A stretch of DNA of 64,000 nt from a virus (lineage: Duplodnaviria > Heunggongvirae > Uroviricota > Caudoviricetes): the IMG/VR virus record IMGVR_UViG_2571042690_000019; one strand, written 5' to 3'. Each line of letters opens with the position of its first letter. Positions within the stretch are counted from its first letter, which is position 1. The notes beneath the pieces were generated by a model. It worked only from the letters and a program-made list of their open reading frames with translations, was not told where the DNA came from and did not search any database. Shown here piece by piece: positions 1 through 64,000 of this stretch. The position numbers and the translations under genes were made by a program.

Positions 1-1914
1 ATGAGTGAGGCAGAAGCCCGCCCGACTAACTTTATCCGTCAGATCATCGATGAAGATCTGGCCAGTGGTAAGCACACCACAGTACACACCCGTTTCCCGC
101 CGGAGCCGAATGGCTATCTGCATATTGGCCATGCGAAATCTATCTGCCTGAACTTCGGGATCGCCCAGGACTATAAAGGCCAGTGCAACCTGCGTTTCGA
201 CGACACTAACCCGGTAAAAGAAGATATCGAGTATGTCGATTCGATCAAAAACGACGTAGAGTGGTTAGGTTTTCACTGGTCTGGTAACGTCCGTTACTCC
301 TCCGATTATTTTGATCAGCTCCACGCCTATGCGATCGAACTGATCAATAAAGGCCTGGCGTACGTTGATGAACTGACGCCGGAACAGATCCGCGAATACC
401 GCGGCACCTTGACGCAGCCGGGTAAAAACAGCCCGTACCGCGATCGCAGCGTTGAAGAGAACCTGGCGCTGTTCGAGAAAATGCGTACCGGCGGTTTTGA
501 AGAAGGTAAAGCCTGCCTGCGTGCGAAAATCGACATGGCTTCGCCGTTTATCGTGATGCGCGATCCGGTGCTGTACCGCATTAAGTTTGCTGAACACCAC
601 CAGACTGGCAACAAGTGGTGCATCTACCCGATGTACGACTTCACCCACTGCATCAGCGATGCGCTGGAAGGTATTACGCACTCTCTGTGTACGCTTGAGT
701 TCCAGGACAACCGTCGTCTGTACGACTGGGTACTGGACAACATCACCATTCCTGTTCACCCGCGCCAGTACGAATTCTCGCGCCTGAATCTGGAATACAC
801 TGTGATGTCCAAGCGTAAGCTGAACCTGCTAATTAAGTTTGCTGAACACCACCAGACTGGCAACAAGTGGTGCATCTACCCGATGTACGACTTCACCCAC
901 TGCATCAGCGATGCGCTGGAAGGTATTACGCACTCTCTGTGTACGCTTGAGTTCCAGGACAACCGTCGTCTGTACGACTGGGTACTGGACAACATCACCA
1001 TTCCTGTTCACCCGCGCCAGTACGAATTCTCGCGCCTGAATCTGGAATACACTGTGATGTCCAAGCGTAAGCTGAACCTGCTGGTGACCGACAAGCACGT
1101 TGAAGGCTGGGATGACCCGCGTATGCCGACCATTTCTGGTCTGCGTCGTCGTGGTTACACTGCGGCTTCTATTCGTGAGTTCTGCAAACGCATTGGTGTG
1201 ACCAAGCAGGACAACACCATTGAGATGGCGTCACTGGAATCCTGCATCCGTGAAGATCTCAACGAAAATGCGCCGCGCGCAATGGCGGTTATCGATCCGG
1301 TGAAACTGGTTATCGAAAACTACCAGGGCGAAGGCGAAATGGTTACCATGCCGAACCATCCGAATAAACCGGAAATGGGCAGCCGTCAGGTGCCATTTAG
1401 CGGTGAGATTTGGATCGATCGCGCCGATTTCCGCGAAGAAGCTAACAAGCAGTACAAACGTCTGGTGCTGGGTAAAGAAGTGCGTCTGCGTAATGCTTAC
1501 GTCATTAAGGCAGAACGCGTGGAGAAAGATGCCGAAGGCAATATCACCACCATCTTCTGTACTTATGACGCCGACACCTTAAGCAAAGATCCGGCAGATG
1601 GTCGTAAAGTGAAAGGCGTTATTCACTGGGTGAGCGCGGCACATGCGCTGCCGGTTGAAATCCGCCTGTACGATCGTCTGTTCAGCGTGCCGAACCCAGG
1701 TGCTGCGGATGATTTCCTGTCGGTGATTAACCCGGAATCGCTGGTGATCAAACAGGGTTTTGCTGAACCGTCGCTGAAAGAAGCGGTAGCGGGTAAAGCA
1801 TTCCAGTTTGAGCGTGAAGGTTATTTCTGCCTCGACAGCCGCCATTCTACGGCGGAAAAACCGGTATTTAACCGCACCGTTGGGCTGCGTGATACCTGGG
1901 CGAAGTTAGGTTAA
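1..1914 (+). CDS. glnS: glutamine--tRNA ligase (GlnRS) carrying an in-frame 84-codon internal tandem duplication
   Basis: 637-aa ORF; class I aaRS HIGH-type motif (PNGYLHIGH) and VMSKR motif; E. coli GlnRS-like throughout but about 83 aa longer than the canonical ~554 aa because the block IKFAEHH...KRKLNLL occurs twice. Confidence 0.92.
580..1083. repeat. exact tandem duplication, 2 x 252 bp, inside glnS coding sequence
   Basis: nt 580-831 and 832-1083 are identical apart from the junction base; ORF-track peptides 587..787 and 839..1039 are identical. Confidence 0.9.
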
Positions 1915-1937
1915 TAGGTATTTCGCCACATAAAAAA

Positions 1938-1966
1938 GTAAACGCCGCTACTGCGGCGTTTTTTAC
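1938..1966. terminator. bidirectional Rho-independent terminator between glnS and the phage methyltransferase gene
   Basis: CGCCGC-TACT-GCGGCG hairpin flanked by an A-run upstream and T-run downstream. Confidence 0.6.
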
Positions 1967-4257
1967 TTCATTATTGCAATTATATCGTTAGCAACTACAC
2001 GTTTTGACGCCTTGCAGGACACCGACCGTCTGGCTGCCATATGATGTACTTTAAACCCGTTTCCTTCATATAGTTCACGGATGTTTGGCGCACCACTATT
2101 TGTTATCACTACCTTAGCGCCGCGCTGGTGGGCTTCCACCAATAGAGATACCAGCCGTTTCTGTTCGTCGAAACGGAAGCTATTTCCTGAATAACTGGTA
2201 AACCCTTCTGTATCCGGCAGCGGTTCATACGGCGGATCGCAAAAAATCACATCGCCTTCACCAGCCGCCTCGATGACGCCAGCAAAGTCACCTGATACAA
2301 AGGACGTGTTTTTGAGTACGTCATCAGCCAAAAATGCCTCCATCTCTGCATGTGGGAAGTAGGGCGCTTTGTATTTGCCATACCCCACGTTGAACTCGCC
2401 ATTTTGGTTGTACCGCGTTACGCCATTAAAACAGTGCCGATTAAGGTACAAAAAGGCGGCAGCATGATGTAGCTGGTCATACTCTCCTCTGTTAAATGCC
2501 TCACGCACTTCGAGGTAAGCGTCAGCGTTGTTGTAATTTTGGAAAAAACTATATGACAGCGTGACGAGCGAATGTCCTTCTCGCTGCAATGTCTGATAGA
2601 AGTTAATCAGGTCACCGTTAATATCATTAAGCAGGTTGTGGCGAAATCCTGCATTCGTAAATACAGAACCGCCACCAACGAACGGTTCTATTAACCGCTT
2701 GCCGTGTGGTAGATGCTCAAGCACTGTAGGCAACTCTGAGAATTTACCGCCTACCCATTTGAAGATCGGACGCTCATATTCATCCGGAGTCCGGAGTTTT
2801 CTTGTGTAGGTAATGGTATTTATTTTTTTTGGCTGTTTAGCTTCCACAGTCGCAAGAATGCGACACCCAATCCATTGCATAACAGGAACTGCCATGCTGT
2901 TGCCAATCGCTTTGTAACGCGGCCCGTCAGCAGCGAGCATCGCGGCCTCTTCTTCGCTTAAATCTGGATAGTGATTGCGAAGGTATGCCAGTTCATCTGA
3001 GGAAATTGTTTTACGCTTTTCCGTAGGGATCAACGTATGCCCATCAGGAAAACCTTGCAGCCTTTCACATTCGACAGGGGTAAGACGGCGGACAGCTACT
3101 TCTGCGTTTCTTACTTCATAGCAAACGGCTGTTGGATTTTGAGCCATTAGAGATGGTGAAGTATTCTTAGTTGCAGCATGTTGTGTACCGCTCATACGCT
3201 CAGGAAAAGCTAATGTAACAAGATGCTCATGGCTTTCTTGCTCACGCGCCCGCAATGTACCATGCCCCTCTGACCAAAAACCTGCTCCTGTGCTGCTAAA
3301 AACGGCAAGGTCAGTGGCATCTTTAAAGTCTCTTGCCTTTACTGTCGATGCGGTTTCATCGTCAATATATTCCCCAAATGCCGCCATCCTGAAAGCGTTT
3401 ACGGCTTTCGTCGATTTCATACCGGGGGGCATGTCAGCGTGTAGGCATGGATTTAGGCTTTCGCCACTGATTGCAGCGCCATTTGCAATAATGGCGGAAG
3501 CGATTTCCTTCTTTTTTCGGCTCGGCGCAATATTCCGGCGCACGCCTTCGAACTCAAAAAGTATCGTTGCGGGATCGAGGTCTGTTCGAGCACTTGCGAC
3601 AACAAACACGCGTCGGCGTCGTTGCGCCACTCCGAAGTATTGGGCATCAAGGATTCTCCAGGCCACTTTTCGCTGCGGTCCATAAATACAACCACACTGC
3701 GGCCACTTTGGAGCATGGCAACTGGTTTTGACATCCCACCGCCAGAACGCGTTACTTTTTCGCGATTCAGGTCGAGCACCTGGTTCGAATGGCGCATCTT
3801 CTCCAGCCAATCCGGCAAGGAAACATCCGAAGGCGTTATCTGCCGATGACAAGACTCCTGGGACATTTTCCCAGACGATAACGGCTGGTTTGAGAAATGA
3901 CTCAGCCCGTTTGTCGTCAATTGCATTTGCAAGCTCCACATACTTTAAAGTTAGCGCGCCACGCTCATCATCAAGCCCACCACGTAATCCAGCGATACTG
4001 AATGCCTGACAAGGTGTTCCCCCGACGAGCACATCAGGGGATTCGATTTCCCCAGCCAGGACTTTTTTGGCAAGTTTTGTCATATCGCCAAGGTTGGCGA
4101 CATGGGGCCAGCGGTGCGCAAGAACGGCAGATGGAAAAGGCTCGATTTCAGCAAACCACGCCGGACGCATACCCAACGGTTCCCAGGCAATGCTCGCTGC
4201 TTCAATTCCACTGCAAACTGAACCATATCTAAGGTTAACGTTCTGCTTCACCACCAA
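1963..4257 (-). CDS. dmt: bifunctional DNA methyltransferase: N-terminal C5-cytosine MTase fused to C-terminal Dam-like N6-adenine MTase
   Basis: N-terminal part has [12 protein letters not shown] (PC motif), ENVPG and C-terminal RLQGFPD C5-MTase motifs; C-terminal ~280 aa align with E. coli Dam ([19 protein letters not shown]). Symbol by analogy to the P1 hrdC-dmt pair; domain order relative to P1 Dmt not verified. Confidence 0.8.
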
Positions 4258-5140
4258 CGGCCTCCACTAGCGAAGTGAACATCGCGGATAATTCAGCAGT
4301 AAACAGGATAAAGTCAGCGTCAAATCGTTGCGCAACATCCTCTCGATCAATATCGTCGTTCTGGTCGTACAATTCGTCGCTGAACGACAAAGCCTTGATA
4401 CTCATATCGTCATTCAGTCTGAAAAATGCACGGTCTTGCCAGTTAACCGCAACTGTGGTTGCAACCTTACCAGCTTCTATATGACTCATGATCTCGTCGG
4501 ATAGCAGGTCCACTTTTTTGCAGCGGACCGCGCCGCCATCATCAAGCAATGCTTTTAAGGTCGCTTCCTCACCGGCACGGAAACCGTTCGGGAAGCCATT
4601 TTTAATCCAGCCAGTGATGGTCAGTTCTAATGGGTCTTTCGGAGAGAAGGGGACAACGGGCAAGCTGCCAAGCGATTTCCGTAACAAAGCCAGCTGATCC
4701 TCTGCTTTTTTAGCACTGCTGGCCTCGACAAAAACCAGATGATTGCTTCGGTCTATCAGGATTTTAGCTACTGATTTTCTCGTGAAAGCGCGAGGAAGAA
4801 GAGAGTGAAGCACTTCATCCTTCAGCGAATCTTTTTCGGTCTTCTTCAGCTTTCTGTCTTGCTCTTCTTCAAGTTTCAGGATTTTTTTCTGTAACTCTTC
4901 TTTGAGTACTTGAGAAGGTAGGATTTTTTCCTCTCGTTTATGCTGCATCAGAAGAAAACCCTGGTATTCATGGGTGAGGTTGTCGCCAAGAACGGGGGTC
5001 CAACCAGCTTTAGCCATATCCTGAGAACCGCATGGGGTAAACACAAACTTGCTAAGGGCTGCATTTACTTCTGCAGTATCCCAGCTAACTTCGCGTGAAA
5101 GACGATAGATGAAGATATTTTTGAAAGCGACTGATCTCAT
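4235..5140 (-). CDS. rdgC: RdgC-like recombination-associated protein (phage homolog)
   Basis: 301 aa, colinear similarity to E. coli RdgC ([60 protein letters not shown]). Confidence 0.88.
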
Positions 5141-5147
5141 GTCTCAC

Positions 5148-5191
5148 CATTTGTGTTAGAAAATACATATTAATTATCTAACACAAATGGG
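5148..5191. promoter_or_regulatory. inverted pair of operator-like motifs (14-bp perfect inverted repeat CCATTTGTGTTAGA / TCTAACACAAATGG, 16-bp spacer) upstream of the rdgC-dmt operon
   Basis: perfect inverted repeat read directly; each arm carries the TCTAACA core of the dispersed motif. Confidence 0.5.
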
Positions 5192-5199
5192 TGCATTTT

Positions 5200-5853
5200 C
5201 TATCCTTTCTTGAAATCGAAGTTGCCAGCAGTGGCCTGAAAGGTTCCCCCAGCCTTGAAAGCTATGTCCCCGTTAGCGGTGACAGCTATATTTTCCCCAT
5301 TAACATTGATGTTGTTGGCTGATTTGACGTTAACACTCCCTCCTGCATTCACGATTACATCAGCCGGACCAATGATATATATCTGCCCGGACTCATTCAT
5401 GCCAATCCTTGAGCCTGCTGCCGTATTGGCAATTTCATAGCCGCCACCAGCAGTTCGTACTTCAAGAATATTGTTGCGGTGAATAACGAAGTCTTTCGTT
5501 GCTGAGATTTGGGGGCGGGGAGGTGCTCCATCTACTTCCGGCGGCGTCCAGCCGTTGCCTTTGCCAGATGCTTCTGGTGCAACGTTTGGAATTCCTCCCG
5601 GTGCATCCTGAGCGGCACCAACTATCATTGGGCGTCTGGTGTCTATTCGACCGTTAACATCTAAATAAGGAAACTCTACCCAGACCAGGTCACCTTTGAC
5701 TGTAGGTACAAAAGCGTTCCCGATGGGTAACTGGTATTCCGCCCAGGGTAGATCGTCATCAGGAACGCCATTCCAGTCAGGTAAAACACGGACTTGAGCA
5801 CGCATAAGCCCTGCCGGGTGCACAGTTCCAACAATTTGCGCTCTACGCTTCAT
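5200..5853 (-). CDS. hypothetical protein, glycine-rich C-terminal repeats
   Basis: 217-aa ORF in an operon of four stop/start-coupled genes; no family recognised. Confidence 0.55.
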   Translation of the reverse strand: MKRRAQIVGTVHPAGLMRAQVRVLPDWNGVPDDDLPWAEYQLPIGNAFVPTVKGDLVWVEFPYLDVNGRIDTRRPMIVGAAQDAPGGIPNVAPEASGKGNGWTPPEVDGAPPRPQISATKDFVIHRNNILEVRTAGGGYEIANTAAGSRIGMNESGQIYIIGPADVIVNAGGSVNVKSANNINVNGENIAVTANGDIAFKAGGTFQATAGNFDFKKG

Positions 5854-6830
5854 TTGTTAGGCACTCCCAATATCATTCGTGTTGTGTAGCCTACGCGGTC
5901 CTCAAAGTGCGCAACATTTTTTACTATCAGCTTACGGGGCATTGATTCATCAATGCGGTTTTCCTGGTCATAGCGGTATACGATAATCTCTATTACCATC
6001 CCCGGTTTTATATCAGGATTGCCTGCGACTTCTATATCCATTTTGGGGACGAGAGACAGCTGCATATTGCGAAGAGTTTCCATATCAGAGTCGGATATAT
6101 AACGTACTGGGAGTGAGCTATCGCCATATTCGACGTAGCCATCGGTCATGGAATACCCAACAAAACGATATTGATTCTTTGCTGTTGTCGCATGTTCCTG
6201 TTGGAGTAGGCGCATTTTGGACAAAGTGTATTCTGCTTTAGGGTTATTCCCCTCGTAGGTAAATGATGGCGTTTGCTTCATCAGATCAGCCAGGGTGTAA
6301 AAGTTAAATTCCCCCCGGCATACCCAACATAATGCACCTTTGTCTCGCGCTATCTCCGAAAGCATTTTTGACGGTTTGTCACCGGCATTCAGATGATATG
6401 TAACTGCGCGTTTTAGCACGCTGCTGGTAATTTTAAGCTTGCCGGAATATGCCTTGAATATAGCGTCTGGTGTTTTGTTGGTATGTAAATTTGTGCGCGG
6501 GGAGGGGATCTTAAACCTGCGCACGTCTTCACTGACAGCAATAACGGTAACAACATCACCAGCCAGCATTGCAGACGTAACAAAGAAATCTGTTTTAAAA
6601 GTGCCTGCATTACCGTTTGGATCGCCCATTTCAGCCACCAGCGATGCACCGTATTTGGCTTTCCAGTCATCAATTACGGTGCCGGTAGCGTCATGAATTT
6701 CCAGTTTTAGCAAAGGGGCTTTGAGGCTGGTTTTTTCTACATATACTGCGGTAAAAATCCAGTCTCGTGGCACTTTGTTATCGTTAATGAGCACTGACTG
6801 TAGAAAATATTGTTGTAACTCCTGGGCCAC
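5850..6830 (-). CDS. hypothetical phage protein
   Basis: 326-aa ORF, start overlaps upstream stop. Confidence 0.55.
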   Translation of the reverse strand: MAQELQQYFLQSVLINDNKVPRDWIFTAVYVEKTSLKAPLLKLEIHDATGTVIDDWKAKYGASLVAEMGDPNGNAGTFKTDFFVTSAMLAGDVVTVIAVSEDVRRFKIPSPRTNLHTNKTPDAIFKAYSGKLKITSSVLKRAVTYHLNAGDKPSKMLSEIARDKGALCWVCRGEFNFYTLADLMKQTPSFTYEGNNPKAEYTLSKMRLLQQEHATTAKNQYRFVGYSMTDGYVEYGDSSLPVRYISDSDMETLRNMQLSLVPKMDIEVAGNPDIKPGMVIEIIVYRYDQENRIDESMPRKLIVKNVAHFEDRVGYTTRMILGVPNK

Positions 6831-6833
6831 TTA

Positions 6834-7601
6834 TCACCCCATAGATATCGAGGTTTCGGTAATAATACGTTTTGCGTCCAACTCCCATGCTGTGATCACG
6901 TCTGCAATCACACTTATCGGCGCTTGTGTGGCATAAATACGCTCTTCTCCAATTGGTGCTGAAACATCCGTAAAGCCGACTTCTTTGGCATCCTGTATCG
7001 AGCAAATCAGCGGGACCGGAACACGAACAAGGTGAGTGGTTGCTTCAAATTGTGTACCTGTCATCAGGCGAAGCCGTGCGCCCAGCGAATTACACATCAG
7101 ACTCATGGTCGCTTTATCAGTTGCCATTAACGTAACGTCATACGTCAGAATGGCCTGGGTGTATTCCAGTTCTGCTAAAGGCATTCCGGTATCCGGTTCG
7201 CAAAAACTGGCTACTTTTTTGCGGTCAATCTGCTGATCATCGTTGATATAATTGATATCCATAGTGCGTGAGATATTGACCAGGGGGAGAGCATCCCGGT
7301 TAATGTTCTGGTTTTCAGGTTTTCTCCCTTGCCCGGCATTTGCGCGACGAACTGCTTTAAGAAACTCGATCGCATTGTCGAAACGGGCCACATAGACACG
7401 CTCTGCTGGTGGACGATTCAAGAATGACGCAAAGCGTTTTTCTTCCGGCGCGGGGGCCACCAGTAAGATATCAGAAAAAATGTTGCTGATTAGCGTCGCA
7501 AACGCGTTATCCACGTTTTCAAAGCCCGTGGTCTGGAATTTTCCTGTGCGTGAGGTTTGCCATTCACCTGTTCGCGCCAGGAGGGTTTTATTTGAAGTCA
7601 T
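6834..7601 (-). CDS. hypothetical phage protein
   Basis: 255-aa ORF in the same operon. Confidence 0.55.
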   Translation of the reverse strand: MTSNKTLLARTGEWQTSRTGKFQTTGFENVDNAFATLISNIFSDILLVAPAPEEKRFASFLNRPPAERVYVARFDNAIEFLKAVRRANAGQGRKPENQNINRDALPLVNISRTMDINYINDDQQIDRKKVASFCEPDTGMPLAELEYTQAILTYDVTLMATDKATMSLMCNSLGARLRLMTGTQFEATTHLVRVPVPLICSIQDAKEVGFTDVSAPIGEERIYATQAPISVIADVITAWELDAKRIITETSISMG

Positions 7602-8401
7602 TCGATCACTCCGTTTTGAGTCGTATCAAAATTCCTGGCTGGTATGCAGTAGTAAAGCGAACCAACATGCTGTGTGCCGTAGCTAAAAATACGGTGCACG
7701 TACCACCAGCGGCGGGCTACGCCGTTTACCATCTCTTCATTCCATTCAAGAATTGAGCCGACGGGGACGTTATTTGCTGCAATACGCAGAATCAGAACAT
7801 CATCGGTTAAGCCATCCTGCTCACCGTCTGCGTCAATCGCATGGAAAGAGTCACGCCCGTCCGGGTTATCCAGCACATAAACGATTTCAGGTTCCTGGTA
7901 AGTCAGTTCGCGTTGGTTGTTATCCAGTTCAGTGAATGACTCTTCTCCTGTTTCGTCGCTGACTACCCCATATGTGCCAACATCTGGTCGATATAAGAGA
8001 GCCTGAAACGCGTCTGGGCTGGATTCAATAATCAGCATCCAGTCTGCGCGGATTTGGTCGTTAAAGGCTTTATGCCCGTTATAGCGTGCTTTTAACTGTG
8101 GAGTCGGTTCTCTGCCAGCCAGGGAAGATGGAAGTATGGCTATATCTGATTCGCCAGCATCCGGAGTAAGGCCACCGTTGCTATCAGCAAAATTATCATG
8201 GCTATCAGCTTTGGCGGCGGGTTGCTCTTCCAGAATGCTGAATGAATCCGAACCGGTATTGCCATGTTCCGGCGCGCCTCCTGCATTCGCTTCAATCGGC
8301 GCTGGCGTTTCTCTCTGCGTGCTGTCATGTTCTGACTCCTTACTTGCCAGGTTTGCATCGTCAGCAAACCATTCGTCAAAACGGCCCATAAGCATCCTCA
8401 A
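7598..8401 (-). CDS. hypothetical acidic phage protein
   Basis: 267-aa ORF, Asp/Glu-rich N-terminal half. Confidence 0.55.
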   Translation of the reverse strand: MRMLMGRFDEWFADDANLASKESEHDSTQRETPAPIEANAGGAPEHGNTGSDSFSILEEQPAAKADSHDNFADSNGGLTPDAGESDIAILPSSLAGREPTPQLKARYNGHKAFNDQIRADWMLIIESSPDAFQALLYRPDVGTYGVVSDETGEESFTELDNNQRELTYQEPEIVYVLDNPDGRDSFHAIDADGEQDGLTDDVLILRIAANNVPVGSILEWNEEMVNGVARRWWYVHRIFSYGTQHVGSLYYCIPARNFDTTQNGVIE

Positions 8402-8485
8402 AGGTCGATCTGTCAGGTATCGAAAGGAAGATTTTCGGGAGATTGTGATTTTGGATGAAGGAGGGGGAATTCATAAAATGCACTT

Positions 8486-8506
8486 GCGCACAGTGCAACG
8501 GTGCGC
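8486..8506. promoter_or_regulatory. possible HigA operator palindrome (GCGCAC-N9-GTGCGC) upstream of higB
   Basis: inverted repeat about 45 bp upstream of the higB start codon. Confidence 0.25.
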
Positions 8507-8551
8507 TATAGTTATGGCATTCGGTAATCATCACGGAGGATCAAATGACTA

Positions 8552-8854
8552 ATGACCAAAAAAATTAACATAAAGGATTTCAGGGATGCGTGGCTTGATG
8601 ATTTTTTTGAATTTTCAACACCACATAGAAAGATACCTCCTGATATTCATATGACATTGTCACGGAAGTTGGACATTATCAATGCCGCAACTACCTGTAA
8701 GGATTTAAGATCACCACCAGGTAATCGGTATGAGGAACTGTCAGGGAAGCTAAATGGCTATTCATCAGTAAGGGTGAATAAGCAATATAGGTTAATTTTT
8801 AAGTGGGTTAACGGAAAGGCCGAGGACTTGTATCTCGACCCTCACAAATACTAA
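8552..8854 (+). CDS. higB: type II toxin HigB (RelE/ParE superfamily)
   Basis: 100 aa; PPGNRYEELSGKLNGYSSVRVNKQYRLIF matches the HigB killer family; toxin gene precedes antitoxin as in higBA. Confidence 0.82.
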   Translation: MTKKINIKDFRDAWLDDFFEFSTPHRKIPPDIHMTLSRKLDIINAATTCKDLRSPPGNRYEELSGKLNGYSSVRVNKQYRLIFKWVNGKAEDLYLDPHKY

Positions 8855-8924
8855 AACAGATACCCGGTTACGGACCGGGTTCTGACCAGAGTCCACTTAA
8901 TACGCACGCTAGTAAGGGCAAAAA

Positions 8925-9263
8925 ATGAAACAGGCAACCAGAAAACCGACGACCGTAGGTGATATCCTGCTGTACGAATACCTGGAGCCGTTAGAGCTGA
9001 AGATCAACGAGTTAGCAGAAATACTTCATGTTCATCGTAACACCGTAAGCGCTCTTGTTAATAACAATCGTAAGCTAACGATGGATATGGCATATCGCCT
9101 GGCAAAAGCATTCGATACTTCTGTAGATTTTTGGATTAATCTTCAGACCGCAGTAGATCTGTGGGAAGTCGAAAATGATATGCGCGTCCAGGAAGAGTTA
9201 AGTCGTATCAATACTGCTGAAAAATTTATTTCTCAGCGGAACCTGAATAAAAAAGCAGCCTGA
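8925..9263 (+). CDS. higA: type II antitoxin HigA (XRE-family HTH)
   Basis: 112 aa; HTH segment LKINELAEILHVHRNTVSALVNNNRKLTMDMAYRLAKAFDTSVDFWINLQ typical of HigA/VapI. Confidence 0.82.
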   Translation: MKQATRKPTTVGDILLYEYLEPLELKINELAEILHVHRNTVSALVNNNRKLTMDMAYRLAKAFDTSVDFWINLQTAVDLWEVENDMRVQEELSRINTAEKFISQRNLNKKAA

Positions 9264-9286
9264 TATAGTAAAACACATACAAAAAG

Positions 9287-9314
9287 CCCACTTAGCAAGT
9301 GGGCTTTCCTTTGT
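9287..9314 (+). terminator. Rho-independent terminator after higA
   Basis: GCCCACT-TAGCA-AGTGGGC hairpin followed by TTTCCTTTG. Confidence 0.6.
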
Positions 9315-9319
9315 AATTA

Positions 9320-9520
9320 ATGAACATTAAACCTATCCGTACAGAACAAGATTATGAGGCCGCACTGCGTGCGGTCGAACCGATGTTCGATAACGAACCG
9401 GAAATGAATACTCCGGAAGGTGATTTCTTTGAGGTTATGAGTCTTCTCATTGAGGAGTACGAGAAGAAACATTACCCAATTCAACCACCATCACCTGTTG
9501 AATCTTTTAACTATCCATAA
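9320..9520 (+). pseudogene. 3'-truncated XRE-family antitoxin-like gene (N-terminal domain only)
   Basis: 66 aa resembling the N-terminal part of HTH antitoxins (TEQDYEAAL..., NTPEGDFFEVMSLLIEEYEKKHYPI) but ending before any HTH domain, exactly where the low-GC gene begins. Confidence 0.4.
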
Positions 9521-9541
9521 TAAAAGTAATCAGGATAAGCT

Positions 9542-10270
9542 ATGATGTCAGAAAAAGTTAAAGATAATCCGTCTATAAATGAAACAGAACTAAAATCATT
9601 TTCTGAAATAATAAAAGATAAAATATTTAACAAGGTTTTTGCATATGTTGTCATTTCTTTTCTAATTTTTAACTGGAAGGATATTTTAATTATATTAAAG
9701 TCAAAGGACGACATCCTATATACATTATCTATTGTTTCTGTTGGTGGTAATGTCCCGTTCATTGATAATTGGATTGTATCCCCGTGGGTTTATCACGTTG
9801 TAATCCCATTTATTTATGGAGTATTTGCATCTGTGTTAGCTCCTGTTCTCACACTGAAGATATCTAAGCTAACAAGTAAATTATACACTGAAATAAGATA
9901 TTTAGATGAAGTTGCTGATTATGATAAAAGAATAGAATTGCAAAGAAAGAAAACAAAGTTAAATCAAGCAACCAATGACGCTAAATATTCAAAACAAATC
10001 TTAGATGAAAATGAAAATAAACTTAATGACTTGGTTACGAAACAGCGAGAAATTTGTGGCGCGATAAAACTATTGCATACTGATGTTGGCAGTATTATTG
10101 AACTATATAAAAATAAGGGGGTTAGCATTGAATCTCCGCAAGATTTATGTGATTTTATAGTCGCTATAAAAAGCACATCATTCTATAATGATGACAAGCA
10201 TTTTAATAAATTGGTGTCTGATATTTCCAGTTTGTTTGATAATACTGGAATTGATCTTTCAAAAAAATGA
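9542..10270 (+). CDS. low-GC hypothetical membrane protein (two predicted TM helices plus C-terminal coiled-coil region)
   Basis: 242-aa ORF with AGGA RBS, own terminator; visibly AT-rich versus flanks; hydrophobic segments VFAYVVISFLIFNW and VYHVVIPFIYGVFASVLAPVLTL. Confidence 0.65.
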   Translation: MMSEKVKDNPSINETELKSFSEIIKDKIFNKVFAYVVISFLIFNWKDILIILKSKDDILYTLSIVSVGGNVPFIDNWIVSPWVYHVVIPFIYGVFASVLAPVLTLKISKLTSKLYTEIRYLDEVADYDKRIELQRKKTKLNQATNDAKYSKQILDENENKLNDLVTKQREICGAIKLLHTDVGSIIELYKNKGVSIESPQDLCDFIVAIKSTSFYNDDKHFNKLVSDISSLFDNTGIDLSKK

Positions 10271-10276
10271 AAGCCC

Positions 10277-10316
10277 AGCATAAACTACTAGGCTATGTGT
10301 GGTTTATGCTTTTTTT
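10277..10316. terminator. bidirectional Rho-independent terminator
   Basis: AGCATAAAC...GTTTATGCT hairpin followed by TTTTTT; lies between convergent genes. Confidence 0.55.
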
Positions 10317-11497
10317 ACATACTCCATGAACATTTTTTCAGCTTGTGCTGGTGGTGTTCCAGCCATGACAAGCGCATCAATGAACGCCTGCTTCTTCAGT
10401 GCGAACTGATCGGCAAGGCGTTGCTGAAGCTCCTTGTTTTTCTGTTTCTCACGTTGCAAGGCCGCTTCTTTTGCTGCCGCCCGTTTTTTCTGTGCATCTG
10501 ACAACTTTCTGGCCTTGGTCAATTGGTCACGTAGTTTGTCGATCTTGCCGTTGTCCTTTGCCAGTTTTGTACTTAAAGCTGCCTGGCGCTTCTGATAGAG
10601 CCTCCATTCGCGTTTGGCGGCTTCAACGTTCGTTTTACTGCTACGATTGCGATTAAACTCCTTCTCGTCTTCTTTTGAGAAGTGTTTGGTTGTACGGCGG
10701 CGATCGTCACCAAATGCAATTTGCGTTGCAGCCTTTTGTAGCGCACGAGCAATACTCATTTGCCAACTGGCGGACTGTAACCGCGTCATTGAGTGGATCA
10801 CGTGTTTACAGGCGACGCCTTGCAGCTTCGGGTTGCGAACTTTTGGATAGGCGTATTCTTTTGGCGGTGCCAGGGCAAAGTTACCCGCAGTGGCGATGTA
10901 ACGATACCAGTATTGATGACGACCACAGTCACAATCGAAAGACACTCGCCCGGCGCACAGTGATTTAGTGATTTTGAGAGCTGATTTATCGTCTTCTGCG
11001 ATGTCATCAACCATCTGATCCCATTCTTCAAAGCGTATCCGGACGATATGGTGCTGGTGGACGGATATATCCGATGCTTCTACGCGGATATTAATCACAT
11101 TGTGGCGAAGAGATACGGGTGTAGCTCTTTTGATACCAGATCCGTCATCCACGGCGTTATTTGCACGCTTAATATCGATTGCCTGGCTGGATGCCACCAG
11201 CTGGGCGTATGTGATGCCAGCCGTCTTGCTGTCATATTTTTCGCGCGTTTTACTCCGTAGCTTTTCGAAACCTTTCAGGTCGTCTCGCGTGAAGAACGTG
11301 CCGCCTTTTTTCTTCCCTAACTTGAGAATATCTTCGGCGGATTTGTTCCTCAGTCTACCTGGCGTCAGCGTCCGGTGAGCTTGTCGGCGCTTACGGGTTT
11401 GTTCTTTCCTGATAAGGTCGAATAAACGCGTGAAGTCCTTAGAGGACAGGCCGTCAGTGATATAGCGCCCGTCCTGGTTTTTCAGGAAATCAGGCAT
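10304..11497 (-). CDS. hypothetical protein with SWIM-type zinc-finger-like motif and Lys/Arg-rich coiled-coil C-terminus
   Basis: 397 aa; CxC-x(n)-CxH pattern (FDCDCGRH ... VACKHVIH). Confidence 0.6.
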   Translation of the reverse strand: MPDFLKNQDGRYITDGLSSKDFTRLFDLIRKEQTRKRRQAHRTLTPGRLRNKSAEDILKLGKKKGGTFFTRDDLKGFEKLRSKTREKYDSKTAGITYAQLVASSQAIDIKRANNAVDDGSGIKRATPVSLRHNVINIRVEASDISVHQHHIVRIRFEEWDQMVDDIAEDDKSALKITKSLCAGRVSFDCDCGRHQYWYRYIATAGNFALAPPKEYAYPKVRNPKLQGVACKHVIHSMTRLQSASWQMSIARALQKAATQIAFGDDRRRTTKHFSKEDEKEFNRNRSSKTNVEAAKREWRLYQKRQAALSTKLAKDNGKIDKLRDQLTKARKLSDAQKKRAAAKEAALQREKQKNKELQQRLADQFALKKQAFIDALVMAGTPPAQAEKMFMEYVKKA

Positions 11498-11819
11498 TTT
11501 CTATCTCCGGTTCCGCGCTTGCGTAATCACGGATCTTGTTCCTCAGCCATGCCACATCAGGAAGAGTTAACGTGGTCCCTGCGGGCATTTCTTCAATTTC
11601 TGACTCATGGCCCACCAGCACCCGGAATACCCAGCGCAAATCTGCATTGCCATACGCCCTGTAGGCTGCAAGGTCTGAACGATATACTTCATCAATCTTT
11701 ATCGTGTACTGGAAATTATCAGAGTGATACTCCGATACCCGCTTAATCATTTCCTGGTGAAACAGCGCACGAAAAATATCGTCTTCAATGTACCTATCGT
11801 CGAGTCTGCTATAGCCCAT
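11490..11819 (-). CDS. hypothetical protein
   Basis: 109-aa ORF whose stop overlaps the start of the SWIM gene. Confidence 0.5.
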   Translation of the reverse strand: MGYSRLDDRYIEDDIFRALFHQEMIKRVSEYHSDNFQYTIKIDEVYRSDLAAYRAYGNADLRWVFRVLVGHESEIEEMPAGTTLTLPDVAWLRNKIRDYASAEPEIENA

Positions 11820-12011
11820 AACAAAGCCTCTCAGTCATAACCTGGGGGAAACTGTATGCAGGGTGTGAAATGCGAGAAACAGACAGGCCACCAGTTCAGG
11901 GGGATGTGGTTCATAAATCCCCTCACTGGTGACAAGTGACTTTCATTAATCTTTATGCGGGGGCCAGCTTCATTTGCTGGCATTAGATTAAAAATCAAAC
12001 GGAGTAAATGA

Positions 12012-12146
12012 CATGGATGTTATCTTCGAATTATTAATGCTAATTGATCTGTTTATGAACGCTTCATTGACCACTCAAATACTCGCGTCAATATTTTTGT
12101 TACTCTTCTACCTGGTATTGAGGGAGTTAACAAAGCTACTAATGTG
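12012..12146 (+). CDS. possible small hydrophobic peptide (44 aa)
   Basis: manually translated MDVIFELLMLIDLFMNASLTTQILASIFLLLFYLVLRELTKLLM; not in ORF track (below length cutoff). Confidence 0.2.
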
Positions 12147-12147
12147 A

Positions 12148-12801
12148 TCAAAGTATCACGGTATCTTCATCAACTTCTTTCCCAGTCAGCGACTTTGGCT
12201 GGGAGGTGCCTGCTTTAACTTTTTCATGCCCAATAATGGACAGGAACGAAGCGAGTATGCCTGTTTTTTGCTCTTTCTCGACTGTACCGGTCATCTGCTC
12301 TACGTAATCCGCACTGGCAACATTGTGGTATACGGTCGCGTAGCAACACAGGATCATCAAAATATGTTCCGGCCTGATATCCTGCCAGTTCACCCGGTAA
12401 ACTTCTTCTCCGTTACCGTTGTATTCGGTGTCAACGATGGAGTCGGGAATTTCGAAAGCACCTTTATTGTTTTGCGGCAGGGATAATAGCTTCTGGAGTT
12501 TTAGCTCTCTGTATCTTTCCATCCCTACGATGATCGCAGCTCTGCCGTCGGCATGACGTGTCTTGAGTGTTACCTGGCTTGCTCCGGTGCCAGCGGAGAT
12601 CGTTGGCGTAATTTCGTCTACCAGCACCTTAAATTTGCTTTTCCGCAGGGCTGCTATAGCTGGAGGAATCTTTTGCTTTTGTTCCAATGCTGACGCGGGA
12701 AGGGGTTTTACTTCGTTAATCACGAGAGCACCGTCTTTCAGTATTGCAGTGAGCATTTGCGGTTTGCTGGTGGTCAGGCTGAATATTGCTATCTTCTCCA
12801 T
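12148..12801 (-). CDS. hypothetical protein
   Basis: ORF 12148..12843; start placed at internal Met (MEKIAIF) downstream of a hairpin. Confidence 0.5.
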   Translation of the reverse strand: MEKIAIFSLTTSKPQMLTAILKDGALVINEVKPLPASALEQKQKIPPAIAALRKSKFKVLVDEITPTISAGTGASQVTLKTRHADGRAAIIVGMERYRELKLQKLLSLPQNNKGAFEIPDSIVDTEYNGNGEEVYRVNWQDIRPEHILMILCCYATVYHNVASADYVEQMTGTVEKEQKTGILASFLSIIGHEKVKAGTSQPKSLTGKEVDEDTVIL

Positions 12802-13069
12802 TGTCCTTCCTCCACGGATGACGGATACAAAAAAAGGCCGCACATGGCGGCCTGCTTTGGCGTTATGACTCCCTACCGCGCTTCGGCTGAAAGTTAATCG
12901 TCAAAAGAACCTTCAACGGGAGCCGTTAGCGCGATGGATTATGTGCAGTTTGTGATTTCCAGAATAGTGTCAACCACTTTTTGAGGATTTTATTATTTGA
13001 CCGAAACTTGGCCTAAATCATGTTGATGTAGTTGATTGTTTTTATAACATAAAACTTCATTTTGTTTAC

Positions 13070-13693
13070 ATGAAGGATGGTGTAGTGAAGTTAAGGGTTT
13101 TAGGGGCCGCGCTCGCGGCTATGTTGGGATGCGTATCTGCTAATACTGCCAATGCAACTGCGTTACCTGCACAATTCAGGGCAGGGCAGCAGGTTATGAA
13201 TAACGCTGTTGGGGATCATTCACAAGCGGCCATTATGGACTTTTGCAAGAGGGAGGGCATTCCATTACGGCCTGTTGGAACTCAGTTTATTGGTAAAACT
13301 GACTTTTGCGTTTTTGCATATACAGCATATCTGACGGACAAAGCTATAACAAAAACAGGTTATTCAACCAAAGATACTCTTTCCAGATTAAGTCAGGGAT
13401 GGCAGCAATTCGAAGTGTATCGCCAGCAAGGATTAGGTGAGTTATTGCAACCACTTTTTATGCTTGCGTTGGTGCCAGAGGGGCAGCAATTTTTGGTTAA
13501 AAAGGGAATGCTTCGCCAAAGTGATATTGCCGGGTTCGATAGCATGATGGCTTATGAGCGCAAACTAACCGAGCAGCGAAATAAAAAACCATCTGCTTCA
13601 TGTGTGCAAAGTAAAACAGCAGAATACAGTGCAGTAGCCGGGCCTTTAGCCAAACAAATGGCAGAGCAATGGTGTAAAAAATACGGGCAATAA
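13070..13693 (+). CDS. hypothetical secreted protein or lipoprotein
   Basis: 207 aa, N-terminal signal-like hydrophobic segment LGAALAAMLGCVSA. Confidence 0.55.
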   Translation: MKDGVVKLRVLGAALAAMLGCVSANTANATALPAQFRAGQQVMNNAVGDHSQAAIMDFCKREGIPLRPVGTQFIGKTDFCVFAYTAYLTDKAITKTGYSTKDTLSRLSQGWQQFEVYRQQGLGELLQPLFMLALVPEGQQFLVKKGMLRQSDIAGFDSMMAYERKLTEQRNKKPSASCVQSKTAEYSAVAGPLAKQMAEQWCKKYGQ

Positions 13694-13713
13694 GTTACGC
13701 AGCGGAGGCAGAA

Positions 13714-14106
13714 TTGAACAGATTGGCTATTGCTTTACTGGCGTCTTTCCCTTTGATCGCGAGCGCCGGAAATTTACAAGTTAAGTGCGGTCGGTTTGAT
13801 ATAAAAATCTATCCAGATGCCATATTTCTGAATGGGAATAAGGTTGATAACGCACACCGAAAAACTGAATCTGACGTAATGAGCTATGTGTTCCAGGAGT
13901 ATGCGGAGATGGGGGGAACTTACACGCTGTACTCGCTGGATGTTCCTTCTCGCGGTGATATGACATTATCCCATCAATGGCAGAACGCCGATGGCGAAGC
14001 TCTGCGCGAGGTTAAAACAGAAAAATGTGGCACTTTCCATTCTTTTAAAGGGAAAGCGCCAAATGTTAAATCTGTGCTTGAAAAACAGCGCGCAGGTGAG
14101 CTTTAA
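13714..14106 (+). CDS. hypothetical secreted protein
   Basis: 130 aa, signal peptide MNRLAIALLASFPLIASA. Confidence 0.55.
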   Translation: MNRLAIALLASFPLIASAGNLQVKCGRFDIKIYPDAIFLNGNKVDNAHRKTESDVMSYVFQEYAEMGGTYTLYSLDVPSRGDMTLSHQWQNADGEALREVKTEKCGTFHSFKGKAPNVKSVLEKQRAGEL

Positions 14107-14414
14107 ACACCTTTAACCACGGAGATGCCGTTCCCTGCACGATAGCTGCGGGGAACGGAATTCTCCATCAGGTCACGAATTACTCCCGCCTCATGTAGTT
14201 CCTCTGTTTCCCAGTATCTGTTTGTCACCAGATCCAGGCTGGCTATGACCTTGTGCCGGTCATTCGGCATAGCCAATTTTTCTGCTATAACCATCAGTGA
14301 AAACTCTTCATCCAGTAGGATTTGATACCAGACTTTTGCCAGTTCCAACTCTCTAATGAGGGTGAAGCGCCGCTCAAGTGTGGCGGCAGAATAAGTGAAA
14401 TCTATTTTTTTCAT
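14103..14414 (-). CDS. hypothetical protein
   Basis: 103-aa ORF. Confidence 0.4.
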   Translation of the reverse strand: MKKIDFTYSAATLERRFTLIRELELAKVWYQILLDEEFSLMVIAEKLAMPNDRHKVIASLDLVTNRYWETEELHEAGVIRDLMENSVPRSYRAGNGISVVKGV

Positions 14415-14473
14415 CGTGCGGATAATCCGATTATTTGGCAGTTAAATCCCCGGCGTCGCCGGGGATGCAGCAT

Positions 14474-15652
14474 TTAACTAACAATCCAGTCCATAGCAAT
14501 AACATCCTCTGGAGCTAAATCAATAGCATGGATTTTCCCGTCACGGATGGTGCGCCAGTGCTTTCGTGATCCACCTTCGGGCCACACCCATATACCTTCA
14601 GGCCAGGAAGAACGACGACACACTGTTGCGTATCCAGTCCTGATCTTCTCTCTGACGGTATGTAGTGACAGATTATCCTTTGGGCTTTCAGGCACAGGAT
14701 GGTGGATTGCCTGAAACATCCCCATCTTTGGATGATACCAGCGTTTATTGCGTGGTTCTGCCTCCGACATCACCTGCTTAAAGGCTTTCCGGAAGGGGGC
14801 ACGTGATCCACCTTCGGGCCACACCCATATACCTTCAGGCCAGGAAGAACGACGACACACTGTTGCGTATCCAGTCCTGATCTTCTCTCTGACGGTATGT
14901 AGTGACAGATTATCCTTTGGGCTTTCAGGCACAGGATGGTGGATTGCCTGAAACATCCCCATCTTTGGATGATACCAGCGTTTATTGCGTGGTTCTGCCT
15001 CCGACATCACCTGCTTAAAGGCTTTCCGGAAGGGGGCCAGGGCCACAATGGAACGTCGCGCAAGCAAACCGTCGGGAGTTAAAAACTCATGCGTATCTGT
15101 GGGGATCCGGTAAGCGTTGACCAGGTTGCGGCATTTGGCTTCAGTCAGGCCGCATTTCGCCGCTAACTGGCGATAGCCAATGTAGCCTTCCGGAATATTG
15201 CCTTTCTTTATTTGCTCGACGGTTTCAGCGACTTTGGTCACTTGTGCCGATACTTCGGCTACCTGGGCATTAACGGCGTTGATCCGGCGTTCATGCTCAA
15301 GATGCATTTGCGCCATTTCAGCCAGAATTTCGGCTTTTGATTTTAACTGTACCCGGGCATTCTCCAGTTCGCGCCAGCGGTCCACCAGCCGGGCGGTGAA
15401 TTCGGGAGAGAGCTGCGCGACGACGACAATACTATCGCGCTTGCCTTGCTCGCCTTCGAAGAAATAGGCTTTTGTGTATTTATTAGGGCTAAGTGATTGA
15501 TTATTCTCAACTGTAGCCAATGGCGTATGTTGGATAACTCCTTTAGCAACAAGTCTTTCGATGCTGCGTTTAACATCAGAGTGACGACTTCCCACCAGTT
15601 CCGCGATCTCAATGCTGGTCATTGTCGCTTTTTGAGAGATGGACAGATTCAT
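14474..15652 (-). CDS. phage antirepressor-like protein (Rha/Ant family) fused to a C-terminal domain; contains a 79-codon in-frame tandem duplication
   Basis: N-terminal SIEIAELVGSRHSDVKRSIERL and central region homologous to ORF 54851..55558; C-terminus homologous to separate ORF 54654..54854. Confidence 0.7.
   Translation of the reverse strand: MNLSISQKATMTSIEIAELVGSRHSDVKRSIERLVAKGVIQHTPLATVENNQSLSPNKYTKAYFFEGEQGKRDSIVVVAQLSPEFTARLVDRWRELENARVQLKSKAEILAEMAQMHLEHERRINAVNAQVAEVSAQVTKVAETVEQIKKGNIPEGYIGYRQLAAKCGLTEAKCRNLVNAYRIPTDTHEFLTPDGLLARRSIVALAPFRKAFKQVMSEAEPRNKRWYHPKMGMFQAIHHPVPESPKDNLSLHTVREKIRTGYATVCRRSSWPEGIWVWPEGGSRAPFRKAFKQVMSEAEPRNKRWYHPKMGMFQAIHHPVPESPKDNLSLHTVREKIRTGYATVCRRSSWPEGIWVWPEGGSRKHWRTIRDGKIHAIDLAPEDVIAMDWIVS
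14565..15038. repeat. exact tandem duplication, 2 x 237 bp, inside the antirepressor gene
   Basis: two consecutive identical 237-nt units; peptide APFRKAFKQV...WPEGGSR repeated twice in the ORF. Confidence 0.9.
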
Positions 15653-15867
15653 CAGTGCACCTCCACGCAGTTCATTGGCAGATTCCAGTAATTGAGGATC
15701 TCCATCGCATCAAGAGTGAAGCGAGCAGCAAAAATGCAGGGTTCTTCGGGAAGGTATGAGCGCGCCTCTGCTTCGGTAGCAGCCATTACGCAGATATAAA
15801 GGTGTTTTTGGCAGGAATAGAAACGCCAGATAAATTCAGAATGAGTTGGGGTAGGGATAGTAGCCAT
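15652..15867 (-). CDS. small protein upstream of antirepressor (position of P1 icd)
   Basis: 71 aa, strong AAGGAGG RBS, stop overlaps antirepressor start; paralog of ORF 55558..55782. Confidence 0.55.
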   Translation of the reverse strand: MATIPTPTHSEFIWRFYSCQKHLYICVMAATEAEARSYLPEEPCIFAARFTLDAMEILNYWNLPMNCVEVH

Positions 15868-16183
15868 ATTGGCAGCCTCCTTTGACTAAGTTAAGGAGCT
15901 ACCGCGTGAGGTTCCAATCTCAATGGCGGTAGCACTGACTGGGTTGGAACTACCGGCGTCAAAGGGAACCGGCCTGCCTTTCGGCAGCCCAGCCAGCACT
16001 ACCATTGATCTCTGAGCTAAACGCTAAGTATGGCTGTGCGATGGCATGACACAAAAAAAGACGCGTTCGGCGTCTGTGTCGCCTTTGACATTATCCGGGG
16101 TTCCAATCCCGGCACCCGTTTTTCTAAGGTGCCGTAGAAATATACCCCACGATAATGCCATGGCGCAACAGTCAGTATTTTAT

Positions 16184-16350
16184 GCTTTGGCGGATTTCTT
16201 CCGGGCTTGCTTGCAGGCGTAGGCCATTGCTTTAGCTTTCACTTCATCCAGCTTCCCGGTGATCACTTCTTTTCCGAGAGTGACAAACCAGTCATAGCAA
16301 CCGCCAGTAATGTTCTTGATTTGAAAGTTGAGGTAGCGAACAGTCATTTT
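16184..16350 (-). CDS. possible small protein (55 aa)
   Basis: manual translation MTVRYLNFQIKNITGGCYDWFVTLGKEVITGKLDEVKAKAMAYACKQARKKSAKA with upstream GGGGG RBS-like run. Confidence 0.25.
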
Positions 16351-16667
16351 GACACCCCCAGCGCGAGTAAAGAATGCAGATTATCGCGTGAGTGGTGGAC
16401 GACGAGTGATGGGAAAAGACTGTAGTTGTTCATAGTGTAGTGACTCCTTGCTTTCGGAGCCGCCATTGACTGTTCCACGGTCTGGTGGCGGCGCAATAAA
16501 GGCTGGAACACCGTGAGTCAACGGGGGCTTTTCAGCCACCTATATTGCACCGCCATAGGTATAGCGGCGGCAATAATACGAAAAACTAAACAGTTTGTCT
16601 CAAAAAGTTGACCGGTGTGCCAATCGGTAGTGAATGTACATCGGGGAAATTTACAATTCAACTTAAA

Positions 16668-16682
16668 ATGTTAGAAAACTAA
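16668..16682 (-). promoter_or_regulatory. operator-like motif TTAGTTTTCTAACAT
   Basis: member of dispersed conserved motif family. Confidence 0.4.
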
Positions 16683-17257
16683 TTTATCAATTCAATCGCC
16701 ATCTGATACAACGCCATTTCATCGGCATTGTGCCGTATGAAATCTGCTTTTCCGCCTATTTTTCCATCAGCATGAACAGGGACCAGCCAGGGATATTGTT
16801 CTCGGACCTCGGCTGGCGCTGCGTACTGGTGGTGCCATTTACACAAAGGGAGGACATATTTATGCGCGTTCTCTGCCGTTCTCCCGAAGATATGGTGCAG
16901 GGATACTACTGGGCTATGTTGCCCGTGAATATGGCAGGCAATGCAGGGGAGAGTACCGATAGCGGTCTGTATCCGGCGTTCATCGGCTGTGAGTGATCTG
17001 CCCTTCAGGCCGCGTGACGTGCGTGTTTTTTTGGGCGGAGCGGATACAGCTTTATCTTTTCTCCGCTGTTCATATTGCTTTGCTTTTTCAATTTTCTTTT
17101 GCCGATATTCAGGCGATGCGGCTTTTTCTCTCGCTCGCTGCTGCTGGCGTTGAGCTTGTTGAAGGCGCTTTGCCCTTTGTTCCTCTCGCCAGGCCGGGTC
17201 AGCCAATTTTTGCATGGCTTTTTGTCTCTGTTTCTCCCAATAACTCTGTTTCTGCAT
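16679..17257 (-). CDS. ref: Ref-like HNH-type protein (basic disordered N-terminus plus His/Cys-rich C-terminal domain)
   Basis: 192 aa; N-terminal 95 aa Lys/Arg/Gln-rich; C-terminal LPCIACHIHGQH...LHHIFGR...CKWHHQ; matches the described architecture of P1 Ref, no sequence alignment available. Confidence 0.5.
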   Translation of the reverse strand: MQKQSYWEKQRQKAMQKLADPAWREEQRAKRLQQAQRQQQRAREKAASPEYRQKKIEKAKQYEQRRKDKAVSAPPKKTRTSRGLKGRSLTADERRIQTAIGTLPCIACHIHGQHSPVVSLHHIFGRTAENAHKYVLPLCKWHHQYAAPAEVREQYPWLVPVHADGKIGGKADFIRHNADEMALYQMAIELIN

Positions 17258-17323
17258 GATGGCAGTCTCTTACTTTTCAACGATTTTTCTATGATTGATC
17301 AAAATGGTTAGATATTCAAAATT

Positions 17324-17337
17324 GATTTTCTAACATA
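17324..17337 (+). promoter_or_regulatory. operator-like motif GATTTTCTAACATA between divergent ref and plus-strand operon
   Basis: dispersed conserved motif followed by TAATAT. Confidence 0.45.
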
Positions 17338-17374
17338 AAACATTAATATCATTCCTGATAACTGTTTGGAGGAC

Positions 17375-17530
17375 ATGATGCTTATAGCTTTAAGTGCGAT
17401 CCACCAGCCATCTGTGAATGAGATTGGCCTGTTCTATGTGTTGGTTTTCGGGGCGTTGGCGCTACTTGAGCTTGGTATTGAGCTTTTCGCAGTGCTTATG
17501 TTTTGCGTCACGATTCTGGGGAAATTTTGA
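17375..17530 (+). CDS. small hydrophobic protein (51 aa)
   Basis: GGAGG RBS 4 nt upstream of ATG; MMLIALSAIHQPSVNEIGLFYVLVFGALALLELGIELFAVLMFCVTILGKF; stop overlaps next start (ATGA-type). Confidence 0.4.
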   Translation: MMLIALSAIHQPSVNEIGLFYVLVFGALALLELGIELFAVLMFCVTILGKF

Positions 17531-18153
17531 TGGTGAAACGTGTTTTGAAAATTTACATCGCGGGGCCGATGACTGGTTATCCAGATTACAACCGTGCGGC
17601 GTTTAATGCGAAAGCGAGCGAGCTGATGTCTGAAGGGCATATCGTTCTGAATCCAGCTGTGTTACCTGGTGGCCTTTGCCAGAGTGAATACATGGATATT
17701 TGCCTGGCAATGGTGCGTTCTGCTGATGCGATCTATCTGCTCAATCAATGGGAAGAATCGGTTGGTGCTCGCGCAGAGCACGCGCTGGCTGAAAAGCTGG
17801 GGCTGACTGTAATTTATGAGTCACAAACCAACATTGAATGCCAGGTTGCTCCGCATATTTACCGTGAACTGGTAAATGCGTTACGTGATGTTGCTATTGA
17901 ATGTCACGGCACGGATCAGCTTCGCGCCCGCTTAAGCAAAACCCTTTCCAGTTACCTGTCTTTGGCTGAAGGATACAACCTCCGGCAGCGGAGAATGGTC
18001 AAATTAATCACGCGTTTATCTCAATCCCTGGCAAATGCCGAACCAACTAATCCGCTACCTAATGACGCAATGAATTACCTGAAGTCATGCGGCGTTGTTT
18101 CTGAAGATGCAGTTCGTTTTGTGGAGTTTATGTCTCAGAGGATGTCAGCGTGA
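17530..18153 (+). CDS. nucleoside 2-deoxyribosyltransferase-like (DUF4406-type) protein
   Basis: KIYIAGPMTGYPDYNR motif; C-terminal module shared with ORF 26096..27712. Confidence 0.5.
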   Translation: MVKRVLKIYIAGPMTGYPDYNRAAFNAKASELMSEGHIVLNPAVLPGGLCQSEYMDICLAMVRSADAIYLLNQWEESVGARAEHALAEKLGLTVIYESQTNIECQVAPHIYRELVNALRDVAIECHGTDQLRARLSKTLSSYLSLAEGYNLRQRRMVKLITRLSQSLANAEPTNPLPNDAMNYLKSCGVVSEDAVRFVEFMSQRMSA

Positions 18154-18467
18154 GCTGGCGGGGATGGGGAAGGGCGGAAATCATGATACTCCGCCAGTGC
18201 GCCGGGACTATGACAGTCGTGAGTATTGGGAGGCTGATCGGGCGTACCGGTAGTGCTGTCAGAACCAAAGCGCGGCAACTGCGGATCTGCATGATTCTGA
18301 AAGGAGACTTTCACCCGTCAGCCAAATACCGGCAGGGCGATATAGAACTGGCACGGCAGCTTCATCGGTGTGGTGTTCCCCGCCGTGAGATCGCAGAAAA
18401 ACTCGAAATGCCCTTGAGCATGATTAATCAGTACGTTTATTTCGAAAGGAGAGTACATGAAGTCTGA
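18150..18467 (+). CDS. hypothetical HTH-like protein
   Basis: 105-aa ORF, start overlaps upstream stop. Confidence 0.45.
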   Translation: MSWRGWGRAEIMILRQCAGTMTVVSIGRLIGRTGSAVRTKARQLRICMILKGDFHPSAKYRQGDIELARQLHRCGVPRREIAEKLEMPLSMINQYVYFERRVHEV

Positions 18468-18960
18468 AGGTTTAACGCCAGCACAACTGGCAGAGCGTAA
18501 CGCTGAGTATGTAACGGAAATTTCCCGACTTGAGAAAGAACGCTCGGCGCTGGCGGCGGAGAATGAACTGGCTCGTAAGGCAGTTCAGGCATTCTGCGAT
18601 GTTGTTGGCGACAACACCGAGGTTATCGCTGAGGAGGTTGGGCGAGATGGCGTTCTGGTTATTTTGGAGGCCATGAAGGCAACAGGAAATATGCCAGCCA
18701 CCGATGCTTTCCTGGCTGAAATTCGTGCGGAGGCTCGCAACGAGGGGATTAACTATACCGCAAGCCGTCTTGCTGCTGCTTTCAACCACGGATTTATCAA
18801 TAAGTCTTTACGTGAAGTTTTCGACGTTACACGCATGATTCTGTCAGCGAAAGAAGAGTTGGCTAATGAACCGCACCCGATTGATGGCCTGTCCGGTGAA
18901 TATGCGGAGAAATCCCTTGAAGAATGGGCGGAACAGATTCGCAAAGGAGCTGACAAGTGA
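18457..18960 (+). CDS. Ea22-like (ead/Ea22 family) phage protein
   Basis: ALAAENELARK and ATDAFLAEIRAEARNEG signature segments shared with four paralogs. Confidence 0.65.
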   Translation: MKSEGLTPAQLAERNAEYVTEISRLEKERSALAAENELARKAVQAFCDVVGDNTEVIAEEVGRDGVLVILEAMKATGNMPATDAFLAEIRAEARNEGINYTASRLAAAFNHGFINKSLREVFDVTRMILSAKEELANEPHPIDGLSGEYAEKSLEEWAEQIRKGADK

Positions 18961-19367
18961 AGAAGATGATTTTTGTCGCGGCATTGTTGGTGAATATCCA
19001 ACAAGTGCATGCTTCAGCAGCTATTGTAGCCTCTACCGCCGCGACTACGGCTGCTGTAGCTGCTGCGAACTCTGCGAATATCGCAAACCAACAGGCACAG
19101 CGTGCTGCTAATGCATCAGCCAGCGTTCACTCAATCACCATTAAGAGCAGTAAGCAAAATCTGGGATTCATAACGTGCGGCACGCGTTCTAATGAAGCTG
19201 TAGGTTCACTTGGATGTACGGTATATGGGGGTAGTGAGAATAGAGAAATTCCATGGAAAACGTGGCCCGGATACGTTCTTGGCTCGAAGCTCCCGGCCAG
19301 TTATGAAGTAAACGCCGTATCGTTTGATCACTATAACGGCGTGGCAACGGTCTATTTTGCATATTGA
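18957..19367 (+). CDS. hypothetical secreted protein
   Basis: 136 aa, N-terminal signal-like MKKMIFVAALLVNIQQVHA. Confidence 0.5.
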   Translation: MKKMIFVAALLVNIQQVHASAAIVASTAATTAAVAAANSANIANQQAQRAANASASVHSITIKSSKQNLGFITCGTRSNEAVGSLGCTVYGGSENREIPWKTWPGYVLGSKLPASYEVNAVSFDHYNGVATVYFAY

Positions 19368-20161
19368 GGCTCCGCATGAAATTCTCCAAATTTTCTGAGT
19401 TGGTGAATCGTATTTTGTCCAACAACCACAGCCATCGTCGCGATATGGATGTAACGATCGTTGTTCATTCGCCTGGCAGCATTGGTTCAACACCCTCAGT
19501 TGAGGTTCAGTCAATTCACGCTGGTTTTGATTGGGATTCCGGGAAAGTGCTGATTTTCCCAGCACAGCCACTGACCACGCTAACACCAGAACAGATTACT
19601 GATATTACTGATAGTGTGCGCAAAGGTCAGTCCTGGCACGCATATCAGGAATACAAGAAGCATAAAGAGCAGTTGGAAAAATTATCGATTGAACTTGATA
19701 CCGCAAAACAGCGCATTGCAGAGCTGGAGGGTAATCGCGCGGCGCTGGCTGCGGAGAATGCGAGACTGAAGGCGATATGTGAGGATCGCCGCACGTTCAT
19801 TATGAATGGCGTGCAGCTTGGTTTTATCAAGGTGCCAACAGTGGAAATAGATCCAGCTCTTGAAACAATTCGTATCGCCCTATCACCACAAAAAACCACT
19901 CCTGCGACCGACACTTTCCTAGATGAAGTGAAGACTGAAGCACGCAAGGAGGGCGCTTACTTTGTGGCGAATAGAATGCTGGCTGCCTGGGAAGCTGGTT
20001 TTATTGATGATACTGCGAAGAACGCCGCGGATATTGCCCGGATGATTCTTACCTCTACTGAGTTTATGGCTAATGCGCGGGAAGGCGATTTTGACCGCTC
20101 ATTCTCTGATGGTGTTCTCGAAGATATCGCTGAACAGCTTCGCAAAGGAGGCAGCCAGTGA
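19364..20161 (+). CDS. Ea22-like phage protein
   Basis: 265 aa; ALAAENARLK, ATDTFLDEVKTEARKEG. Confidence 0.65.
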   Translation: MRLRMKFSKFSELVNRILSNNHSHRRDMDVTIVVHSPGSIGSTPSVEVQSIHAGFDWDSGKVLIFPAQPLTTLTPEQITDITDSVRKGQSWHAYQEYKKHKEQLEKLSIELDTAKQRIAELEGNRAALAAENARLKAICEDRRTFIMNGVQLGFIKVPTVEIDPALETIRIALSPQKTTPATDTFLDEVKTEARKEGAYFVANRMLAAWEAGFIDDTAKNAADIARMILTSTEFMANAREGDFDRSFSDGVLEDIAEQLRKGGSQ

Positions 20162-20799
20162 GCGAGCTTTACTATCAGACGTTACGTGAACGTTTTTCAC
20201 CGAAACCAGCGCCTAAATGCTCTGTTTGTGGCGAGGAAATGTCAATGCAGCGCATATCTGGATCACATGTTGTTTATGCCTGTTCCGGCATGGAGGACGA
20301 CGGATGCTTCAAAACTGGACGAACTTATGCTGACGAGCATTACAAAAAATCGCGCATAACAGTAGTTGATGATAGCGATCCTGATGTGATTGAACTGCTG
20401 GAAGAGAACATGGAGATGGCTCTAACGCTTGAGAAGCTGCGTGTTGAGCTGGAGGCTGCTAAACAGCGTATTGCCGAATATGAAAGCAATTGCGGGGCGA
20501 TGGTGGCGGAATGCCAAAGCAAAAAAGCAGCTCTTGAGGCAATTCTTAGCCATTGCCCAATTAATCATCCAGATATAGACATCGCATGTATAGCGAACAT
20601 CGCTCATAACGAATTAGGCGGGGCGAAAAGCACTACATCTAAGGCATACCTTGTAGAAATACAGGCACAAGGGGTGGAGGCATTCGCTTTGACGATGCGC
20701 GATACCGGAGATGATCCATTTTTTGATTCCGTTGCTTCTGCTTGCGCGGATGCAGCTGATAGGTTCGCTGCCCAGCTTCGAAAAGGAGGCAAACAGTGA
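20158..20799 (+). CDS. Ea22-like phage protein
   Basis: 213 aa; N-terminal MSELYYQTLRER and C-terminal AEQLRKGGKQ shared with paralogs. Confidence 0.6.
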   Translation: MSELYYQTLRERFSPKPAPKCSVCGEEMSMQRISGSHVVYACSGMEDDGCFKTGRTYADEHYKKSRITVVDDSDPDVIELLEENMEMALTLEKLRVELEAAKQRIAEYESNCGAMVAECQSKKAALEAILSHCPINHPDIDIACIANIAHNELGGAKSTTSKAYLVEIQAQGVEAFALTMRDTGDDPFFDSVASACADAADRFAAQLRKGGKQ

Positions 20800-21044
20800 G
20801 TAATACCGCACGACTACAGCTTGGTTTTTTACCGCTATCAAAAACCATCGTGTTGGCAAAAATGCGTGACTTAGGGGATGGAACAAAACGTCGTGTCGGC
20901 AATGATCGCGGTCGTGATGTAACCAACGAGGCCGCACAACTCGTTTGGCATCTAGTCATGGCTGAAGGCGGTGAAATTAATTGGGAGCTGGATGATGGTT
21001 CTCGCATGGTATTAAAGGCAGAAAAGCAGGAGCCACCACAGTGA
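20796..21044 (+). CDS. hypothetical protein
   Basis: 82-aa ORF, translationally coupled. Confidence 0.4.
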   Translation: MSNTARLQLGFLPLSKTIVLAKMRDLGDGTKRRVGNDRGRDVTNEAAQLVWHLVMAEGGEINWELDDGSRMVLKAEKQEPPQ

Positions 21045-21334
21045 ATATCGACACCACGATAACGATTGATACGGCCCTAAATACCGGTCTGGCACTTCTC
21101 GGTTGGCTTTACATCATGTCCAGTACATGGCGATGGCTGGGTTCCATTTTCCTGAAACAGTGGAAAAAACGGCGCAAACAGGAATTACGCCAGAAGGCAT
21201 TAGAAGCGTTCTATGACGCATTTGAACTTAGCCGCATTGAACCAGGCACAACAGCCAGGATAGCGACAAAAGGCGACCTGATGATAGTGATGTTCCGACA
21301 GGAGAAAGCAAATGGCAGCAAAGCGAATGACTAA
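21041..21334 (+). CDS. hypothetical small membrane protein
   Basis: 97 aa with one hydrophobic helix. Confidence 0.45.
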   Translation: MNIDTTITIDTALNTGLALLGWLYIMSSTWRWLGSIFLKQWKKRRKQELRQKALEAFYDAFELSRIEPGTTARIATKGDLMIVMFRQEKANGSKAND

Positions 21335-21536
21335 TCGCGAACTTGTTGATGCCGCGATTGAACTTGCTGGCGATTTTTATTCCATGATGGGGTACACGCA
21401 TCGCCCCGGCTTCAAATATTGGGAGTCTCCGCACCCGCAAGAGCAACGGGTATTTCAAATGGCCTGTCGCGCTTTTGAAGTTATTCGCGGTTCTGATGTG
21501 ATGGACGCGGTTGCTGATTTGGAGGATGAAGAGTGA
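21312..21536 (+). CDS. hypothetical protein
   Basis: 74-aa ORF. Confidence 0.4.
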   Translation: MAAKRMTNRELVDAAIELAGDFYSMMGYTHRPGFKYWESPHPQEQRVFQMACRAFEVIRGSDVMDAVADLEDEE

Positions 21537-21844
21537 ACACAATTAAAGAAATGCCGGTAGAACGTGATGAATATGGCTGCTGGACACATCCGGAGTATGA
21601 AAAGTTTTGCGCAGGTCGTGAATATATATCCACTGAGGAATTTGACGCCTGGATGAAGGAAAATAATCTTCAGTGGACTATTCGCAGTATGGATGAAGAT
21701 GATTTTGGTCTGGACGCAGCTGGTCCCGATATTGCCGCCTGGGAACCGGAGCGACCAGAGGGTGAAGGCTGGTTTGTTGGCTCTATTCATGACACTGAAG
21801 ATGGTCCGGTTTGTATCTGGCTGCGGGAGAAGGTTGCCGCATGA
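21533..21844 (+). CDS. hypothetical protein
   Basis: 103-aa ORF. Confidence 0.45.
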
Positions 21845-22533
21845 TCCAGGCTATGCATGAAATGAATTTATATAGCCGTATTGATGGTTCTGGCTACAGA
21901 AACATATGGGTTGTTGGTGATCTGCATGGTTGCTACACCAGACTGATGTCCGAACTCCATCGTGTGGATTTTGACCCGACGCAGGATTTACTGATATCGG
22001 TTGGCGACCTTATCGATCGCGGTACTGAAAATGTCGAATGTCTGGAACTATTGCAGATGCCCTGGTTCAGGGCAGTAATGGGGAACCATGAGCGGTTGAT
22101 GCTTGATGCGTTAAGTCCTGATGGCAACGTGAATAACTGGCTAATGAATGGCGGACAATGGTTCTTCATGCTGGACACTGATCAGGAAATATTAGCCAAG
22201 GCGCTGGTGGAGCTGGTAAAGCGTCTGCCATATATCATTGAGTTGAACACCGGGCATGAAACTATCGTTATAGCCCATGCCGACTATCCAGGTGGAGAGT
22301 ACCAGTTCGGTAAGGATGTGTCGTTTTTTGATGTTGTCTGGTCGCGCAGTCGCGTCGGTGATTCGATAGATGGCATTGGTGGAGAAATCACAGGCGCAGA
22401 TCGCTTTATCTTTGGGCACACACCGGTACGAAGACCAAAAGCATACTGGAATCAGCACTACATAGACACGGGCGCGGTTTTTTGCGGAAATCTGACGCTA
22501 ATGCAGGTGAAGGGAGGGCAGCTTAAAGTCTGA
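21841..22533 (+). CDS. Ser/Thr protein phosphatase (metallophosphatase, lambda PPase-like)
   Basis: GDLHGC, GDLIDRG, GNHE motifs; start placed at internal Met overlapping upstream stop. Confidence 0.85.
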
Positions 22534-22576
22534 TCAAATCATTTACGCACTCAAAATGCGTTAGAACATTGATTTT

Positions 22577-22590
22577 AGTTTTCTAACATA
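22577..22590 (+). promoter_or_regulatory. operator-like motif AGTTTTCTAACATA with partial inverted copy just upstream
   Basis: dispersed conserved motif about 40 bp upstream of gene 22631. Confidence 0.45.
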
Positions 22591-22630
22591 TTATTTTACC
22601 GCTCGGAACAAAACAGAGTCGGTATACATT

Positions 22631-23626
22631 ATGAGTGCAATAATCACACCTCATTTCGTGAACGGAGCTGGTGTGGCTGTCTTTCCGGTAGACAAGCCCA
22701 CCAGTAACTACATTGGCGCAGGCCGCCGTTTCATTATCTCCCCACTTCCGCGTGAACAGGCTGAAAACACGCCAGATGGCGTAGTGGATCTGAACTATTC
22801 GCTGGTTGCCAACCAGTCTCTGAAACCGTTTTTTCAAAGCGAGCGCGTATTTAACGCGTTGGGCGGTGAAGATTCGCTTGTTCATTGGGTAAGTTCCAAT
22901 ATCCACGATTGCCAGGCGCACGATAAGCGCGATTGCAGCCACCAGCTAACCACTCATTTCTATAACGGCTCTGCCGTTCGCCTGTGCTGGAAGCATGATG
23001 CGGAATACATGATGAAGGGGTACAGCAAGCTGGACGACCAGTTATCCCTGAATCGTGCCAACTGGGTTATGAACTGGGCTGCGAGCGAGTTAAAACTACC
23101 GCCAGAACGCGATCTGAGCATGGTTGAACTCACTTTTTGGGCCATTCGCCGGAATCTGAAAGATGAGCTGCCAGATGAAGCCGGTCGCATTGCATTTTGT
23201 CAGCCAAAAACTGAAATCCCTACCGGTACGCTGAAAGAATCAGATATCACCTGGGAGCACAGTACCCGCGAGCTGGTGGACATAACCGCAGAGCAGATCG
23301 TCAACCTGTCTGTAGATGAGGATTCCGGCCTGCTTTATATGCGCCGACCAAAAGCGGTCCTCGGTAAAAGCCCGGCTTATCTCCGGTTTGTGGTTTCTCG
23401 TCCGTGCATCGGATGCGGTGGCAAAGTTAACCACCCGTTCATGTACCGCGCCCGCTCGTTAAACGAACACGACCGCTGGGCTGTTCCTCTTTGCGATGAC
23501 TGCGCCAGAAGCGCAGAAAACGATGTCCGGGCATGGGAAAAAGCACATGGCATACGCCTTTACGTAGCCGCTAACCAGCTTTTTGACTTCGCCATCGAGC
23601 GCGGAGTGATCACTTTCAATAACTGA
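22631..23626 (+). CDS. DUF968-like phage protein with C-terminal Cys/His zinc-binding region
   Basis: 331 aa; RPCIGCGG...HDRWAVPLCDDCA. Confidence 0.5.
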   Translation: MSAIITPHFVNGAGVAVFPVDKPTSNYIGAGRRFIISPLPREQAENTPDGVVDLNYSLVANQSLKPFFQSERVFNALGGEDSLVHWVSSNIHDCQAHDKRDCSHQLTTHFYNGSAVRLCWKHDAEYMMKGYSKLDDQLSLNRANWVMNWAASELKLPPERDLSMVELTFWAIRRNLKDELPDEAGRIAFCQPKTEIPTGTLKESDITWEHSTRELVDITAEQIVNLSVDEDSGLLYMRRPKAVLGKSPAYLRFVVSRPCIGCGGKVNHPFMYRARSLNEHDRWAVPLCDDCARSAENDVRAWEKAHGIRLYVAANQLFDFAIERGVITFNN

Positions 23627-23630
23627 TGAG

Positions 23631-24332
23631 GTGGATCAAAAAATGAAAGAACGCGGGATGATTTTTAACGATGAGATGGTCAGGGCCATCCTCGAAGGAA
23701 GGAAGACGCAGACTCGCCGACCTGTAAAAAATGTCAGGGCCGATAACTGCCTGGTTATCCGTAAACCGACAAAGAAACGCAATGGTATCTATACCCACGT
23801 TATGGATGCACCTGAACATGGTTTATGCCCGTTCGGTAACGTTGGTGATCGCATATGGGTCCGTGAGGCGTGGGCGATATTAGGCAATGAGGATGGTTGC
23901 AGTGTGGACTGGAACGACAACCTTTGTCGTGGCGATGAGAAGAACGCAGCAAGGATTTATCGGGCCAGTTGTGAGCAAAAGCCGGGTGATTACGGCTTGT
24001 GGTCGATACCCGATGATGCCGACTGGAAACCTCACACTGTGAATGAAAAATTTGATGGCGGGTGGTGTCCATCAATTCACATGCCGCGCTGGGCATCGCG
24101 CATTCTTCTGGAAATTACCAACGTGCGCGTTGAGCGGTTGAACGATATCAGCGAATGCGATGCAAGGGCTGAGGGCGCACCAACAGAATCGACCCTCATT
24201 GGCGATAAGCATTACCCAAGTTTCCGTAGCCTATGGAAATCAATTTATGGCGAAGATAGTTGGAACGCTAATCCTTGGGTGTGGGTAATCGAGTTTAAGC
24301 GTATTCAGGGGGCAACCAGTGAGCAAAATTAA
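23631..24332 (+). CDS. hypothetical phage protein (ASCH-like N-terminus)
   Basis: MIFNDEMVRAILEGRKTQTRRP segment; no alignment available. Confidence 0.45.
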   Translation: MDQKMKERGMIFNDEMVRAILEGRKTQTRRPVKNVRADNCLVIRKPTKKRNGIYTHVMDAPEHGLCPFGNVGDRIWVREAWAILGNEDGCSVDWNDNLCRGDEKNAARIYRASCEQKPGDYGLWSIPDDADWKPHTVNEKFDGGWCPSIHMPRWASRILLEITNVRVERLNDISECDARAEGAPTESTLIGDKHYPSFRSLWKSIYGEDSWNANPWVWVIEFKRIQGATSEQN

Positions 24333-24377
24333 CTATCAAGAACTGCGCGAGGCGGCGGAACAGGCAACGCAAGATGA

Positions 24378-24911
24378 ATGGGTAGCATATATTTTGCCGG
24401 TCATAACGGCATTTATCCTGCGCGCACGTCTGAGGGTAGGCATTGCGGATACTTTATTGACTGGCCTGGCGTCTGTCAGGGGCGGGAGAGCATCAGCATG
24501 AGCATCAGAACCTACGCAGTGAATTGCAATGACGCATGGCTAAACACCGAAGGTGATGACATCTCCGGCTCATACGTTAAGTACAAAGACCATCAGGAAG
24601 TGGTTGCCGCTCTTGAGGCCAGGTGCGCGGCGCTGGCAGCGGAGAATGCGGCGCTTAAACAGTCGGAGAAGGAATTTAATAACTTCTGTCGTCAGGAGTA
24701 CTACGGTTGGGAGGACAACTTCACGGAAACCCCAGCTACCGACGCTCTCCTGGCTGAAGTACGTGCGCAGGGGGTGGATATGGCTCGTAACGCGATGATT
24801 GATTTTGTTGATGGTGAAGTTGGGCCAAACAAGAACGTTCCGGGGCTGATTAGAGGCGCAGAGATATGCGTAAGTATTGCTGAACAGCTTCGCGAAGGAG
24901 GCAACCAGTGA
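24378..24911 (+). CDS. Ea22-like phage protein (N-terminus possibly supplied by frame-shifted ORF 24319..24501)
   Basis: ALAAENAALKQ and ATDALLAEVRAQGV segments; ORF 24319 begins with canonical MSKINYQELRE but is in another frame. Confidence 0.5.
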   Translation: MGSIYFAGHNGIYPARTSEGRHCGYFIDWPGVCQGRESISMSIRTYAVNCNDAWLNTEGDDISGSYVKYKDHQEVVAALEARCAALAAENAALKQSEKEFNNFCRQEYYGWEDNFTETPATDALLAEVRAQGVDMARNAMIDFVDGEVGPNKNVPGLIRGAEICVSIAEQLREGGNQ

Positions 24912-25354
24912 GCAAGATTGATTATCAAAAGCTTCGTGAAATCGCTGAAAAAACAAAAATTGCTGGTGAAGCACCTGTAATGCCTTTCGATCAGCGAATT
25001 AATGCGCTTAACGATTTTATGAAGCACTTTTCGCCAGATATCGCGCTGGCATTGTTGGATGAACGGGAAAGAAACCAGCAATACATCAAACGCCGCGACC
25101 AGGAGAACGAGGATATTGCGCTAACGGTAGGGAAGTTGCGCGTTGAGCTTGAGGCAGAAAAACAGCGGGCAAAGGATCTGTTTATGGAAAATGCTCGGCT
25201 TAAGTCAGGTATAGCCGGTCTGATACACCTCGGTATTCGATATGCAGATGTTGATGTCATGAAAATTGCTGGAGATGCCCAGCTTTCTACCCCATGCACT
25301 GACAGCATCATAAACAGCATTGCAACAGGCATTCGCATCAACGGAGGTGAGTAG
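24908..25354 (+). CDS. Ea22-like phage protein
   Basis: 148 aa; MSKIDYQKLREIAEKTK N-terminus. Confidence 0.55.
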   Translation: MSKIDYQKLREIAEKTKIAGEAPVMPFDQRINALNDFMKHFSPDIALALLDERERNQQYIKRRDQENEDIALTVGKLRVELEAEKQRAKDLFMENARLKSGIAGLIHLGIRYADVDVMKIAGDAQLSTPCTDSIINSIATGIRINGGE

Positions 25355-25526
25355 TGCGTGTGGCATGTATTGGCTTGTTACCGTACCCGACTCGTTTTTG
25401 GGCTTCTGCGCTAATTGCAAAGCCGTATGTCCTGATGGCTGACAACATCATCCCGGCACCAAAGCGCCGCCATACCGGTATTGCAGCGGCACGACGAGCA
25501 GCAAAGAGACGCAGGAGAGCAAAGCG

Positions 25527-25703
25527 ATGAAAAACCGTAAGGCAAAACGACTTTTTTTACAGCGACCTGTGCGTGTGGTGGAGCTGGTTATTAGCAACCA
25601 TAAGATAGCGGTACTCCATCCATTTGGTCAGGTGGCTTTTGCCGCAAAGCGTAAGCCTACTGCGTCACAGAACAGGCGGAAGAAAGGGTACGCTGTAAGA
25701 TGA
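25527..25703 (+). CDS. small basic protein (58 aa), paralog of next gene
   Basis: manual translation MKNRKAKRLFLQRPVRV...; stop overlaps next ATG. Confidence 0.3.
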   Translation: MKNRKAKRLFLQRPVRVVELVISNHKIAVLHPFGQVAFAAKRKPTASQNRRKKGYAVR

Positions 25704-25888
25704 AAAACCGTAAAGCAAAGATTCTGTTAGTTCGTAGAAACGCTCCTGGCGTCTGGCAGTGGGTGAGACTCAGCAACCGACGGATGGGGTTGATGAAATA
25801 TTACGGGATGATGGATTGTGGTTTTTGCAAAAAGCCCAGCGCGGCGCAAAACCGCTGGAAAAACCACTTGCGCACTAAAGGAGAGTGA
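25700..25888 (+). CDS. small basic protein (62 aa)
   Basis: MKNRKAKILLVRRNAPG...; shares first 7 residues with preceding ORF. Confidence 0.4.
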   Translation: MKNRKAKILLVRRNAPGVWQWVRLSNRRMGLMKYYGMMDCGFCKKPSAAQNRWKNHLRTKGE

Positions 25889-25889
25889 T

Positions 25890-26099
25890 ATGGCTATTGC
25901 CGCAAGTTACACAATGCATCTCTATTGTGACTGCCGCCAGTGTACGGAAGGTGTATATCCAGTGCCAGACTTCGGTGAGTATATAGGTACGTCATGGGCT
26001 GGCTGTGCAAAAGAGGCGCGCAAGGATGGCTGGCGAATAAGCAAAGACAAAACGCGTGCTTTTGCGCCCGGGCATAAAGTTTTGAGGATTAACAAATGA
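25890..26099 (+). CDS. small Cys-rich hypothetical protein
   Basis: MAIAASYTMHLYCDCRQC...; start chosen to avoid overlap with upstream ORF. Confidence 0.45.
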   Translation: MAIAASYTMHLYCDCRQCTEGVYPVPDFGEYIGTSWAGCAKEARKDGWRISKDKTRAFAPGHKVLRINK

Positions 26100-27712
26100 C
26101 CACTATTACCAGAGAACAAGCTCTGAAAATTATTGAGGCAGCCGATGAGGTTATTAGTGCGCTTGCCGGAACTAACGAGGATGTTCACCCTGGTAGCGAT
26201 AACATGCTACGCCTGTGGGATGACCTGAATGACCGTTACGCGCCGCCGGAAGTTGTGCGTGAGCTGGCACGAATTGCACTGGCATCGCTGGAAGCAGAAC
26301 CAGTTAAACGAGTTAACTCAGATCAGATGCGCCGAGTCTGCTTAGAAGCTAATCGCCATTTAGATAAATATGACGCGATGGCGAAAGAGGTAAATAAGTT
26401 GCTTGGACGCATCGCCCCGCCAGCACCGGTAGTGCCTGAAGAAGCAACTCCGGAAAACGTAGAAATGCTCTCTGGCTATGTTTCAACGTACAAATTAACC
26501 GATAGCGAGCGCGATATTGCTGCCGAAATATGGAACGCCTGCCGCGCCGCCATGCTTCAGTCCGGAAACTTTCGGGAAAACAAGAATTCGTCAACCAATA
26601 ATTTTCGGGAAATCGCGGAAACGTCAACCAGCTATCCGGCAATTCCTAGTGAGGTGTTGTCCGCAATCCTGAAGGTTGCCAGGATTCGTGCCGATTTCGA
26701 TGATTTTGACGGTGACAGGCGAGGTATCGGTGATTGTCTGGATGAGGCCGAGCAAGAGCTTATCGTTACCATTAACAAATATGCCAGTCAGTTGGCAGCA
26801 GAACCGATAGCGGCTAATGACGTTCGAGAGCAGCAGACAGCCGTTCCGCCAGTTCCAGAAATACAGGCTGATGTCGCGCAAGCAATTGAAAATCTCAAGC
26901 AGAAGTTAGTGGAATGCAATCGCTATAACTACTGCGCAGATGCAGTTAAAGGCGTAGAGGATGCCAGCCGCGTCTTGGCACTCCAAAATCAAAATATGTC
27001 AGCACCGGTAACGCCGGAGGCCATTGAAAACGCAATTGAATATATCCGCAGTATCGCTTTTCACATCGATGAAGACGATTACCACGGCAAGCATATTGCG
27101 TATTTCATGCGACAAGCATTGGCCTGGCTGGAAGGGCATTCATGCAGCGACGACAGGCTGGGTAAGGCCGACAATCAACCCGCATCTGGTAACCAGGCTG
27201 CCGAATCCAATCGCGGTAATGAGTGGACCGGCAATCCTGATATTGATAACGCCATCATCATGCTCGACCGCATAGATACGGCGGAAAGTTGCGATGATGA
27301 CCGTATTGAGGCCGTTAAGGCTGTGTTGCGTAGACTGGCAGGCAACTATCCGGATATTCCGGATAGTTCGGTGCCAGCGCCAGGAAAGGGCGTCACCGGT
27401 GAACGTATCCGCATTAAGCCGCATGTTTATCGCGAACTGGTTAACCGTCTCCACGATACAGCGATCAAGTGTGCTGGCACCCAGCAATTACGAGAAAGAA
27501 TTAGCCGTGTTTTGGGCGACGTTATTACACCAGATCATCATAAACAAGCCGAGAAAAGTGGCCTGGAAAGGTGTCGCCTTGAGGCGGCATTAAACATTAA
27601 GCCGGGGCATACGCTTGGCATTATTGATGCACTATTGGTTCATAAGATGGCCAGGGCTTTATTGCCGCTGGTGGCTGAAAAGCATGAGGTGGACCATGCC
27701 AACGAAAGCTGA
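26096..27712 (+). CDS. hypothetical phage protein, 538 aa
   Basis: long ORF; C-terminal segment HVYRELVNRLHDTAIKCAGTQQLRERIS homologous to C-terminus of ORF 17530..18153. Confidence 0.6.
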   Translation: MTTITREQALKIIEAADEVISALAGTNEDVHPGSDNMLRLWDDLNDRYAPPEVVRELARIALASLEAEPVKRVNSDQMRRVCLEANRHLDKYDAMAKEVNKLLGRIAPPAPVVPEEATPENVEMLSGYVSTYKLTDSERDIAAEIWNACRAAMLQSGNFRENKNSSTNNFREIAETSTSYPAIPSEVLSAILKVARIRADFDDFDGDRRGIGDCLDEAEQELIVTINKYASQLAAEPIAANDVREQQTAVPPVPEIQADVAQAIENLKQKLVECNRYNYCADAVKGVEDASRVLALQNQNMSAPVTPEAIENAIEYIRSIAFHIDEDDYHGKHIAYFMRQALAWLEGHSCSDDRLGKADNQPASGNQAAESNRGNEWTGNPDIDNAIIMLDRIDTAESCDDDRIEAVKAVLRRLAGNYPDIPDSSVPAPGKGVTGERIRIKPHVYRELVNRLHDTAIKCAGTQQLRERISRVLGDVITPDHHKQAEKSGLERCRLEAALNIKPGHTLGIIDALLVHKMARALLPLVAEKHEVDHANES

Positions 27713-27980
27713 ATTACAGGTGCGCGTAGATGAGCTTGAAAAAGAGAACGCGAGCCTCAAAAAAATGCTGTCGCGGGCGGAAAGGGAATTATCAGGCAAA
27801 TTATTGCCAGAAGAACTGCCACCAGCAGATATACCTGATCGAGTGTCCTGGTGGATGAAGTATTTCCGTGCACCGTGGGAGGCGTTTTGGTGCTACGACC
27901 ATCGCAGATGGTGTGATGAACTTGATAGCAATTTTCCCTACTTTGCGGAAGGGAACACCTGCCCTCAATGCAGGGGATAG
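27696..27980 (+). CDS. hypothetical protein with coiled coil and C-terminal CxxC
   Basis: start at internal Met MPTKAELQVRVDELEKE. Confidence 0.4.
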   Translation: MPTKAELQVRVDELEKENASLKKMLSRAERELSGKLLPEELPPADIPDRVSWWMKYFRAPWEAFWCYDHRRWCDELDSNFPYFAEGNTCPQCRG

Positions 27981-28347
27981 CATTTGACGAAATCGATCAC
28001 CCTATCCTGAACTTCAGAAAGAAGGTCTTTTTCACGCGCCAGGACGTCAGGATATTGACGTTCTGGCCTTACCAGATGCCGGAGCTTCCCATTAAGCAGA
28101 ATGGCCTCAGAAAACACTTTTACGCTGTGCTTTATCCCCTCTGTTTCACTTTTCAGCGTCAAAATAAAGCGCAATTGCTTATTAGCCTGATTCGGATTCA
28201 ATACACGAATTTGCAGTTCGTCTATGCTGTTTCGCAATGGGATTGATGCCACCACACTGGTGCAGTCTCTGATTGTCTGAATTGAACGGCTAACATTGAG
28301 AACGTTATTGTGCATGTGCCTGATCCACTAACTCCTGGAGGTTTCTT

Positions 28348-28599
28348 GTGTCAGATCGAAATATAGCAGCTAAAAGCCAGGAAGAGCGAGACAAGGTGAA
28401 CGTAGACCTTGCCGCCAGCGGCGTTGCTTACAAAGAACGGCTGAATATACCTGTGATTGCAGAGCAGGTGGCCCGTGAGCAACCGGAAAACCTGCGCGCC
28501 TATTTCATGGAACGGCTACGGCACTACCGGCAGTTAAGCCTCCAGTTGCCAAAAGGGAGCGATCCGGTGTATCAGAACGAGGATGCACCAAAAAAATAA
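28348..28599 (+). CDS. hypothetical protein
   Basis: 83-aa ORF. Confidence 0.4.
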
Positions 28600-28684
28600 C
28601 GGCAAGATGGGGGAGAAATGTGATTAGCCCCCAGCGTGGCGCGCCTACAAACCCCGCTTTCACAAACTATGCCTTTTCAATGTA

Positions 28685-28704
28685 TACTGTATGAATAAAC
28701 AGTA
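28685..28704. promoter_or_regulatory. LexA (SOS) box upstream of humD
   Basis: TACTGTATGAATAAACAGTA fits CTGT-N8-ACAG consensus, ~20 bp before the humD start. Confidence 0.7.
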
Positions 28705-28722
28705 TCATTGAGGTAAAACGCT

Positions 28723-29112
28723 ATGGGCTTCCCTTCTCCTGCGGCGGATTATGTTGAAAGCCGAATTTCTCTTGATCAGCAGATAATTAGACATCCTTCA
28801 GCGACCTACTTCATGCGGGCAGCTGATAGCCATCACCGTGAGGGAATATTGCAGGGTGCTTTGCTGGTGGTTGATTCCTCGCTTACTCCGGTTGATGGTT
28901 CTCTGCTTGTGTGCGCTATGGAGGGTGAATATCGCATAAAGAGATACAGGAAGTATCCGCGCCAGCACCTGGAGGACTTAAGCACCGGGAAGAAAGAGGC
29001 GTTACCAGTAGATGACGATGGATACACGGGCAGTAATGCTGTTTTTGGTGTGATCACTCATGTCATCAATGATGCCCGAAGTGGGGAATTTGATGATTGT
29101 CCGGTTATTTAA
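28723..29112 (+). CDS. humD: UmuD'-like protein (S24 peptidase fold, N-terminal arm absent)
   Basis: 129 aa beginning GFPSPAADYVE, i.e. at the position following the UmuD Cys-Gly cleavage site; strong similarity to E. coli UmuD core. Confidence 0.8.
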   Translation: MGFPSPAADYVESRISLDQQIIRHPSATYFMRAADSHHREGILQGALLVVDSSLTPVDGSLLVCAMEGEYRIKRYRKYPRQHLEDLSTGKKEALPVDDDGYTGSNAVFGVITHVINDARSGEFDDCPVI

Positions 29113-29184
29113 GCTGCAAAGTGCTGGTGCTTTATGCCTGTGAAGTTTATAATTGTGTACACATAACGAGTACACGAGGTGTTT

Positions 29185-29406
29185 ATGCAATCCATTAACT
29201 TCCGTACCGCGCGTGGCAACCTTTCTGAAGTGCTCAACAATGTTGAAGCCGGGGAAGAGGTTGAAATCACCCGCAGAGGCCGTGAGCCAGCAGTAATTGT
29301 CAGCAAGGCTACTTTTGAAGCCTACAAAAAAGCGGCGCTGGATGCCGAATTTGCATCCCTGTTTGACACCCTGGACTCCACCAACAAGGAACTGGTTAAC
29401 CGATAA
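29185..29406 (+). CDS. phd: antitoxin Phd
   Basis: [49 protein letters not shown] matches P1 Phd as I recall it. Confidence 0.9.
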
Positions 29407-29786
29407 TGAGGCATATATCACCGGAAGAACTTATTGCGCTTCATGATGCGAATATAAGCCGCTACGGCGGCCTGCCGGGAATGTCAGATCCGGGTAGGGC
29501 AGAGGCCATTATCGGGAGAGTTCAGGCCAGAGTTGCCTACGAAGAGATCACCGACCTTTTCGAAGTCTCCGCCACCTACCTGGTGGCTACGGCGAGAGGG
29601 CATATATTCAATGATGCCAATAAGCGTACCGCGCTAAACAGTGCGCTGCTATTTCTACGCCGTAACGGTATACAGGTATATGATTCTCCCGTGCTGGTGG
29701 AACTTGCGGTGGGGGCCGCAACTGGTGAAATCCCCGTATCTTCAGTAGCGGAAAAACTACGTGAATTATTTGGTTCCAATATTTGA
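29406..29786 (+). CDS. doc: toxin Doc (Fic-fold)
   Basis: [39 protein letters not shown]... matches P1 Doc; ATGA overlap with phd. Confidence 0.9.
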
Positions 29787-29788
29787 AA

Positions 29789-29816
29789 AGAAGCCCGCTC
29801 AACCAGGCGGGCTTCC
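29789..29816. terminator. bidirectional terminator hairpin between convergent doc and minus-strand operon
   Basis: AAGCCCGC-N8-GCGGGCTT hairpin. Confidence 0.5.
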
Positions 29817-29821
29817 TACTA

Positions 29822-30916
29822 TCACTCAATGATTTTTTCTGCTGTCAGCCAGCTAATTTCTTGCCTGTCTTTCGGCGGTTTTAGCATGTGGGCGTATTCA
29901 GCGACATTCTCCCACGAAATTGTTTTTGCCCACTCAACGATAGCATTGTGATCTGCAGTGAAGAGTGGAATGGTGTGCGATTTCAACCATTCTAATGTCG
30001 TGACGCCATGTTTTTTGGCGTGGTGCTGCGCATGATGCCGGGCTATCACTCGTAATGGTATTGTCCATTCACTACCATCAGGCATCGAAAAGCGCATTGT
30101 CTTCGGCATATCTGATTCAAGAACAGCCTCCCTAATACCAGGGAACTCACCAAGAATCATACGACGATAGTCATCACTATTTCGCCCGCCATACCTTTCG
30201 GCAAAATGATCAAGATATTCTTGGGTAATAAATGGTGAATCCTCCGCACTCAGCTTAATGGCTTTATATACACCACTCGGATTATCTTCAGCTAAAGCAC
30301 GTCCATGATGTGAATCATAAAAAAAGCCTATTTCCTCTGGTGACGGAATTGAAGTGAGCAATATGCGTGAATCACCACTAGTCATGCTTGCCCACACAAT
30401 GCTGTATGCCTGATCGCTGATATGTGCGGAATCCACAATAATGAATAAAAGATGGTCGGCGTAGTGACCTGCAATGCTATCTTCATAGTTAAGGCGGAAG
30501 TTACAAAAGCACATTCCCCAAAATTCATTGAACATCAGACCGCTATCACCGACCTTAAAATACTCAATGATAAAAGGTTGTTTTTTCAGCAATGCCTCCC
30601 AACATTGCCACACATATGCAACAATTCCTCTTTTGCAAACATTTGATTTTGGATAAACAATTACTGTCCGGGAATCAGGATACATAATCGTATAAAGGGT
30701 ACTAATAACAGCAAGCACTTGCGGTCGTCCGATCCCATACGGAGTGGTGACAGTAGCTTTTGCATTATTGGGCTGTATAGCTTCAACAATTTGTTGTTGC
30801 TGGTGGCTTAAATCAATATCAAACAATTCTTTTGCTGCCAGTACCCAATTGTCTTTATATTTCTCCACCAGCGACAGCCAGCGCGGATCTTTATAAATAT
30901 TGCTCTTAGTCGCCAT
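29822..30916 (-). CDS. terminase large-subunit ATPase-domain paralog with substituted Walker A and Walker B motifs (predicted inactive)
   Basis: aligns with PacB-like ORF 36005..37513 over ~270 aa (DPRW, SHQQQQI, FYDSHH, EYGGR); Walker A GHGTGKS replaced by PYGIGRP, Walker B LDEAS replaced by VDSAH; nuclease domain absent. Confidence 0.7.
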   Translation of the reverse strand: MATKSNIYKDPRWLSLVEKYKDNWVLAAKELFDIDLSHQQQQIVEAIQPNNAKATVTTPYGIGRPQVLAVISTLYTIMYPDSRTVIVYPKSNVCKRGIVAYVWQCWEALLKKQPFIIEYFKVGDSGLMFNEFWGMCFCNFRLNYEDSIAGHYADHLLFIIVDSAHISDQAYSIVWASMTSGDSRILLTSIPSPEEIGFFYDSHHGRALAEDNPSGVYKAIKLSAEDSPFITQEYLDHFAERYGGRNSDDYRRMILGEFPGIREAVLESDMPKTMRFSMPDGSEWTIPLRVIARHHAQHHAKKHGVTTLEWLKSHTIPLFTADHNAIVEWAKTISWENVAEYAHMLKPPKDRQEISWLTAEKIIE

Positions 30917-31673
30917 CTGCCACTTCCTTAACTTCTTCTTTGGCCTGTTCTGCAATCGCCGCACGGCATTTCGCCCTGGCTGTAGCGATTGCTTCAGCTC
31001 GCACATCGTCTGGAATCGTTGACGTGATATACATATCCAGTTCTTCGGCACGGAATACTGTTTGGTCCAGATATTCGCGTAGCATCCAGGTAAATTCGAA
31101 ATCACACGCGATAATCTCTGCGCTACCTTCTGCACCATTTGGGAAATGAATAAATGCCTGTTTAGCCAAACCGATAACACGACATGCGGTTGCCAAAACA
31201 GCGACAACCAGGTTTACATTTTCACACGCTACGGGCTGGTTAACGCCGGAGATTACTCCATTTAACTGTCGGTTATATGGAAGGTAGTTTGAGATGCGTT
31301 CTACGCGCCATGTGCCAGTCAGGCTGCCATTTTTAAATATAATTGGTGTAACGGATAGCCCAAGCTCGCGTATAAGTCGTTGCGCTATAGCAGGATCATT
31401 AAACAGGTCTAATGCTACACATTCGAAAGACTGCGCAAGGGCAAACAGTTCTTCCAGAGAGTAGTCTTTGCCCCTGGCGGTGATGTAACGACGAACGCCG
31501 CTGTCTGCATCACTCCATATAGCTACGCCATGCTCTTCATTCAGCTCTTCATTAAAGCCGAGATACGTCATGATAGTGCGTTCAATCGTGTCAAACGGCA
31601 GTGACATGTCGGCGTTAACAGCCACCAGCAGGCCATTACGCAAGCGGTATTGAATTGTTTTAGTGCTTTCCAT
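30906..31673 (-). CDS. hypothetical protein
   Basis: 255-aa ORF immediately upstream of the terminase paralog. Confidence 0.55.
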   Translation of the reverse strand: MESTKTIQYRLRNGLLVAVNADMSLPFDTIERTIMTYLGFNEELNEEHGVAIWSDADSGVRRYITARGKDYSLEELFALAQSFECVALDLFNDPAIAQRLIRELGLSVTPIIFKNGSLTGTWRVERISNYLPYNRQLNGVISGVNQPVACENVNLVVAVLATACRVIGLAKQAFIHFPNGAEGSAEIIACDFEFTWMLREYLDQTVFRAEELDMYITSTIPDDVRAEAIATARAKCRAAIAEQAKEEVKEVADGD

Positions 31674-31679
31674 GTCAAA

Positions 31680-32120
31680 TCACTCCACAACAAACCAGTC
31701 ACAGGCCAGCAGGTCGCCAACTGAAGGCACCCACGGAACAACTACACCTTGTGCATTTTTTAAGGCGAAATAAGCACCATACGGAACGAGGTCGCCGGGG
31801 AAATATCCCTTAATGGCTTCCATTCGTGCCGGGTACTGTCCTTCAGGAACCAGCCAGCAGAATTGGTTTTCGCCGTTCCACCCGCGTCGAGCAACTTTCT
31901 TGCCTTCCTTCAGCCACATCAGCGCGTCTGAAAAGTCGGCTGCTTCAAGGTCGATTTCTTCTTGCTGGGTGGTGATGCCACCAGCAGAAATAGTTACGCT
32001 CCCGGTAAGATTAATCATCACGCCGTTGTCATCCGTAATGATGACCGTGGTTCCATTTTTTTTGTGAGCTTTGTATTTGGGACGGAACTTAAAAAGCTCT
32101 TTCGTTGCCATGTTATTCAT
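31680..32120 (-). CDS. DUF2829-like phage protein
   Basis: ALMWLKEGKKVARRGWNG segment; paralogous to C-terminal half of ORF 39767..40342. Confidence 0.5.
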   Translation of the reverse strand: MNNMATKELFKFRPKYKAHKKNGTTVIITDDNGVMINLTGSVTISAGGITTQQEEIDLEAADFSDALMWLKEGKKVARRGWNGENQFCWLVPEGQYPARMEAIKGYFPGDLVPYGAYFALKNAQGVVVPWVPSVGDLLACDWFVVE

Positions 32121-32134
32121 AGTCTTTTCTCTGC

Positions 32135-32629
32135 TTATAACTTTTCGTACTGAAGCGGTGAACGCTTAATTTCAAAGTGGCCTTCCGATGTGCTACCAAA
32201 GCCACCAGCACCACGCTCCGTTTCGTTGAGTTCCTCAACCTCGACTAGTGAGACTTGTTCAACACGCTCAAAAATTCCTTGCATGACAGCCATTCCAGGC
32301 TTGAGACAAACGCCTTCCCCGCCTGGATCAGTAATCAGTTTTGCCATGATTTCGCCGCGATAATCGGAGTCGATAATTCCTACGCAGTTAGCCAGGCGAG
32401 TATGTTTTTTGCAGCCCAATCCTGATCGCGGATAGAGTTTCAGACACCAGCCGGGCGGGATCTCCATAGCCAGTCCGGTATACACCCACCAGCTTGAGGA
32501 AATTGCACCATTGCTATCGACGCATGGTTTTATTTCAACAGCCTCAAAATCCATCGCCGCCGATCCGGAGGTGGCATAAGCTGGAAGTTTTGCTGCCGGA
32601 TGTAGGCGTTTCACTTTTACGTAAATCAT
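32135..32629 (-). CDS. dut: dUTP diphosphatase (trimeric dUTPase)
   Basis: GIIDSDYRGEI and RGAGGFGSTS motifs. Confidence 0.85.
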   Translation of the reverse strand: MIYVKVKRLHPAAKLPAYATSGSAAMDFEAVEIKPCVDSNGAISSSWWVYTGLAMEIPPGWCLKLYPRSGLGCKKHTRLANCVGIIDSDYRGEIMAKLITDPGGEGVCLKPGMAVMQGIFERVEQVSLVEVEELNETERGAGGFGSTSEGHFEIKRSPLQYEKL

Positions 32630-33102
32630 TGTTTTTTAGCTCTCTGCGTGAAGGTGTAAACCCGACGTTTGATATGTGGAACGGTAGGAACAGGAAGACA
32701 GGAACTTTCAATAACTCCTTGCTCCTCCAGCGATCGCACCGCCCGCAAGAACTGCGACGTGTCGCCGCCAAACTGGCGGGCATAGGTGCTGCCGTTATGA
32801 AGTATTTGAGCTATTACCCGAGCTTTTGTCTGGCTGTCACGATATGCGAATAGCCGCACGGCCTCTTCTGGCGCAATCGCTAACTGATAGCCTTTCCCGG
32901 CACGGTGTCGAATGAATCCATGCGCCAGTAGGTTTTTGAGTTCGTTACGAGTGCGAACAGATCCGTAACCCAGGAAGTGTGGATTGATAACGACTGGCTT
33001 AAACCATTCCGTAGGTGCTTTAGCTAATAGAGCTAACAGCTTCCCGGATAATTCTGGATAGGAAGACGGGTAACAATTCAGAGATGGGTAATAAGTTTTC
33101 AC
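32626..33102 (-). CDS. hypothetical protein, possible winged-helix regulator
   Basis: 158-aa ORF. Confidence 0.45.
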   Translation of the reverse strand: MKTYYPSLNCYPSSYPELSGKLLALLAKAPTEWFKPVVINPHFLGYGSVRTRNELKNLLAHGFIRHRAGKGYQLAIAPEEAVRLFAYRDSQTKARVIAQILHNGSTYARQFGGDTSQFLRAVRSLEEQGVIESSCLPVPTVPHIKRRVYTFTQRAKKQ

Positions 33103-33443
33103 CGACGCCCCCTTGCAGGATATCGACCGGCATTAGTATCCGGTGCAATAAAGCCGGTAGTGGGGCGAGTGAAAGCGAGATTAATCTTCTCGACCATAGT
33201 GCGATAATTTTCCTGATAGTGGGCCAGGAGTTTTTCGGCGGCAATGATGGTTACTTTCCGGACGTAGCTTTCTGCTTCCTCCAGATTTCGCCAGTTTTTT
33301 TCGAGGGTAAACACAGGGACGGCCTCAAGCCCGGTCATGATGCCGAACACAACGACAGCATGACTGTTCTTAACACCAGCGGCGAAGGTTACGGTGTAAC
33401 CATCCACCTTGAAGCGTCTTGATTCCGTGATTTGACTCTGCAA
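33099..33443 (-). CDS. hypothetical protein
   Basis: 114-aa ORF, first gene downstream of the recombinase. Confidence 0.45.
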   Translation of the reverse strand: MQSQITESRRFKVDGYTVTFAAGVKNSHAVVVFGIMTGLEAVPVFTLEKNWRNLEEAESYVRKVTIIAAEKLLAHYQENYRTMVEKINLAFTRPTTGFIAPDTNAGRYPARGRR

Positions 33444-33516
33444 AGCACCCTCCTAAATAGGCGAGGGTACTTTACAGCAAAGGCGTTAATCTAAAAAGAT
33501 GTGTTAGAATTTTAAT

Positions 33517-34545
33517 TTACGAATCCATCAGGCGGCTATTAGCCCCCACAGACACGCCGCCACGGCGAAGATACCGCATAAGTGTTTCCGGTTTCTTCCA
33601 GGTTCCTTCCTGCATGATCTCCACCATAGACACCTGCTTTTCAGCCATATCAATAGCGGCCCCGACGCGTGCACTATGCCCAGTCCACGTCCGGTATCTT
33701 CCTTTGTTTGGCGTAGCATCTCTTTTATTCAGCAACACCCAGGCGTCGCTGAATATTTTCTCCATTGCAGGTGCAGTAAGGGGCGTTGTCGTAATCCTGG
33801 CCTTATTGCTACGGTGTATCGGCGGGAACAGCACCGCGTCAGGATGTTCACGAAGCCCGGAAACATCCAGCCAGTCATTCAGCACAGCAGTAGTGCGACG
33901 GGAAAGCACCTTATCAAGCCCGGCGGCGGTCGTTATTGTCTTCGTGTGTGAAATATGTAGCGTGACAGTGTCACCTGTTTGGTCCAGATCTCCTACACGA
34001 ATACGCGAGATTTCCGACATACGCATCAGCGTATTGTATGCAACAAAGAGAAAAGCCCGGTTGCGCTGGTCCACCAGCCGTTCTGACCTGGACAGCAGGA
34101 CGTCGAGCAGTTTCAGGTCGTCCCACCGCAACGGTATAGCCTGGCCTGTTCGCTCGCCTTTTTCCGTTGCCGCTTCACGCCGGATGCGCCGCATGGCCAG
34201 AGACACACTTTTATCGTCCGACAGCGGCGGGAGGCCACATTGCGAAAGCAGCATGTTAAGCATGGCATAGTGCTTATCAATGGTGGTCGAAGCCAGATCA
34301 GCATCATGCAGCTGAAGAAAATACTCGCGGGCCATCTCTGGTGAGATCGGGAACCAGGCGAGCTGGCGAGCGTGACACCATCTCGCCCAGGAGTGAAACA
34401 CTAACCGGAGATCGCGCAAAGTATTCGGCGCGTAAGCCCCCTGGTCATTCATGAACCGCATAAAGTTTTCTGCGGCCTCCTGGTACTCTTTGCCAATGTT
34501 GCGCAGAAAACCACCGGAGCTGCCAGAGATAATTAATTTACTCAT
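33517..34545 (-). CDS. dre: Cre-family tyrosine site-specific recombinase (Dre-like)
   Basis: 342 aa colinear with Cre; catalytic-region match GHSARVGAA...GTW...RYLRR (His, Arg, Trp, Tyr positions conserved); adjacent site matches the D6 rox sequence as I recall it. Confidence 0.8.
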   Translation of the reverse strand: MSKLIISGSSGGFLRNIGKEYQEAAENFMRFMNDQGAYAPNTLRDLRLVFHSWARWCHARQLAWFPISPEMAREYFLQLHDADLASTTIDKHYAMLNMLLSQCGLPPLSDDKSVSLAMRRIRREAATEKGERTGQAIPLRWDDLKLLDVLLSRSERLVDQRNRAFLFVAYNTLMRMSEISRIRVGDLDQTGDTVTLHISHTKTITTAAGLDKVLSRRTTAVLNDWLDVSGLREHPDAVLFPPIHRSNKARITTTPLTAPAMEKIFSDAWVLLNKRDATPNKGRYRTWTGHSARVGAAIDMAEKQVSMVEIMQEGTWKKPETLMRYLRRGGVSVGANSRLMDS

Positions 34546-34697
34546 GAAACTATTTAACCTCTATATACAGATGACGCTACGCGAAAAATATAAAAATGAC
34601 AGGGTAGCTATAAGTTAATTTTCAAGATTCAAGCCTTTGATCCGAGGCACGTATTTTCAGTGATGTCAACACTGATCATCTACCCATGATTATAGCC

Positions 34698-34729
34698 TAA
34701 CTTTAAATAATGCCAATTATTTAAAGTTA
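34698..34729. promoter_or_regulatory. lox-like recombination site (rox-type): TAACTTTAAATAAT-GCCA-ATTATTTAAAGTTA
   Basis: perfect 14-bp inverted repeat with asymmetric 4-bp centre; outer TAACTT...AAGTTA shared with loxP; ~150 bp upstream of the recombinase start. Confidence 0.75.
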
Positions 34730-34910
34730 TAAAATGCCGATTTTTTTTAATCCATCATAGATTGATGATGACCAGTAACACGTTGCCTTCATGGTCTTTA
34801 ATTTGCGAAGTGTGGTTTCTACGGTTGGTTTTCTAAAATTGATGACAAAAAATCACAGTTCGATCCTTTACTCACTCTGTTATTCGACATAAATTTGTCA
34901 TAGTAATTTT

Positions 34911-34925
34911 ATGTTAGAAAACTAA
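34911..34925 (-). promoter_or_regulatory. operator-like motif TTAGTTTTCTAACAT immediately upstream of gene 34940
   Basis: dispersed conserved motif 15-29 bp before ATG. Confidence 0.45.
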
Positions 34926-34939
34926 ATCGAGTAGGAATA

Positions 34940-35977
34940 ATGAGTAAGAAGTCGATCGAGAAAGAGTACAAACGGTTCCTGCAAACCGCTGAACGGTGGA
35001 AAGAGCTGGTGGTCGCAAACTCTGTTTTCCATGATACCAGTTATGCTGGCGAGGAATTCCGCCATGTTGCATTAACGCATGACCAAAACATATTAGAAGA
35101 AGCTGAAAAATGTCTTGCTGAATGGAAAGCCTTCGTTGACATGTGCCGCGATGCCGACGGCAAAGCGTCGAACATTGTTGAGTCTGTATATTCTCCGATC
35201 CCATTCATCATTGAGGACACCAATCAAAGCACGCATGTCGTTGTGCAAAGCGCTACAACAACACGTACATTTACACGTGAACAATTGCTAAAAAAATACG
35301 ACAAAATCATAAAGAAAAGCCTTAAAAATAGGGTTTTTTCTCAAATCGTAGGTGATCTTGAAGAAGAACAGCGCTTCTTTGAAGCTGAGCCTGAAGGCGA
35401 GATCTACCGGGCGCGTAAAGAGGCATATACAGATGTTGTGCTGACAACAAACATCGAAGGCAGCAATGCCCTTTCTCGCTTTAGAGTTGGCGCACATGGT
35501 GCATTGGTTTTCGCAAGACTACCGAAGACAACGATCCCCGTTGTCAATAATGTTGGTGAACGCCGGAGCATTACAATTTATTCTGGCGTCGAATCGGTAC
35601 CTTGCAGCCTTCTCGGCGATTTTAACTTATATCGTGTTCGTGACCTGGAAAAACACCAGCCAAGCTATGTTGCGAAGTCGTACATCTTAAGGAACATCGA
35701 TATTCGCAATGAAAGCCTTAAGCAGAAATCCGCTAAGATGCTGGAGGATGCCGATCCGGCTATTCGCCATATCATTGAGCGTAAGATACGTACATCACGT
35801 GAAGCAATGGCAAGGCTGGATAAAATGGATCTGGAATTGTTAGACGTAATGATGGCCTCTGGAGACGACCTGACCGGCATTAAACTGAATGAAGCTCGTA
35901 AAAAATACGGCAAAGCAATCGAAGAACGTTACGGATACACATTCCCCCAAACGCAGTACGCCGCGAAGCTCTGGTAA
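34940..35977 (+). CDS. hypothetical protein at the position of the P1 immunity repressor c1 (between pacB and the lox site)
   Basis: 345-aa ORF with RBS; functional call is by synteny only, no sequence similarity to C1 could be confirmed. Confidence 0.55.
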   Translation: MSKKSIEKEYKRFLQTAERWKELVVANSVFHDTSYAGEEFRHVALTHDQNILEEAEKCLAEWKAFVDMCRDADGKASNIVESVYSPIPFIIEDTNQSTHVVVQSATTTRTFTREQLLKKYDKIIKKSLKNRVFSQIVGDLEEEQRFFEAEPEGEIYRARKEAYTDVVLTTNIEGSNALSRFRVGAHGALVFARLPKTTIPVVNNVGERRSITIYSGVESVPCSLLGDFNLYRVRDLEKHQPSYVAKSYILRNIDIRNESLKQKSAKMLEDADPAIRHIIERKIRTSREAMARLDKMDLELLDVMMASGDDLTGIKLNEARKKYGKAIEERYGYTFPQTQYAAKLW

Positions 35978-35986
35978 TCACAACCG

Positions 35987-36010
35987 GCCCCGCATCGCGG
36001 GGCTTTATAT
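35987..36010. terminator. bidirectional terminator between convergent genes
   Basis: GCCCCGC-ATC-GCGGGGC hairpin followed by TTTATAT. Confidence 0.6.
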
Positions 36011-37513
36011 ATCCAGATCCGGCATTTCGATATCCGCCAGAACCTGATCTCGGAAAGTTGCCATTTCGGCACCAATATCTTCATTAGCAGGCACATAGTC
36101 CACCAGCATAGTGAAGCAGTAGGTATCCCATCGGTCAGGCGATTTGATGTTTAGCTTTTGCCGCATGTGCTCTTTGCGCATCATCGCCATTTTCCCTTCT
36201 TCATTCAGTAAAAAGGGGATTTTTGACGCTTGCTCTGCCGTTTTAGGGTCACTGTCTATCCGCATACGCCCTGACTTTATGGCATCACGCGCCATAATGT
36301 TTGCGTAGGCACGCTGATTAACAAATCGCTCCCTGTCTTTGTTCGCAAACATGGGTTTTCCCCACCGAATACGTACCGGGTTCGCACCACGACGCACCAA
36401 CTGCGCACACGTATCAGAACCAAAACCATCAGCATCAACCGCGATTGTTATATTCGGGTATTTTTCCGGCGTACATTCGTTATATATGAAGTCAGCAAAG
36501 GCCAATGGGTCCATAGTGCCAGGCATCTCCATTACCTTAAAGTTAACAACGCGCCGCTTATCCCTGTGACCTGATACCTTGCAGATGTTGAGGACCGACT
36601 TATCTCGCCCATTACCAACGTCAGCCGTTGCCACCCATCCCCAGTTTTTCTCCAACAACACCTTGCGGCGAGCAGAGCGATCGCATTCATCACGACCAAG
36701 CAAATAGCCGTTAATTTCTCGTGGGAACTGACCAAGCACCTTGACCATGTACTCAATAGAATCGCGCCCACCATATTCCAGAAGCTTCTCCTTGATGAAT
36801 TGTGGTGTGACGAACGGTGATTCTTCCGAGTTAAGAACAATTGCTGTCCAGATCCCTTTCGGGTTGTCTGGGGTTTTTGCTCGAGAATGGTGCGAATCGT
36901 AGAAATAACCACTTGGCCTTGTTGGCTGGGATAGCATCAACATCCGGTTATCTTCTTCAGTAAGAGCACCGGTCATTACGCCGATCGCCTTATCAGATAT
37001 ACCAGATGCTTCATCCAGAATTAGAAGCAAATGTGCCGCGTGTTCCCCCGCCAGCGCTTCTTCGTTGCCGAGTCGATAACCTTTGCAGAGAACTTCCCAA
37101 ATCCCCTTACGGGAGCGCTCATAAAACATGGTGTCAGAGAGGACAAAATAGGTCTGCAACCACCCATGACGCTTAACTGCATTCGCCCAATACTGTTTAA
37201 CGTATTTGAATACGCCTGTTTTTACCTGGCCTATCTTGTTAGCAACAATGATGACACGGGCATCGGGGAACAGGATCATAAAAATCAACAGCAACATCGC
37301 GGTAAGGGACGACTTCCCCGTTCCGTGTCCGGACGTGACGGTCGTCCTACTCCCCGTTTCCTGCACTGACTGAATGATCTGCTGCTGCTGGTGGGAGGGG
37401 AACATCCCAAAAATATCGACTACAGCCTGGGTAAAGTTGTAGCGGTATTTGATTACCATATCGCGCCAGCGTGGATCGCTGGTGACGCATTTAATCTTGC
37501 GCCCGCCAGCCAT
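36005..37513 (-). CDS. pacB: terminase large subunit (PacB-like)
   Basis: Walker A SGHGTGKS, Walker B LLILDEAS, C-terminal nuclease-like DADGFGSD; start overlaps upstream stop. Confidence 0.75.
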   Translation of the reverse strand: MAGGRKIKCVTSDPRWRDMVIKYRYNFTQAVVDIFGMFPSHQQQQIIQSVQETGSRTTVTSGHGTGKSSLTAMLLLIFMILFPDARVIIVANKIGQVKTGVFKYVKQYWANAVKRHGWLQTYFVLSDTMFYERSRKGIWEVLCKGYRLGNEEALAGEHAAHLLLILDEASGISDKAIGVMTGALTEEDNRMLMLSQPTRPSGYFYDSHHSRAKTPDNPKGIWTAIVLNSEESPFVTPQFIKEKLLEYGGRDSIEYMVKVLGQFPREINGYLLGRDECDRSARRKVLLEKNWGWVATADVGNGRDKSVLNICKVSGHRDKRRVVNFKVMEMPGTMDPLAFADFIYNECTPEKYPNITIAVDADGFGSDTCAQLVRRGANPVRIRWGKPMFANKDRERFVNQRAYANIMARDAIKSGRMRIDSDPKTAEQASKIPFLLNEEGKMAMMRKEHMRQKLNIKSPDRWDTYCFTMLVDYVPANEDIGAEMATFRDQVLADIEMPDLDI

Positions 37514-38877
37514 TAATCATCCTCCGGCGGTTCTATCGCGATATCATCATCTCCGGCGTCATACCCTGCATCAGATGCATCATAATCACCGTAAATTTCA
37601 GCCGTTGCCGAAGGGTCAATATCCAGCTCTTCGTCGTTGGCCTCGAATTCTCCAGCTTTACGCTCGCCATTGCGGTCGTAATCTCCGCACCCCAATTCTT
37701 CAACAATGGTTGCCACATCCGCCCGGCGCTCTGCCAGCCATTGCGGATGGTTAGCCTGAAGCGTTGCAAACTCCCTTGCCTCTTTGTCCAGCTGTTCATC
37801 ATCAACATCATTGACGTCAGAAACAGGTGGTTCGAGAAGAGTGATAGCTTTCGCCGCGCGCGCCGCGAGGATAGCCGGGACGCTGACACCCTGGCGCTCG
37901 ATGTATTCAGCAACACCGATATCATCCAGTTCCTCGCGCTCACGCATACGTATAGCGGCGGCGATAACTCTGGCTGCGCGTGCGTCAGCGCCAATGCGAT
38001 ATTCAATCTCTTTGCCACGCTGTTCGGCCTGTAGGCGTGCTAATTCGAGTTTTTCTCTGGCCTCAGCCTCTTTGAATGCTTGCTGGCGAGCGCTCTGACG
38101 AAGCTTTTCATCCCCCTGTCGCAGCTTTTGTTCGGACTGATATATAGCTGCCAACCTACTGATAAAATCATTCATGTAGTAGGCCGCGTCACTGATTAGA
38201 CCGAGAAGGCGCTGCCCAGGGTGCATTCCTTCTGGCTCTTTATCGCCCAAGGCGTCTATTTCCGCCTGTAGACGTTCGGCCTCCTGATCAACAATGCTTT
38301 GATACTGAAGTGCGCGCTCTTGCGCCATTTGAATTGCTAACCGCAGGTGTTCTTCTGCGCCGTTCTTCATCATATCGCGAGCCACATTCGTAGTTGGCAA
38401 TGTGGCACGCTGCACAGCACCGTCAGGGATCATTGCAGAAGATCCCTCAATTTTTGGGGCGTTTTTATCTTCTTCGGGGATCATTTTCGCCATTTTTTCG
38501 CGCAATGATCTCCTGACAGATTCTTTTATCTCATTGTTATTATTTGAATTATTTTCATGATCCGAAGTTTTCTTTCTCGGCATACTTCGGAAAGAACCTG
38601 CGCCCTGCGAATTGTCAATTTCTGTAAATTTTGTTTTTTCTGCACCCTCTTCCAGCTTTTTTGTTGCTCTTCCCGCCCGTTTTTTTTCAGGTGATTTGGT
38701 GCTTTTTTTTGTTGTCTTTACCTGCGACCGCACCTCATTTTTTTTCATATTGAGATGCTTTCTGGCTGTATTGAAGCTAAGGCCATGCTCCTCACAGTAT
38801 TCCTTTACAGTGATCCCTTTTTCTTCACGCAACGCTATAAAGCGGGCGCGGTGCTCCTCCCAATTAACCAGACTCAT
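37513..38877 (-). CDS. pacA: terminase small subunit-like protein (PacA-like), acidic C-terminus
   Basis: 454 aa directly upstream of and coupled to large terminase; N-terminal HTH-like segment; synteny pacA-pacB-c1-lox-recombinase. Confidence 0.5.
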   Translation of the reverse strand: MSLVNWEEHRARFIALREEKGITVKEYCEEHGLSFNTARKHLNMKKNEVRSQVKTTKKSTKSPEKKRAGRATKKLEEGAEKTKFTEIDNSQGAGSFRSMPRKKTSDHENNSNNNNEIKESVRRSLREKMAKMIPEEDKNAPKIEGSSAMIPDGAVQRATLPTTNVARDMMKNGAEEHLRLAIQMAQERALQYQSIVDQEAERLQAEIDALGDKEPEGMHPGQRLLGLISDAAYYMNDFISRLAAIYQSEQKLRQGDEKLRQSARQQAFKEAEAREKLELARLQAEQRGKEIEYRIGADARAARVIAAAIRMREREELDDIGVAEYIERQGVSVPAILAARAAKAITLLEPPVSDVNDVDDEQLDKEAREFATLQANHPQWLAERRADVATIVEELGCGDYDRNGERKAGEFEANDEELDIDPSATAEIYGDYDASDAGYDAGDDDIAIEPPEDD

Positions 38878-39266
38878 AAAGCAACACCACGCTTTTTAAC
38901 GGCGGCATTCCACAGCTTATTCGCCATGTCCACCAGCTCTCGTTGCTCTTTTCGCGCCTGTTCGACTGATTTCCTGCTACAGTTTTTAACCAGTAAACTG
39001 CCATATTCAGGGGTTCGCCCACGCACCTTGAACTGATATCCGTTCAGGCCATGCAACCAGTATTTTCGTGGGTAAACACGATCATCAAGCTCACAGATTG
39101 CCCTGCTTGAACGAACAAAATGACGAATGATGTTAGTTACACTTACTCGTGAAACATGGAGATGAGGGTATTTTTCTTTGGCGAGAGTGGTAATTTCAGT
39201 GACTGTCAGATAGCAGTCAGCCCTGATCATGATATCCGCAATTTCTGCGCTGCTGATTTGTTCCAT
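38874..39266 (-). CDS. hypothetical protein, possible late-gene activator (Lpa-like) by position
   Basis: 130-aa ORF coupled to pacA start; function inferred from P1 gene order only. Confidence 0.35.
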   Translation of the reverse strand: MEQISSAEIADIMIRADCYLTVTEITTLAKEKYPHLHVSRVSVTNIIRHFVRSSRAICELDDRVYPRKYWLHGLNGYQFKVRGRTPEYGSLLVKNCSRKSVEQARKEQRELVDMANKLWNAAVKKRGVAL

Positions 39267-39374
39267 TAATCCCCCGGGCAGGAAATGACCGAGGGGATGA
39301 TAATGAGAATGTTAAAACTGTATAGACTGGTAAAAAGATGATTGTATTAGAAAATTAATACTAAATATCTAATG

Positions 39375-39767
39375 CTACCAGCGAGACAAACGAACAACAT
39401 GTTTCACTTTTGCGATCCACTGTCCGCGATAACTATTGATTACGGCCTGTGCCAGCTTCAAATTGGCTTCAAAATCAGCCTTACTACCATCAGACTCCAC
39501 CAGCATTCCTCCATCTATTTCTGGTAAACATAGATAATCCTGCTCAACCTGCAGCGGCATTGATGGCTCTCTGAATGGGGTTACTTGCTCTGCTTTCCAG
39601 CGAAATCTAACCCTTATCCCCCTGGTGGTCATTACTAGATAGCCTGTTATAGTGCTTTTATGGCCCACATCAGTACGCGTGGCATTGCATGACACGATCT
39701 TACAGTTAGCGATAGACCACTCCATATTGGTGGCCTGTTGAGTGCTTAATTTGGTAGTCCCGTACAT
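39375..39767 (-). CDS. hypothetical protein
   Basis: 130-aa ORF. Confidence 0.45.
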   Translation of the reverse strand: MYGTTKLSTQQATNMEWSIANCKIVSCNATRTDVGHKSTITGYLVMTTRGIRVRFRWKAEQVTPFREPSMPLQVEQDYLCLPEIDGGMLVESDGSKADFEANLKLAQAVINSYRGQWIAKVKHVVRLSRW

Positions 39768-40342
39768 CAGAAAGCCTCCCAGTCAGTCGCGATAATATCC
39801 ACACCAGTTGCAAACCAGTCTGTCTGCGCCTGTAAATCCCCATTCATCATTACCAGGCGAGGCATCACCATCACATCGCACCCTTCCACAATATCGAATG
39901 CCTCTTCCGGCAAGAATTCGAAGAGCTTTTCTTTGCTGCCAATACTGCCACGGAACATCGATATATAGCTCCCTTTGGGCCATGATGTCCGCCGGGCATC
40001 AAGCCCTTTCATCATCCAGTAAAAAGCCGAGGAAAAAGGGATATTCTTTTTGCCAATGATTACATTATTCGCTTCTGTGTACTTCAGGAACTTAACTAAC
40101 CTTACCATTGACTCGGATAACGCAACGTATGGCTCATGATTGATTGCTGACACGCTTACACCGTGCAATCCAACGCTTACCACTGTCATATCGCCGCTCT
40201 GTGCGGTTTCGATATTGACGCCTTTGCGAACTAATGAGGCGTAAAGTTCCTCTCGCTTTTGGGTCCAGCGTTCCCGCTTCCCTATGAAGTCACTCAAAAT
40301 GAGATCTTCTTCTGCATATGCGTTATCGTTCGCCATTAACAT
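39767..40342 (-). CDS. DUF2829-like phage protein
   Basis: AFYWMMKGLDARRTSWPKGSYI segment. Confidence 0.5.
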   Translation of the reverse strand: MLMANDNAYAEEDLILSDFIGKRERWTQKREELYASLVRKGVNIETAQSGDMTVVSVGLHGVSVSAINHEPYVALSESMVRLVKFLKYTEANNVIIGKKNIPFSSAFYWMMKGLDARRTSWPKGSYISMFRGSIGSKEKLFEFLPEEAFDIVEGCDVMVMPRLVMMNGDLQAQTDWFATGVDIIATDWEAF

Positions 40343-40796
40343 AACGTCTCCTTTTTACACGCGCGACCATCTCTCGGTTAAACCGATAGAGATGTCGAAA
40401 CTTCGTATTAATTAAGGGTTACAGCCTGAGCGGCTATATGATGAATTGAAAGGAGTTGTGGCGGTGGTGCCTCCACCTGCCAGGTCAGCCACGCCCGGCG
40501 ACGACACTTATCAGAACCTCAATGAATGAAAATGGCTTCGTCACGAGCGCATAGCCGCAATTACCACAACGGAAACGGCGCTCGCGTTAATTAAACGCCT
40601 TTTCCTGTTGTGCGCCGTACTCTTCCGGCTGTCACACCGAATCGCCAGGATGGTGAGTCCTCGGTCCGACGATATGAACGGGGCTTGCACATTCCGGCTA
40701 CCTGGTTTGTTGCCTGAGCTAGGGGAAAAGGTAACCCCTTTAACGTCACCAGACCGCTAACGACGCATGTGCCAGACGCCGTGTTACAACCAAATA

Positions 40797-40872
40797 TGGT
40801 GGCCCCTACCGGACTTGAACCGGTGACCGTGCGATTATGAGTCGCCAGCTCTAACCACTGAGCTAAGGGGCC
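40797..40872 (-). tRNA. tRNA-Ile (anticodon CAU, ileX-like) or tRNA-Met
   Basis: GGCCCCTTAGCTCAGTGGTTAGAGC...CTCATAA...GGTTCAAGTCC...GGGGCCACCA; cloverleaf folds; near-identical to E. coli ileX as recalled. Confidence 0.75.
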
Positions 40873-40881
40873 AATTAGTTT

Positions 40882-40995
40882 TTATTTTCGACGCCTGAGA
40901 TTCTTCGCTACTTGTTCTACTCCGTATACGATCACAAGCAGAAATAGCAAAGACCATCCAGGGTTCTTATCAATATACGTCCAAAAATCCATCAT
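40882..40995 (-). CDS. possible small membrane peptide (36 aa)
   Basis: manual translation MMDFWTYIDKNPGWSLLFLLVIVYGVEQVAKNLRRRK; ATGA overlap with upstream ORF. Confidence 0.25.
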   Translation of the reverse strand: MMDFWTYIDKNPGWSLLFLLVIVYGVEQVAKNLRRRK

Positions 40996-41156
40996 GAGTT
41001 CCTGAACGCAGCTTTAATAATCGGCAATAGCAATACCACAGCTACTGAAACCAGTGCCCCATCAGCCAACACCGACATCACTTTGCTGGTGAAATCCACC
41101 AGCACGGACAAAACGAGAAAACCAATGGCGCACGCAATACGCGCCTTGCCAATCAT
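40992..41156 (-). CDS. possible small membrane peptide (52 aa)
   Basis: manual translation MIGKARIACAIGFLVLSVLVDFTSKVMSVLADGALVSVAVVLLPIIKAAFRNS; TAATG overlap with TerB-like gene stop. Confidence 0.35.
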   Translation of the reverse strand: MIGKARIACAIGFLVLSVLVDFTSKVMSVLADGALVSVAVVLLLPIIKAAFRNS

Positions 41157-41590
41157 TACAGATAATCTTCCACACGAAGGCCCAAACGACGGCCTACTTC
41201 TTCCAGTACTTTGTGTTCTGCTGGCTCGATTTCACCGTCCGCTTCTGCAATCGTCAGCATGTTAACGAATACTTCTTCCGCTTCTTTTGGATCATTTTTG
41301 ATATCTTCAATTTCGCGAAGGATATTCATGCGACCAACACGGAAACCAGCTTCCAGTTGCTCAGTAAAACGGGTGATTGTTGCGGTAATTTCGTTGCCAA
41401 AATGACTTAAGCGAGGATTAGAGCGGACAAGCTGATCAAGTTTCGCTGTTTCTTCCTTTTCGATTTCACCATCTGCGGCAGACACCAACAAACAGCCACC
41501 GATAATGGCCTCCATCAGATCGCGATTCTCAACCCTTTTCAGCTCTACTTTTGCTGAAGCGACTTTCTTACCGAAAAATTTACCGAACAT
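41156..41590 (-). CDS. TerB-like protein (tellurite-resistance TerB fold; P1 tciA-like)
   Basis: 144 aa with repeated ADGEIE-type acidic motifs; located in the tRNA cluster as tciA is in P1. Confidence 0.5.
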   Translation of the reverse strand: MFGKFFGKKVASAKVELKRVENRDLMEAIIGGCLLVSAADGEIEKEETAKLDQLVRSNPRLSHFGNEITATITRFTEQLEAGFRVGRMNILREIEDIKNDPKEAEEVFVNMLTIAEADGEIEPAEHKVLEEVGRRLGLRVEDYL

Positions 41591-41857
41591 TGGTTATCCC
41601 TCAATAAACATGACGTATTTATTAGGTTGCGGTGCCTGGTGCCTCCAGGTGACGTTAACCAGTTAACAATTAACGCCGGGATGTTTGACTTAACCACTAA
41701 GGAGGATTGTTTTAACTGTTCCGCGTGCGCATAGCCGCATTCACCGCAATGGTAAGAGCACTTGGCTGGCTGGGCGGCGATGACGCCTGTACGCATTTGG
41801 TGATCCGGTTCTGCTTCCGGCATTCGCTTAATTAGCCAAATACTCTTAACGTTGCAC

Positions 41858-41944
41858 TGGCGGAGAGTAATGGAATCGAACCATCATCGCTTGCGCAATG
41901 GGACGGTTTTCAAGACCGTTTGAGCACCATGCTCCCTACTCTCC
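41858..41944 (-). tRNA. tRNA-like gene, possibly tRNA-Ser (anticodon UGA), non-canonical A8
   Basis: 7-bp acceptor stem, anticodon arm ACGGT-CTTGAAA-ACCGT similar to E. coli serT, long variable arm, TTCGATT T-loop, 3' CCA; D-arm atypical. Confidence 0.35.
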
Positions 41945-42277
41945 AGTGATTGTGATGGTCGGTGCTGAACTCCGACACAGGGTTGTAGCAAGCCCCGCAA
42001 AGCGCGCACTACTGTAGTTGCGGCACATCAGCCTGTGCATTCACCACAATGTTGAGAACACTGGTTGTCACGCTGCAACGCAACATTTATTCGTAGATTG
42101 GGATATGACCCCGTTACGCCAGTGTTCTCAACGTTATAGTGCCGGTTACGGTTCCGGCCAGGCCTCTTCCTCAACGGGGTGTTCTCCATACGGACTACCG
42201 TTTATTGGTCGTTCCTGCGGTTTATGTTGTGAAGCCAGATGCTTATCTTCTGGTTGCTTCAAAGAGCTGCACTTCAT

Positions 42278-42345
42278 CACAACGGTAAGAGCACTCGATG
42301 CATTTAAGCCAAGCCCCATAAGGGAGAATGCCCTTACCTGTTGTG
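42278..42345. repeat. conserved-stem hairpin element (CACAACGGTAAGAGCAC ... GCCCTTACCTGTTGTG)
   Basis: imperfect inverted repeat sharing stem consensus with elements at 42474..42560 and 42917..42991. Confidence 0.5.
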
Positions 42346-42473
42346 TTGTGATGACCGGTGCTGATCTCCGGCTTGCGGTTATTTCAGACTCTCACGGGCG
42401 TTTAATTGCCCCGCCGAACAGCTCTTTTCCGCAATAGCTGCAATGTCTTTCGCGCATCAGCCTGCGCATTCAT

Positions 42474-42560
42474 CACAACGGTAAGGGTACTTCGTAGGGA
42501 TTCGAACCCTCTGCCAAGCTCGGCGATCTCCGACGTCGCAAAATACCCTTACCTGTTGTG
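42474..42560. repeat. conserved-stem hairpin element enclosing a tRNA-like T-arm fragment (GGGATTCGAACCC)
   Basis: CACAACGGTAAGGGTAC ... TACCCTTACCTGTTGTG inverted repeat, immediately downstream of tRNA-Thr on the minus strand. Confidence 0.5.
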
Positions 42561-42561
42561 C

Positions 42562-42637
42562 TGGTGCCGATTAACGGACTCGAACCGCTGACATCCTGCT
42601 TACAAGGCAGGCGCTCTACCAACTGAGCTAAACCGGC
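42562..42637 (-). tRNA. tRNA-Thr (anticodon UGU)
   Basis: GCCGGTTTAGCTCAGTTGGTAGAGC...CTTGTAA...GGTTCGAGTCC...CGGCACCA cloverleaf. Confidence 0.8.
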
Positions 42638-42639
42638 AT

Positions 42640-42715
42640 TGGCGATGGTGGATGGATTTGAACCATCGACCCGTTGATTAACAGTCAACCGCTCTAACCG
42701 CTGAGCTACACCATC
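42640..42715 (-). tRNA. tRNA-Asn (anticodon GUU)
   Basis: GATGGTGTAGCTCAGCGGTTAGAGC...CTGTTAA...GGTTCAAATCC...CACCATCGCCA cloverleaf. Confidence 0.8.
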
Positions 42716-42916
42716 ACTTGCCGGGTACGTCTCCGGCGAGGGCTTCCACCTCCGTATGCTTTTCGGCGCACCGCGCCCTGGGTGCAATTCGGTAACAGGG
42801 GATGCACAACCCTGGCTTCCAGCGTGATTAGCGCCTTCAGCATGACGGGATATACCCGTAGTAGGATGTTATCCCAGAAAGCCATTAACCAATGGCTGTT
42901 ACGCGGGAGGGACGTA

Positions 42917-42991
42917 ACAGGTAAGGGCGCTGACCAGAAAGACCTGACCCTTCTCATTCATCTGGTTAATCACACCAGCGCCCTTGCCTGT
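42917..42991. repeat. conserved-stem hairpin element (ACAGGTAAGGGCGCTG ... CAGCGCCCTTGCCTGT)
   Basis: 16-bp near-perfect inverted repeat with GGTAAGGG core. Confidence 0.5.
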
Positions 42992-43210
42992 TATGCCTCC
43001 CCGTTCCCTAATACACAGACGGGGACACTCTGCGGTCGATTTTTTGACGGGGGACGACTCATACCCCGTGGCGTCAGGCTTCTTAGGCCGCTACCATCAT
43101 CAGATCATCGTTTGCATTTACTTTAATGGTCGGGTTCTAAACCGCCGCAAAGTCGCTAACCATGACGAAAACCCTAAAAAAGCCCACCCGAAGATGGGCA
43201 AATACGCTAC

Positions 43211-43287
43211 ATCTCACACAAGAAAGAAGCCGACTGCCTGAGCTGGATTCACTTTCAAATGCCCGCTGAAAGGGATCACAAGTCGGC
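43211..43287. repeat. long perfect hairpin (15-bp arms AGAAAGAAGCCGACT / AGTCGGCTTCTTTCT) in non-coding region
   Basis: inverted repeat read directly; no supporting ORF in the surrounding 1.2 kb. Confidence 0.5.
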
Positions 43288-43517
43288 TTCTTTCTTGATG
43301 CGGCACTCTCTCCGCCCGTCACCGCTCTGTCTCGGTTGTCGCGTTTGCCACGCCAGCCGTAACGAGGTTTAAAGTCTTTGCACGTTTCCATCACTCGACT
43401 GCCGTCTGTGGCTGTTCGTTGCAGCGGGGGTGCCTCCCCCTGGGGATATCCCCGGCCTTACCCCATTCTTTCAAGACACAATGCAAGGCCACATCCGCAT
43501 AGGTGCATTACCGCAAC

Positions 43518-43572
43518 ATTAAGGAGACTCAGGGCAAAAGGTAACCGCCACAAAAATCCCTATGCCTCCTTA
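43518..43572. repeat. long perfect hairpin (13-bp arms CAACATTAAGGAG / CTCCTTAATGTTG)
   Basis: inverted repeat read directly. Confidence 0.5.
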
Positions 43573-43934
43573 ATGTTGAAGATGTGCATTGATGATTAGA
43601 TGCAGCATGTACCGTTACTCTCTGCCGGACCATCATCAATGAACACCTTAAAAAGACCTTCCGTGGCTCAACATGTATTGTCGTTTACTCCGCAAAGTGC
43701 TCTCTCTGAAACCACTTTCCGCACTAAACCTGTTGAACTTTGGTCTGCTCGGTGCCAAAGCGTGCTCTTGGTTTACTATACTTTTCTAACACTTTAATTT
43801 GTTAATTGCTGGTGGGCATACAATAACCAATAAGTGACTATCAAGCCCAGCAAGCGAAACGTGGGTACCGCCCACCAGCAAGGAAAATTCTATGTTAAGT
43901 CATCTTCACAATCAATACATTCAAATTGTGATTT

Positions 43935-43948
43935 TAGATTTCTAACAC
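43935..43948 (+). promoter_or_regulatory. operator-like motif AGATTTCTAACACA
   Basis: dispersed conserved motif at 3' side of gene 43950..45158. Confidence 0.4.
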
Positions 43949-43949
43949 A

Positions 43950-45158
43950 TTATTTCCCGTAAAGATCTTCTACACCCCCATTCTTCTTATCCCATTCGTT
44001 CGCCCATACCCGGCAAGCGTCAATGATTTCCTGACGACGATCTCCTTGCATGAACGGAATGCTTTCATGGAAACAGCTTGGAATGCAGGCCACACTGAAT
44101 ACAGTATCAAACTCCGTCTGCTTGATTGCCTCCAGCGTCTCCGGACGCATTTTTAATTCATCGATTGGCGCATCCTTAGAGTCCATAATCCGGCGATATA
44201 AGCGCGGAAAATCCGTCTCCAGGTACGCCATAATTTTATCTGCGAGACATTCGTCTATGTCGGTATTCCAGTCCTTTTCGAAGCCCGGCAGGCGATAGTA
44301 AAGCGGCGTTCCCCATACCGATGGGATCACATCCATCGTTAACAGGCGATTAGTTCTGATTTGTTGATGGTAATTAGCCGTCAGCAGTGCTTCGCCACGC
44401 TGCCCAGTTTCCGCAACCAGGCTGTGCGGATACTCATGGATGTAGGCAATGGCATCCCTTCCATCATACATAAGTGGAAATGTCTCTGGTCTTTGTCCCA
44501 TGCCACAAGCACGGTTCAGATCGTGACCAAGCTGTGAACACTCTCGCTTTAATGTTTCGATAATGCTCTGCGCTGTAGCCAACTTTTTACGCAGTGTGAC
44601 GCCTTCGCCTTGATAATCAATGCATTGCTGATTGAGCTTGGTTAAACGCTCTTTTAGTTCCCGGCGCTCTCTTTTCAGCGTGCGGTTATCCTTCTCCGCA
44701 ACATCCAGCCGCTTTGTCAGGCTTGGCGGATAGTCTTTTTTGTAACGGTTCAAATCGGCTTCGGCAGATTTACGCAGTGTATTTGCCTGTTCAAGACGCG
44801 CTTCCAGATTGCCGATCTCATTACGCATATTCGCGGCAAATTGATTAACTGCATCGCCCAGGCTTTCAACTGTCGCTGATACGCCTGTGACTTGTGAAAA
44901 ACGGATCAAGCCATCATTAACGGCTTGTTGGTATTCCTCAAACTGATCCACCAGCTTATTGTAATCAACTGCCCCATCATCAAGCAGCTTGTTGATTTCC
45001 GCCACTAGGTTATCTGTAGTGGCAATGACACTCTCGTGCAGTCGCTTTGACAGGTCATCACCCGGATTCCGTTTCTGTATAAGAGCGATTTGTGTGCGCA
45101 GCGTTTCAATTGCTGTCGAGATAATTTCCAGATTAGAAGTATCAGTGTGTTGACTCAT
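43950..45158 (-). CDS. hypothetical protein, N-terminal coiled coil, C-terminal globular domain
   Basis: 402-aa ORF flanked on both sides by operator-like motifs. Confidence 0.6.
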   Translation of the reverse strand: MSQHTDTSNLEIISTAIETLRTQIALIQKRNPGDDLSKRLHESVIATTDNLVAEINKLLDDGAVDYNKLVDQFEEYQQAVNDGLIRFSQVTGVSATVESLGDAVNQFAANMRNEIGNLEARLEQANTLRKSAEADLNRYKKDYPPSLTKRLDVAEKDNRTLKRERRELKERLTKLNQQCIDYQGEGVTLRKKLATAQSIIETLKRECSQLGHDLNRACGMGQRPETFPLMYDGRDAIAYIHEYPHSLVAETGQRGEALLTANYHQQIRTNRLLTMDVIPSVWGTPLYYRLPGFEKDWNTDIDECLADKIMAYLETDFPRLYRRIMDSKDAPIDELKMRPETLEAIKQTEFDTVFSVACIPSCFHESIPFMQGDRRQEIIDACRVWANEWDKKNGGVEDLYGK

Positions 45159-45183
45159 TGCTATTCCCGTTACTTTGTTAAAT

Positions 45184-45198
45184 TATTTTTCTAACATA
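45184..45198 (+). promoter_or_regulatory. operator-like motif TATTTTTCTAACATA
   Basis: dispersed conserved motif ~30 bp upstream of gene start at 45158. Confidence 0.45.
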
Positions 45199-45240
45199 TA
45201 TTATTAGTTTGATGACAGTATCGAAAGATGCAATAAACAA

Positions 45241-45266
45241 AAAACCCGCTAATTGGCGGGTTTTTA
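45241..45266. terminator. bidirectional Rho-independent terminator
   Basis: AAAACCCGC-TAATTG-GCGGGTTTTT. Confidence 0.6.
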
Positions 45267-45271
45267 TGCAA

Positions 45272-45586
45272 TTACTGTGTTGCAGCCTGATAAATAAGAT
45301 ACGCGATAAATACAGGTACGATGGCCAATTGCAGCAATGAAAGTAGCCTCATTACTGTTATTGGGGTAACTCCATCCACGTATTGTTTCTCTGACATTTT
45401 CCCGAACCAACTAACCGACAACAGTGCCGAGTTTTCCCCCAATTCCAGCTCTCTGAGAGCTTCACGGATTAACGGCGCTGTCACAGCCTTAACCGGTGTG
45501 CTCAACGTGATACTCCGCGTCCTCCCCGCATCGTCAGCGAACGCCAGACTCACATAATATTTTTTGCTCAATGTACAAACTCCCAA
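45272..45586 (-). CDS. hypothetical protein with C-terminal transmembrane segment
   Basis: 104-aa ORF. Confidence 0.45.
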   Translation of the reverse strand: MGVCTLSKKYYVSLAFADDAGRTRSITLSTPVKAVTAPLIREALRELELGENSALLSVSWFGKMSEKQYVDGVTPITVMRLLSLLQLAIVPVFIAYLIYQAATQ

Positions 45587-45768
45587 TCATCAGCGCTTGC
45601 ACTTTCCGGGGTTATGTGAACCTTATCGCCAGTAACAATATTGCGAGCTTCAAAACTTCCATTGATACGTTTCGAGATCTCAATACATAGAGCCTGCTGC
45701 CATGAGCGACGACGAGCGATAGCATTAGTTCCTGCAGGGATAAGTTCTGCCACGTTAAGTAACCGCAA
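45568..45768 (-). CDS. hypothetical small protein
   Basis: 66-aa ORF, weak support. Confidence 0.3.
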   Translation of the reverse strand: MRLLNVAELIPAGTNAIARRRSWQQALCIEISKRINGSFEARNIVTGDKVHITPESASADDWEFVH

Positions 45769-45782
45769 AACGATTTCTCCGT

Positions 45783-46277
45783 TTAATCAAGACAAACATA
45801 CTCCGTGATAGCTTTTATGGCTTCAGCGGCACTGCGCGCCTCAAAGCAGTAGTAACCGGCTTCTGTGAGGCGAGTCATCCAGACGAGTTGTTCGGGAGTC
45901 AGGCGATTTCTCCCATGTTTCATCTCAATGCGCATTCCGTGGTATCCCCCACAAGCAAGGTCTATAGAAAGATCGGGATATCCCTTCTTTTGGCCCTCTG
46001 CCACCATTTTTATTGCCGTCCTTATGCCTCGCAGGCCACCGTTTGGAGTGGCGTGAGTATGCTCATACACATAACGCATATTGCGATACATCCAGTCCAG
46101 GACGCGAACCTGCTCGTAATGCTCATGGTTCCTTTTGATTAGATCTGGGTTTTTCTCCAGTTCTCTAAGAGCTGCGGCATGTGGGGATGTTTCAGAATAT
46201 TCACTGCGACGCCTTCTCTTTCGCGCTATTTTTCTAACACACCCATTGATAGTAAATATGCGAAATAATAACAACAA
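45783..46277 (-). CDS. VRR-NUC-like nuclease domain protein (true start probably downstream of 46277)
   Basis: GYPDLSIDLACGGYHGMRIEMKHG pattern; operator-like motif lies within the first codons of the longest ORF. Confidence 0.45.
   Translation of the reverse strand: MLLLFRIFTINGCVRKIARKRRRRSEYSETSPHAAALRELEKNPDLIKRNHEHYEQVRVLDWMYRNMRYVYEHTHATPNGGLRGIRTAIKMVAEGQKKGYPDLSIDLACGGYHGMRIEMKHGRNRLTPEQLVWMTRLTEAGYYCFEARSAAEAIKAITEYVCLD
46228..46242 (+). promoter_or_regulatory. operator-like motif TATTTTTCTAACACA
   Basis: dispersed conserved motif. Confidence 0.4.
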
Positions 46278-46413
46278 CGTTAGATTTGTAAAACAAGAGA
46301 GATACTACTCAAGGATGGTCTATATGCAACAGGTCGGATTTGCTTTTAGAGTAAAGAGTGACCTTAATCAACAAGGAGGGTAAATCGCATGGCATTTACC
46401 CAACCTGTTATTT

Positions 46414-46674
46414 TTAAAGGGTTATTTTATCCTGTTCGGATAATTCTTTGATTGTCTTGTCGATTGCGATCAACCAACCTTCATAGGTTAAATCATCAAC
46501 AAGTTCTACCAACTTATCATCGGTGTGAGGAAAGTATATCCAGCTCCAGTTCGCAGGGTTTTCTGCTTTTCGCAGCGTAAAAACCTTCTTGTATCGGTGG
46601 AACTCAAGGATATACCCCTTCGATATGGAATATTCCTTTAGGTCTTCGACCGTAAACCTACGATTCTTTCGCAT
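46414..46674 (-). CDS. hypothetical protein
   Basis: 86-aa ORF. Confidence 0.45.
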   Translation of the reverse strand: MRKNRRFTVEDLKEYSISKGYILEFHRYKKVFTLRKAENPANWSWIYFPHTDDKLVELVDDLTYEGWLIAIDKTIKELSEQDKITL

Positions 46675-46676
46675 GG

Positions 46677-47111
46677 CTACCCCATAATTCGATATTTCTC
46701 TATAGACTCGTCGTAACTTGTGTACACGTATGGCTCTGTATCATCGGCATAAGGTGCGACTTCCAGAGCATGAACAGGATTGTTTACCGCGTCATTTTCC
46801 AGGCGATCGCTCGAATACAGATGCCCAGCCAAAACCGTAAGCGCCGGGCGACTCATTTTGTAGATCTCTGCCACATCACTATCTACAACTTGTCCAAATG
46901 ATATGTCGCCGCGCTCCAGCAATAACGTTTTAAGCGCAGGCCACCACGGCCCATAAAGGTGATAAAGCTGTGGATCTCGTTTCAGCCTTTCCACCATGCC
47001 ATTCAGATATGCATCCAGAAACGCCTCTTCACTCCTGCCATTGAGCGCCTGCGGCAAAATGTCCTCAAGGTAGGATTCCGTCGGTTTTACAGTGTCAATT
47101 AATGTCGTCAT
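46677..47111 (-). CDS. hypothetical protein
   Basis: 144-aa ORF downstream of the giant gene. Confidence 0.5.
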   Translation of the reverse strand: MTTLIDTVKPTESYLEDILPQALNGRSEEAFLDAYLNGMVERLKRDPQLYHLYGPWWPALKTLLLERGDISFGQVVDSDVAEIYKMSRPALTVLAGHLYSSDRLENDAVNNPVHALEVAPYADDTEPYVYTSYDESIEKYRIMG

Positions 47112-47147
47112 TCAAATTCGGCCCCAGTTGGGGCCGCTCCTTATCTG

Positions 47148-50100
47148 TTAGGCCGCATCGGCGATTATTTTACGCAGTTCATCTACCGAGTAACGCGTAG
47201 ATACCATCCATGCAGGACGGTCAAAGTTCACATCAGCAACCGGGTTTGCTTCAAAATTCCAGAAACGTCCGCCAATCTTCTTAATCGCGTCTTTGGCGTT
47301 CCGTATTGTCGAGGAACCTGGTTGGTCGGCAATGAGATAAACCGCGCCAACGTCCTCGCTGACGCTCCACCAGCGCCCGCGAACACGCGCCTTAGCGCGA
47401 ATCGGCTTATCATTAACCACAATGATATAGTCATCATTCGCCGCTTCATCAGCTCTGGCTTCAGCCACTGCCGCCTGCTCTTCTCTTTTGCTTTCAGCCT
47501 GCTCAAGCCTTTCCGCGATCTCTGATTCAGTGGCCCCGCCGTTTTTCAGCGATACATAGTCCTGCCACGTTGCCGATTTGAGCGTATCCGGCAACTCATT
47601 CACATAGTCGCCGTCTTTCAACTCACGGGCGCGGCGGGTAGCCATTTCTACCAGGCGATTAACAGAAACAGCATCAGCAAAATCGTCCTTACTAATGTGT
47701 TTTTCATCAAATGCATTGATGACAGCCCCCACCTTAATCCACTGTGCTGCCGGTGATTCCAGGGGGTTATCAGCCTGAACAATGGCGAGTTTCGCTCCAT
47801 CTACCCCATTATTCGCCAGCTGTTCCAATGCCGCCCATCCATCTGCATCACTGAGTGATTTATATTGCTCAAACAATGCATCGCGCCAGGCCACCAGCGC
47901 AGAACGTGTTTTTTCGATCTTCGCCTTAATTTTCGCGATCTTGACCTGATTAAACATCCGTTCAATATCATCGATATTGCTAAAGGCTTTCATCCTGCCC
48001 TGGAATAAACGGTATGCCAGCACGGTCCTCCAGAATGATTCCAGACCTTCTCCGGACGGTTTGCGGAACAAGCTAAGAATATCTTCAGAAGTGACTTTAT
48101 TAAGCGAACGACCTGACAGACCACGCCCAGCCATCCAGTTTTCGAACTCATGGGCAACATCATCCATCGTTGCCTGTGCGCCCCATGCCTGCATTCCCTG
48201 GGTGTAATCATACCCATACAATGCCTGGAGGAATCCCTCGCCGTCCACGATATTCAGCGGGTTATCACTGGCTTGTATTTTTGCCACTTCACGCTTCAGC
48301 GCCTCGTCGTTGCCATCAGGATATATCCATCGCTCAGGTGCTATATCCGATGCTCGCCCGATTTTTTGGCCTATCACGCCATCATAGGCCGATGACAGCG
48401 CGATCTGACCATCATCTGTGCGATATGCCCAGTATTTAATAGCTGACCCACCGCCCCATGCATTACCAGGTTTACCAGCAATAACATTCATTACCCCATT
48501 GCGAATAGCATCATAGAACTGATCGCGAGTAAGTATTGTTGATAGCTGGTGGCACTGAACACCACGCGCAGCCGTTGCGCGCGATTCAGCTACCCCCTCT
48601 TCAAAAGTTACCGCTTCAATCACAGAGTCAAACGGCAATGTAACGATTGACCCCGGTGCTCGAGCGTAACGACTTGCTCTATCCAGCCAGGCGATACGGC
48701 AGAGGTATTGTGCTTTTTCACCGTCAATTTTTTCCACCCGGACAATCGCTGTTGTTTCGCGATCATCAATGACTGCACGGTAATAACTACCTTTATGCAA
48801 CAGGATATTCTTGTCAGTGCGCATATATTCCTGTGGGTTCTGAATAACATCGATACTGATATCCAGCACACCAGACTTAATAGCGCGCTCCACATCACCA
48901 CGAGAGCGTTTCATTATGGTATCCGCGTCTTTTGCCCTGGTGATCGCAAACCGCAGCACCCGCGCACGTTTTCTGTAGCTACTCAACTGCTCAAGCGCGT
49001 ATTTTTGCCCATTCCTGTTCGTACCCGCTTTTATCAGGTCGTCAAGATTGCGCTGGTAATACTCTATCTGTTCCATCGCGCTTTTCAGTTCTGTCTCCAT
49101 CATGCCGATATCTTTTCCGGCGGCGTTTGCCGCTTTCAGGTAGATATCGAGAGCATTGTTGGCCTCGCGCTGTGCTTTCAGTTTCAGACGTTCTTCACGC
49201 TCTTGCGCCTGGCGAGCCATGATTGCGCGGCGTTCTTCCGGGTTTGCCGCCAGCATAATGGCGCGTTCATCAGCATCATCCGCATCACCATTGGCGATCT
49301 CTGACATGTCGGATGTCATCACCATCTTGATCCAGTCTTTCTTACGTTTCAGCGTATCCAGACGGAAGTCGTCGAATGTGCCTTTGCCACAATAGTAGTG
49401 AACATTGACCTTTTCTTGCGGTGAACCTACGCGCGCACCGCGCCCATTTCGTTGGTCGATACTGGCTGGTGTCCAGGGTAGTGTCAGGTGGTGGATATCG
49501 GTTGTCCCGATGTGCAGGTTAATACCTACTTCAGCCTTCTTGTTACAGATTATGATGCGCGTGCGACCTTCGTTATAGTCGGCGGCAATACCTTCCATGC
49601 CCTCAAGGCCAGCATCATTTTTAGCGGAGAGATAATCCTCATATTGGGCAAGTTTGCTGTAGTAGGTTTCCCATGTCCCTTCTTTGTATTCACCGTTTTT
49701 GTTTGGAGTAGGTTCGGTCGGCTTATTCACCTTCTTCAGCTTGATGCCACCAGCCTGGCTAACTGTCGTCGCATTGATAATGCCAATCTCCTGCTCCGGC
49801 ATTTGCAGTGCACTGGCGATAATACGGCGCAGCTTCTGGTGCTGGGCTTTTTCATCAATAAAGACGATCTGCTTACCGTTCTTCAGACCTTCACGAAGAT
49901 TTTCGATCAGCGCGGCATACTTCGGCGGGATGGGGTGCGACACCTGCTGCATATCAATGCCGGCAGCCGCAATGGCCTTCAGTATTTCAGCTTCCAGTTC
50001 AATGCTGGCACGTATTTCAACATGCGTCGGATGTTCACTAAAAGCGGTCTTCACTACCTTGCTGGTACGCGTACTGACCAGCCCGCCAGCGCCGTCTTCC

Positions 50101-53100
50101 TCGGCCTCATCAACATCATCTGCCACTTTACCGCCAGCTACTTTTGGCAAGGCATCAGCAATAGCTTTTACCTGGTCTGCAAGCTCAACGGGGAACTGGA
50201 ATGTAATCGCACTGGCATACAGATCCGGGTCTATAGCAACCTTATCCATGTCACGGATGATGGAGAAGATGAAATCATCCGGTTTGTCGTTAGTGATATG
50301 CCCGTTTTCATCGACTGTCAGCTCATCATTGCGACTTAACTCCTGAGCACGCTTACGAAGCTCTTCATAAGCAGTCTCCTGCTCCCCTGTCATCGGGATC
50401 TGCAAGGTGTTCTCGATGATGTCGGGAATTTTAACCGTCGCTCCGACATCTGCAGCAGTCTTCAGAGTGGTCCAACGATGGAAAATACCACGCAGGCCGT
50501 CAAGGTTCTGGAAGCCCACCAGCCCCTGCTTCTCTTCCACTTCCCCGGAAATTTTCTGGACCTGAACTGTGGCTGTTTTGCCAAACACACGAACGAAATC
50601 ATCAGGCGTAATGATGCCCATACGCATCCACTCTTCCTGCGGAATGACAGTAGACAGCATGTTGAAGGCATCAATCGGACTGTTCACCAGCGGTGTTGCC
50701 GTCAGCATGACTACACCACGCCCGTTGTTGCGTTTCATCATGTACGCAGCTTTTACAGCCATGTCGCGGGCCATCTTGGATACTGCCGGGTTAGGCAAAT
50801 ATGCCAGTTGTCCCGCTTCACGCCCGGCATTAAAGGAGTTGCGGTAATTATGCCCCTCGTCGGCAATCACGCTATCGAAGTTCATATCCTCAAAGTACGG
50901 GATATTCTGCTTCTTCGTTGTACCGGTATTCGCGGCCTGATCCTTAATCTTGTTCTTCTTCTGCGCATCACGGTGTTTACCGGACGCCAGGTCAAGACGC
51001 CCCATTTCCACAGCATTAAAGACAGCTTGCTGTGAGTTCTCCTCGATGGTTTTTTCTCGTAGCGGGATAGACGCGAATTGTTCTTTTGTCATGATGACCG
51101 TTCGCCAATTTGACGACGGGATCATGTTCATACGCTGAACGATAACGGCGCTGGCGGACTCTTTCACAACATTTCTGGTAAGAGGCTGCCCGTTACTGTC
51201 GAGGCGTGGTTCGCCATTTTCATCAAGCACCGGCGCGGTCAGAATATTTCCGCTGTCATCACGAACTTCATCCAAACCGATAAACATCATATTGGCGAAG
51301 GCATCAGCACTGTAGAAACTCTGTGCCTCGTGATACCAGTTCTGATAAACCGCCTTCGGAACAACAATACACGTGCGTTTAGTGCGACCTGTTTCGAAGT
51401 TATACGCCTCAAGCGCAAGCGCGGTCGTGGTTTTACCCAGCCCGGTACCAAATCCCATGATGCCGCGCCCATCTTCTGACAAGCGCCGAACTTCTTCATT
51501 CTGATAAGTAAGAGGAATGCGCTTTCCACTAAGCCCTTCCAGGCCAAGCGGTGCGTCAGAATGCGTGAACGGAATGAAACCATTGAATGCGTCGTTATAC
51601 TCGCGGGCTATCTGATCAGCCTGCGGGTGAGTGCGTAACCAGTCGTTAAAACTAACTTCCAGTTGAGCAATTTTATCCAGGTACTCGTTAGCGTTCTGCC
51701 CACGCGGTTTAACACCGTTCAGGTAGTTTTCTAACTGGTTCAGGAAGCCGTCTTTATTGTTGGCCTTCTTGAACTCATTCCCGTTTTTGCCGTTTACGGT
51801 TCGTAGCTGATAGCCGGTAAATACACCGTCCTTACCTTCGTAATCGTCCGGAGATACCAGAATGCCATCGACGACCTTCAGATCAGGTTCAGTGTACTTA
51901 AACTCGTCATAGCCCTGCTCTGCCAGGAACTCTTTTATCAAGCGGCGATCCAGCCAGCGGGCATTCAGATTAACGGTGACTTTATTTAGTGGCGTGAAAA
52001 TACGTTTCTCTTCGATTTTCGCCAACTGACGCTCAAAGTTCGCTTTCTGCTCACCTGTTGACGCATCACGCCAGCCCATCAGCAATGCTGTTTTGGTTGC
52101 AATATCGCCGCTGGTGGCGCGGTCCATCGGCAGCAGGCAGCCATACCCATCAATAGCGATATCATCAAATTTCGCCAGGTATTCAAGGGCCGCGTCGTCG
52201 TCCTCTGGCAGTTCACCAGCAAACGCCTCACGAAAGTCTCCCAGCGTTATAGGATTAAGGGCTACATCACTGAAAAGATGTGCTATCACTTGTTCAGGAC
52301 GTGTAAAGTCAATACCGGCAGCACCATCCGTTACATCAAGTCGCCCTGCCAGAAGGTCAGAAGTGGAACCATCCTGTTTCACATTGCCAGTGAACGTCAT
52401 CCAGTTTTTAGCGCCAGCTTCAGCAAGCCCATTCAGCTTAATGGCGTGCGGTGGTCCATACTTCGCAACTTCTGCTGCCGCCAGGCGGGATGCATCTGCC
52501 AGTTTGTCATCAACGTTCACACCCAGGTTACGCAAATCAAGTGCCTTGTTGATCAACTGACCTATCAGCGCACCGCGCATAACGCGCTCCCTGTCTTTTT
52601 CTCGCTGCTTGCCAGCAAAGCGAATCATTGCTGCCACTTCATCACTGACAACCGATGGATAGTCGGACGCGATCGCCGATATCTGGTCCCATGACAAAGC
52701 CAGAATCCCGTTTGTTGACTGGAACGCGATCTGCAGATCGCCAAACGTCGAAACACCATATCGACTTACATCAAGCGCGGAGGATTTGGTTGTCGTGTCC
52801 TTAACCCATTTCAGACCATCAAACTCATGCCAGATACCGCCTACAAGGCGTTTATCGCCCACTTTCGCGCCCTGCCATGCCTGAGTAGTTACGCCGAGCA
52901 AATCCCAATTGATGCGACTATCAAAGCGACGAGATAGCGCGGTTTTCATCGACTCATTGGATACACGACCGTCTTTTTTCACCACCAAGGTATTGCGGAA
53001 GCTGGTACGTTCCATGTCGCCGTAAACAAATCGCTTCCCTTCGGTTGTAAACCATTTTCCTTTGAGGAAGGTATCCCAAAGGACGTTTGCCGATTTGAGT

Positions 53101-53984
53101 GTTGAATCATCCGTGTCGGGGATCATCTCCAGGAAGGTTTCCGGGTGTTTACGCAATACCCATACGTCCACCACGGTATCTGTACCGGATTCGCTGAACG
53201 TACCAGAAGGCATACGATGTGCGCCCAAAAATTCCGCTTTACGGCTGACTTTATCGCGCAATTTTTTATATTTCGCACCATCGGTCATGCCATTCGGCAC
53301 CACCAATACGATAAGCCCACCAGGTTTAACCTTGTCGATCGTGCGCAGCACAAAGTAATTGCCAACGTTCTTCTCGTTTGCATATGCCGGATCAAGCCCG
53401 GCGACACCGGAACGCCCTTCACCAAACGGTACGTTACCAACAGCGTGATCATACATTGCGTCTTTCGCCGCCAGCGCCTCAAACGCCCCGATATTCACAT
53501 CGTCTTCCGGGTGCAAAAGCTGGTTTATTCGACCGGAAATCTGAGACAGTTCGGCGCTGGTCATTATCATGCCCTGCCGTTTTGTCTCCTGGAAAATACC
53601 TGTGCCCGCTGATGGTTCCAGTACGTGCCCGCCATCAATACCGTAGTCAGCAAACAGATCCCATATACCTTCAGCCATAAACTGTGGCGTGTAGTATTCG
53701 TATTGGCTGCCCTCACCATCTGTCAGGCCGCCTTCACCGGTATACCCGGCAAGAATCTGACGTTGTTCGTCAGTTAATTTCGCCCCATCGAAGCCGGGCG
53801 GAAGGGAATTAAGAAGATTTACTGCGGCATTATTTGCTGCCCGGCGTGTTTTCTGAATACTGACGCCATCGGCTTTCCTGACGCCAAAGGTCGCAACAGC
53901 ACGTAATTTATGCAACCGACTAACAATTTCAATCAGTTCGCCTAAGCTGGAGGCTTCACTGATTGAATGAAGTAGTTTGTCCAA
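47148..53984 (-). CDS. darB: giant multidomain protein: N-terminal N6-adenine methyltransferase-like region plus SF2 DExH helicase (DarB-like antirestriction protein)
   Basis: 2278 aa; helicase motif I GFGTGLGKT and motif II ADEGHNYRN; N-terminal MTase-like NVPFGEG; size matches P1 DarB (~2255 aa). Confidence 0.7.
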   Translation of the reverse strand: MDKLLHSISEASSLGELIEIVSRLHKLRAVATFGVRKADGVSIQKTRRAANNAAVNLLNSLPPGFDGAKLTDEQRQILAGYTGEGGLTDGEGSQYEYYTPQFMAEGIWDLFADYGIDGGHVLEPSAGTGIFQETKRQGMIMTSAELSQISGRINQLLHPEDDVNIGAFEALAAKDAMYDHAVGNVPFGEGRSGVAGLDPAYANEKNVGNYFVLRTIDKVKPGGLIVLVVPNGMTDGAKYKKLRDKVSRKAEFLGAHRMPSGTFSESGTDTVVDVWVLRKHPETFLEMIPDTDDSTLKSANVLWDTFLKGKWFTTEGKRFVYGDMERTSFRNTLVVKKDGRVSNESMKTALSRRFDSRINWDLLGVTTQAWQGAKVGDKRLVGGIWHEFDGLKWVKDTTTKSSALDVSRYGVSTFGDLQIAFQSTNGILALSWDQISAIASDYPSVVSDEVAAMIRFAGKQREKDRERVMRGALIGQLINKALDLRNLGVNVDDKLADASRLAAAEVAKYGPPHAIKLNGLAEAGAKNWMTFTGNVKQDGSTSDLLAGRLDVTDGAAGIDFTRPEQVIAHLFSDVALNPITLGDFREAFAGELPEDDDAALEYLAKFDDIAIDGYGCLLPMDRATSGDIATKTALLMGWRDASTGEQKANFERQLAKIEEKRIFTPLNKVTVNLNARWLDRRLIKEFLAEQGYDEFKYTEPDLKVVDGILVSPDDYEGKDGVFTGYQLRTVNGKNGNEFKKANNKDGFLNQLENYLNGVKPRGQNANEYLDKIAQLEVSFNDWLRTHPQADQIAREYNDAFNGFIPFTHSDAPLGLEGLSGKRIPLTYQNEEVRRLSEDGRGIMGFGTGLGKTTTALALEAYNFETGRTKRTCIVVPKAVYQNWYHEAQSFYSADAFANMMFIGLDEVRDDSGNILTAPVLDENGEPRLDSNGQPLTRNVVKESASAVIVQRMNMIPSSNWRTVIMTKEQFASIPLREKTIEENSQQAVFNAVEMGRLDLASGKHRDAQKKNKIKDQAANTGTTKKQNIPYFEDMNFDSVIADEGHNYRNSFNAGREAGQLAYLPNPAVSKMARDMAVKAAYMMKRNNGRGVVMLTATPLVNSPIDAFNMLSTVIPQEEWMRMGIITPDDFVRVFGKTATVQVQKISGEVEEKQGLVGFQNLDGLRGIFHRWTTLKTAADVGATVKIPDIIENTLQIPMTGEQETAYEELRKRAQELSRNDELTVDENGHITNDKPDDFIFSIIRDMDKVAIDPDLYASAITFQFPVELADQVKAIADALPKVAGGKVADDVDEAEEDGAGGLVSTRTSKVVKTAFSEHPTHVEIRASIELEAEILKAIAAAGIDMQQVSHPIPPKYAALIENLREGLKNGKQIVFIDEKAQHQKLRRIIASALQMPEQEIGIINATTVSQAGGIKLKKVNKPTEPTPNKNGEYKEGTWETYYSKLAQYEDYLSAKNDAGLEGMEGIAADYNEGRTRIIICNKKAEVGINLHIGTTDIHHLTLPWTPASIDQRNGRGARVGSPQEKVNVHYYCGKGTFDDFRLDTLKRKKDWIKMVMTSDMSEIANGDADDADERAIMLAANPEERRAIMARQAQEREERLKLKAQREANNALDIYLKAANAAGKDIGMMETELKSAMEQIEYYQRNLDDLIKAGTNRNGQKYALEQLSSYRKRARVLRFAITRAKDADTIMKRSRGDVERAIKSGVLDISIDVIQNPQEYMRTDKNILLHKGSYYRAVIDDRETTAIVRVEKIDGEKAQYLCRIAWLDRASRYARAPGSIVTLPFDSVIEAVTFEEGVAESRATAARGVQCHQLSTILTRDQFYDAIRNGVMNVIAGKPGNAWGGGSAIKYWAYRTDDGQIALSSAYDGVIGQKIGRASDIAPERWIYPDGNDEALKREVAKIQASDNPLNIVDGEGFLQALYGYDYTQGMQAWGAQATMDDVAHEFENWMAGRGLSGRSLNKVTSEDILSLFRKPSGEGLESFWRTVLAYRLFQGRMKAFSNIDDIERMFNQVKIAKIKAKIEKTRSALVAWRDALFEQYKSLSDADGWAALEQLANNGVDGAKLAIVQADNPLESPAAQWIKVGAVINAFDEKHISKDDFADAVSVNRLVEMATRRARELKDGDYVNELPDTLKSATWQDYVSLKNGGATESEIAERLEQAESKREEQAAVAEARADEAANDDYIIVVNDKPIRAKARVRGRWWSVSEDVGAVYLIADQPGSSTIRNAKDAIKKIGGRFWNFEANPVADVNFDRPAWMVSTRYSVDELRKIIADAA

Positions 53985-54135
53985 AGGATTTCCCCCTCTA
54001 AACCGTAAAAAATTCCGCTATGCGGTACGGTTGAGAGGGTATGGAGAATGTTATTTTCAGGGGGACGATACTACCGTCAAAATCACATACTCCCCATAGT
54101 TTGCCTACTTATTAACCCATGACCGGGGGAAAAAT

Positions 54136-54621
54136 ATGGCAAACATTGAACCTCGCTGGCTAATTGAAGCCCGTAAGCACATTGGCCTGACTGAAATAAA
54201 AGGCGCTAAACACAACCCTGAAATCGTTCAGTTCTGGCGCGACATCAAGCGCGGCGGAATTAAAGACGATGAAACGCCGTGGTGCGCAGCATTTGTCGGT
54301 GCAATGCTGGAACGTGTAGGCATCCGCTCAACAAGATTTGAGTCGGCAAAATCCTATCTGGATTGGGGCGAGAAATTAGATACACCGGCATACGGATGTA
54401 TCGTTGTATTTACCCGCGTAGGCGGTGGGCACGTAGGCTTCGTTGTCGGACGCCGCGCCAATGGCGATCTGCTTGTCTTGGGTGGGAACCAGGGGGATGC
54501 GGTAAATATTCGCGCATTCCCAACATCAAGAGTGTCTGGCTATCGCTGGCCTGCTGGCGAACCACGCAATACCGCTCTGTTACCAGTCGGAGACGCAGCA
54601 ACCTCAACTAATGAGGCATGA
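54136..54621 (+). CDS. hypothetical protein, possible CHAP/NlpC-P60-like hydrolase (TIGR02594-type)
   Basis: 161 aa with conserved Cys (ETPWCAAFVG) and His (GGGHVGFVVG) spaced as in CHAP-like domains. Confidence 0.45.
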   Translation: MANIEPRWLIEARKHIGLTEIKGAKHNPEIVQFWRDIKRGGIKDDETPWCAAFVGAMLERVGIRSTRFESAKSYLDWGEKLDTPAYGCIVVFTRVGGGHVGFVVGRRANGDLLVLGGNQGDAVNIRAFPTSRVSGYRWPAGEPRNTALLPVGDAATSTNEA

Positions 54622-54650
54622 AAAAAGCCCCGGCCTGGCCGGGGCATCAC
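54621..54650. terminator. terminator hairpin (GCCCCGG-CCTGG-CCGGGGC) with A-run upstream, T-run on minus strand
   Basis: ends the minus-strand antirepressor operon. Confidence 0.55.
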
Positions 54651-54653
54651 GCT

Positions 54654-54854
54654 TCAAGTCACGATCCAATCATTACCGACTATATCAGCCGTCGATAAAT
54701 CAACTTCCCGGATCTGGAGTCCATTAATACAAAACCATCCGGTAGTAGAGTAATTATCAGGCCAGGCCCATACACCAACACTCCATGCTTTACGGCGGCA
54801 CACTTCAGCCTGTCCTTCCCTGATTTTTTTTACCGCCTGCATGATGTCCATCAC
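54654..54854 (-). CDS. small protein homologous to the C-terminal domain of antirepressor 14474..15652
   Basis: CRRKAWSVGVWAWPDN...DWIVT aligns with CRRSSWPEGIWVWPEG...DWIVS. Confidence 0.5.
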   Translation of the reverse strand: MMDIMQAVKKIREGQAEVCRRKAWSVGVWAWPDNYSTTGWFCINGLQIREVDLSTADIVGNDWIVT

Positions 54855-55558
54855 TCACCTCCCCAACCGATCACCTGGAATTGCCCCATTTTGGGGTGAT
54901 ACCAGCGTTTTCCTCGGTGTTCAGCCTCCGACATCATCCGGTTAAAAGAATTCATGAAGGGAGATAAGGCCACGATGGAACGACGCGACAATACCCCCTC
55001 TGGAGTTAAAAACTCATGTGTATCGGTGGGAATCCGGAAAGCGTTAACCAGGTTGCGGCATTTGGCTTCGGTCAGGCCACATTTCGCCGCCAGCTGGCGG
55101 TAGCCAATGTAACCTTCCGGCATATTGCCCTTCTTGATTTGCTCGACGGTTTCAGCGACCTGGCTAACCTTTGACTCAACAGCATGAAGCCGCTTTTGCT
55201 GCTGAACTGCATTTGCAGCCATTGCGGCGATCATCTCTATTTCGGTCAACGGCTGGCGTACTTGTTCTTCCAGTTCGCGCCAGCGGTCCACCAGCCGGGC
55301 AGTAAACTCAGGACAAAGCTGTGCGACTACAATGATACTGTCTCGTTTGCCTTGCTCGTCGCTAAATCGGAACACCTGAATTAATCGAGAACGCCCCATT
55401 ACATCTATTTTTGGTTCATCCTCAATTTGAGGACGAACAATAACGCCGGATTCGGCTAATGTTTCAATGGTACGCTTCACATTGTCATGACGTTTTCCCA
55501 CCAGCTCCGCGATCTCAATGCTGGTCATTGATGGCTTTTCAAGAATGCAGATATCCAT
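54851..55558 (-). CDS. phage antirepressor-like protein (Rha/Ant family)
   Basis: MTSIEIAELVGKRHDNVKRTIETL and central region homologous to 14474..15652; start set at internal Met overlapping upstream stop. Confidence 0.65.
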   Translation of the reverse strand: MDICILEKPSMTSIEIAELVGKRHDNVKRTIETLAESGVIVRPQIEDEPKIDVMGRSRLIQVFRFSDEQGKRDSIIVVAQLCPEFTARLVDRWRELEEQVRQPLTEIEMIAAMAANAVQQQKRLHAVESKVSQVAETVEQIKKGNMPEGYIGYRQLAAKCGLTEAKCRNLVNAFRIPTDTHEFLTPEGVLSRRSIVALSPFMNSFNRMMSEAEHRGKRWYHPKMGQFQVIGWGGE

Positions 55559-55782
55559 CAGTGTGCCTCCGCAATGCCGGGATTGGTAATATTGCGATAC
55601 CAAGGATTAGTGTTTGGTTGTGGGGAAGTAGAGAAACGACCAGTAAGAACACCATGCTGATCAGGGATCAGAGAACGGGCTTCTTTTTCGGTTGCGGCAA
55701 TTGCGAAGTGATCGCAGTGTTTTTGCAGGGAGTGGAAACGCCAGATGAATTCTGGACGTGAGCAAGGATTGGCATTAACCAT
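55558..55782 (-). CDS. small protein upstream of antirepressor (paralog of 15652..15867)
   Basis: shared EFIWRF..S.QKH...AATE.EARS segments. Confidence 0.5.
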   Translation of the reverse strand: MVNANPCSRPEFIWRFHSLQKHCDHFAIAATEKEARSLIPDQHGVLTGRFSTSPQPNTNPWYRNITNPGIAEAH

Positions 55783-56128
55783 AGTTACGGCCTCACTAAC
55801 AGGTTTAACAACCTGCTACCCGCTGTCAAACAGGTGGCAGGACGTGACAGGGTTGACAGACTGGCGTTAGTGAAACCAGCAGGCCGAAGCCTCCCCATCA
55901 CGCCCCACCATAATTCGGGCGTAACGTGGTTTACGGACACAAAAATACCGCAATATCGGAAATCTGCGGTTGTCCGCACTAACATTCAGGCTGTCAAACC
56001 TGGTCGCAGAATTTGCTACGACGGCATGAATATAAGCCTGAAAACATGGAAGATCAACTAAAAATTTCAGCAATGGATGACTTCAGTCGATGATGCAGAT
56101 CATACATTCCGATTTAGAAACAGCAAAT

Positions 56129-56143
56129 TAATTTTCTAACATA
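56129..56143 (+). promoter_or_regulatory. operator-like motif TAATTTTCTAACATA
   Basis: dispersed conserved motif. Confidence 0.4.
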
Positions 56144-56195
56144 AATCATCGAGCGGGCATTTTCCGATCATTGGGATGCTTTGTAGACACACAGG

Positions 56196-57158
56196 TCATC
56201 CCCTAAAGCCCGCCGGGATTGACCAATCCTCACGGTCAAATTCAGACCGATAGCCACGCTGTTTCATCAGGTCAAAGGCTTCACCAATGGTTGCACACCC
56301 CTGGGAGCCAGAATAATCCATTGAGAAATCCAGGGCACTGGATTGTTTAGGCTTATTCACTGCGGTAGCGGCACTACGTATCCATGCAAATTTTTTTGCC
56401 AGCTTTTCAGCGGTACGATACAGAGCCTGCCGTTTTGCGTGCCCCTCGTCTGAACGACGCTTTGCAGCTCTCGCTTTTGCCGCCGCCAGGCAGTGGTTGG
56501 TATGTTCTTCCCTGATTACTGGTTTTTTATCCAGCACCCCATTATCCGCTTGAGAACTATCTGCTGGTGAAGCCTTTGGCTGAACCGCGCATGATCTTTC
56601 TCTTCTTTTTGCTATAGAGTGACTCTTATTTTCTATTGGCTGTTCATTTTGAACATGGGGGGGCTTGTTCAATTTGAACAGGGGGTTCCCAGTTTCAAAA
56701 AAATAACGAACCTTTGAAATCAACTGCTTAACCAGTTTTGTGGCGTTGGCAAATTTGATGCCCTGCTTACCCCCTATCTCCATTGCTACATGAATGAAGT
56801 GGAGAAATTGTGTCGTAAACCGATATACGTTACACACCTGGGCATTGTTATTCGCTACCTGATGTTGCTTAACAAGCATTCCGCACTTCGTCGCTTCAGC
56901 AAATGCCCTGCGCACAGTAGAAATACTGCGTCCTGTAATCTCGGACATATCAGCATATGAGCGACGGATCATGTATTCATCGGTAGCCCCTGCCAGGTTG
57001 GCGAACTCGGCAATAATGGCGCTATGTGAAGGGGAAAGAAGACCGCTATGACGGGCAAAAAAACTCAACTGATGACCTTTGATTTTTTTGTGGTATTCAG
57101 TGTTGTTTTTATACTCAGAAGTGTTGAAAGTTACTGAAACTGAATTTAAAATACTCAC
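56196..57158 (-). CDS. putative replication-initiation-type protein with HTH (RepL-like)
   Basis: 320 aa; HTH-like MSEITGRSISTVRRAFAEATKCGML; operator-like motif ~170 bp upstream. Confidence 0.4.
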   Translation of the reverse strand: MSILNSVSVTFNTSEYKNNTEYHKKIKGHQLSFFARHSGLLSPSHSAIIAEFANLAGATDEYMIRRSYADMSEITGRSISTVRRAFAEATKCGMLVKQHQVANNNAQVCNVYRFTTQFLHFIHVAMEIGGKQGIKFANATKLVKQLISKVRYFFETGNPLFKLNKPPHVQNEQPIENKSHSIAKRRERSCAVQPKASPADSSQADNGVLDKKPVIREEHTNHCLAAAKARAAKRRSDEGHAKRQALYRTAEKLAKKFAWIRSAATAVNKPKQSSALDFSMDYSGSQGCATIGEAFDLMKQRGYRSEFDREDWSIPAGFRG

Positions 57159-57330
57159 CAGATAGTTCCGTGAAAAAATCTATCTACCGTATAAATCTAT
57201 GCCAGTGGATTTATACACCAAAAAGCCGCTTCTCAGCGGCTTTTGCTTTTTTTGGCAGTCGCTACCGGAGCAGTGACCGCGATCCTACTCGATCCCATCC
57301 ACCAGGATCAACAGTGTATATAAATACACT

Positions 57331-57343
57331 ATGTTAGAAATTT
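57331..57343 (-). promoter_or_regulatory. operator-like motif AAATTTCTAACAT upstream of RepL-like gene
   Basis: dispersed conserved motif. Confidence 0.45.
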
Positions 57344-57358
57344 AACTTAACAAGGCGA

Positions 57359-58357
57359 TCACCCCCTTCTGGAAACGAAGAGTAACGGGGTGGTGTTTTT
57401 GTTCTCCTTCGGTGATAACTCTGGTTCTTTCTTGCCTGATACCGGTAAGCCATAAGTAGCATTTGCCCCAAGAGATTCAAGCATCGCAGCCACTATGCGG
57501 GCATCATCTTCAGACTGCATACGGCAGAGCGCCCGGCGCTGTTCTGCGCTGATAAAAACAGGCATTTCCTGGATAGCGTCACGCAAAATCCGGCGGCATT
57601 GCTTTGCATTTTCCCCCTGGCTTTCCATCATCGCTGTTTGAGCGCGCAGCTTATCTCGAAGCTGTATGTTTTCCACTTCAAGGAGCATCAATTCTGATTC
57701 CAGGGCTTCACGATGTGCAGATTCGAGCATGGCTTGCTGATTTTTCATTGCCGAAAAGTGGTGAACCAGATCCGTAGCAGCGTTATCGGTAAAACCTTGT
57801 TCGATAAGTGCTGCATGAATAGCCGCATCGCGCTCTTCTGCTGATTCAAGCATCAGGCTTTTCTTGTCGAGGCTGATATAGTTAGGCACAGTTACGTAAT
57901 CAAAGCCGTGGAAAGACTTTACCAGGGATACCGATGAATCTGGACCAGATGTAGCCCACGACCAACCACCAGCACCAGAATTAATCATGCCCTGAACAAT
58001 ACGCCCGGTGTCTGTATCCAGTATTTCCTGCGTATGAGTAACAATGCCGTTGTCGTCAATCGAAATGTCGATAGTCCTGTTTGACGGCACGTTCTCCAAT
58101 ACAACAGGCTTCCCATCTACCATCACAACAGAGACTTCCGGCAAGTTCAGGCTTTTCGTTTTGTTATAGTGCATCGCCCGGCGACCATGACCGTAATAAC
58201 CATACATCTCACCCAGCGCGATACGCTCTTTTGTTTCTGGCGAGTTGAATGTGTCTCGTACCGACTGAATGACGTAATTTCGGTTGTTCTGCGGTGTGTG
58301 TTTGCGGATTTTCTCTACCAGGGAGAAGCGATCCGTAACAGTATTCAGTGATTGCAT
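57359..58357 (-). CDS. hypothetical phage protein
   Basis: 332-aa ORF, C-terminal coiled coil. Confidence 0.55.
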   Translation of the reverse strand: MQSLNTVTDRFSLVEKIRKHTPQNNRNYVIQSVRDTFNSPETKERIALGEMYGYYGHGRRAMHYNKTKSLNLPEVSVVMVDGKPVVLENVPSNRTIDISIDDNGIVTHTQEILDTDTGRIVQGMINSGAGGWSWATSGPDSSVSLVKSFHGFDYVTVPNYISLDKKSLMLESAEERDAAIHAALIEQGFTDNAATDLVHHFSAMKNQQAMLESAHREALESELMLLEVENIQLRDKLRAQTAMMESQGENAKQCRRILRDAIQEMPVFISAEQRRALCRMQSEDDARIVAAMLESLGANATYGLPVSGKKEPELSPKENKNTTPLLFVSRRG

Positions 58358-58370
58358 TATTTCCCTCCGG

Positions 58371-60053
58371 TTAATTGCTCATCACAAATTTTGCAAAGTT
58401 TATTAACTGTTCTGGCGTCCAGTTTTCCGGATCGTCACCGGACGACAACGGCGCGGATTCGTACATACCATGCTCGTTGTTTTGCTCTGATTCATTCGCC
58501 TTAAACTCTTTGATCATGGTGTTGAGAGTGTCATCGTCGATGTGCAACTGCTCAGTGAACAGATAACGCATAAACGCGTCGCTACCAGCCAGTTTCGGGT
58601 TGTTCTGGATCTGGTCCATAATTTGGGAGATGACAGCAACAAAGTTGGCGCGTGCATCCAGTTCTCGGTTTTCCTCTTCCTGGATAGCAGTGTTCATTGA
58701 GTTGAATTGCACGTCATAAGGGCGGTTTGTTTCGGTGTAAACCTTGCCGTATTTATAAGCGAGGTGAATGTCCAGAAGCCGATAAATAGTTCGCTGGGCG
58801 GCCTGTCTGATCCAGTTCGCACGCAATGCAGCCTGGATAGCAGTTTGCTGCCAGCCGCCTTCTCCAAGCCCTCCGCTCATCTGATCAGCCCAGCCAAGCA
58901 TTGTTGCGTCAATGCCGAGGCTTGCAGCAAGCTGCCGGAGGTGAAACATAACGTCTTCGATACCACTGATATCTGCGGGTATGGATTGCGTATCAATGGT
59001 GATGCCGTTCTTCCCGTCTCCCATAACAGGTATCAGATGGTTAAGCACAGTCGGAATAGCGTTGGCATTAATCGACCTTTGCGCCACCAGGTCACTATGA
59101 CGCTTCAATGCCTGGCTGACGCCACGCGTATAGTTCGCCGCATTAACCGGGTCCAGTGTGTTCGTCGTAAGAGCAATCAGGCGGTCAATTTTGGCTGCAT
59201 TATTTCGCGTTGATTTCAGCGCGGCGAGCGAAGCACATAAATTAAGGTAAGGTTCATAGCTGTATTCCAGGAATGAAGTTCCGTAATTCTGCGTCTCCAT
59301 TAACGGCTTATCAGCCTGATCACTTAACAGTGAGTACCCTTTTGTGCCGTAGCTAACCGGAATAACTTTATGCTGTGGCGTCCAATAGGGATTTTTCATG
59401 GAAACCAGATTCCACGGTTCGGTTATTACTCTGCGCAAACTATGCGTATCCAGAATGTAATCACCACTGAAACCTACCAGCTGGCTACCACGATAAAACT
59501 CCTGGACGAAGTGTGGCAGAGTGTAATAACTGGACTCAATGCCTGTTATCCCCCTGCCCTGTTCAGCATAAGGTCGGACATAAGACACCCCAAAGATAGC
59601 CATAATCATGGCCCATGAAGGAAGTCCGTCATTAATCATCGCCCCCAAATCAGCGGTTAACTCTTCACATCTACTTACTGCCTCGGCATCGGAACCATCC
59701 TTTGGCGAAAGGATGAATGCTTGTCCGGTTTTTTTTGAAGGCGCAAGCGCATGTGCAATGTGAATGTTTAAAGCCGTCGAGATAGTCGGGCTTTTAGCCA
59801 TCGTTTCCAGGATGTTGTACTTTTGCAGGCGCTCGCCGGGCAGTTCAGCGGATAAAGAAATTGAATCTGCTGCACTCGTCATGCCATCGCTGTTGCTCCC
59901 CAGTATACCTGGACGTAAAGCAGACAGGCCGGAACGAGCAACGACACTATGCCCGCTCGTAAAAACGACCGGATCGGCGGGCGTAACATCACCACCGTTG
60001 AAGGCTTTCTTCAATGCTGACAGAAAGCCTTTGTTTTTGTCTTTCGTTGCCAT
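58371..60053 (-). CDS. hypothetical phage protein
   Basis: 560-aa ORF with acidic C-terminus; size and composition compatible with a portal protein but no motif confirmed. Confidence 0.55.
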   Translation of the reverse strand: MATKDKNKGFLSALKKAFNGGDVTPADPVVFTSGHSVVARSGLSALRPGILGSNSDGMTSAADSISLSAELPGERLQKYNILETMAKSPTISTALNIHIAHALAPSKKTGQAFILSPKDGSDAEAVSRCEELTADLGAMINDGLPSWAMIMAIFGVSYVRPYAEQGRGITGIESSYYTLPHFVQEFYRGSQLVGFSGDYILDTHSLRRVITEPWNLVSMKNPYWTPQHKVIPVSYGTKGYSLLSDQADKPLMETQNYGTSFLEYSYEPYLNLCASLAALKSTRNNAAKIDRLIALTTNTLDPVNAANYTRGVSQALKRHSDLVAQRSINANAIPTVLNHLIPVMGDGKNGITIDTQSIPADISGIEDVMFHLRQLAASLGIDATMLGWADQMSGGLGEGGWQQTAIQAALRANWIRQAAQRTIYRLLDIHLAYKYGKVYTETNRPYDVQFNSMNTAIQEEENRELDARANFVAVISQIMDQIQNNPKLAGSDAFMRYLFTEQLHIDDDTLNTMIKEFKANESEQNNEHGMYESAPLSSGDDPENWTPEQLINFAKFVMSN

Positions 60054-60117
60054 GAATCACCGCAAATTGTTTCCAGTTTTGCGGCAGCATAATCAGTATG
60101 TGATTTCAGCGGTTGGT

Positions 60118-61515
60118 TTAGTTTTCCATACTGCAATTATTTAGAACTGTAGAATTTTCAAACATAGCAAAGTTCAGACCTTTCCCTTCGCCAAATTCAC
60201 CCTCAATTTCATCAGATACAGCAGACAAAATACGACGCAGATCAACATCGCCACCGCCGAACATATCGCCCAATGCCTGTTGTTTATGAGTCAGCTCGTC
60301 GTTGATTTTTTGCGCCATTTTTTTGAATGCGGCCCCCATACGCTTCGCACTGCGATTATTTGCTACGATGAATAGCGCCAATGCCTCAGCTTCCGGTGTA
60401 CTGTCGCCGAATAACCCCCTTTGGGCGATCACTTCTTCAACGGCCTGACCGTTGTCTTTGGCTTCACGTACAAGATTAATTGCTTCCTGGAGTGCTGCTA
60501 TCGCCTGTGTATCCAGGCCATTAACCTGCTCTATACCGTCCACTAAGCCTGTTACTGCGTCATGGTGAGCGTCGCCAGACAGCGACTGCATTTGCGCAAA
60601 ATCGCTGGCTGCCGTATTTAATGCGGTCAGGATATTACGCATTTCCGGATCTGGCTCTTCCGACACCAGCCGAACAAGCCTTTCATCCTTGTACGCTTTG
60701 GCAAAAATTGCATTCTGGATGCGATCGATAAGCTGTTTCGTGGGACGCCCATCGGCAGTAAGCAAGCCTGCCGTCGCTGTATCGCCAATTTCGCGCAAAA
60801 AAGCACGAATAAACGCATCATTGGACCGCGCCAGCAGATTTCCATCATCTGAAGGATTAAATAGCGCCATGACGCTCTCAGTGAGAAATTGCGCATCCGC
60901 ATACGCTTTTTCACTTGCTGCCATCTCTTGCAGATCGCTAATGTTTGAATCGCGGGCAAATTGAGCGCGGTCTACATCTGTGAGTCTTTCTCGCACCAGT
61001 ACGGGCATAGACATTTGCGAAATTTCGTCAGGATTCAGACCAAACTCTTTCGCATGGTCGATCAGGTACTGACGATACTCATCCGCCTGTCCTTGCTCAT
61101 AGGCACGCCAGATACCCATACTCCTTCCGTTGCCGGATTCAACAACGTTGTCCGGACCAACTATCGGCGCTCCGTGGCTGCTCATACCGGAATCCGTTAA
61201 TTGTGCCGGGCGTAAATTAGAGGCAATACGGTTAACCTGGAGTTTGCTGGATAACCGGGTACGATCTCGTGGTTGGAGTTCTTCCGGGAAGGCCGGGTTA
61301 ATCGTACCGTCAAGGTTGTTCGAAATGATCAGACTGCTGGCATCAACGACCTTAAAAGCCGTCTTTACCTCTGCACCTTTGCTGGTGACTACGTAGCTAC
61401 TTCGCCCCAGGCGTGTTTCTTTCCTCTCTAATGAAGAAACCAGAGCAATGACGCTGTTAATATCTGTGGCCCCGGAAAGCGCAGAAGTAACTGATTTGTT
61501 CAAAATACACTCCAA
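60118..61515 (-). CDS. hypothetical phage protein
   Basis: 465-aa ORF. Confidence 0.55.
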   Translation of the reverse strand: MECILNKSVTSALSGATDINSVIALVSSLERKETRLGRSSYVVTSKGAEVKTAFKVVDASSLIISNNLDGTINPAFPEELQPRDRTRLSSKLQVNRIASNLRPAQLTDSGMSSHGAPIVGPDNVVESGNGRSMGIWRAYEQGQADEYRQYLIDHAKEFGLNPDEISQMSMPVLVRERLTDVDRAQFARDSNISDLQEMAASEKAYADAQFLTESVMALFNPSDDGNLLARSNDAFIRAFLREIGDTATAGLLTADGRPTKQLIDRIQNAIFAKAYKDERLVRLVSEEPDPEMRNILTALNTAASDFAQMQSLSGDAHHDAVTGLVDGIEQVNGLDTQAIAALQEAINLVREAKDNGQAVEEVIAQRGLFGDSTPEAEALALFIVANNRSAKRMGAAFKKMAQKINDELTHKQQALGDMFGGGDVDLRRILSAVSDEIEGEFGEGKGLNFAMFENSTVLNNCSMEN

Positions 61516-61597
61516 CTATAGAGAAAGCTGTGAGTGTAAAAAGTGTGTGATTTATGTGAGAACAGATAAGTGAAAGGGGCATTTCAGCCCCTTTTGA

Positions 61598-61966
61598 TTA
61601 CCCGGCATAACCGTTAGCTTTCACCCAGCTTATGGTCTGCTCTTTAGCCTGCTCCAACGTAAGGAACTCGCCAACATAGTTTGAGATCCCACGCAGCGCA
61701 TCAATAAATTCCATTTGTGTGGACTTTGTGAAGACACCGCCCAGGAAGTCAGTCACTATCTTAGGGGCTTCATCTACAACAGGATCAGTCTGTTGTTGCG
61801 GTTCCGCTGCCGGTTGCGCGGCAGTCCCCAGGCCCAATTTCAGCATCACATCAACAATCTGCTTACCAATGGTGACGCGTTGCAATACTGGCGCAGTTTT
61901 CTGCGCCTGCATTAGATCTGATAGCTCTTTACCTAATTTCAGGCGGTCTAAAACAGAGATGGTCAT
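61598..61966 (-). CDS. hypothetical protein
   Basis: 122-aa ORF coupled to upstream gene. Confidence 0.5.
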   Translation of the reverse strand: MTISVLDRLKLGKELSDLMQAQKTAPVLQRVTIGKQIVDVMLKLGLGTAAQPAAEPQQQTDPVVDEAPKIVTDFLGGVFTKSTQMEFIDALRGISNYVGEFLTLEQAKEQTISWVKANGYAG

Positions 61967-63891
61967 TAAGCACCTCCCTGCTGAATTTCAGCCAGAATGT
62001 TGATCAGGTAGTCAACTGCTGCACCAACAGTGGCTTCGTTCTCGTCGTATCGACCTGCACTGATTAGAGCGTTTGCTGCTTCCTGCACATGATCAAGTTC
62101 AGCACTGATGACCGTCAGATCGCGGGATGTAAACTGCTCCGGCACGGATTTCAGGTACTCCAGTGCTTTATCTGCCTCCTGATCAGCTTCACTTGCTGAT
62201 TCACCCGTTTCTTCTGGCTCCTGTTCTGGTGCTGGTTGTGGTTGTGATTCTGGCTCAACCATATGCTCTGTTTTTACTTCGCTTGAATGATTTTGAAGGG
62301 CGTTATACACGTCCATAATGAAAAGGTTCTCCCCATCACTAAGTGGATACGCCACGTTTGGAAACGCTTTGCGGAAAAGAATTTTCACTTGCGCCTTGAA
62401 TGTTTTCAGGTCACTGCCAAACAGGTCCACATAGCCATCAATATGTTTCGACATGCTGGACGCAACCAATTGGTCTGCAAAATCTTTCAGCTCATCTTCA
62501 TCAGGAAGATAGAGCAACTCGTACTGGCTGACTTCTTCATCTGTCAGTTTACGGTCATACGTAATGATACCGTGACGAGCATATTCGTAATACTGATCAG
62601 CCTGGTCAGGACGATCAAGCACGGCTTTATTTCCATCCGGAACAGCACCAACACCAGCCGGGCGAGATTGAAGTGCATAGTGGTATTTACCTACATCTTG
62701 GCTCTCTGGTTGTAATACTGGGTTCGTTTCGGGGTCTGTCTGTGGTAGTTCGGAGTCTTCCAGCTGGCCTGGTAACACATCAACTTTATATTTATCTGCG
62801 TTATGCTCTCGGTAGGCTTTAAGTAATTTGGTTGCAGCATCTGCCAAACTGCCTCCTTTGACAGCACTGGCATCAATACTGAATTTACCTTCAGGTGCTA
62901 CTATCGTAACGAAATTATCACTGCCGGACGTGACATAATTAACTTCAGCGCCATTATCCAGCACTGTTTTTCCGTCAATGGCAAGATTATGTTTTACATG
63001 TCGCAGCTGGTCACTAAACGCTCGTTCTTTCGTTTTTTCACCTTTAGCAGACAACAATTTATCGCGTTTTGCTTGTAATTCCTCGTTGATGGCTTTCTGG
63101 GAATCAAGTTTTTTTTGCATCTCCGTAAGAGCAGCACGCTTTTCAGTCAGCCCACGTTGCGCAACTTCCACCTGATCAATCATTATTGACCGTTCTTCTG
63201 CCAGTTTATCTGCTTCATTGAGATAACTCTCAATATCTGCCTTCATTTTGTCCTGGCGCTCTTTTGCTTTCTTAAATTTTTCGCTGTTACGCTCAATCAA
63301 ATTAGATAGCGCCTGGCATACCTGGCTTAAAGAAACATCTCTCCCACCAATCGGGGCGACAACGTGAGTTACGTTACGCTTATTAAGTAAAAACTGAAAT
63401 GCAACAAGCTCGTCGTTACTCTTTATTTTTGCCCCGTCAGCTGTTGGAGAGTGGAAAATTATGCTTGTAGTCTGCCCGTCAGTAAGCGGTATCTGCGCGG
63501 TCAAAACAGGGATATTAGCTACCCGACGTACACGACCGATAATCGCACCACCAATACAATTACGTCCATTTTCATCGGTCCCAGCTTCATCAGTCCCTGC
63601 CATAATATTCGTACCATTCAGGCCACGATTCAGCGCACGGACGAAAGCTCGCATTGTTTGAGCTAACCGAATTCTGGTTGTAGTTATGGACTCAAACATA
63701 GCTTCGTCAGACACAACCAGAATTTCATTGCCCATATAGGCAAGCTCAATATCTTCTAAGGTCGCCGCCTCAAAAATCAGGTCATCTTCGCTTAATTCTT
63801 CTGAAGACCAGCGACTTGGCATATAGCCGGGGATCGTATCAGCAAAAGTAGACTGAATATTAATTCGTAAAGGATTGTTAATCATGCTCAT
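61966..63891 (-). CDS. hypothetical phage protein (size compatible with DarA-like internal head protein)
   Basis: start moved to ATG with GGAGG RBS (MSMINNPLR); long coiled-coil centre, acidic C-terminus. Confidence 0.55.
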   Translation of the reverse strand: MSMINNPLRINIQSTFADTIPGYMPSRWSSEELSEDDLIFEAATLEDIELAYMGNEILVVSDEAMFESITTTRIRLAQTMRAFVRALNRGLNGTNIMAGTDEAGTDENGRNCIGGAIIGRVRRVANIPVLTAQIPLTDGQTTSIIFHSPTADGAKIKSNDELVAFQFLLNKRNVTHVVAPIGGRDVSLSQVCQALSNLIERNSEKFKKAKERQDKMKADIESYLNEADKLAEERSIMIDQVEVAQRGLTEKRAALTEMQKKLDSQKAINEELQAKRDKLLSAKGEKTKERAFSDQLRHVKHNLAIDGKTVLDNGAEVNYVTSGSDNFVTIVAPEGKFSIDASAVKGGSLADAATKLLKAYREHNADKYKVDVLPGQLEDSELPQTDPETNPVLQPESQDVGKYHYALQSRPAGVGAVPDGNKAVLDRPDQADQYYEYARHGIITYDRKLTDEEVSQYELLYLPDEDELKDFADQLVASSMSKHIDGYVDLFGSDLKTFKAQVKILFRKAFPNVAYPLSDGENLFIMDVYNALQNHSSEVKTEHMVEPESQPQPAPEQEPEETGESASEADQEADKALEYLKSVPEQFTSRDLTVISAELDHVQEAANALISAGRYDENEATVGAAVDYLINILAEIQQGGA

Positions 63892-64000
63892 CCTCCAGGC
63901 GCGCGATTTCTTCTTTAAGAGCACGTGTCTTAGCTACTTCCTGAGACAAGGCAGCTTTAACATTACCCGTATCTTGCATTACTTTGTCTGACTTGCTCTG
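63881..64000 (-). CDS. 3' end of an upstream gene (partial, continues beyond window)
   Basis: open frame from window edge ending ...KEEIARLEDEHD; stop overlaps next start. Confidence 0.35.

What the first reader, a model, noticed from the sequence alone, without database searches (positions are those of the whole stretch)
40540..43000. tRNA cluster embedded in a family of conserved-stem hairpins and tRNA-like fragments
Besides clean tRNA-Ile(CAU), tRNA-Thr(UGU) and tRNA-Asn(GUU) on the minus strand, the region holds a tRNA-like gene with a serT-like anticodon arm (UGA) but non-canonical A8, and at least five imperfect inverted repeats sharing a CACAAC(A/G)GTAAGGG / CCCTTACC(T)GTTGTG stem, one enclosing a T-arm-like GGGATTCGAACCC. 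No credible protein-coding ORF covers about 1 kb here. These could be processed small RNAs, decayed tRNA genes or processing signals.
Basis: seen in the sequence. Interest (0 to 1): 0.6.

Follow-up and report, generated by a model that had tools for sequence, protein, structure and literature searches.

The report
Phage tRNA operon with hairpin–clamp RNAs
The hairpins around this phage's tRNA genes are real and belong to a widespread, largely undescribed two-part structured RNA (a long hairpin plus a pseudoknotted "clamp" related to the STnc100/PasD small RNAs) that recurs in phages and prophages across Proteobacteria and whose function is still unknown.

Summary
The window is a phage D6-like (P1/P7-type) plasmid prophage. 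On the minus strand it carries tRNA-Asn, tRNA-Thr, tRNA-Ile(CAU) and an unusual tRNA-Ser(UGA). The tRNA-Ser is best read as a known (8/4) tRNA-Ser, which explains "A8". Seven related long hairpins (A–G) are present.

Most are followed by a "clamp": GUGRUGAAUG, SL1, a variable stretch, SL2, then YCAYCAC. The clamp is the structured 5' domain of the Hfq-bound prophage sRNAs STnc100 and PasD.

Hairpin stems, clamp helices and an SL1–SL2 loop–loop helix are kept by compensatory changes. G·U usage favours the tRNA strand, so these are RNAs, not decaying tRNA genes.

Of 229 unique copies from phages and bacterial genomes (Gamma-, Beta- and Alphaproteobacteria), 96% have a closable clamp and 75% the upstream hairpin. 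Typical sites are after cI, after Q, or in tRNA arrays. Modules are heavily shuffled at the conserved junction.

My best reading is co-transcribed, processed structured small RNAs. A tRNA-like minihelix geometry hints at tRNA-type processing. Function is unproven.

The parts
42640..42715 (-). tRNA-Asn(GUU)
   Evidence: ARAGORN; RF00005 74.5 bits
42562..42637 (-). tRNA-Thr(UGU)
   Evidence: ARAGORN; RF00005 72.9 bits. It is followed directly by hairpin E, an arrangement seen 62 times in related loci
42474..42560 (-). Hairpin E: about 25-bp stem, with an apical three-way junction containing a T-arm-like AGGG-UUCGAAU-CCCU stacked on the 3' arm
   Evidence: minus strand -40.3 vs plus strand -33.9 kcal/mol
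42345..42480 (-). Clamp STL-1 (E/C type): P1 GUUGUGAUG/CAUCACAAC, SL1 GCGCAGGCUGAUGCGC, 79-nt variable region, SL2 GCCGGAGAUCAGCACCGGU
   Evidence: model R1 42.6 bits, E 1.4e-9. The spacer is 100% identical in lambdoid phage mEp460
42278..42345 (-). Hairpin D
   Evidence: -32.5 (minus) vs -22.7 (plus) kcal/mol
42226..42284 (-). Short clamp STL-2 (P1 and SL2 present, no SL1)
   Evidence: model R1 27.1 bits, E 1.4e-6 with filters off
42042..42141 (-). Hairpin C (about 35-bp stem)
   Evidence: inverted repeat I2; fold; -46.0 vs -35.9 kcal/mol
41949..42051 (-). Clamp STL-3 (E/C type). Its 3' strand ends 5 nt before tRNA-Ser
   Evidence: model R1 43.1 bits, E 9.5e-10
41858..41944 (-). tRNA-Ser(UGA). 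It has a long variable arm and G73, and is best read as an 8-bp acceptor / 4-bp T-stem (8/4) tRNA
   Evidence: ARAGORN; RF01852 45.1 bits. The Moogle homologue keeps A8 opposite U and a 2-nt linker. The class is described in PMC5389517
41745..41853 (-). Hairpin B
   Evidence: direct-repeat family D2; fold; follows tRNA-Ser in 21 related loci
41626..41751 (-). Clamp STL-4 (STnc100 type), immediately upstream of tciA
   Evidence: Rfam RF02076 40.1 bits, E 1.6e-6, model positions 31-147; model R1 17.7 bits, E 0.017
40992..41590 (-). tciA (TerB, 41156-41590) and tciB (DUF3927, 40992-41156), the protein genes embedded in the RNA array
   Evidence: Pfam PF05099 and PF13064; PHROG 632 and 1470
40797..40872 (-). 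tRNA-Ile(CAU) (ARAGORN calls it Met-cat)
   Evidence: annotated tRNA-Ile in P7
40613..40796 (-). Element X: a conserved non-coding stretch also found downstream of cI in mEp460
   Evidence: sequence comparison; not characterised
40565..40612 (-). Hairpin A (short apical loop)
40455..40576 (-). Clamp STL-5 (STnc100 type, assigned by architecture only): P1 GUUGUGG/CCACAAC, SL2 GGUGG-AGGCA-CCACC
   Evidence: read by eye, plus descriptor homologues in other P1-like loci. Not reached by R1 or by Rfam
42906..43002 (-). Hairpin F, a family member with no clamp after it, upstream of tRNA-Asn
   Evidence: inverted repeat I1. All differences between P1/P7 and the window preserve pairing on the minus strand
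43182..43199 (-). Intrinsic terminator GCCCAUCUUCGGGUGGGC-U6, which ends the upstream non-coding unit
43418..43520 (-). Clamp STL-6 (STnc100 type, assigned by architecture only): SL2 GGGGG-AGGCA-CCCCC
   Evidence: read by eye, plus descriptor homologues. Not reached by R1 or by Rfam
43514..43578 (-). Hairpin G
   Evidence: inverted repeat I3; -30.6 vs -24.3 kcal/mol
43887..43915 (-). Sigma-70-like promoter match (TTGATT-17-TAGAAT) just after the pmgS stop codon. It is a possible start of the unit G, STL-6, terminator
   Evidence: consensus match only

Best explanation
The 40.45-43.6 kb stretch is a non-coding RNA array on the minus strand of a D6/P1-type phage-plasmid. It is interleaved with four tRNA genes and tciAB.

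The repeated unit has two parts. The first is a long hairpin: a 17-25 bp stem, often with a bulged A and a U·U mismatch, and a hypervariable apical domain. The second is a "clamp". It has a closing helix P1 (at least 7 bp, core GGUG/CACC), an AAU linker and a 5-bp stem-loop SL1. A variable region of 12-218 nt follows. A 5-bp stem-loop SL2 then abuts the P1 3' strand with no linker. In the E/C type the SL1 and SL2 loops pair with each other (GCUGA with UCAGC).

Shown here:
- The fold is maintained by covariation on the transcribed strand.
- The clamp core matches the 5' domain of STnc100 by covariance model, and matches PasD by visual inspection only.
- The composite occurs in phages and prophages across Proteobacteria.
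- Modules are shuffled at the conserved junction.

Inferred:
- The array is co-transcribed with the tRNAs (the P1 ban-operon equivalent) and cut into stable small RNAs.
- tRNAs, or terminators in stand-alone copies, define the ends of clamps.
- The long stems are plausible RNase III substrates.
- The coaxial stack of P1 on SL2 (7 + 5 bp or more) resembles an acceptor/T-arm minihelix, so RNase P-type processing is possible. From memory, this is known for P1 C4 and P4 CI RNAs.
- The released RNAs probably act as host- or phage-directed regulators or decoys. The target is unknown.
For: Hairpins: 19 of 21 stem pairs change on both sides, and 0 of 500 shuffles reach any measure. The sense strand is more stable in 37 of 42 non-redundant hairpins, with 91 G·U pairs against 35. 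P1/P7 versions of hairpin F differ only by pair-preserving changes.

Clamp: SL1 is 98.8% paired with 4 of 5 pairs compensated. SL2 is 97.7% paired with 3 of 5. The loop-loop helix is 100% paired over 260 cells (G-C 31, G·U 19, A-U 2), with 0 of 500 shuffles reaching the observed values. ACUGAU is seen only with AUCAGU, in 2 independent cases.

Geometry: the SL2-to-P1 linker is 0 nt in 187 of 197 copies, and P1 is at least 7 bp in 89%.

Link to known sRNAs: Rfam STnc100 hits STL-4 at 40.1 bits, and the independent E/C-type model R1 hits the same locus. By visual reading, PasD1 and PasD2 are promoter, clamp, seed, terminator, and sit after a DUF3927 gene, syntenic with tciB.

Distribution: of 229 unique copies, 96% have a closable clamp, 75% have the hairpin, 20% have a terminator within 110 nt, and 7% have a tRNA within 40 nt against about 0.2% expected. 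All 70 modules within 1 kb of a tRNA are on the tRNA's strand. The element occurs after CI-type repressors, after Q, and before lysozyme genes. The exact 23-mer is present in Beta-, Gamma- and Alphaproteobacteria.

tRNA in the hairpin slot: Massilia L270 and module m38. T-arm motifs are enriched, on the sense strand only, at a fixed 21-23 nt from the hairpin 3' end.
Against: There are no expression or end-mapping data for this phage, so processing by RNase P or RNase III is conjecture.

The window's clamps lack the seed and terminator that make PasD and STnc100 Hfq-bound sRNAs. No window copy reaches Rfam's gathering score. STL-5, STL-6 and PasD are not found by model R1.

The clamp's central region is not a closed arm more often than shuffled sequence (22 of 121 against 28 ± 5). 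No tRNA model hits clamps or hairpins. The tRNA analogy is therefore only partial.

The loop-loop evidence is weakened because the retrieval patterns fixed parts of both loops. The hairpin strand test used hairpins that were selected on sense-strand folds.

No promoter for the tRNA operon was identified downstream of the 43182-43199 terminator.
Confidence: 0.55

Rival explanations
1. The hairpins are decaying tRNA genes (pseudo-tRNAs) left over from turnover of the phage tRNA repertoire, with no function of their own.
For: Hairpin E and about 10% of hairpin lineages keep a T-arm-like motif stacked on the 3' arm. Intact tRNA or tRNA-like genes occupy the same slot in some genomes (m38; L270). 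The tRNA complement differs among P1-like phages.
Against: Stems are conserved by compensatory change over large divergence. They are paired with a clamp in 75% of 229 copies, including in Betaproteobacteria. Most interiors have no tRNA feature. No hairpin scores on RF00005 even at E up to 10. Decay would not preserve 20-25 bp helices or G·U strand asymmetry.
Confidence: 0.1
2. The elements are primarily DNA-level elements. They could be recombination linkers at mosaic boundaries (as proposed for T4 promoter-stem-loop cassettes), a MITE-like mobile repeat, or cruciform/ssDNA sites. Any RNA structure would be incidental.
For: Homology between unrelated phages starts and stops inside the hairpin arms and the clamp junction. 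One clamp type is joined to 11 different upstream elements. Fragments of 40-110 nt at 90% identity or more occur in Ackermannviridae, FelixO1-like, T1-like, P22-like and lambdoid phages.
Against: G·U against A·C asymmetry and lower sense-strand energies. Strict co-orientation with tRNAs (70 of 70). A covarying long-range P1 and a loop-loop helix, which make no sense for duplex DNA. No target-site duplications, transposase, integrase or other conserved partner protein. The integron attC core consensus is not met (read from the sequence). Recombination at conserved RNA modules may be a by-product.
Confidence: 0.15
3. The clamp is a cis-acting transcription element. It could be a put-like RNA that makes RNA polymerase terminator-resistant, or an attenuator. 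That would allow read-through of the many structured tRNA and hairpin elements in the operon.
For: Copies lie early in operons: after promoters, after cI or Q, and upstream of tciA. The extreme sequence conservation across Proteobacteria suggests contact with a universal machine such as RNA polymerase. A leader terminator at 43182-43199 precedes the array.
Against: In PasD, mEp460 and about 20% of copies, the clamp is followed within 10-110 nt by an intrinsic terminator that evidently works. PasD is a discrete RNA of 80-240 nt on Northern blots (PMC8550237). Tandem copies are hard to rationalise under this model. No comparison with HK022 put RNA was possible.
Confidence: 0.08
4. The stretch encodes small proteins (for example the Upl-like 57-aa ORF at 42146-42319, or the 139-aa plus-strand ORF). 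The repeats would then be coding repeats.
For: P1-type records annotate upl, plp or hypothetical proteins here. The plus-strand ORF 42782-43126 hits phrog_27020.
Against: ORFs within 41.6-42.56 kb have no Pfam or PHROG match. Conservation follows the helices, with compensatory changes and length-variable interiors, not reading frames. The same modules occur in many genomes without any shared ORF.
Confidence: 0.03

Closest known systems
STnc100 (Rfam RF02076) and PasD1/PasD2, Hfq-associated sRNAs encoded by prophages
   Same: They share the clamp core: P1 (…GGUG / CACC…), an AAU linker, a first stem-loop containing GCU(G)AUGCG, a variable region, and a second stem-loop that abuts the P1 3' strand. 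They also share the prophage setting and synteny with a DUF3927/TciB gene.
   Different: STnc100 and PasD continue into a U-rich seed and an intrinsic terminator, and start at their own promoter. The window's copies are clamp-only, sit inside an operon, are preceded by a long hairpin, and score below Rfam's gathering threshold. The E/C type is not detected by RF02076 at all and has complementary SL1 and SL2 loops. The known literature covers Escherichia, Shigella and Salmonella only.
(8/4) tRNA-Ser / allo-tRNA class (Mukai et al., PMC5389517)
   Same: The window's tRNA-Ser(UGA) can form an 8-bp acceptor and 4-bp T stem. It has a long variable arm and G73, sits in a phage tRNA cluster, and nearly hits tRNA-Sec models.
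   Different: The anticodon is an ordinary serine anticodon. No covariation separates 8/4 from 7/5 with A8. Aminoacylation has not been tested.
RNase P-processed phage regulatory RNAs: P1/P7 C4 (RF01695) and P4 CI RNA
   Same: They are small structured phage RNAs cut out of longer transcripts by tRNA-processing enzymes, and the same phage family carries C4. The clamp's P1 + SL2 stack resembles an acceptor/T-arm minihelix.
   Different: There is no sequence or covariance-model similarity. RNase P cleavage of hairpin-clamp units is untested. The knowledge of C4 and CI processing comes from memory (Hartmann 1995, Forti 1995), not from a tool result.
Stable RNAs of unknown function inside the phage T4 tRNA cluster (species 1 and 2, rnaC/rnaD)
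   Same: They are non-tRNA structured RNAs co-transcribed and co-processed with phage tRNAs.
   Different: This is recalled from memory, and no sequence comparison was run. T4 is unrelated to this phage.
T4-type PeSL mobile regulatory cassettes / lambdoid 'linker' sequences
   Same: Short conserved structured motifs sit at the boundaries of shuffled modules.
   Different: No promoter is built into the hairpin. There is strong RNA-level covariation and strand asymmetry, and the phylogenetic range is much wider.

Membership tests
tRNA (Rfam RF00005) | Score at or above the 29-bit gathering score, with a cloverleaf fold and an anticodon | tested here: met
   The Asn, Thr and Ile(CAU) genes score 66-75 bits. 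None of the hairpins or clamps gives any RF00005 hit at E up to 10.
(8/4) tRNA-Ser (allo-tRNA group) | A 12-bp acceptor branch split 8/4, a long V-arm, a G73/U73 discriminator and a serine anticodon | tested here: inconclusive
   The 8/4 pairing, V-arm, G73 and UGA anticodon can all be read from the sequence. The 2-nt linker and A8-U are kept in the divergent Moogle homologue. No covariation excludes 7/5. RF01852 scores 45.1 against a gathering score of 47.
STnc100 (Rfam RF02076) | Reaches the 47-bit gathering score | tested here: not met
   STL-4 scores 40.1 bits. P1-like relatives score 34-43 bits. STL-1, 2, 3, 5 and 6 give no hit.
STnc100 (Rfam RF02076) | Full-length match (positions 1-206), including the 3' seed and terminator | tested here: not met
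   Only model positions 31-147 align in every copy.
STnc100 / PasD | Core fold: P1, GGUGAAU, SL1, a variable stretch, then SL2 abutting the P1 3' strand | tested here: met
   Rfam alignment of STL-4, anatomy of PasD read by eye, and cross-detection by model R1.
STnc100 / PasD | Hfq-bound trans-acting sRNA | not testable with these tools
   This needs CLIP, RIL-seq or Northern blots in a D6/P1 lysogen.
Hairpin-clamp composite (defined here) | A long hairpin whose 3' arm runs directly into clamp P1; SL1 and SL2 of 5 bp each; a 0-nt SL2-to-P1 linker | tested here: met
   Units E+STL-1, C+STL-3 and D+STL-2 are supported by model R1. B+STL-4 is supported by Rfam and R1. A+STL-5 and G+STL-6 are assigned by architecture only. 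Census.
tRNA pseudogene | Residual collinear D, anticodon and T arms, or a weak tRNA-model hit | tested here: not met
   Only a T-arm motif is present in E and about 10% of lineages. There are no model hits.
Integron attC site | R''/R' core sites RYYYAAC and GTTRRRY, with an integron integrase nearby | tested here: not met
   The arm ends (TCACAAC and GTTGTGG/A) violate the consensus at 1-2 positions when read from the sequence. No integrase is among the conserved neighbours.
Generic host repeat (REP/ERIC-like) | Many copies dispersed through the host chromosome | tested here: not met
   Median 1 and maximum 3 places per E. coli genome, found in 1329 of 5426 genomes. The places checked are P1-like plasmids or mEp460-type prophage segments. 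There are none elsewhere in the window.
RNase III / RNase P substrate | Specific cleavage by the enzyme | not testable with these tools
   Only stem length (at least 20 bp) and the 12-bp-or-longer stack geometry could be measured.

The most novel reading that the evidence does not exclude
The hairpin-clamp is a distinct, undescribed class of structured phage RNA, spread across Proteobacteria and embedded in or interchangeable with tRNA genes. Its near-invariant 23-nt core and pseudoknotted, minihelix-like fold would exist because it engages a universally conserved host machine, such as RNase P and the tRNA-processing apparatus, or RNA polymerase. It could act as operon "punctuation", as a decoy, or as a scaffold that presents hypervariable segments. 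On this reading, STnc100 and PasD are derived members that acquired a seed and a terminator.
Probability: 0.25. Interest if true: 0.8.

Novelty: new variant of a known kind. Interest (0 to 1): 0.62.

Why it matters
P1-type phage-plasmids and lambdoid prophages are among the best-studied mobile elements. Even so, about 1.5 kb of this operon is unannotated or mis-annotated as small ORFs.

Recognising a composite RNA with a conserved pseudoknot gives a structural and evolutionary frame for the function-unknown sRNAs STnc100 and PasD. It extends that family from three enterobacterial genera to Beta- and Alphaproteobacteria. It also identifies a conserved junction where phage non-coding modules and tRNA genes are exchanged.

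The element sits in lysogen-expressed slots: after cI, after Q, and in the C1-controlled tRNA operon. That makes testable the idea that prophages deploy tRNA-shaped RNAs against the host or against competing phages.

Tried and rejected
1. Strict tRNA linkage. Outside P1-like loci only 13 of 124 modules lie within 500 nt of a tRNA, against 5% at random.

2. A conserved partner protein (homing endonuclease, reverse transcriptase, integrase). None was found. The neighbours are ordinary prophage genes.

3. Similarity to RNase P RNA. An 11-mer and a 9-mer are shared with E. coli M1 RNA (2 of 1000 shuffles), but about 40 comparisons were made and those bases are loops in M1, so I dropped it. rRNA matches were no better.

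4. Full cloverleaf. The central region is not a closed arm more often than shuffled sequence.

5. Hammerhead or other ribozymes, Y RNA, tmRNA, GOLLD/ROOL. No Rfam hit was meaningful. CUGAUG lies within SL1 (loop plus stem 3' strand), and GAAA is not conserved.

6. PasA/PasC homology. PasA has no clamp.

7. The P1 C1-operator consensus is absent from the window.

8. Integron attC and MITE. The consensus is not met, and there are no target-site duplications.

9. Model R1 does not reach STL-5, STL-6 or PasD, so those links rest on architecture only.

10. Literature searches found nothing on these hairpins.


Full report
IDENTITY OF THE REGION. The 2.7-kb stretch is 98% identical to phage D6. It is 92-94% identical, in pieces, to P7 and P1. 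A 551-nt core is 100% identical to an E. coli plasmid. In P7 the equivalent region is the start of the C1-controlled ban operon, which runs tRNA-Asn, tRNA-Thr, terB/tci, tRNA-Ile, ban. It is transcribed on what is the minus strand of the window.

CHECKING THE OBSERVATION. ARAGORN and Rfam confirm tRNA-Asn, tRNA-Thr and tRNA(CAU), the last annotated Ile in P7. They also find a fourth gene at 41858-41944, called tRNA-Ser(UGA). It scores 45.1 bits on tRNA-Sec, just under the 47-bit threshold. The D6 record itself notes that tRNAscan-SE does not assign its amino acid.

The inverted repeats are real. They are A 40565-40612, B 41745-41853, C 42042-42141, D 42278-42345, E 42474-42560 and F 42906-43002. 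The arm motif occurs only here in the 64-kb window.

ORFs in 41.6-42.56 kb have no Pfam or PHROG match. Only tciA (TerB) and tciB (DUF3927) are supported genes.

THE tRNA-LIKE GENE. Ten sequence variants exist in the fetched loci, plus a divergent homologue in the FelixO1-like phage Moogle. All keep A8 opposite a U, and all keep a 2-nt linker before a 4-bp D stem. The simplest reading is therefore an 8-bp acceptor and 4-bp T stem, with a long variable arm and G73. (8/4) tRNA-Ser species in phages and proteobacteria are a described class (PMC5389517). I regard this gene as a member of a known kind, although 8/4 and 7/5 are not separated by covariation. P7 carries it unannotated.

THE HAIRPINS ARE HALF OF A LARGER UNIT. 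Read on the tRNA strand, the 3' arm of most hairpins runs straight into GUGRUGAAUG. A 5-bp stem-loop follows (SL1, GCGCAGGCUGAUGCGC), then a variable stretch. A second 5-bp stem-loop comes next (SL2, GCCGGAGAUCAGCACCGGY), and then YCAYCAC, which pairs back to GUGRUG. I call this element the clamp.

Rfam's STnc100 model matches one copy, STL-4 at 41628-41748, at 40.1 bits over model positions 31-147. A covariance model I built only from E/C-type clamps finds the following:
- STL-1 (42345-42480) and STL-3 (41949-42051), each at E about 1e-9
- STL-2 (42226-42284), at E about 1e-6
- STL-4, the same locus Rfam hits, at E = 0.017

So two independent models tie the two clamp types together. STL-5 (40455-40576) and STL-6 (43418-43520) fit the architecture and have homologues in other P1-like loci. 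Neither model reaches them.

The order on the minus strand is: G, STL-6, a perfect 17-bp hairpin, an intrinsic terminator (43199-43182), F, tRNA-Asn, tRNA-Thr, E, STL-1, D, STL-2, C, STL-3, tRNA-Ser, B, STL-4, tciA, tciB, tRNA-Ile, element X, A, STL-5.

RELATION TO KNOWN sRNAs. STnc100 and PasD are abundant prophage sRNAs found in Hfq RIL-seq (PasD transcript levels were not Hfq-dependent). Their function is unknown, and they have recently been argued to share an ancestor (bioRxiv 10.64898/2026.05.13.724894 and PMC8550237).

I fetched the EPEC PasD1 and PasD2 loci. By visual inspection, each consists of:
- a sigma-70 promoter
- a clamp (CGCAUGGUGAAU, SL1, a variable stretch, GGGAGGC, GCCAUGCG)
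- a U-rich seed
- a terminator

Each lies directly after a DUF3927 gene, which is syntenic with tciB in the window. The clamp is therefore the structured 5' domain of these sRNAs. The window's copies lack the seed and terminator. No full-length STnc100 exists in any P1-like locus.

STRUCTURE IS UNDER SELECTION, AS RNA. I assembled about 230 viral loci using two exact motifs.

For 34 non-redundant hairpin arm pairs, 19 of 21 stem pairs show changes on both sides. No shuffle out of 500 reaches the observed values.

The sense strand folds better in 37 of 42 non-redundant hairpins, with 91 G·U pairs against 35. The caveat is that the hairpins were selected on sense-strand folds. Hairpin F in P1 and P7 differs from the window only by pair-preserving changes on the minus strand.

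For 52 non-redundant clamps:
- SL1 is 98.8% paired, with 4 of 5 pairs compensated.
- SL2 is 97.7% paired, with 3 of 5 pairs compensated.
- The inner 7 bp of P1 are nearly always paired.
- The proposed SL1-SL2 loop-loop helix is paired in all 260 cells (G-C 31, G·U 19, A-U 2).

The A-U variant ACUGAU/AUCAGU was seen in two independent phages, and never as a mismatch. Because my retrieval patterns fixed parts of the loops, I rate the kissing helix as likely, not proven.

GEOMETRY. In 197 parsed copies the SL2-to-P1 linker is 0 nt in 95%. SL2 has a 5-bp stem, with a 9-nt loop in 80%. P1 is at least 7 bp in 89%. P1 stacked on SL2 gives a helix of 12 bp or more, like a tRNA acceptor/T-arm branch, with SL1 contacting SL2 the way a D-loop contacts a T-loop.

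The analogy is partial. The central region is not a closed arm more often than shuffled sequence, and no tRNA model hits it.

The four bases UGUG at the hairpin's 3' end can pair either with the hairpin's 5' CACA or with the clamp's 3' CACA. Both partners are conserved, and I cannot tell whether this is a switch or a stacked junction.

DISTRIBUTION AND CONTEXT. Pieces of the unit occur in Ackermannviridae, FelixO1-like, T1-like, P22-like and lambdoid phages. They occur in 1329 of 5426 complete E. coli genomes, with a median of one place per genome. This is not a genome-wide host repeat.

The exact 23-mer GGTGAATGCRCAGGCTGATGYGC occurs in 104 stretches of species-representative genomes. These include Enterobacterales and many Betaproteobacteria isolates, such as Janthinobacterium, Massilia, Pandoraea, Achromobacter, Comamonas and Acidovorax. 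Other Gammaproteobacteria and some Alphaproteobacteria are also represented. A few MAGs from other phyla also match, but these may be mis-binned.

In these genomes the clamp is complete, and the outer P1 pairs co-vary freely around a fixed GGUG/CACC core.

Over 229 unique copies:
- 96% have a closable clamp.
- 75% have the upstream long hairpin.
- 20% have an intrinsic terminator within 110 nt downstream.
- 7% have a same-strand tRNA within 40 nt downstream, against about 0.2% expected.

All 70 modules within 1 kb of a tRNA share the tRNA's strand. Outside P1-like loci, however, proximity to tRNAs is only about twice random.

There is no conserved partner protein. The commonest neighbours are a co-oriented CI-type S24 repressor just upstream, Q antiterminators, and lysis genes. 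These are the classic lysogen-expressed or early-late "moron" slots.

RELATION TO tRNAs. T-arm-like motifs occur in about 10% of hairpin lineages, against 0.02 expected and none on the antisense strand. They always sit 21-23 nt from the hairpin 3' end. Forty per cent of all non-tRNA T-arm motifs in 6.2 Mb fall inside module spans that make up 1.9% of the sequence.

In Massilia, an intact tRNA-Gly-like gene with its acceptor stem extended by CACA/UGUG sits in the hairpin slot. Module m38 is similar. In several phages a tRNA follows a clamp within 12 nt or less. Hairpins and tRNAs therefore appear interchangeable as flanks of clamps, and some hairpins are probably tRNA-derived. The family as a whole is not decaying.

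MODULAR SHUFFLING. Homology between phages breaks inside the hairpin arms and the clamp junction. One clamp type, identical to STL-1, is joined to 11 different upstream elements, including a bare promoter. The conserved junction evidently serves as a recombination point. I consider this a consequence of conserved RNA modules rather than their primary role.

MECHANISM. Shown: the fold, the functional strand, the family relationship, the distribution and the shuffling.

Inferred: the units are co-transcribed with the tRNAs and cut into stable small RNAs. tRNAs (through RNase P) or terminators would define clamp ends. Stems of 20 bp or more are candidate RNase III sites. The minihelix-like stack is a possible handle for tRNA-processing enzymes, as I recall for P1 C4 and P4 CI RNAs (from memory). 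What the released RNAs do is unknown.

The G, STL-6, terminator segment, preceded by a sigma-70-like match at 43915-43887, looks like a separate PasD-like transcription unit.

VERDICT. The tRNA-Ser is a member of a known unusual class. The hairpins belong to a composite hairpin-clamp RNA. I classify this as a new variant of a known kind (the STnc100/PasD family), with much wider distribution and more structure than has been described.

Noticed in passing
window 15922-16132 and 55830-56035 (minus strand): There are two separate C4 antisense-RNA loci. One is with isrK and the other with the c4-a1b1 target motif, so this phage-plasmid appears to carry two immI-like RNA immunity modules.
   Followed up: no
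L002 2739-2825 (phage P7, NC_050152): P7 carries the (8/4) tRNA-Ser(UGA) at 98.9% identity, but its record annotates only tRNA-Ile, tRNA-Thr and tRNA-Asn.
   Followed up: partly
window 43182-43199 (minus strand): A strong intrinsic terminator (GCCCAUCUUCGGGUGGGC-U6) lies in the stretch that is 95% conserved with P1 and P7, downstream of their Op(ban) operator. The ban/tRNA operon may therefore have a leader terminator. No promoter was found between it and tRNA-Asn.
   Followed up: partly
window 42782-43126 (plus strand): A 114-aa ORF antisense to hairpin F matches phrog_27020 (unknown function) at E = 1e-45. It has no Pfam hit. It could be a real small gene or a family built from repeated mis-annotation.
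   Followed up: no
window 40613-40796 (element X): A non-coding stretch of about 180 nt between tRNA-Ile and hairpin A is conserved in lambdoid phage mEp460, just downstream of cI. A related sequence follows a clamp in a Superficieibacter genome (L280). On the plus strand it contains a GGAUGGUGA…UCACC clamp-like arrangement.
   Followed up: partly
window 42471-42479 / 42345-42353, and all related copies: The UGUG at the hairpin's 3' end is shared between the hairpin base (pairing with the upstream CACA) and clamp P1 (pairing with the downstream CACA). Both partners are conserved, which suggests either a conformational switch or a coaxially stacked junction.
   Followed up: partly
L008 1472-4809 (Klebsiella phage T751) and L010 1254-1870 (phage MK54): T751 has a 3.3-kb unannotated gap containing a hairpin-clamp and other recurring structured modules. 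MK54 has unannotated tRNA-Arg(UCU) and tRNA-Met(CAU) genes directly after a clamp, between tail genes.
   Followed up: partly
L009 1745-2493 (Citrobacter phage Moogle): ARAGORN reports a permuted tmRNA with tag ANDNVFLAVA spanning several tRNA genes in the tRNA array. It is probably a false positive, but I did not check it.
   Followed up: no
L288, L317, L228 (clamp variable regions): Some clamps carry tRNA-like pieces (D-arm plus T-arm, or a T-arm alone) inside or just after their variable central region.
   Followed up: partly
E. coli rnpB (L373) positions 168-197: The hairpin 5'-arm variants CAGGUAAGGGU and GGUAAGAGC are identical to two adjacent segments of RNase P RNA. After correcting for the number of comparisons this is not significant, and I treat it as coincidence.
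   Followed up: yes

Follow-up and report, generated by a model that had tools for sequence, protein, structure and literature searches.

In ter operons, TerB is paired with the membrane protein TerC. Such operons have been linked to the inhibition of phages and to resistance against colicins (PMC7371120). TerB domains are also found beside membrane proteins in validated defence systems, and a role as amphitropic surveyors of the membrane has been proposed for them (bioRxiv 10.1101/2025.09.30.679545). In one of these systems, Dionysus, the TerB-like DinB is encoded with the membrane proteins DinA and DinC (bioRxiv 10.1101/2025.09.30.679545).

In phage P1, a TerB-like gene belongs to the tciA-tciB-tciC-trnI block, which is already known and whose genes have been named since the P1 genome was annotated. 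As judged from the P1 annotation and the literature, the tci names were given by homology only. The three P1 genes were non-essential in a CRISPRi screen (PMC10695390) and were transcribed during P1vir infection (bioRxiv 10.64898/2025.12.28.696737). The corresponding block of P7 is annotated as terB-upf69.4-upf69.6-tRNA-Ile. A further setting that bears on the present locus is the slot between the antiterminator Q and the holin genes of lambdoid prophages, in which morons such as the ileZ-argN-argO tRNAs, the STnc100/Pas sRNAs and stx are found.

The tciABC-trnI block of the D6 lineage

The window, i.e., the whole 64,000-nucleotide stretch of viral DNA that was analyzed (IMG/VR record IMGVR_UViG_2571042690_000019), was ~98% identical at the DNA level to phage-plasmid D6. 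Its minus strand carried three genes and a tRNA in the order tciA-like, tciB-like, tciC-like and tRNA-Ile. An earlier sequence-only reading had proposed a TerB-like gene and two genes for tiny membrane peptides beside tRNA-Ile in a layout resembling the P1 tciABC block. All of these elements were found where that reading had placed them, and the resemblance was borne out by synteny, homology and alignments with P1 and P7. That the genes lie on the minus strand is a correction to the earlier reading. By its synteny and homology with tciA-tciB-tciC-trnI of P1 and terB-upf69.4-upf69.6-tRNA-Ile of P7, the block is a D6-type copy of the P1 accessory module.

The P1 and P7 blocks have the same gene order, strand logic and overlapping junctions as the block described here, their tRNA-Ile is nearly identical, and they are likewise placed after a tRNA-Asn/Thr array, behind an almost invariant leader of ~480 nt. 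The D6-type block differs from both in having an extra tRNA-Ser upstream and in being followed by a Tad2-like gene, lpa and pacAB, whereas ban and dbn follow in P1 and P7. The block is an ordinary one in the window, because its genes have been named, Pfam and PHROGs both contain the families of TciA and TciB, and the D6 record annotates tciA and tciB. The third peptide is unannotated in both the D6 record and RefSeq/PGAP, and the tRNA is unannotated in the D6 record only. Thus, the earlier view that the small ORFs had been missed applied to the third peptide and not to tciB, which is annotated everywhere.

The tciA-like gene (41156..41590, minus strand) encodes a 144-aa protein of the P7 TerB type that is predicted to be cytoplasmic. 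Upstream of it is a Shine-Dalgarno-like GAGGGA (41597..41602, minus strand) that ends 6 nt before the ATG, with its GAGG core 8 nt from the ATG; among the three genes, only tciA was preceded by what reads as a strong ribosome-binding site. The proposed TerB-like nature of the protein held: its residues 27-143 scored 54.4 bits against Pfam TerB (PF05099), above the curated cut-off of 24.4, and it matched phrog_632 with an E-value of 6e-63. Residues 16-138 also gave a full-length alignment to Klebsiella TerB, whose NMR structure is 2JXU, with an E-value of 2.3e-7. The AF2 model of TciA (pLDDT 91.8) contained six helices. In a Foldseek search with this model, the top match was 2H5N (probability 1.0, TM 0.52-0.59), with an E-value of only 0.06, and 2JXU itself was not recovered. 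Given that Foldseek returned only 2H5N at a weak E-value, the TerB assignment is based mainly on sequence.

TciA contained two acidic motifs of the form ADGEIExxE and a basic N-terminal helix. Its identity was 99% with P7 TerB but only 30% with P1 TciA, and the dN/dS of tciA relative to P7 was 0.043. TciA thus shares with TerB of the Klebsiella ter operon (2JXU) a full-length domain, a fold made up of helices only and a duplication of the acidic DG...E motif. It differs in that it is encoded by a stand-alone phage gene, and its partner in the membrane would be a peptide of 54 aa rather than TerC. No other ter gene was annotated near the block, where only tRNAs, tciB, tciC, the Tad2-like gene and packaging and morphogenesis genes were found.

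The three genes were joined by overlapping stop and start codons within one predicted mRNA region. The tciB-like gene (40992..41156, minus strand) starts within the tciA stop, sharing 1 nt with it in the sequence TAATG. The gene encodes a hydrophobic DUF3927 peptide of 54 aa, which corrects the length, though not the hydrophobic character, of the 52-aa ORF proposed earlier. TciB scored 66.8 bits against Pfam DUF3927 (PF13064; cut-off 25), matched phrog_1470 with an E-value of 3.5e-21 and was 61-67% identical to the TciB peptides of P1 and P7. With a dN/dS of 0.25-0.35 and a dS of up to 1.1, tciB is, by these substitution rates, under purifying selection. The signature VDF(T/S)S...S...DG was conserved, and D21, F22, S28 and D32 were invariant across diverse members. 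We also considered and rejected a perfect inverted repeat of 7 bp within tciB (GCTGGTG-GATTT-CACCAGC); it is broken by synonymous changes in distant loci and is a by-product of the V-D-F-T codons.

Hydropathy analysis of TciB (GRAVY ~1.5) revealed two uncharged runs at residues 7-20 and 33-47; in TciC as in TciB, uncharged runs were accompanied by basic termini. While a hairpin would be expected from this profile, AF2 predicted a single continuous helix of 51 residues (2-52). As the long helix disagrees with the hairpin, no topology is claimed for TciB. A word-indexed search for DUF3927 with TciB returned 6 proteins, and an exhaustive phmmer search yielded only 20 clusters at E <= 1e-3. The DUF3927 family is therefore small.

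The tciC-like gene (40882..40992, minus strand) is predicted to encode a 36-aa single-helix peptide, MDFWTYIDKNPGWSLLFLLVIVYGVEQVAKNLRRRK, and its start overlaps the tciB stop in the sequence TGATG. An alternative in-frame ATG is located upstream at 40995 and would give a 37-aa peptide with an ATGA overlap. An SD-like AGGA precedes the conserved ATG by 7 nt, the TGATG junction was kept in 73/73 loci of the P1/P7/D6 type, and NCBI has an entry, named 'hypothetical protein', for exactly the 36-aa sequence. The 36-aa form suggested in the sequence-only reading is the likelier product, because the TGATG junction is conserved and this form has an NCBI entry. Of the two overlaps in that reading, TAATG was confirmed, while ATGA belongs only to the alternative start and TGATG is the conserved junction. 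Both small ORFs, whose conservation in related genomes the earlier reading had left in question, were kept in relatives.

The TerB/DUF3927 pair in other phage genomes

We compared ~95 loci. In 93/93 intact members (82 and 11 from two locus sets, many of them near-identical and together representing about a dozen distinct lineages), the DUF3927 gene came directly after a TerB gene, whose stop codon its start codon overlapped. The junctions took the form TAATG or TGATG, or GTGA/TTGA. Among these loci, the conserved unit is the coupled TerB/DUF3927 pair and not the three-gene block. A TerB-DUF3927 fusion (P0056) and a 175-aa TerB (P0026) were set aside, as both look like truncation or frameshift artefacts.

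The pair was found in several unrelated backbones. In three lambdoid prophages (L082, L091 and L097) it occupied the slot between the antiterminator Q and the holin/endolysin genes, in two P2-like prophages (L085 and L098) it was part of the early operon, in L093 it adjoined RecT, and it was also present in the ~110-kb Klebsiella phage-plasmids (L073 group). By this distribution, the pair is a mobile cassette of two genes carried by temperate phages of enterobacteria. In the non-P1 contexts tciC was absent and the pair ended in a plain terminator; across the loci compared, the third peptide was confined to the P1/P7/D6 lineage. The flanking tRNA emphasized in the sequence-only reading does adjoin the genes in the window, but the adjacency belongs to the cargo slot rather than to the TerB/DUF3927 pair, which had no tRNA in the flanks examined of the P2-like prophages and the Klebsiella phage-plasmids.

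In addition to the coupled pair, a Pseudomonas relative of TciA was followed by an overlapping gene for a non-homologous, signal-anchored protein of 67 aa, an arrangement that points to a general design of TerB plus a small membrane partner. Related stand-alone TerB genes were found in virulent phages, beside nucleotide-metabolism genes (ThyX/RNR). What this survey adds to the annotation of the block is small and comparative, namely that the coupled pair moves among P1-like, lambdoid, P2-like and Klebsiella phage-plasmid genomes and that the third peptide is lineage-specific and routinely left unannotated.

Possible roles of the module

We propose, with our confidence evenly divided, that tciABC-trnI of the D6 lineage is a co-translated and predicted membrane-associated TerB module for envelope protection. 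Ribosomes that finish tciA would re-initiate on tciB and then on tciC, by which the three products would be made together and in fixed proportions. The 3' end of the mRNA would probably be made by RNase P cleavage at the 5' end of the tRNA. TciB, together with TciC in the P1/P7/D6 lineage, would be located in the inner membrane, where it may recruit TciA or be regulated by it. By parallel with TerB/TerC and Dionysus, TciA, TciB and, where present, TciC may form a small membrane-associated TerB complex. Its likeliest output would be protection of the envelope of the infected or lysogenic cell, through superinfection exclusion and/or resistance to pore-forming colicins, the phenotypes that are linked to ter operons as Phi and PacB. 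The module would be dispensable for the phage's own lytic growth.

The protective reading is consistent with the likeness of the block to Dionysus DinA/B/C, Shango SngA and Bunzi BnzA, in which a TerB-like protein is also encoded with membrane proteins and membrane surveillance has been proposed. In contrast to these systems, the partners in the block are tiny peptides rather than pore-forming toxins, helicases or ATPases, and the module is phage-encoded and found in lytic-phase operons. Among the observations that count against protection, PADLOC returned no significant match to any known defence-system model, and the pair lies in lytic-phase transcription units of the P1, P2-like and lambdoid backbones. 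In PADLOC-DB, the best match of TciA was PDC-S48, with an E-value of 0.0048 over 36 residues, and nothing matched the two peptides.

A more specific proposal, in which the TerB/DUF3927 pair with TciC as an add-on would be a minimal self-contained membrane module that blocks superinfecting phages or pore-forming colicins or disarms TerB-based immunity, is in our judgment doubtful. If it were true, two to three genes of fewer than 250 codons would be the simplest tractable system for learning what TerB senses or binds at the membrane. TerB domains recur in validated anti-phage systems without a known mechanism, and a tiny phage module of TerB plus peptide would be a convenient experimental handle on them.

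Alternatively, the module may serve the phage's own lytic cycle, by stabilizing or conditioning the inner membrane with respect to proton-motive force, ions or metals, or by tuning the timing of lysis, until the holin fires. This is unlikely, yet several contexts favor it. Three independent lambdoid prophages have the pair directly between Q and the holin/endolysin genes, the P2-like prophages have it in the early operon, and P1 and P7 have it in the C1-repressed ban operon. The close TerB relatives beside ThyX/RNR in virulent phages are easier to reconcile with such a lytic role than with protection of the host, and the transcription of tciA, tciB and tciC in P1vir infection (bioRxiv 10.64898/2025.12.28.696737) agrees with it. 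The position of the pair in the Q-holin slot is, however, weak evidence, because this is a generic moron slot that also holds stx, tRNAs and sRNAs. Nothing resembling holins, antiholins or spanins emerged from searches of Pfam and PHROGs. Moreover, P1 does not need the genes to form plaques, although a plaque assay would miss an effect on timing or fitness.

It is quite improbable that the module is instead a counter-defence device, in which the phage TerB would mimic or titrate host TerB immune sensors (Shango, Bunzi, Dionysus or ter) or blunt membrane-triggered abortive infection. Several host defence systems do contain TerB domains (bioRxiv 10.1101/2025.09.30.679545). The next gene on the same strand past the tRNA encodes a Tad2-like anti-Thoeris protein, as identified by Pfam (PF11195, 39.1 bits) and by its PGAP name, which shows that the neighborhood carries anti-defence cargo, and the cargo slot is variable among P1-like phages. 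The adjacency to Tad2 is, however, specific to D6, as ban takes this place in P1 and P7, and the defence TerB proteins in PADLOC gave no sequence match. To our knowledge, there is also no anti-defence protein with a TerB fold, which speaks against the counter-defence explanation.

Another explanation, which we consider very improbable, is that the small peptides are membrane toxins that inhibit growth or division and that TciA is their co-translated antidote or regulator, making the block an addiction or host-arrest device. At 36-54 aa the very hydrophobic peptides resemble type I toxins in size and composition, and the obligatory coupling to the upstream gene would link the dose of toxin to that of TciA. 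On the other hand, we found neither an antisense RNA nor any signature of a toxin-antitoxin system, and a plain terminator ends the pair in non-P1 contexts. The polar motif VDFTS...S...DG, which is strongly conserved, also points to a specific site and not to generic damage of the membrane. In addition, D6-like plasmids already have two toxin-antitoxin systems (PMC6799933). It should be noted that such a device would match the element of the tci name that stands for 'inhibition of cell division'.

It is highly improbable that tciC alone, or tciB and tciC together, are untranslated, the stretch being just a 3' UTR and tRNA leader. For tciB this is excluded by its Pfam family, purifying selection and conserved junction. 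For tciC, several findings favor it. An open frame of 36 codons would arise by chance with a probability of ~0.18, i.e., (61/64)^36, which is not significant on its own, and the ORF is skipped by PGAP and absent from all cassettes of non-P1 type. Its only PHROG match, to the P1 TciC family phrog_23152, was not significant (E-value 0.15, 12.8 bits, positions 1-33 of 35), as compared with an E-value of 3e-27 for P1 TciC itself, and dN/dS reached 0.64 among the P1-type tciC variants, which differ by few substitutions. TciC in the window is indeed divergent, its gapless BLASTP alignment to P1 TciC (36 vs. 35 aa) having 31% identity and an E-value of 1e-7 for this single comparison. The D6-type and P1-type genes nevertheless keep the frame, the TGATG junction, the AGGA, the N-terminal FWxxxDKxP, the hydrophobic helix and the basic tail in three variants, although synonymous sites between the two types are saturated (pS 0.84-0.94 vs. 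pN 0.51). Because these features persist despite the saturation, tciC is probably more than a chance frame.

That the block is a genuine tellurite-resistance determinant, as the membership of TciA in the TerB family and the product names in databases imply, is barely credible, given that the annotation of the flanking regions examined includes none of terZ, terA, terC, terD, terE and terF, that the ter operon was called incomplete in the study of D6-like plasmids (PMC6799933) and that a lone terB was judged insufficient by the authors of phage studies (PMC8421299; PMC6799933).

tRNAs, leader and control of the unit

The tRNA at 40797..40872 (minus strand; ARAGORN; Rfam tRNA, 66 bits) begins 9 nt downstream of the tciC stop. 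Although ARAGORN labeled it tRNA-Met(CAT), its acceptor stem, D arm and anticodon arm were identical to those of the chromosomal E. coli ileX, and its differences from ileX in the T stem were compensatory. The identical positions include 4:69 and 5:68, the identity elements of E. coli TilS (PMC11947777). The matching gene was found in 5426/5426 E. coli genomes and labeled tRNA-Ile in all of the RefSeq matches listed, which are an even sample of the ranking. By these features the CAU-anticodon tRNA is tRNA-Ile2 and not tRNA-Met, and its anticodon is expected to be lysidine-modified and to read AUA. The idea that it serves the codons of the block itself was rejected, because tciABC contain no AUA codon.

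Upstream of tciA, ARAGORN and Rfam identified an array of tRNAs on the minus strand (41858..42715), comprising Asn(GUU) at 42640-42715, Thr(UGU) at 42562-42637 and Ser(UGA) at 41858-41944; repeat and fold analyses showed that its spacers are filled with long hairpin repeats. The array is probably in the same transcription unit as tciABC. In the P7 and P1 annotations, the tRNAs, the tci genes and ban form one C1-controlled operon. No match to the P1 C1 operator consensus was found in the whole window with up to 3 mismatches. As the window lacks the C1 operator/P_ban promoter of P1, the D6-type unit must be controlled in a different way.

Between the array and tciA lies an STnc100-like structured leader (41628..41748, minus strand) that ends ~38 nt upstream of the tciA start. 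Its match to Rfam RF02076 is partial and below the gathering threshold (40.1 bits vs. 47; E-value 1.6e-7; model positions 31-147 of 206), and its local fold was unexceptional (z = -0.7). Equivalent partial matches to STnc100 were found upstream of tciA in P7, P1, L004 and L049. Full-length STnc100 was found in L082 (80 bits), a lambdoid prophage in which it is upstream of the TerB pair, and in L099 (96 bits); tRNAs also accompany the pair in both loci. The window thus resembles the lambdoid Q-holin morons in combining an STnc100-like leader with an ileX/ileZ-type tRNA, and differs from them in that the cassette is part of a P1-like phage-plasmid without a Q/PR' system. TerB has also been noted previously near the PasA/PasC sRNAs.

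Architecture and coding content of the tci block

The block is encoded on the minus strand, where three ORFs are joined by overlapping stop and start codons. The first ORF (41156-41590; 144 aa) ends with a TAA that shares one base with the next ATG (TAATG), and the TGA of the second (40992-41156; 54 aa) overlaps two in-frame ATGs of the third (ATGATG). This third ORF stops at 40882, and its product is 37 aa long if translation begins at the first ATG (ATGA) and 36 aa long if it begins at the second (TGATG). Of the three genes, tciA alone is preceded by a strong ribosome-binding site, the good Shine-Dalgarno sequence GAGGGA (41597-41602, minus). A 76-nt tRNA gene with the anticodon CAT (40797-40872, minus) lies 9 bases past the third stop, and an upstream array of tRNA-Ser(UGA), tRNA-Thr(UGU) and tRNA-Asn(GUU) is found on the same strand as the tci genes. 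The sequence-only reading, which had described a 144-aa TerB-like gene coupled to 52-aa and 36-aa hydrophobic peptides, was accurate overall: the TerB-like gene, with its Pfam match, and the TAATG overlap are both present. It erred on the strand and on the middle peptide's length, and the ATGA overlap that it noticed exists but gives the 37-aa product, the 36-aa product belonging to the TGATG start.

The region is ~98% identical in DNA sequence to the phage-plasmid D6. With P7 and a P1 variant, identity over the parts in common is ~92%, and with reference P1 it is ~95% across a smaller part. The P1 record annotates tciA, tciB, tciC and trnI (tRNA-Ile2), with function given as "by homology"; the P7 record annotates terB, upf69.4, upf69.6 and tRNA-Ile; the D6 record has the tciA and tciB homologues only (orf8 and orf7); and RefSeq annotation of a near-identical E. 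coli plasmid includes TerB, DUF3927 and tRNA-Ile, with the third ORF left out. Thus, the block is already known and named, and the part that usually goes uncalled is the D6-type third peptide only. The proposed likeness to P1 tciA-tciB-tciC was borne out, as homologues were identified for the genes and the third peptide aligned with P1 TciC without gaps at 31% identity.

The 144-aa protein contains a TerB domain (Pfam, 54.4 bits, cut-off 24.4; phrog_632, E 6e-63) and aligned over its full length with Klebsiella TerB 2JXU (E 2.3e-7). Its AF2 model, built from a 31-sequence alignment, has six confidently predicted helices (pLDDT 91.8), and the top fold match in the PDB is the small helical protein 2H5N (probability 1.0, TM ~0.55, with a weak E-value). 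Conserved features of the family are two ADGEIExxE motifs and, at the N-terminus, a basic helix (MFGKxFGKK); the dN/dS of tciA between the window and P7 is 0.04. The 54-aa protein is, like P1 TciB, a member of DUF3927 (Pfam, 66.8 bits, cut-off 25; phrog_1470, E 3.5e-21), with a GRAVY of 1.5 and a dN/dS of 0.25-0.35 (dS up to 1.1). Its hydropathy suggests two segments, but AF2 predicts one continuous helix. Its polar residues D21, F22, S28 and D32 are invariant and S24 and G33 nearly so, which speaks for a specific site and against a passive anchor. By composition, TciB and TciC are both predicted to be membrane peptides.

The only PHROG match of the third peptide, to phrog_23152 (the P1 TciC family), was not significant (E 0.15), while P1 TciC itself scored E 3e-27. 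NCBI has its exact 36-aa sequence in a few annotations of E. coli and Salmonella, under the name "hypothetical protein". The chance of a 36-codon open frame is ~0.18, which is not significant on length alone. The small ORFs are, however, conserved in relatives, and a lack of such conservation is what the sequence-only reading would have counted against it. The tciB-tciC TGATG junction is conserved in all 73 P1/P7/D6-type loci, so the second ATG is taken as the conserved start of tciC; AGGA lies 6-7 nt 5' of this start in the D6 and P1 types alike, despite the differing amino acids encoded there. A FWxxxDKxP head, a single hydrophobic helix and a basic tail are common to all three protein variants: the D6 type MDFWTYIDKNPGWSLLFLLVIVYGVEQVAKNLRRRK, the P1 type MGFWDFADKHPIVLVVIAGIVVGGIAGVIEALRKQ and a second P1 type with the core IVLIIIVAIVVGGIV. 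Comparison of the D6 type with the P1 types shows saturation at synonymous sites (pS 0.84-0.94) and a pN of 0.51; within the P1 types, dN/dS is 0.13-0.64, from few substitutions. Because frame, junction, motif and hydropathy survive this saturated divergence, a coding gene is much the likelier reading of tciC.

Coupling of TerB and DUF3927 genes across phage backbones

We analysed 78 IMG/VR loci with a DUF3927 relative and its flanks together with P1, P7, D6 and the window, and in all 82 a TerB gene ends at the DUF3927 start. In 11 more intact cases the upstream gene was invariably TerB (own HMM, E <= 1e-26), with TAATG, TGATG, GTGA or TTGA overlaps and no third ORF after DUF3927. Intact DUF3927 genes thus follow TerB with overlapping stop and start codons in 93 of 93 cases, many of the loci being near-identical and representing about a dozen distinct lineages; the two exceptions, L094 and L100, are truncated DUF3927 remnants. 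The sequence-only observation is confirmed and its interpretation supported, and the comparison adds a strict TerB/DUF3927 coupling over four or five phage backbones, with TciC as an add-on of the P1/P7/D6 lineage only that is unannotated in its D6 form.

Outside the P1-likes, a Klebsiella group of ~110-kb non-mobilizable plasmids, presumably phage-plasmids (L073-L081), encodes TerB and DUF3927 only, with the terminator GGAGCTTCGGCTCCTTTTT directly 3' of the DUF3927 stop. The pair lies between antiterminator Q and holin/endolysin in the lambdoid prophages L082, L091 and L097, between a CII/CP76-type regulator and replication gene A in the P2-like prophages L085, L086 and L098, and near RecT in another prophage (L093). 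The reverse of the pairing rule fails, as TerB also occurs without DUF3927. In a Pseudomonas prophage (L083/L084, 4001-5007), an overlapping, non-homologous 67-aa signal-anchored ORF without family assignment comes after a TciA relative (74% identical), and in a phage-like contig a related TerB adjoins ThyX/RNR without a small partner. The Pseudomonas region is flanked by a Bro-N antirepressor-like gene and an integrase, and a CsrA-family gene comes next after the 67-aa ORF in L083.

Modules are reassorted among the P1-likes, where both of the P1-type TciC variants are found with each of two TciA types (30% identical), and tciB contains the P1/P7 breakpoint. In phage RCS47 (L089, 2795-3622), a single 275-aa lipoprotein-like gene takes the place of tciABC. 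Several P1-likes have a ~275-aa gene, annotated as a lipoprotein, serine protease or SPFH-domain protein, directly upstream of trnI instead of tciABC. This slot seems to be a variable cargo position favouring membrane-associated genes.

Possible roles of the tci products

The gene architecture, family memberships, conservation and cassette mobility of the block are established. Given the sole strong ribosome-binding site at tciA and the universal overlaps, ribosomes terminating on tciA would probably re-initiate on tciB and then tciC, so that the proteins are made together, and RNase P cleavage would define the mRNA 3' end, since the tRNA sits 9 nt downstream. TerB is encoded with the membrane protein TerC in ter operons. 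In Dionysus, it is encoded with the membrane proteins DinA/DinC and was proposed to be an amphitropic membrane surveyor (bioRxiv 10.1101/2025.09.30.679545). By analogy with these TerB genes beside membrane proteins, the tci products may form a small membrane-associated TerB complex. Its most likely output, proposed with modest confidence, would be envelope protection, either superinfection exclusion or resistance to pore-forming colicins, phenotypes to which ter operons have historically been tied (PMC7371120).

As the main alternative, the products could act in the lytic programme of the phage itself; in its favour, the pair belongs to lytic-phase operons, immediately preceding holin in lambdoid phages, and virulent phages carry TerB genes. 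Counter-defence is possible in view of a Tad2-like neighbour in the window, a 191-aa ORF (39767-40342, minus; PF11195, 39.1 bits, cut-off 25) 455 nt downstream of tRNA-Ile that PGAP names "Thoeris anti-defense Tad2 family protein" and the D6 record lists as hypothetical orf6. P1 tciA/B/C were non-essential in a CRISPRi screen (PMC10695390), and we found no published functional test of the tci genes in the literature.

tRNA, small RNA and repeat surroundings

The neighbouring tRNA is tRNA-Ile2 and not tRNA-Met, in agreement with the sequence-only reading: its acceptor stem, D arm and anticodon arm match those of chromosomal E. coli ileX exactly, including pairs 4:69 and 5:68, the major identity elements of E. 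coli TilS (PMC11947777), and differences in the T-stem are compensatory. Among the matches listed, which sample the ranking evenly, RefSeq names the gene tRNA-Ile throughout, and 5426 of 5426 complete E. coli genomes have a match. AUA is absent from the tci genes but accounts for 19% of the Ile codons in the window's 44 ORFs of at least 150 aa (11.9 per 1000 codons), much higher than the ~7% of E. coli. This high use fits carriage of tRNA-Ile2, which thus appears to serve the phage at large. In the D6 record (L001, NC_050154), compared with 40797-42715 of the window, tRNA-Ile2 is absent from the annotation, probably because of its single T-stem mismatch; tRNA-Ser, Thr and Asn are placed on the strand opposite to that called by ARAGORN, Rfam and PGAP; and tRNAscan was unable to call the amino acid of tRNA-Ser(UGA). 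The P7 record lacks tRNA-Ser, though the gene is present at 5242-5326 of its locus (L002). The window's tRNA-Ser(UGA) (41858-41944, minus) scored best against the tRNA-Sec model, just under threshold (45.1 vs. 47 bits), probably due only to its long variable arm.

The tRNAs beside the pair vary among P1-likes (L004, L010, L046, L049, L071: Asn-Thr; Arg(UCU)-Tyr-Thr; Asn-Ser; with or without Ser). Among lambdoid loci, L082 has a tRNA-Arg and L099 three tRNAs near the pair, and none was found in the flanks examined of P2-like prophages and Klebsiella phage-plasmids. A partial, sub-threshold STnc100-like RNA (41628-41748, minus; RF02076, 40.1 vs. 47 bits, model positions 31-147 of 206) ends ~38 nt upstream of tciA, with equivalent partial matches in P7, P1, L004 and L049; in L082 and L099, the pair has a full-length STnc100 next to it. 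This sRNA family is known from the Q-lysis region of prophages, and related Pas sRNAs have been noted with TerB genes nearby (bioRxiv 10.64898/2026.05.13.724894). As tRNAs accompany the pair only in some backbones, the tRNA/sRNA company is read as a trace of the cassette's source cargo slot that the pair does not need.

Each spacer of the tRNA-tci unit carries one copy of a long-hairpin family with the consensus arms CACAACrGGTAAGrGC ... GCyCTTACCyGTTGTG. Four copies are strong (42906-43002, 42469-42563, 42273-42348 and 42042-42141; z = -4.2 to -5.3 vs. shuffled sequence, stems of 20-25 bp), and two degenerate copies flank the tci block (41740-41762 and 40560-40615). The paralogues have 18 consensus pairs in common, 3 of them with compensatory changes, and one spacer copy contains the T-loop-like GGGUUCGAAUCCC. 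These hairpins may serve as processing sites for RNase III/E or as recombination repeats in the exchange of cargo, or may be decayed tRNA-like elements. Upstream of tRNA-Asn, an apparently non-coding leader of ~480 nt (~42716-43200, minus) is almost invariant between the D6-like element and P1/P7, its conservation being far above that of tciB or tciC. It starts at the hairpin TTTGCCCATCTTCGGGTGGGCTTTTTT, which in P1 forms the 3' end of an annotated "dicF-like region". In P1/P7, the C1 operator and the P_ban promoter are located just upstream of this leader, whereas both are missing from the window. Within the leader, a hairpin with 27-nt arms shows a compensatory T-A to C-G change relative to P1.

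What the first reader, a model, noticed from the sequence alone, without database searches (positions are those of the whole stretch)
42720..43950. 1.2-kb region without credible ORFs containing long perfect hairpins
Only short overlapping ORFs are present. The region holds a 15-bp-arm perfect inverted repeat (43211..43287), a 13-bp-arm perfect inverted repeat (43518..43572) and a probable minus-strand terminator near 43170..43200. It lies upstream of the tRNA cluster on the minus strand and may contain its promoter, an origin-like element or ncRNA genes.
Basis: seen in the sequence. Interest (0 to 1): 0.45.

Follow-up and report, generated by a model that had tools for sequence, protein, structure and literature searches.

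The report
tmRNA-like RNA in phage operon leader
The "empty" 1.2 kb upstream of the tRNA genes of this P1-family phage-plasmid is a transcribed leader holding an unannotated structured RNA that copies the message-like half of the ribosome-rescue RNA tmRNA but lacks its tRNA-like half. The same RNA is present in phage P1 and in well over a hundred other phage sequences.

Summary
The window is a D6-type P1-family phage-plasmid. The region is read on the minus strand, between a pmgS-like gene and tRNA-Asn, and matches the leader of the P1 ban operon.

**Observation:** mostly right. The hairpins and terminator exist and are far beyond chance, but the coordinates are about 8 nt off and the arms are 17 and 13 (21) nt.

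**Part shared with P1 (43199→42716):** an unannotated structured RNA collinear with the coding piece of two-piece tmRNAs.
- It has a sealed 7-bp stem, a GUUUUCGUC motif and a UAAAU|GCA resume context.
- It has a 10-codon tag frame, ANDDLMMVAA, with the stop codon in a hairpin loop.
- Two pseudoknots follow the tag, with compensatory changes (0/500 shuffles).
- It has no T-arm, no CCA end, and scores below Rfam threshold.
- The tag frame is intact in all 140 copies retrieved without using the tag.

**D6-specific part (43203–43958):** two repressor-operator/−10 units and four stable hairpins. Compensatory changes were seen in three of them. One hides the ribosome-binding site of a conserved 31-codon hydrophobic ORF.

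No origin features and no conserved large gene were found. The RNA's function, as a ribosome-rescue template or a decoy, is inferred.

The parts
43931..43955 (-). Operator-like motif O1 (AAATAATGTGTTAGAAA, 43955..43939) plus -10-like TAAAAT (43936..43931). It overlaps the pmgS-like stop codon.
   Evidence: The motif occurs 12 times in the window (0 of 100 shuffles reach 6 matches of the 17-mer).
43887..43915 (-). Sigma-70-like promoter match: TTGATT, 17-nt spacer, TAGAAT.
   Evidence: It is a consensus match only (9/12), and the number of such matches is not above shuffled expectation.
43806..43881 (-). Hairpin with perfect 12-nt arms and a 52-nt loop. The outer pair changes U-A to G-C in the S. 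dysenteriae plasmid.
   Evidence: z = -3.3.
43775..43799 (-). Operator-like motif O2 (AATTAAAGTGTTAGAAA, 43799..43783) plus -10-like TATAGT (43780..43775). The arrangement is the same as P1 Op72b/P1ban.
43579..43649 (-). Imperfect hairpin (arms of about 18-21 nt) just upstream of the small ORF.
   Evidence: z = -4.05.
43514..43578 (-). The 5' arm contains the Shine-Dalgarno sequence UAAGGAGG (43572..43565), and the 3' arm is codons 7-13 of the small ORF. Two arm positions change in a compensatory way in p98205 (A-U to G-C and G-C to A-U).
   Evidence: The minus strand folds 6.6 kcal/mol better than the plus strand.
43458..43553 (-). Candidate small ORF with a TTG start, 31 codons: MWRLPFALSLLNVAVMHLCGCGLALCLERMG (hydrophobic). 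It lies inside a block of about 180 nt (43590-43410) that is nearly invariant among D6-type plasmids.
   Evidence: The frame is open in 5 of 5 variants and the other frames are closed. Three of five substitutions are synonymous. It is never annotated.
43219..43297 (-). Two compensatory pair changes occur in p98205 and ECdb0009_p7.
   Evidence: z = -5.1.
43176..43199 (-). 7-bp stem with a UUCG loop, followed by U6. This is a terminator-like hairpin and the exact 5' border of homology with P1. It is collinear with the acceptor-stem strands of a permuted tmRNA gene.
43116..43175 (-). 5' domain of the tmRNA-like RNA: AGGGUUUUCGUCAUGG (43175..43160), GCGACUUUGCGG, and the pre-resume CCAUUAAAGUAAAU (43129..43116).
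43083..43115 (-). Tag-like reading frame GCA AAC GAT GAT CTG ATG ATG GTA GCG GCC TAA, which reads ANDDLMMVAA*.
42999..43096 (-). Helix 5 (43096..43069, stop codon in the loop), pseudoknot PK2 (43068..43034) and pseudoknot PK3 (43032..42999).
   Evidence: The CM hit 43117..42991 scores 65.3 bits, E = 1e-14.
42905..43002 (-). Long imperfect helix (27-nt arms). It is the homologue of the family's CAACAGGUAAGRGCA/UGCUCUUUCCGUUG helix, with a conserved 1x1 mismatch.
   Evidence: z = -5.15.
42716..42904 (-). 3' domain shared with P1. It contains hairpins at 42896..42881 (compensatory changes between P1 and D6) and 42859..42845, a PK4-like element at 42814..42782, and hairpins at 42777..42765 and 42737..42720. 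It ends at the tRNA-Asn 5' end.
42562..42715 (-). tRNA-Asn (42640-42715) and tRNA-Thr (42562-42637), the first genes after the leader.

Best explanation
Read on the minus strand, the stretch is the untranslated leader of the repressor-controlled early tRNA/tci operon of a D6-type P1-family phage-plasmid. It is the counterpart of the P1 ban-operon leader, and it is built of modules.

Module A (43958-43203) is specific to the D6 lineage. It holds two operator-like motifs, each overlapping a -10 box; these are probable promoters held off by the D6 C1-type repressor. It also holds four very stable hairpins, three of which show compensatory changes in relatives. One of them locks the Shine-Dalgarno sequence of a conserved 31-codon hydrophobic ORF.

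Module B (43199-42716) is shared with P1. It is an unannotated structured RNA derived from the coding piece of a two-piece (permuted) tmRNA. Its parts, in order, are:
- a 7-bp stem closed by UUCG and followed by U6, which is a sealed relic of the acceptor stem and also looks like a terminator;
- the GUUUUCGUC motif;
- the UAAAU|GCA resume context;
- a 10-codon tag frame, ANDDLMMVAA, whose stop codon sits in the loop of helix 5;
- two H-type pseudoknots and further helices.
It has no T-arm and no CCA end.

Likely working (inferred, not shown): on derepression the leader is transcribed. Some transcripts end at the U6 hairpin, and read-through transcripts run into the tRNAs. RNase P cleavage at tRNA-Asn would release the roughly 480-nt RNA. 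That RNA then acts on ribosome rescue during lytic growth. It could serve as a tag template that needs a tRNA-like partner supplied in trans, or as a competitor of host tmRNA for the factors that bind its message-like domain.
For: Identity and synteny:
- The region is 100% identical to E. coli plasmid NZ_CP032875 and 98.3% identical to phage D6.
- P1 annotation places P1ban, the C1 operator Op72 and the 'dicF-like region' upstream of trnA/trnT at the same spot.
- 42716-43202 is 90-94% identical to P1, and homology stops exactly at the hairpin.

tmRNA likeness:
- Rfam tmRNA_permuted gives sub-threshold hits in the window (22.8 bits), in P1 (24.1 bits) and in a relative (34.9 bits, E = 1.8e-5).
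- ARAGORN at a relaxed threshold reads the tag ANDDLMMVAA.
- The 5' domain is collinear with genuine two-piece tmRNA coding pieces: GGTTTCGACA against GTTTTCGTCA, and the same GTAAAT|GCAAACGA context.

Structure under selection:
- Across 13 non-P1-type relatives, 25 pairs in 6 helices are 95.3% paired. Fourteen pairs show two-sided changes, 0/500 shuffles reach this, and slid controls give 22-54%.
- Across 38 distinct sequences including the window, pairing is 95.9% and 14 of 17 pairs are compensatory.
- A covariance model built without P1-type sequences hits the window once (65.3 bits, E = 1e-14). It hits none of 8 control loci that carry a tmRNA-type tag, 7 of them called tmRNA by ARAGORN.

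Tag under coding-type constraint:
- 140 copies were retrieved through motifs outside the tag, giving 26 distinct tag sequences.
- All have 10 codons plus a stop in the same frame. Internal stops occur in 0/26 in that frame, against 25/26 and 20/26 in the other two frames.
- Synonymous swaps include TAA to TAG.

Lytic expression context:
- In a lambdoid relative the RNA lies between the Q antiterminator and the holin gene, right after a terminator like lambda's tR'.
- In others it has its own TTGACA-17-TAGATT promoter.

Module A.
Against: - No tRNA-like domain is present. ARAGORN at default settings finds no tmRNA. No T-loop lies in the RNA. No T-arm + 7 nt + NCCA exists anywhere in the 64 kb apart from four ordinary tRNAs, and none of those has G3:U70. 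Without it the tag cannot be used by the known trans-translation route.
- Rfam scores are below the gathering threshold.
- PK1 could not be established, because the 5' domain is too conserved to show covariation.
- The constant tag length could partly reflect the helix 5 constraint rather than decoding.
- A K. pneumoniae plasmid carries a copy disrupted by an IS and a deletion, so the RNA is dispensable for plasmid maintenance.
- There are no transcript data. The promoters and operators are motif inferences, and some motif copies lie upstream of late genes.
- An efficient terminator directly upstream would limit expression.
Confidence: 0.6

Rival explanations
1. The P1-shared block is an evolutionary relic of a captured tmRNA gene. 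It now serves only as a cis-acting leader: a folded spacer, terminator and processing scaffold that tunes how much transcription and RNase processing reaches the tRNAs and downstream genes. It would have no role in ribosome rescue.
For: No tRNA-like domain is present. The RNA always lies in leaders next to tRNAs or after terminators. The 3' domain differs between lineages. A disrupted copy is tolerated in Klebsiella.
Against: A mere spacer would not keep a 10-codon frame free of stops in 26 of 26 distinct variants with synonymous and conservative changes, nor the resume context. Two pseudoknots are kept by compensatory changes. Some phages give the RNA its own promoter and terminator away from any operon.
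Confidence: 0.22
2. The main function of the D6-specific part is a small-membrane-peptide module of the type I toxin kind. A 31-residue hydrophobic peptide would be kept silent because its ribosome-binding site is locked in the 21-nt-arm hairpin, and it would be expressed only after repressor loss or RNA processing. The long perfect hairpins would be RNase III or translation-control elements of that mRNA, which would end at the U6 terminator.
For: The ORF has a strong Shine-Dalgarno sequence, a TTG start 7-13 nt downstream, is open in 5 of 5 variants, and stays hydrophobic even where the N-terminal coding sequence is replaced. The hairpin arms covary. The surrounding block of about 180 nt is nearly invariant. 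The terminator lies downstream.
Against: There is no match in Pfam, NCBIfam or PHROGs. No antisense promoter was found. Sequence diversity is very small, so the coding test is weak. The element occurs only on D6-type plasmids. It does not explain the P1-shared block. It is compatible with the best explanation rather than exclusive of it.
Confidence: 0.35
3. The region hides a conserved protein-coding gene, possibly frameshifted. A candidate is the 114-aa + strand ORF that matches phrog_27020.
For: ORF 42782-43126 (+) matches phrog_27020 at E = 1e-45. Some P1-like records annotate hypothetical proteins here.
Against: The frame is interrupted and shifted in P1 and in the S. dysenteriae plasmid, and only nucleotide-level conservation is shared. 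There is no Pfam or NCBIfam match. The ORF is antisense to an RNA whose helices include G-U pairs and compensatory changes. In other lineages the corresponding sequence is unrelated.
Confidence: 0.03
4. The region is a replication origin or other DNA-level site of the oriL/oriR type, and the long perfect inverted repeats act as cruciforms or protein-binding palindromes.
For: Perfect 17-nt and 12-nt inverted repeats are unusual for RNA elements. They fold equally well on both strands.
Against: There are no iterons or tandem repeats, no enrichment of DnaA boxes, and no AT-rich tract or skew change. The D6 repL and repA homologues are annotated elsewhere. Hairpins are maintained by compensatory changes while the loops diverge. 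G-U pairs favour the minus-strand RNA for the second hairpin.
Confidence: 0.02
5. The region encodes a DicF-like antisense sRNA, as annotated for P1 at the homologous position.
For: P1 annotates a 'dicF-like region' ending at the same terminator hairpin. That P1 segment is 77-79% identical to the Qin prophage dicF locus. Some D6-type plasmids (p98205) do carry it after the 17-bp hairpin.
Against: In this window, homology to P1 starts only at the terminator, and the dicF-like body is absent. The Rfam scans listed no DicF match at E <= 1 for 40000-46000 or at E <= 10 for 42700-43320.
Confidence: 0.04

Closest known systems
Coding piece of two-piece (circularly permuted) tmRNA (Rfam RF04321 tmRNA_permuted; ssrA of some Alpha- and Betaproteobacteria and cyanobacteria)
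   Same: The order of elements is the same: a 7-nt strand, a linker, G(G)UUU(U)CG(A/U)CA, an A-rich stretch ending UAAAU, and the resume codon GCA. The tag begins ANDD/ANDE/ANEE and ends in (A/V)A. The stop codon lies in the loop of helix 5, and pseudoknots follow. The tags resemble ANDERFLMAA and ANDEQFALAA of genuine two-piece tmRNAs found in the same scan.
   Different: There is no acceptor piece. The T-arm and ACCA that genuine genes carry 170-250 nt upstream are absent. The stem that corresponds to the acceptor stem is closed by a UUCG tetraloop here, or by an insert in relatives, so it has no free end. Scores are below the Rfam threshold. Long extra helices are present. The RNA is carried by phages and embedded in operon leaders.
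One-piece tmRNA (SsrA, RF00023) of the E. coli host
   Same: The tag has 10 codons. ANDDLMMVAA, and ANDEQFLAVA in relatives, compare with ANDENYALAA. U at -5 and A at -4 precede the resume codon. The helix 5 and pseudoknot architecture is shared. The E. coli tag sequence, U85/A86 and the tmRNA domain plan are stated from my own knowledge; the phage side is.
   Different: There is no tRNA-like domain, no G3:U70 and no CCA. Only 6.5 bits to RF00023. The C-terminal residues MVAA, LAVA and LMAA differ from the ALAA degron.
Phage-borne tmRNA genes and the TLD-only tmRNA of mycobacteriophage DS6A
   Same: These are phage-encoded derivatives of tmRNA. DS6A keeps only one half of the molecule, and a similar molecule is reported to inhibit tmRNA strongly (Hudson, Lau and Williams 2014, PMC4131195).
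   Different: Here the opposite half is kept: the message-like domain and pseudoknots without the tRNA-like domain. That exhaustive survey of RefSeq viruses and plasmids reported ssrA only in mycobacteriophages and Bacillus phage G, not in P1-like or lambdoid phages.
Leader of the phage P1 ban operon (P1ban/Op72, 'dicF-like region', trnA, trnT)
   Same: The position and strand logic are the same. Identity is 90-94% from the terminator hairpin to tRNA-Asn. An operator overlaps the -10 box.
   Different: The promoter-proximal part is unrelated. P1 has about 160 nt with a DicF-like segment, while this element has about 750 nt with other hairpins and a small ORF. The P1 operator consensus ATTGCTCTAATAAATTT is absent and is replaced by RTGTTAGAAA-type sites. 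No ban gene follows in D6.
Type I toxin-antitoxin loci (hok/sok, ldr/rdl, tisB/istR kind)
   Same: A short hydrophobic ORF whose Shine-Dalgarno sequence is sequestered in a long stable hairpin, with extreme nucleotide conservation, on a plasmid prophage.
   Different: No antisense RNA gene or promoter was found. There is no similarity to known toxin families. The ORF lies in a repressor-controlled leader rather than in a constitutive cassette.

Membership tests
tmRNA (ssrA; Rfam clan CL00001 RF00023, and RF04321 permuted) | Message-like domain: resume codon (usually GCA) after an A-rich single strand, and a short tag frame ending in a stop codon | tested here: met
   CCAUUAAAGUAAAU|GCA AAC GAU GAU CUG AUG AUG GUA GCG GCC UAA at 43129..43083. 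The frame is intact in 140 of 140 copies retrieved independently of the tag.
tmRNA (ssrA; Rfam clan CL00001 RF00023, and RF04321 permuted) | Helix 5 that pairs the end of the tag frame and presents the stop codon in its loop | tested here: met
   Helices 1 and 2. Pairing is 99-100% for the outer helix, with compensatory changes (UGGU/GCCA, UGAU/AUCA, UGGC/GCCA).
tmRNA (ssrA; Rfam clan CL00001 RF00023, and RF04321 permuted) | Pseudoknots downstream of the tag (PK2, PK3, ...) | tested here: met
   Two H-type pseudoknots are present. All four stems are 97-100% paired, and 2-3 pairs in each show two-sided changes. The stems not modelled in the CM covary too.
tmRNA (ssrA; Rfam clan CL00001 RF00023, and RF04321 permuted) | PK1 upstream of the resume codon | tested here: inconclusive
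   The 5' domain is almost invariant. Only one covarying column pair was found (C-G to U-A, 6 sequences).
tmRNA (ssrA; Rfam clan CL00001 RF00023, and RF04321 permuted) | tRNA-like domain: acceptor stem with free ends and G3:U70, a T-arm with a T-loop, and a 3' ACCA | tested here: not met
   ARAGORN at default settings finds none. The relaxed-threshold call rests on a dubious domain lying in lineage-specific sequence. No T-loop lies in the RNA. No T-arm + 7 nt + NCCA occurs in the 64 kb other than 4 tRNAs, none with G3:U70. The candidate stem is closed by a UUCG loop.
tmRNA (ssrA; Rfam clan CL00001 RF00023, and RF04321 permuted) | Score at or above the Rfam gathering threshold | tested here: not met
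   22.8 bits to RF04321 (threshold 47) and 6.5 bits to RF00023. No family reaches threshold on 12 related loci.
tmRNA (ssrA; Rfam clan CL00001 RF00023, and RF04321 permuted) | Alanylation, SmpB binding, and tagging of stalled-ribosome products | not testable with these tools
   These need biochemistry or proteomics.
C1-repressor-controlled early operon leader of P1-family phages (ban operon type) | Synteny and sequence identity with the P1 leader and tRNA genes | tested here: met
C1-repressor-controlled early operon leader of P1-family phages (ban operon type) | C1 operator overlapping the promoter | tested here: inconclusive
   The P1 consensus has 0 matches at up to 3 mismatches. A D6-type motif sharing the TCTAA core overlaps -10-like boxes twice here. 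It occurs 12 times in D6, including upstream of c1, ref, hrdC/dmt and icd/ant, and in inverted pairs. Binding was not tested.
DicF sRNA (RF00039) | Sequence and structure match to DicF | tested here: not met
   The Rfam scans listed no DicF match at E <= 1 for 40000-46000 or at E <= 10 for 42700-43320. Homology to the P1 dicF-like segment is absent from the window.
Type I toxin-antitoxin module | Small hydrophobic ORF with a structurally sequestered ribosome-binding site | tested here: met
Type I toxin-antitoxin module | Cis- or trans-encoded antisense RNA antitoxin; toxicity of the peptide | tested here: inconclusive
   No + strand promoter-like site was found in 42400-44300. Toxicity cannot be tested here.
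Intrinsic (Rho-independent) terminator | GC-rich stem-loop followed directly by a U run | tested here: met
   43199..43182 plus U6. The fold is -12.5 kcal/mol, z = -3.95. Termination efficiency was not tested.
Plasmid or phage replication origin | Iterons, DnaA boxes, an AT-rich unwinding element | tested here: not met

The most novel reading that the evidence does not exclude
P1-family, lambdoid and other temperate enterobacterial phages carry a half-tmRNA: a coding piece with a sealed acceptor stem. During lytic growth it would enter stalled ribosomes with a tRNA-like partner supplied in trans, either host tmRNA/SmpB or a phage tRNA-like module. It would then re-tag rescued proteins with a phage-specified peptide (…MVAA, …LAVA, …LMAA) whose fate differs from the host ALAA degron. 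If so, phages would be reprogramming ribosome rescue, for example to survive mRNA- or tRNA-cleaving defence systems.
Probability: 0.22. Interest if true: 0.9.

Novelty: new variant of a known kind. Interest (0 to 1): 0.72.

Why it matters
P1 is one of the classic phages, and its genome annotation shows only a 'dicF-like region' and tRNAs in this leader. Finding there, and in well over a hundred other phage contigs and several hundred P1- and D6-type plasmids, a conserved RNA under strong structural selection would add a new member to a very small class. That class is phage-borne derivatives of tmRNA, and this would be the mirror image of the TLD-only RNA of mycobacteriophage DS6A.

It makes a concrete question testable: do temperate phages manipulate trans-translation during lytic growth, and can a message-like domain work without its own tRNA-like domain?

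Three practical points follow:
- The region should not be annotated with the antisense 'hypothetical protein' of phrog_27020.
- It supplies candidate operator sites for the D6 repressor.
- It supplies an unannotated 31-codon membrane-peptide gene on a widespread group of E. coli, Salmonella and Shigella phage-plasmids.

Tried and rejected
**Rejected**
- Origin reading: no iterons, DnaA-box enrichment or AT-rich tract.
- Conserved protein gene: eight ORFs were scanned against PHROGs and Pfam, and three sequences (the 31-aa peptide and two of those ORFs) against NCBIfam. The only hit, phrog_27020, is to a + strand ORF whose frame is broken in P1 and Shigella.
- DicF: the Rfam scans listed no DicF match for the window, and the P1 dicF-like body is missing here.
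- P1 C1 operator consensus: absent.
- Known Rfam family: none reaches the gathering threshold in the window or in 12 related loci.

**Tried without result**
- tRNA-like domain. I tried ARAGORN at default and relaxed thresholds, T-loop scans, and a T-arm + acceptor + CCA scan of the family loci and the whole window. I also examined candidate 3' hairpins; their loops vary between relatives, so they are not T-arms. Some relatives have tRNA-shaped inserts or a 143-nt tRNA-like with ACCA, but not consistently and not in P1 or D6.
- PK1 and a long-range closing helix. CUUUGCGGCG (43152..43143) can pair with CGCCGAAAAG (42768..42759) in 9 of 10 positions, but there is no covariation to test it.
- MAFFT alignment of all lineages was out of register for the pseudoknots. 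It was replaced by a 13-sequence alignment and a CM-guided alignment.
tblastn found it only on D6-type plasmids.
- Literature. The tag strings, 'tmRNA-like', 'phage tmRNA' and 'ssrA-like' searches found no report of this RNA. One search (tciA/Op72) returned only noise. The P1 genome paper, and Mao et al. 2009 (tried by DOI), are not held. The D6 genome paper was not found by a title search.

Full report
**What the window is.** The 1.9 kb around the finding is 98.3% identical to Escherichia phage D6. The region itself is 100% identical to an E. coli 92.5-kb plasmid, NZ_CP032875. D6 is a P1-family plasmid prophage. In its annotation the stretch between tRNA-Asn and a pmgS-like gene is empty. All flanking genes run on the minus strand: pmgS-like 43950-45158, then tRNA-Asn, tRNA-Thr, tRNA-Ser, tciA/tciB and tRNA-Met. 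So the region has to be read 43949→42716.

In P1 the same spot is annotated as the start of the ban operon. The order there is promoter P1ban with the bivalent C1 operator Op72, a 'dicF-like region', then trnA and trnT.

**Check of the observation.** The structures are real but misplaced by about 8 nt.
- The first repeat has perfect 17-nt arms at 43219-43235/43281-43297.
- The second has a perfect 13-nt core inside 21-nt arms at 43514-43534/43558-43578.
- The terminator is GCCCATCTTCGGGTGGGC + T6 at 43199..43182 on the minus strand.
- Three more inverted repeats were missed.
- All six fold far better than dinucleotide shuffles: z from -3.3 to -5.2, 0/200 each.
- There is no ORF of 60 aa or more with support. 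The 114-aa + strand ORF hits phrog_27020, but its frame is broken in P1 and in a Shigella dysenteriae plasmid. It lies antisense to a covarying RNA.

**Two parts with different histories.** Window 42716-43202 is 90-94% identical to P1, P7, SJ46, RCS47 and several hundred P1-like plasmids. Identity stops exactly at the 5' foot of the terminator hairpin. Window 43203-43949 occurs only in D6-type plasmids: 106 plasmids cover at least 80% of the region, and the conserved 43400-43600 block occurs in 99 of 5426 complete E. coli genomes, always on plasmids and never annotated.

**The P1-shared part is a tmRNA-like RNA.** A permissive Rfam scan gave a weak hit to tmRNA_permuted, both here (22.8 bits) and in P1 (24.1 bits). 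The hit is driven by CCAUUAAAGUAAAU|GCA AAC GAU GAU CUG AUG AUG GUA GCG GCC UAA (43129..43083). This reads as ten codons, ANDDLMMVAA. The E. coli tag is ANDENYALAA (my own knowledge). ARAGORN at default settings finds nothing. At 80% threshold it reports this tag, but with an unconvincing tRNA-like domain.

About half are genuine two-piece tmRNAs called by ARAGORN. The rest share the window's upstream sequence, carry tag variants, and are not called.

*Structure.* From 13 relatives that are not of the P1 type I defined helix 5 in two parts and two H-type pseudoknots after the tag.
- 25 pairs are 95.3% paired, and 14 show changes on both sides.
- 0/500 shuffles reach this, and slid controls give 22-54%.
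- Both pseudoknot second stems covary: GUCG/CGAC, CCGA/UCGG, CCAG/CUGG, CUAG/CUAG and CCAA/UUGG, read directly.

*Covariance model.* A model built from those 13 sequences hits the window once, at 43117..42991 (65.3 bits, E = 1e-14). It hits every family locus. It hits none of eight control loci that carry a tmRNA-type tag, seven of them called tmRNA by ARAGORN. On the resulting 38 distinct sequences, 95.9% of cells pair and 14 of 17 pairs are compensatory.

**Is the tag frame more than a by-product?** The first retrieval required GCNGCNTAA, so it was biased. I therefore retrieved copies through motifs outside the tag.
- An upstream motif in one-genome-per-species contigs gave 5 loci: Pseudocitrobacter, Rouxiella, Pantoea, Escherichia, and a MAG contig.
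- The PK3 loop motif in IMG/VR gave 108 loci.

Together, 140 copies give 26 distinct tag sequences.
- All have ten codons and a stop at the same place.
- Internal stops are 0/26 in the tag frame, against 25/26 and 20/26 in the other two frames.
- Variants include ANDDVVLMAA, ANEEMYLAVA, ANDEQFLAVA, ANDDLMLMAA, ANEERFLMAA and AKDDQFLAVA.
- Synonymous swaps include GAT/GAC, GAA/GAG, TTC/TTT, CTG/TTG, GCN and TAA/TAG.

The constant length could partly be imposed by helix 5. The pattern is nevertheless what a decoded frame would show.

**Relation to genuine tmRNA.** The 5' domain is collinear with the coding piece of the two-piece tmRNAs found in the same scan. The order is a 7-nt strand, a short linker, GGUUUCGACA (here GUUUUCGUCA), then GUAAAU|GCAAACGA. 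In genuine permuted genes the 7-nt strand is the 5' half of the acceptor stem. Its partner, preceded by a T-arm and followed by ACCA, lies 170-250 nt upstream.

In the window the 7-nt strand GGUGGGC is paired with GCCCAUC through a UUCG tetraloop. In other lineages the equivalent stem (GAGCAUU/AGUGCUC) encloses a variable insert. I infer that the family descends from a permuted tmRNA gene whose acceptor stem became sealed and whose T-arm was lost.

**Membership fails on the defining tRNA-like domain.** There is no T-loop in the RNA. No T-arm + 7 nt + NCCA exists in the 64 kb except in four ordinary tRNAs, and none of those has G3:U70. Candidate 3' hairpins have loops that vary between relatives. 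Some relatives start at their own TTGACA-17-TAGATT promoter directly before AGAUAGUUUUCG, with no acceptor strand at all. Rfam scores stay below threshold. So it works like, or mimics, half of a tmRNA but is not a tmRNA.

**Context in other phages.**
- In a lambdoid contig the RNA lies between the Q antiterminator and the holin, endolysin and Rz genes, immediately after a terminator like lambda's tR'.
- In another phage it is an opposite-strand insert with its own promoter and terminator, between tail genes.
- It is often next to tRNA genes.
- A K. pneumoniae plasmid has a copy split by a TnpB-type IS and lacking PK2.

Expression therefore appears tied to lytic transcription. The RNA is not needed for plasmid maintenance.

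**The rest of the P1-shared block.**
- A long imperfect helix (43002..42905) matches the family's conserved CAACAGGUAAGRGCA/UGCUCUUUCCGUUG helix. P1 replaces G-C pairs with G-U pairs here, which fits RNA on the minus strand.
- A small hairpin differs between P1 and D6 by compensatory changes: GCCAUUGGUUAAUGGC against GUGCUUAACAGCAC.
- A PK4-like element (42814..42782) and two further hairpins run up to the tRNA-Asn 5' end.

**The D6-specific part.** The 17-mer TTTCTAACACWTTAWTT occurs twice here and six times in the window. Its core RTGTTAGAAA, followed after 2 nt by TAAWWT, occurs 12 times in the window and 12 times in D6. In D6 the sites lie upstream of c1, ref, hrdC/dmt and the icd/ant operon. 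From my recollection of the P1 literature, these are places where P1 has C1 operators; only Odmt and Oban were seen in the P1 annotation fetched here. Several sites form inverted pairs.

Here the two copies (43955..43939 and 43799..43783) each abut a -10-like hexamer, the same arrangement as Op72b/P1ban in P1. I read them as D6 C1-type operators over promoters. This is an inference. Some copies lie upstream of late genes, so a late-promoter role is not excluded.

Downstream lies a block of about 180 nt (43590-43410) that is almost invariant. It stays so even in a Shigella plasmid and in E. coli plasmids whose flanks are 12-30% diverged.
- The 5' arm of that hairpin carries UAAGGAGG.
- A TTG 11 nt downstream opens a 31-codon hydrophobic frame.
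- The frame is open in all five variants while the other frames are closed. This holds even where the first third of the coding sequence has been replaced (MWRLPFALSLL… against MGFPLILLTLSLL…).
- Three of five point changes are synonymous, and two stem positions change in a compensatory way.
- No family matches it.

In that lineage it is followed by a P1-like dicF segment, which shows that these leaders are mosaics of modules. The P1 dicF-like segment is truly related to the Qin dicF locus but is absent here.

**How it most likely works.**

*Shown:* the strand, the synteny, the structures, the covariation, the frame conservation, and the absence of a tRNA-like domain.

*Inferred:*
1. After loss of the repressor, transcription starts at one or both operator-overlapped promoters.
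2. The small ORF is kept closed by its hairpin unless the RNA is remodelled or cut.
3. Part of the transcription stops at the U6 hairpin. The rest continues into the tmRNA-like RNA and the tRNAs.
4. RNase P cleavage at tRNA-Asn would define the 3' end of the RNA.
5. The RNA then interferes with, or takes part in, ribosome rescue.

I put about 0.8 on 'tmRNA-derived structured RNA gene under selection'. I put about 0.35 on a direct role in trans-translation, and within that about 0.2 on actual use of the tag.

**Prior knowledge.** An exhaustive tmRNA survey of RefSeq viruses and plasmids reported ssrA only in mycobacteriophages, Bacillus phage G, and a TLD-only form in DS6A (PMC4131195). The tag strings and several phrasings gave nothing in the held library. 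The P1 genome paper was not held, and the D6 genome paper was not found in the library. So I cannot exclude an earlier mention.

Noticed in passing
window 41628-41748 (-): A sub-threshold match to the enterobacterial sRNA family STnc100 (RF02076, 40.1 bits against threshold 47). By the D6 annotation it lies about where the tciA-like ORF (41156-41590) ends, and upstream of tRNA-Ser.
   Followed up: no
window 41858-41944 (-): An 87-nt tRNA-Ser(UGA) that Rfam scores as tRNA-Sec-like (45.1 bits, just below threshold). The D6 annotators also flagged it as odd.
   Followed up: partly
L134 1891-1967; L011 and L045 (about +400 nt after the tag): In related plasmids the tRNA that follows the tmRNA-like RNA keeps the acceptor stem GATGGTG/CACCATC of tRNA-Asn(GTT). 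It is nevertheless called tRNA-Arg(TCT), an apparent anticodon switch.
   Followed up: no
L005 2876-4045 (K. pneumoniae pSCKLB684-mcr): A TnpB-type IS element is inserted between the hairpin/5' motif and the tag of the tmRNA-like RNA, and PK2 is deleted. This is a decaying copy on an mcr plasmid.
   Followed up: partly
window 5143, 16658, 17346, 22599, 33491, 34901, 45207, 46250, 56152, 57321: Ten further copies of the RTGTTAGAAA-NN-TAAWWT motif. Several form inverted pairs (5143, 17346, 22599). These are candidate D6 C1-type operators across the genome.
   Followed up: partly
L002 4768-4862 (P1 68739-68833); L231 1501-1597: The P1 'dicF-like' leader segment is 77-79% identical to the ydfC-dicB intergenic region (the dicF locus) of the Qin prophage, in 4421 of 5426 E. 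coli genomes. The Rfam scan of the P1 leader at E <= 10 listed no DicF match.
   Followed up: partly
window 42782-43126 (+): PHROG family phrog_27020 (unknown function) is matched at E = 1e-45 by an ORF antisense to the structured RNA. The frame of that ORF is not conserved in P1 or Shigella, so the family is probably built on spurious gene calls.
   Followed up: yes
L084 about 3707-3850 (-) (+118 to +261 after the tag): Directly after PK3, one relative has a 143-nt tRNA-like element. It has the acceptor stem UCCAGGA/UCCUGGA, a canonical T-arm and a 3' ACCA, but no G3:U70. It is a possible tRNA-like partner, but is not general.
   Followed up: partly
L013, L017, L020, L103 and about 50 other IMG/VR loci: Many viral contigs carry genuine two-piece (permuted) tmRNA genes, with a T-arm and ACCA 170-250 nt upstream of tags such as ANDERFLMAA and ANDEQFALAA.
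   Followed up: partly
L075 1275-1386 (-): A second, tag-less and weaker copy (34.4 bits) of the PK2/PK3 region lies about 400 nt from the main copy on the same contig.
   Followed up: no
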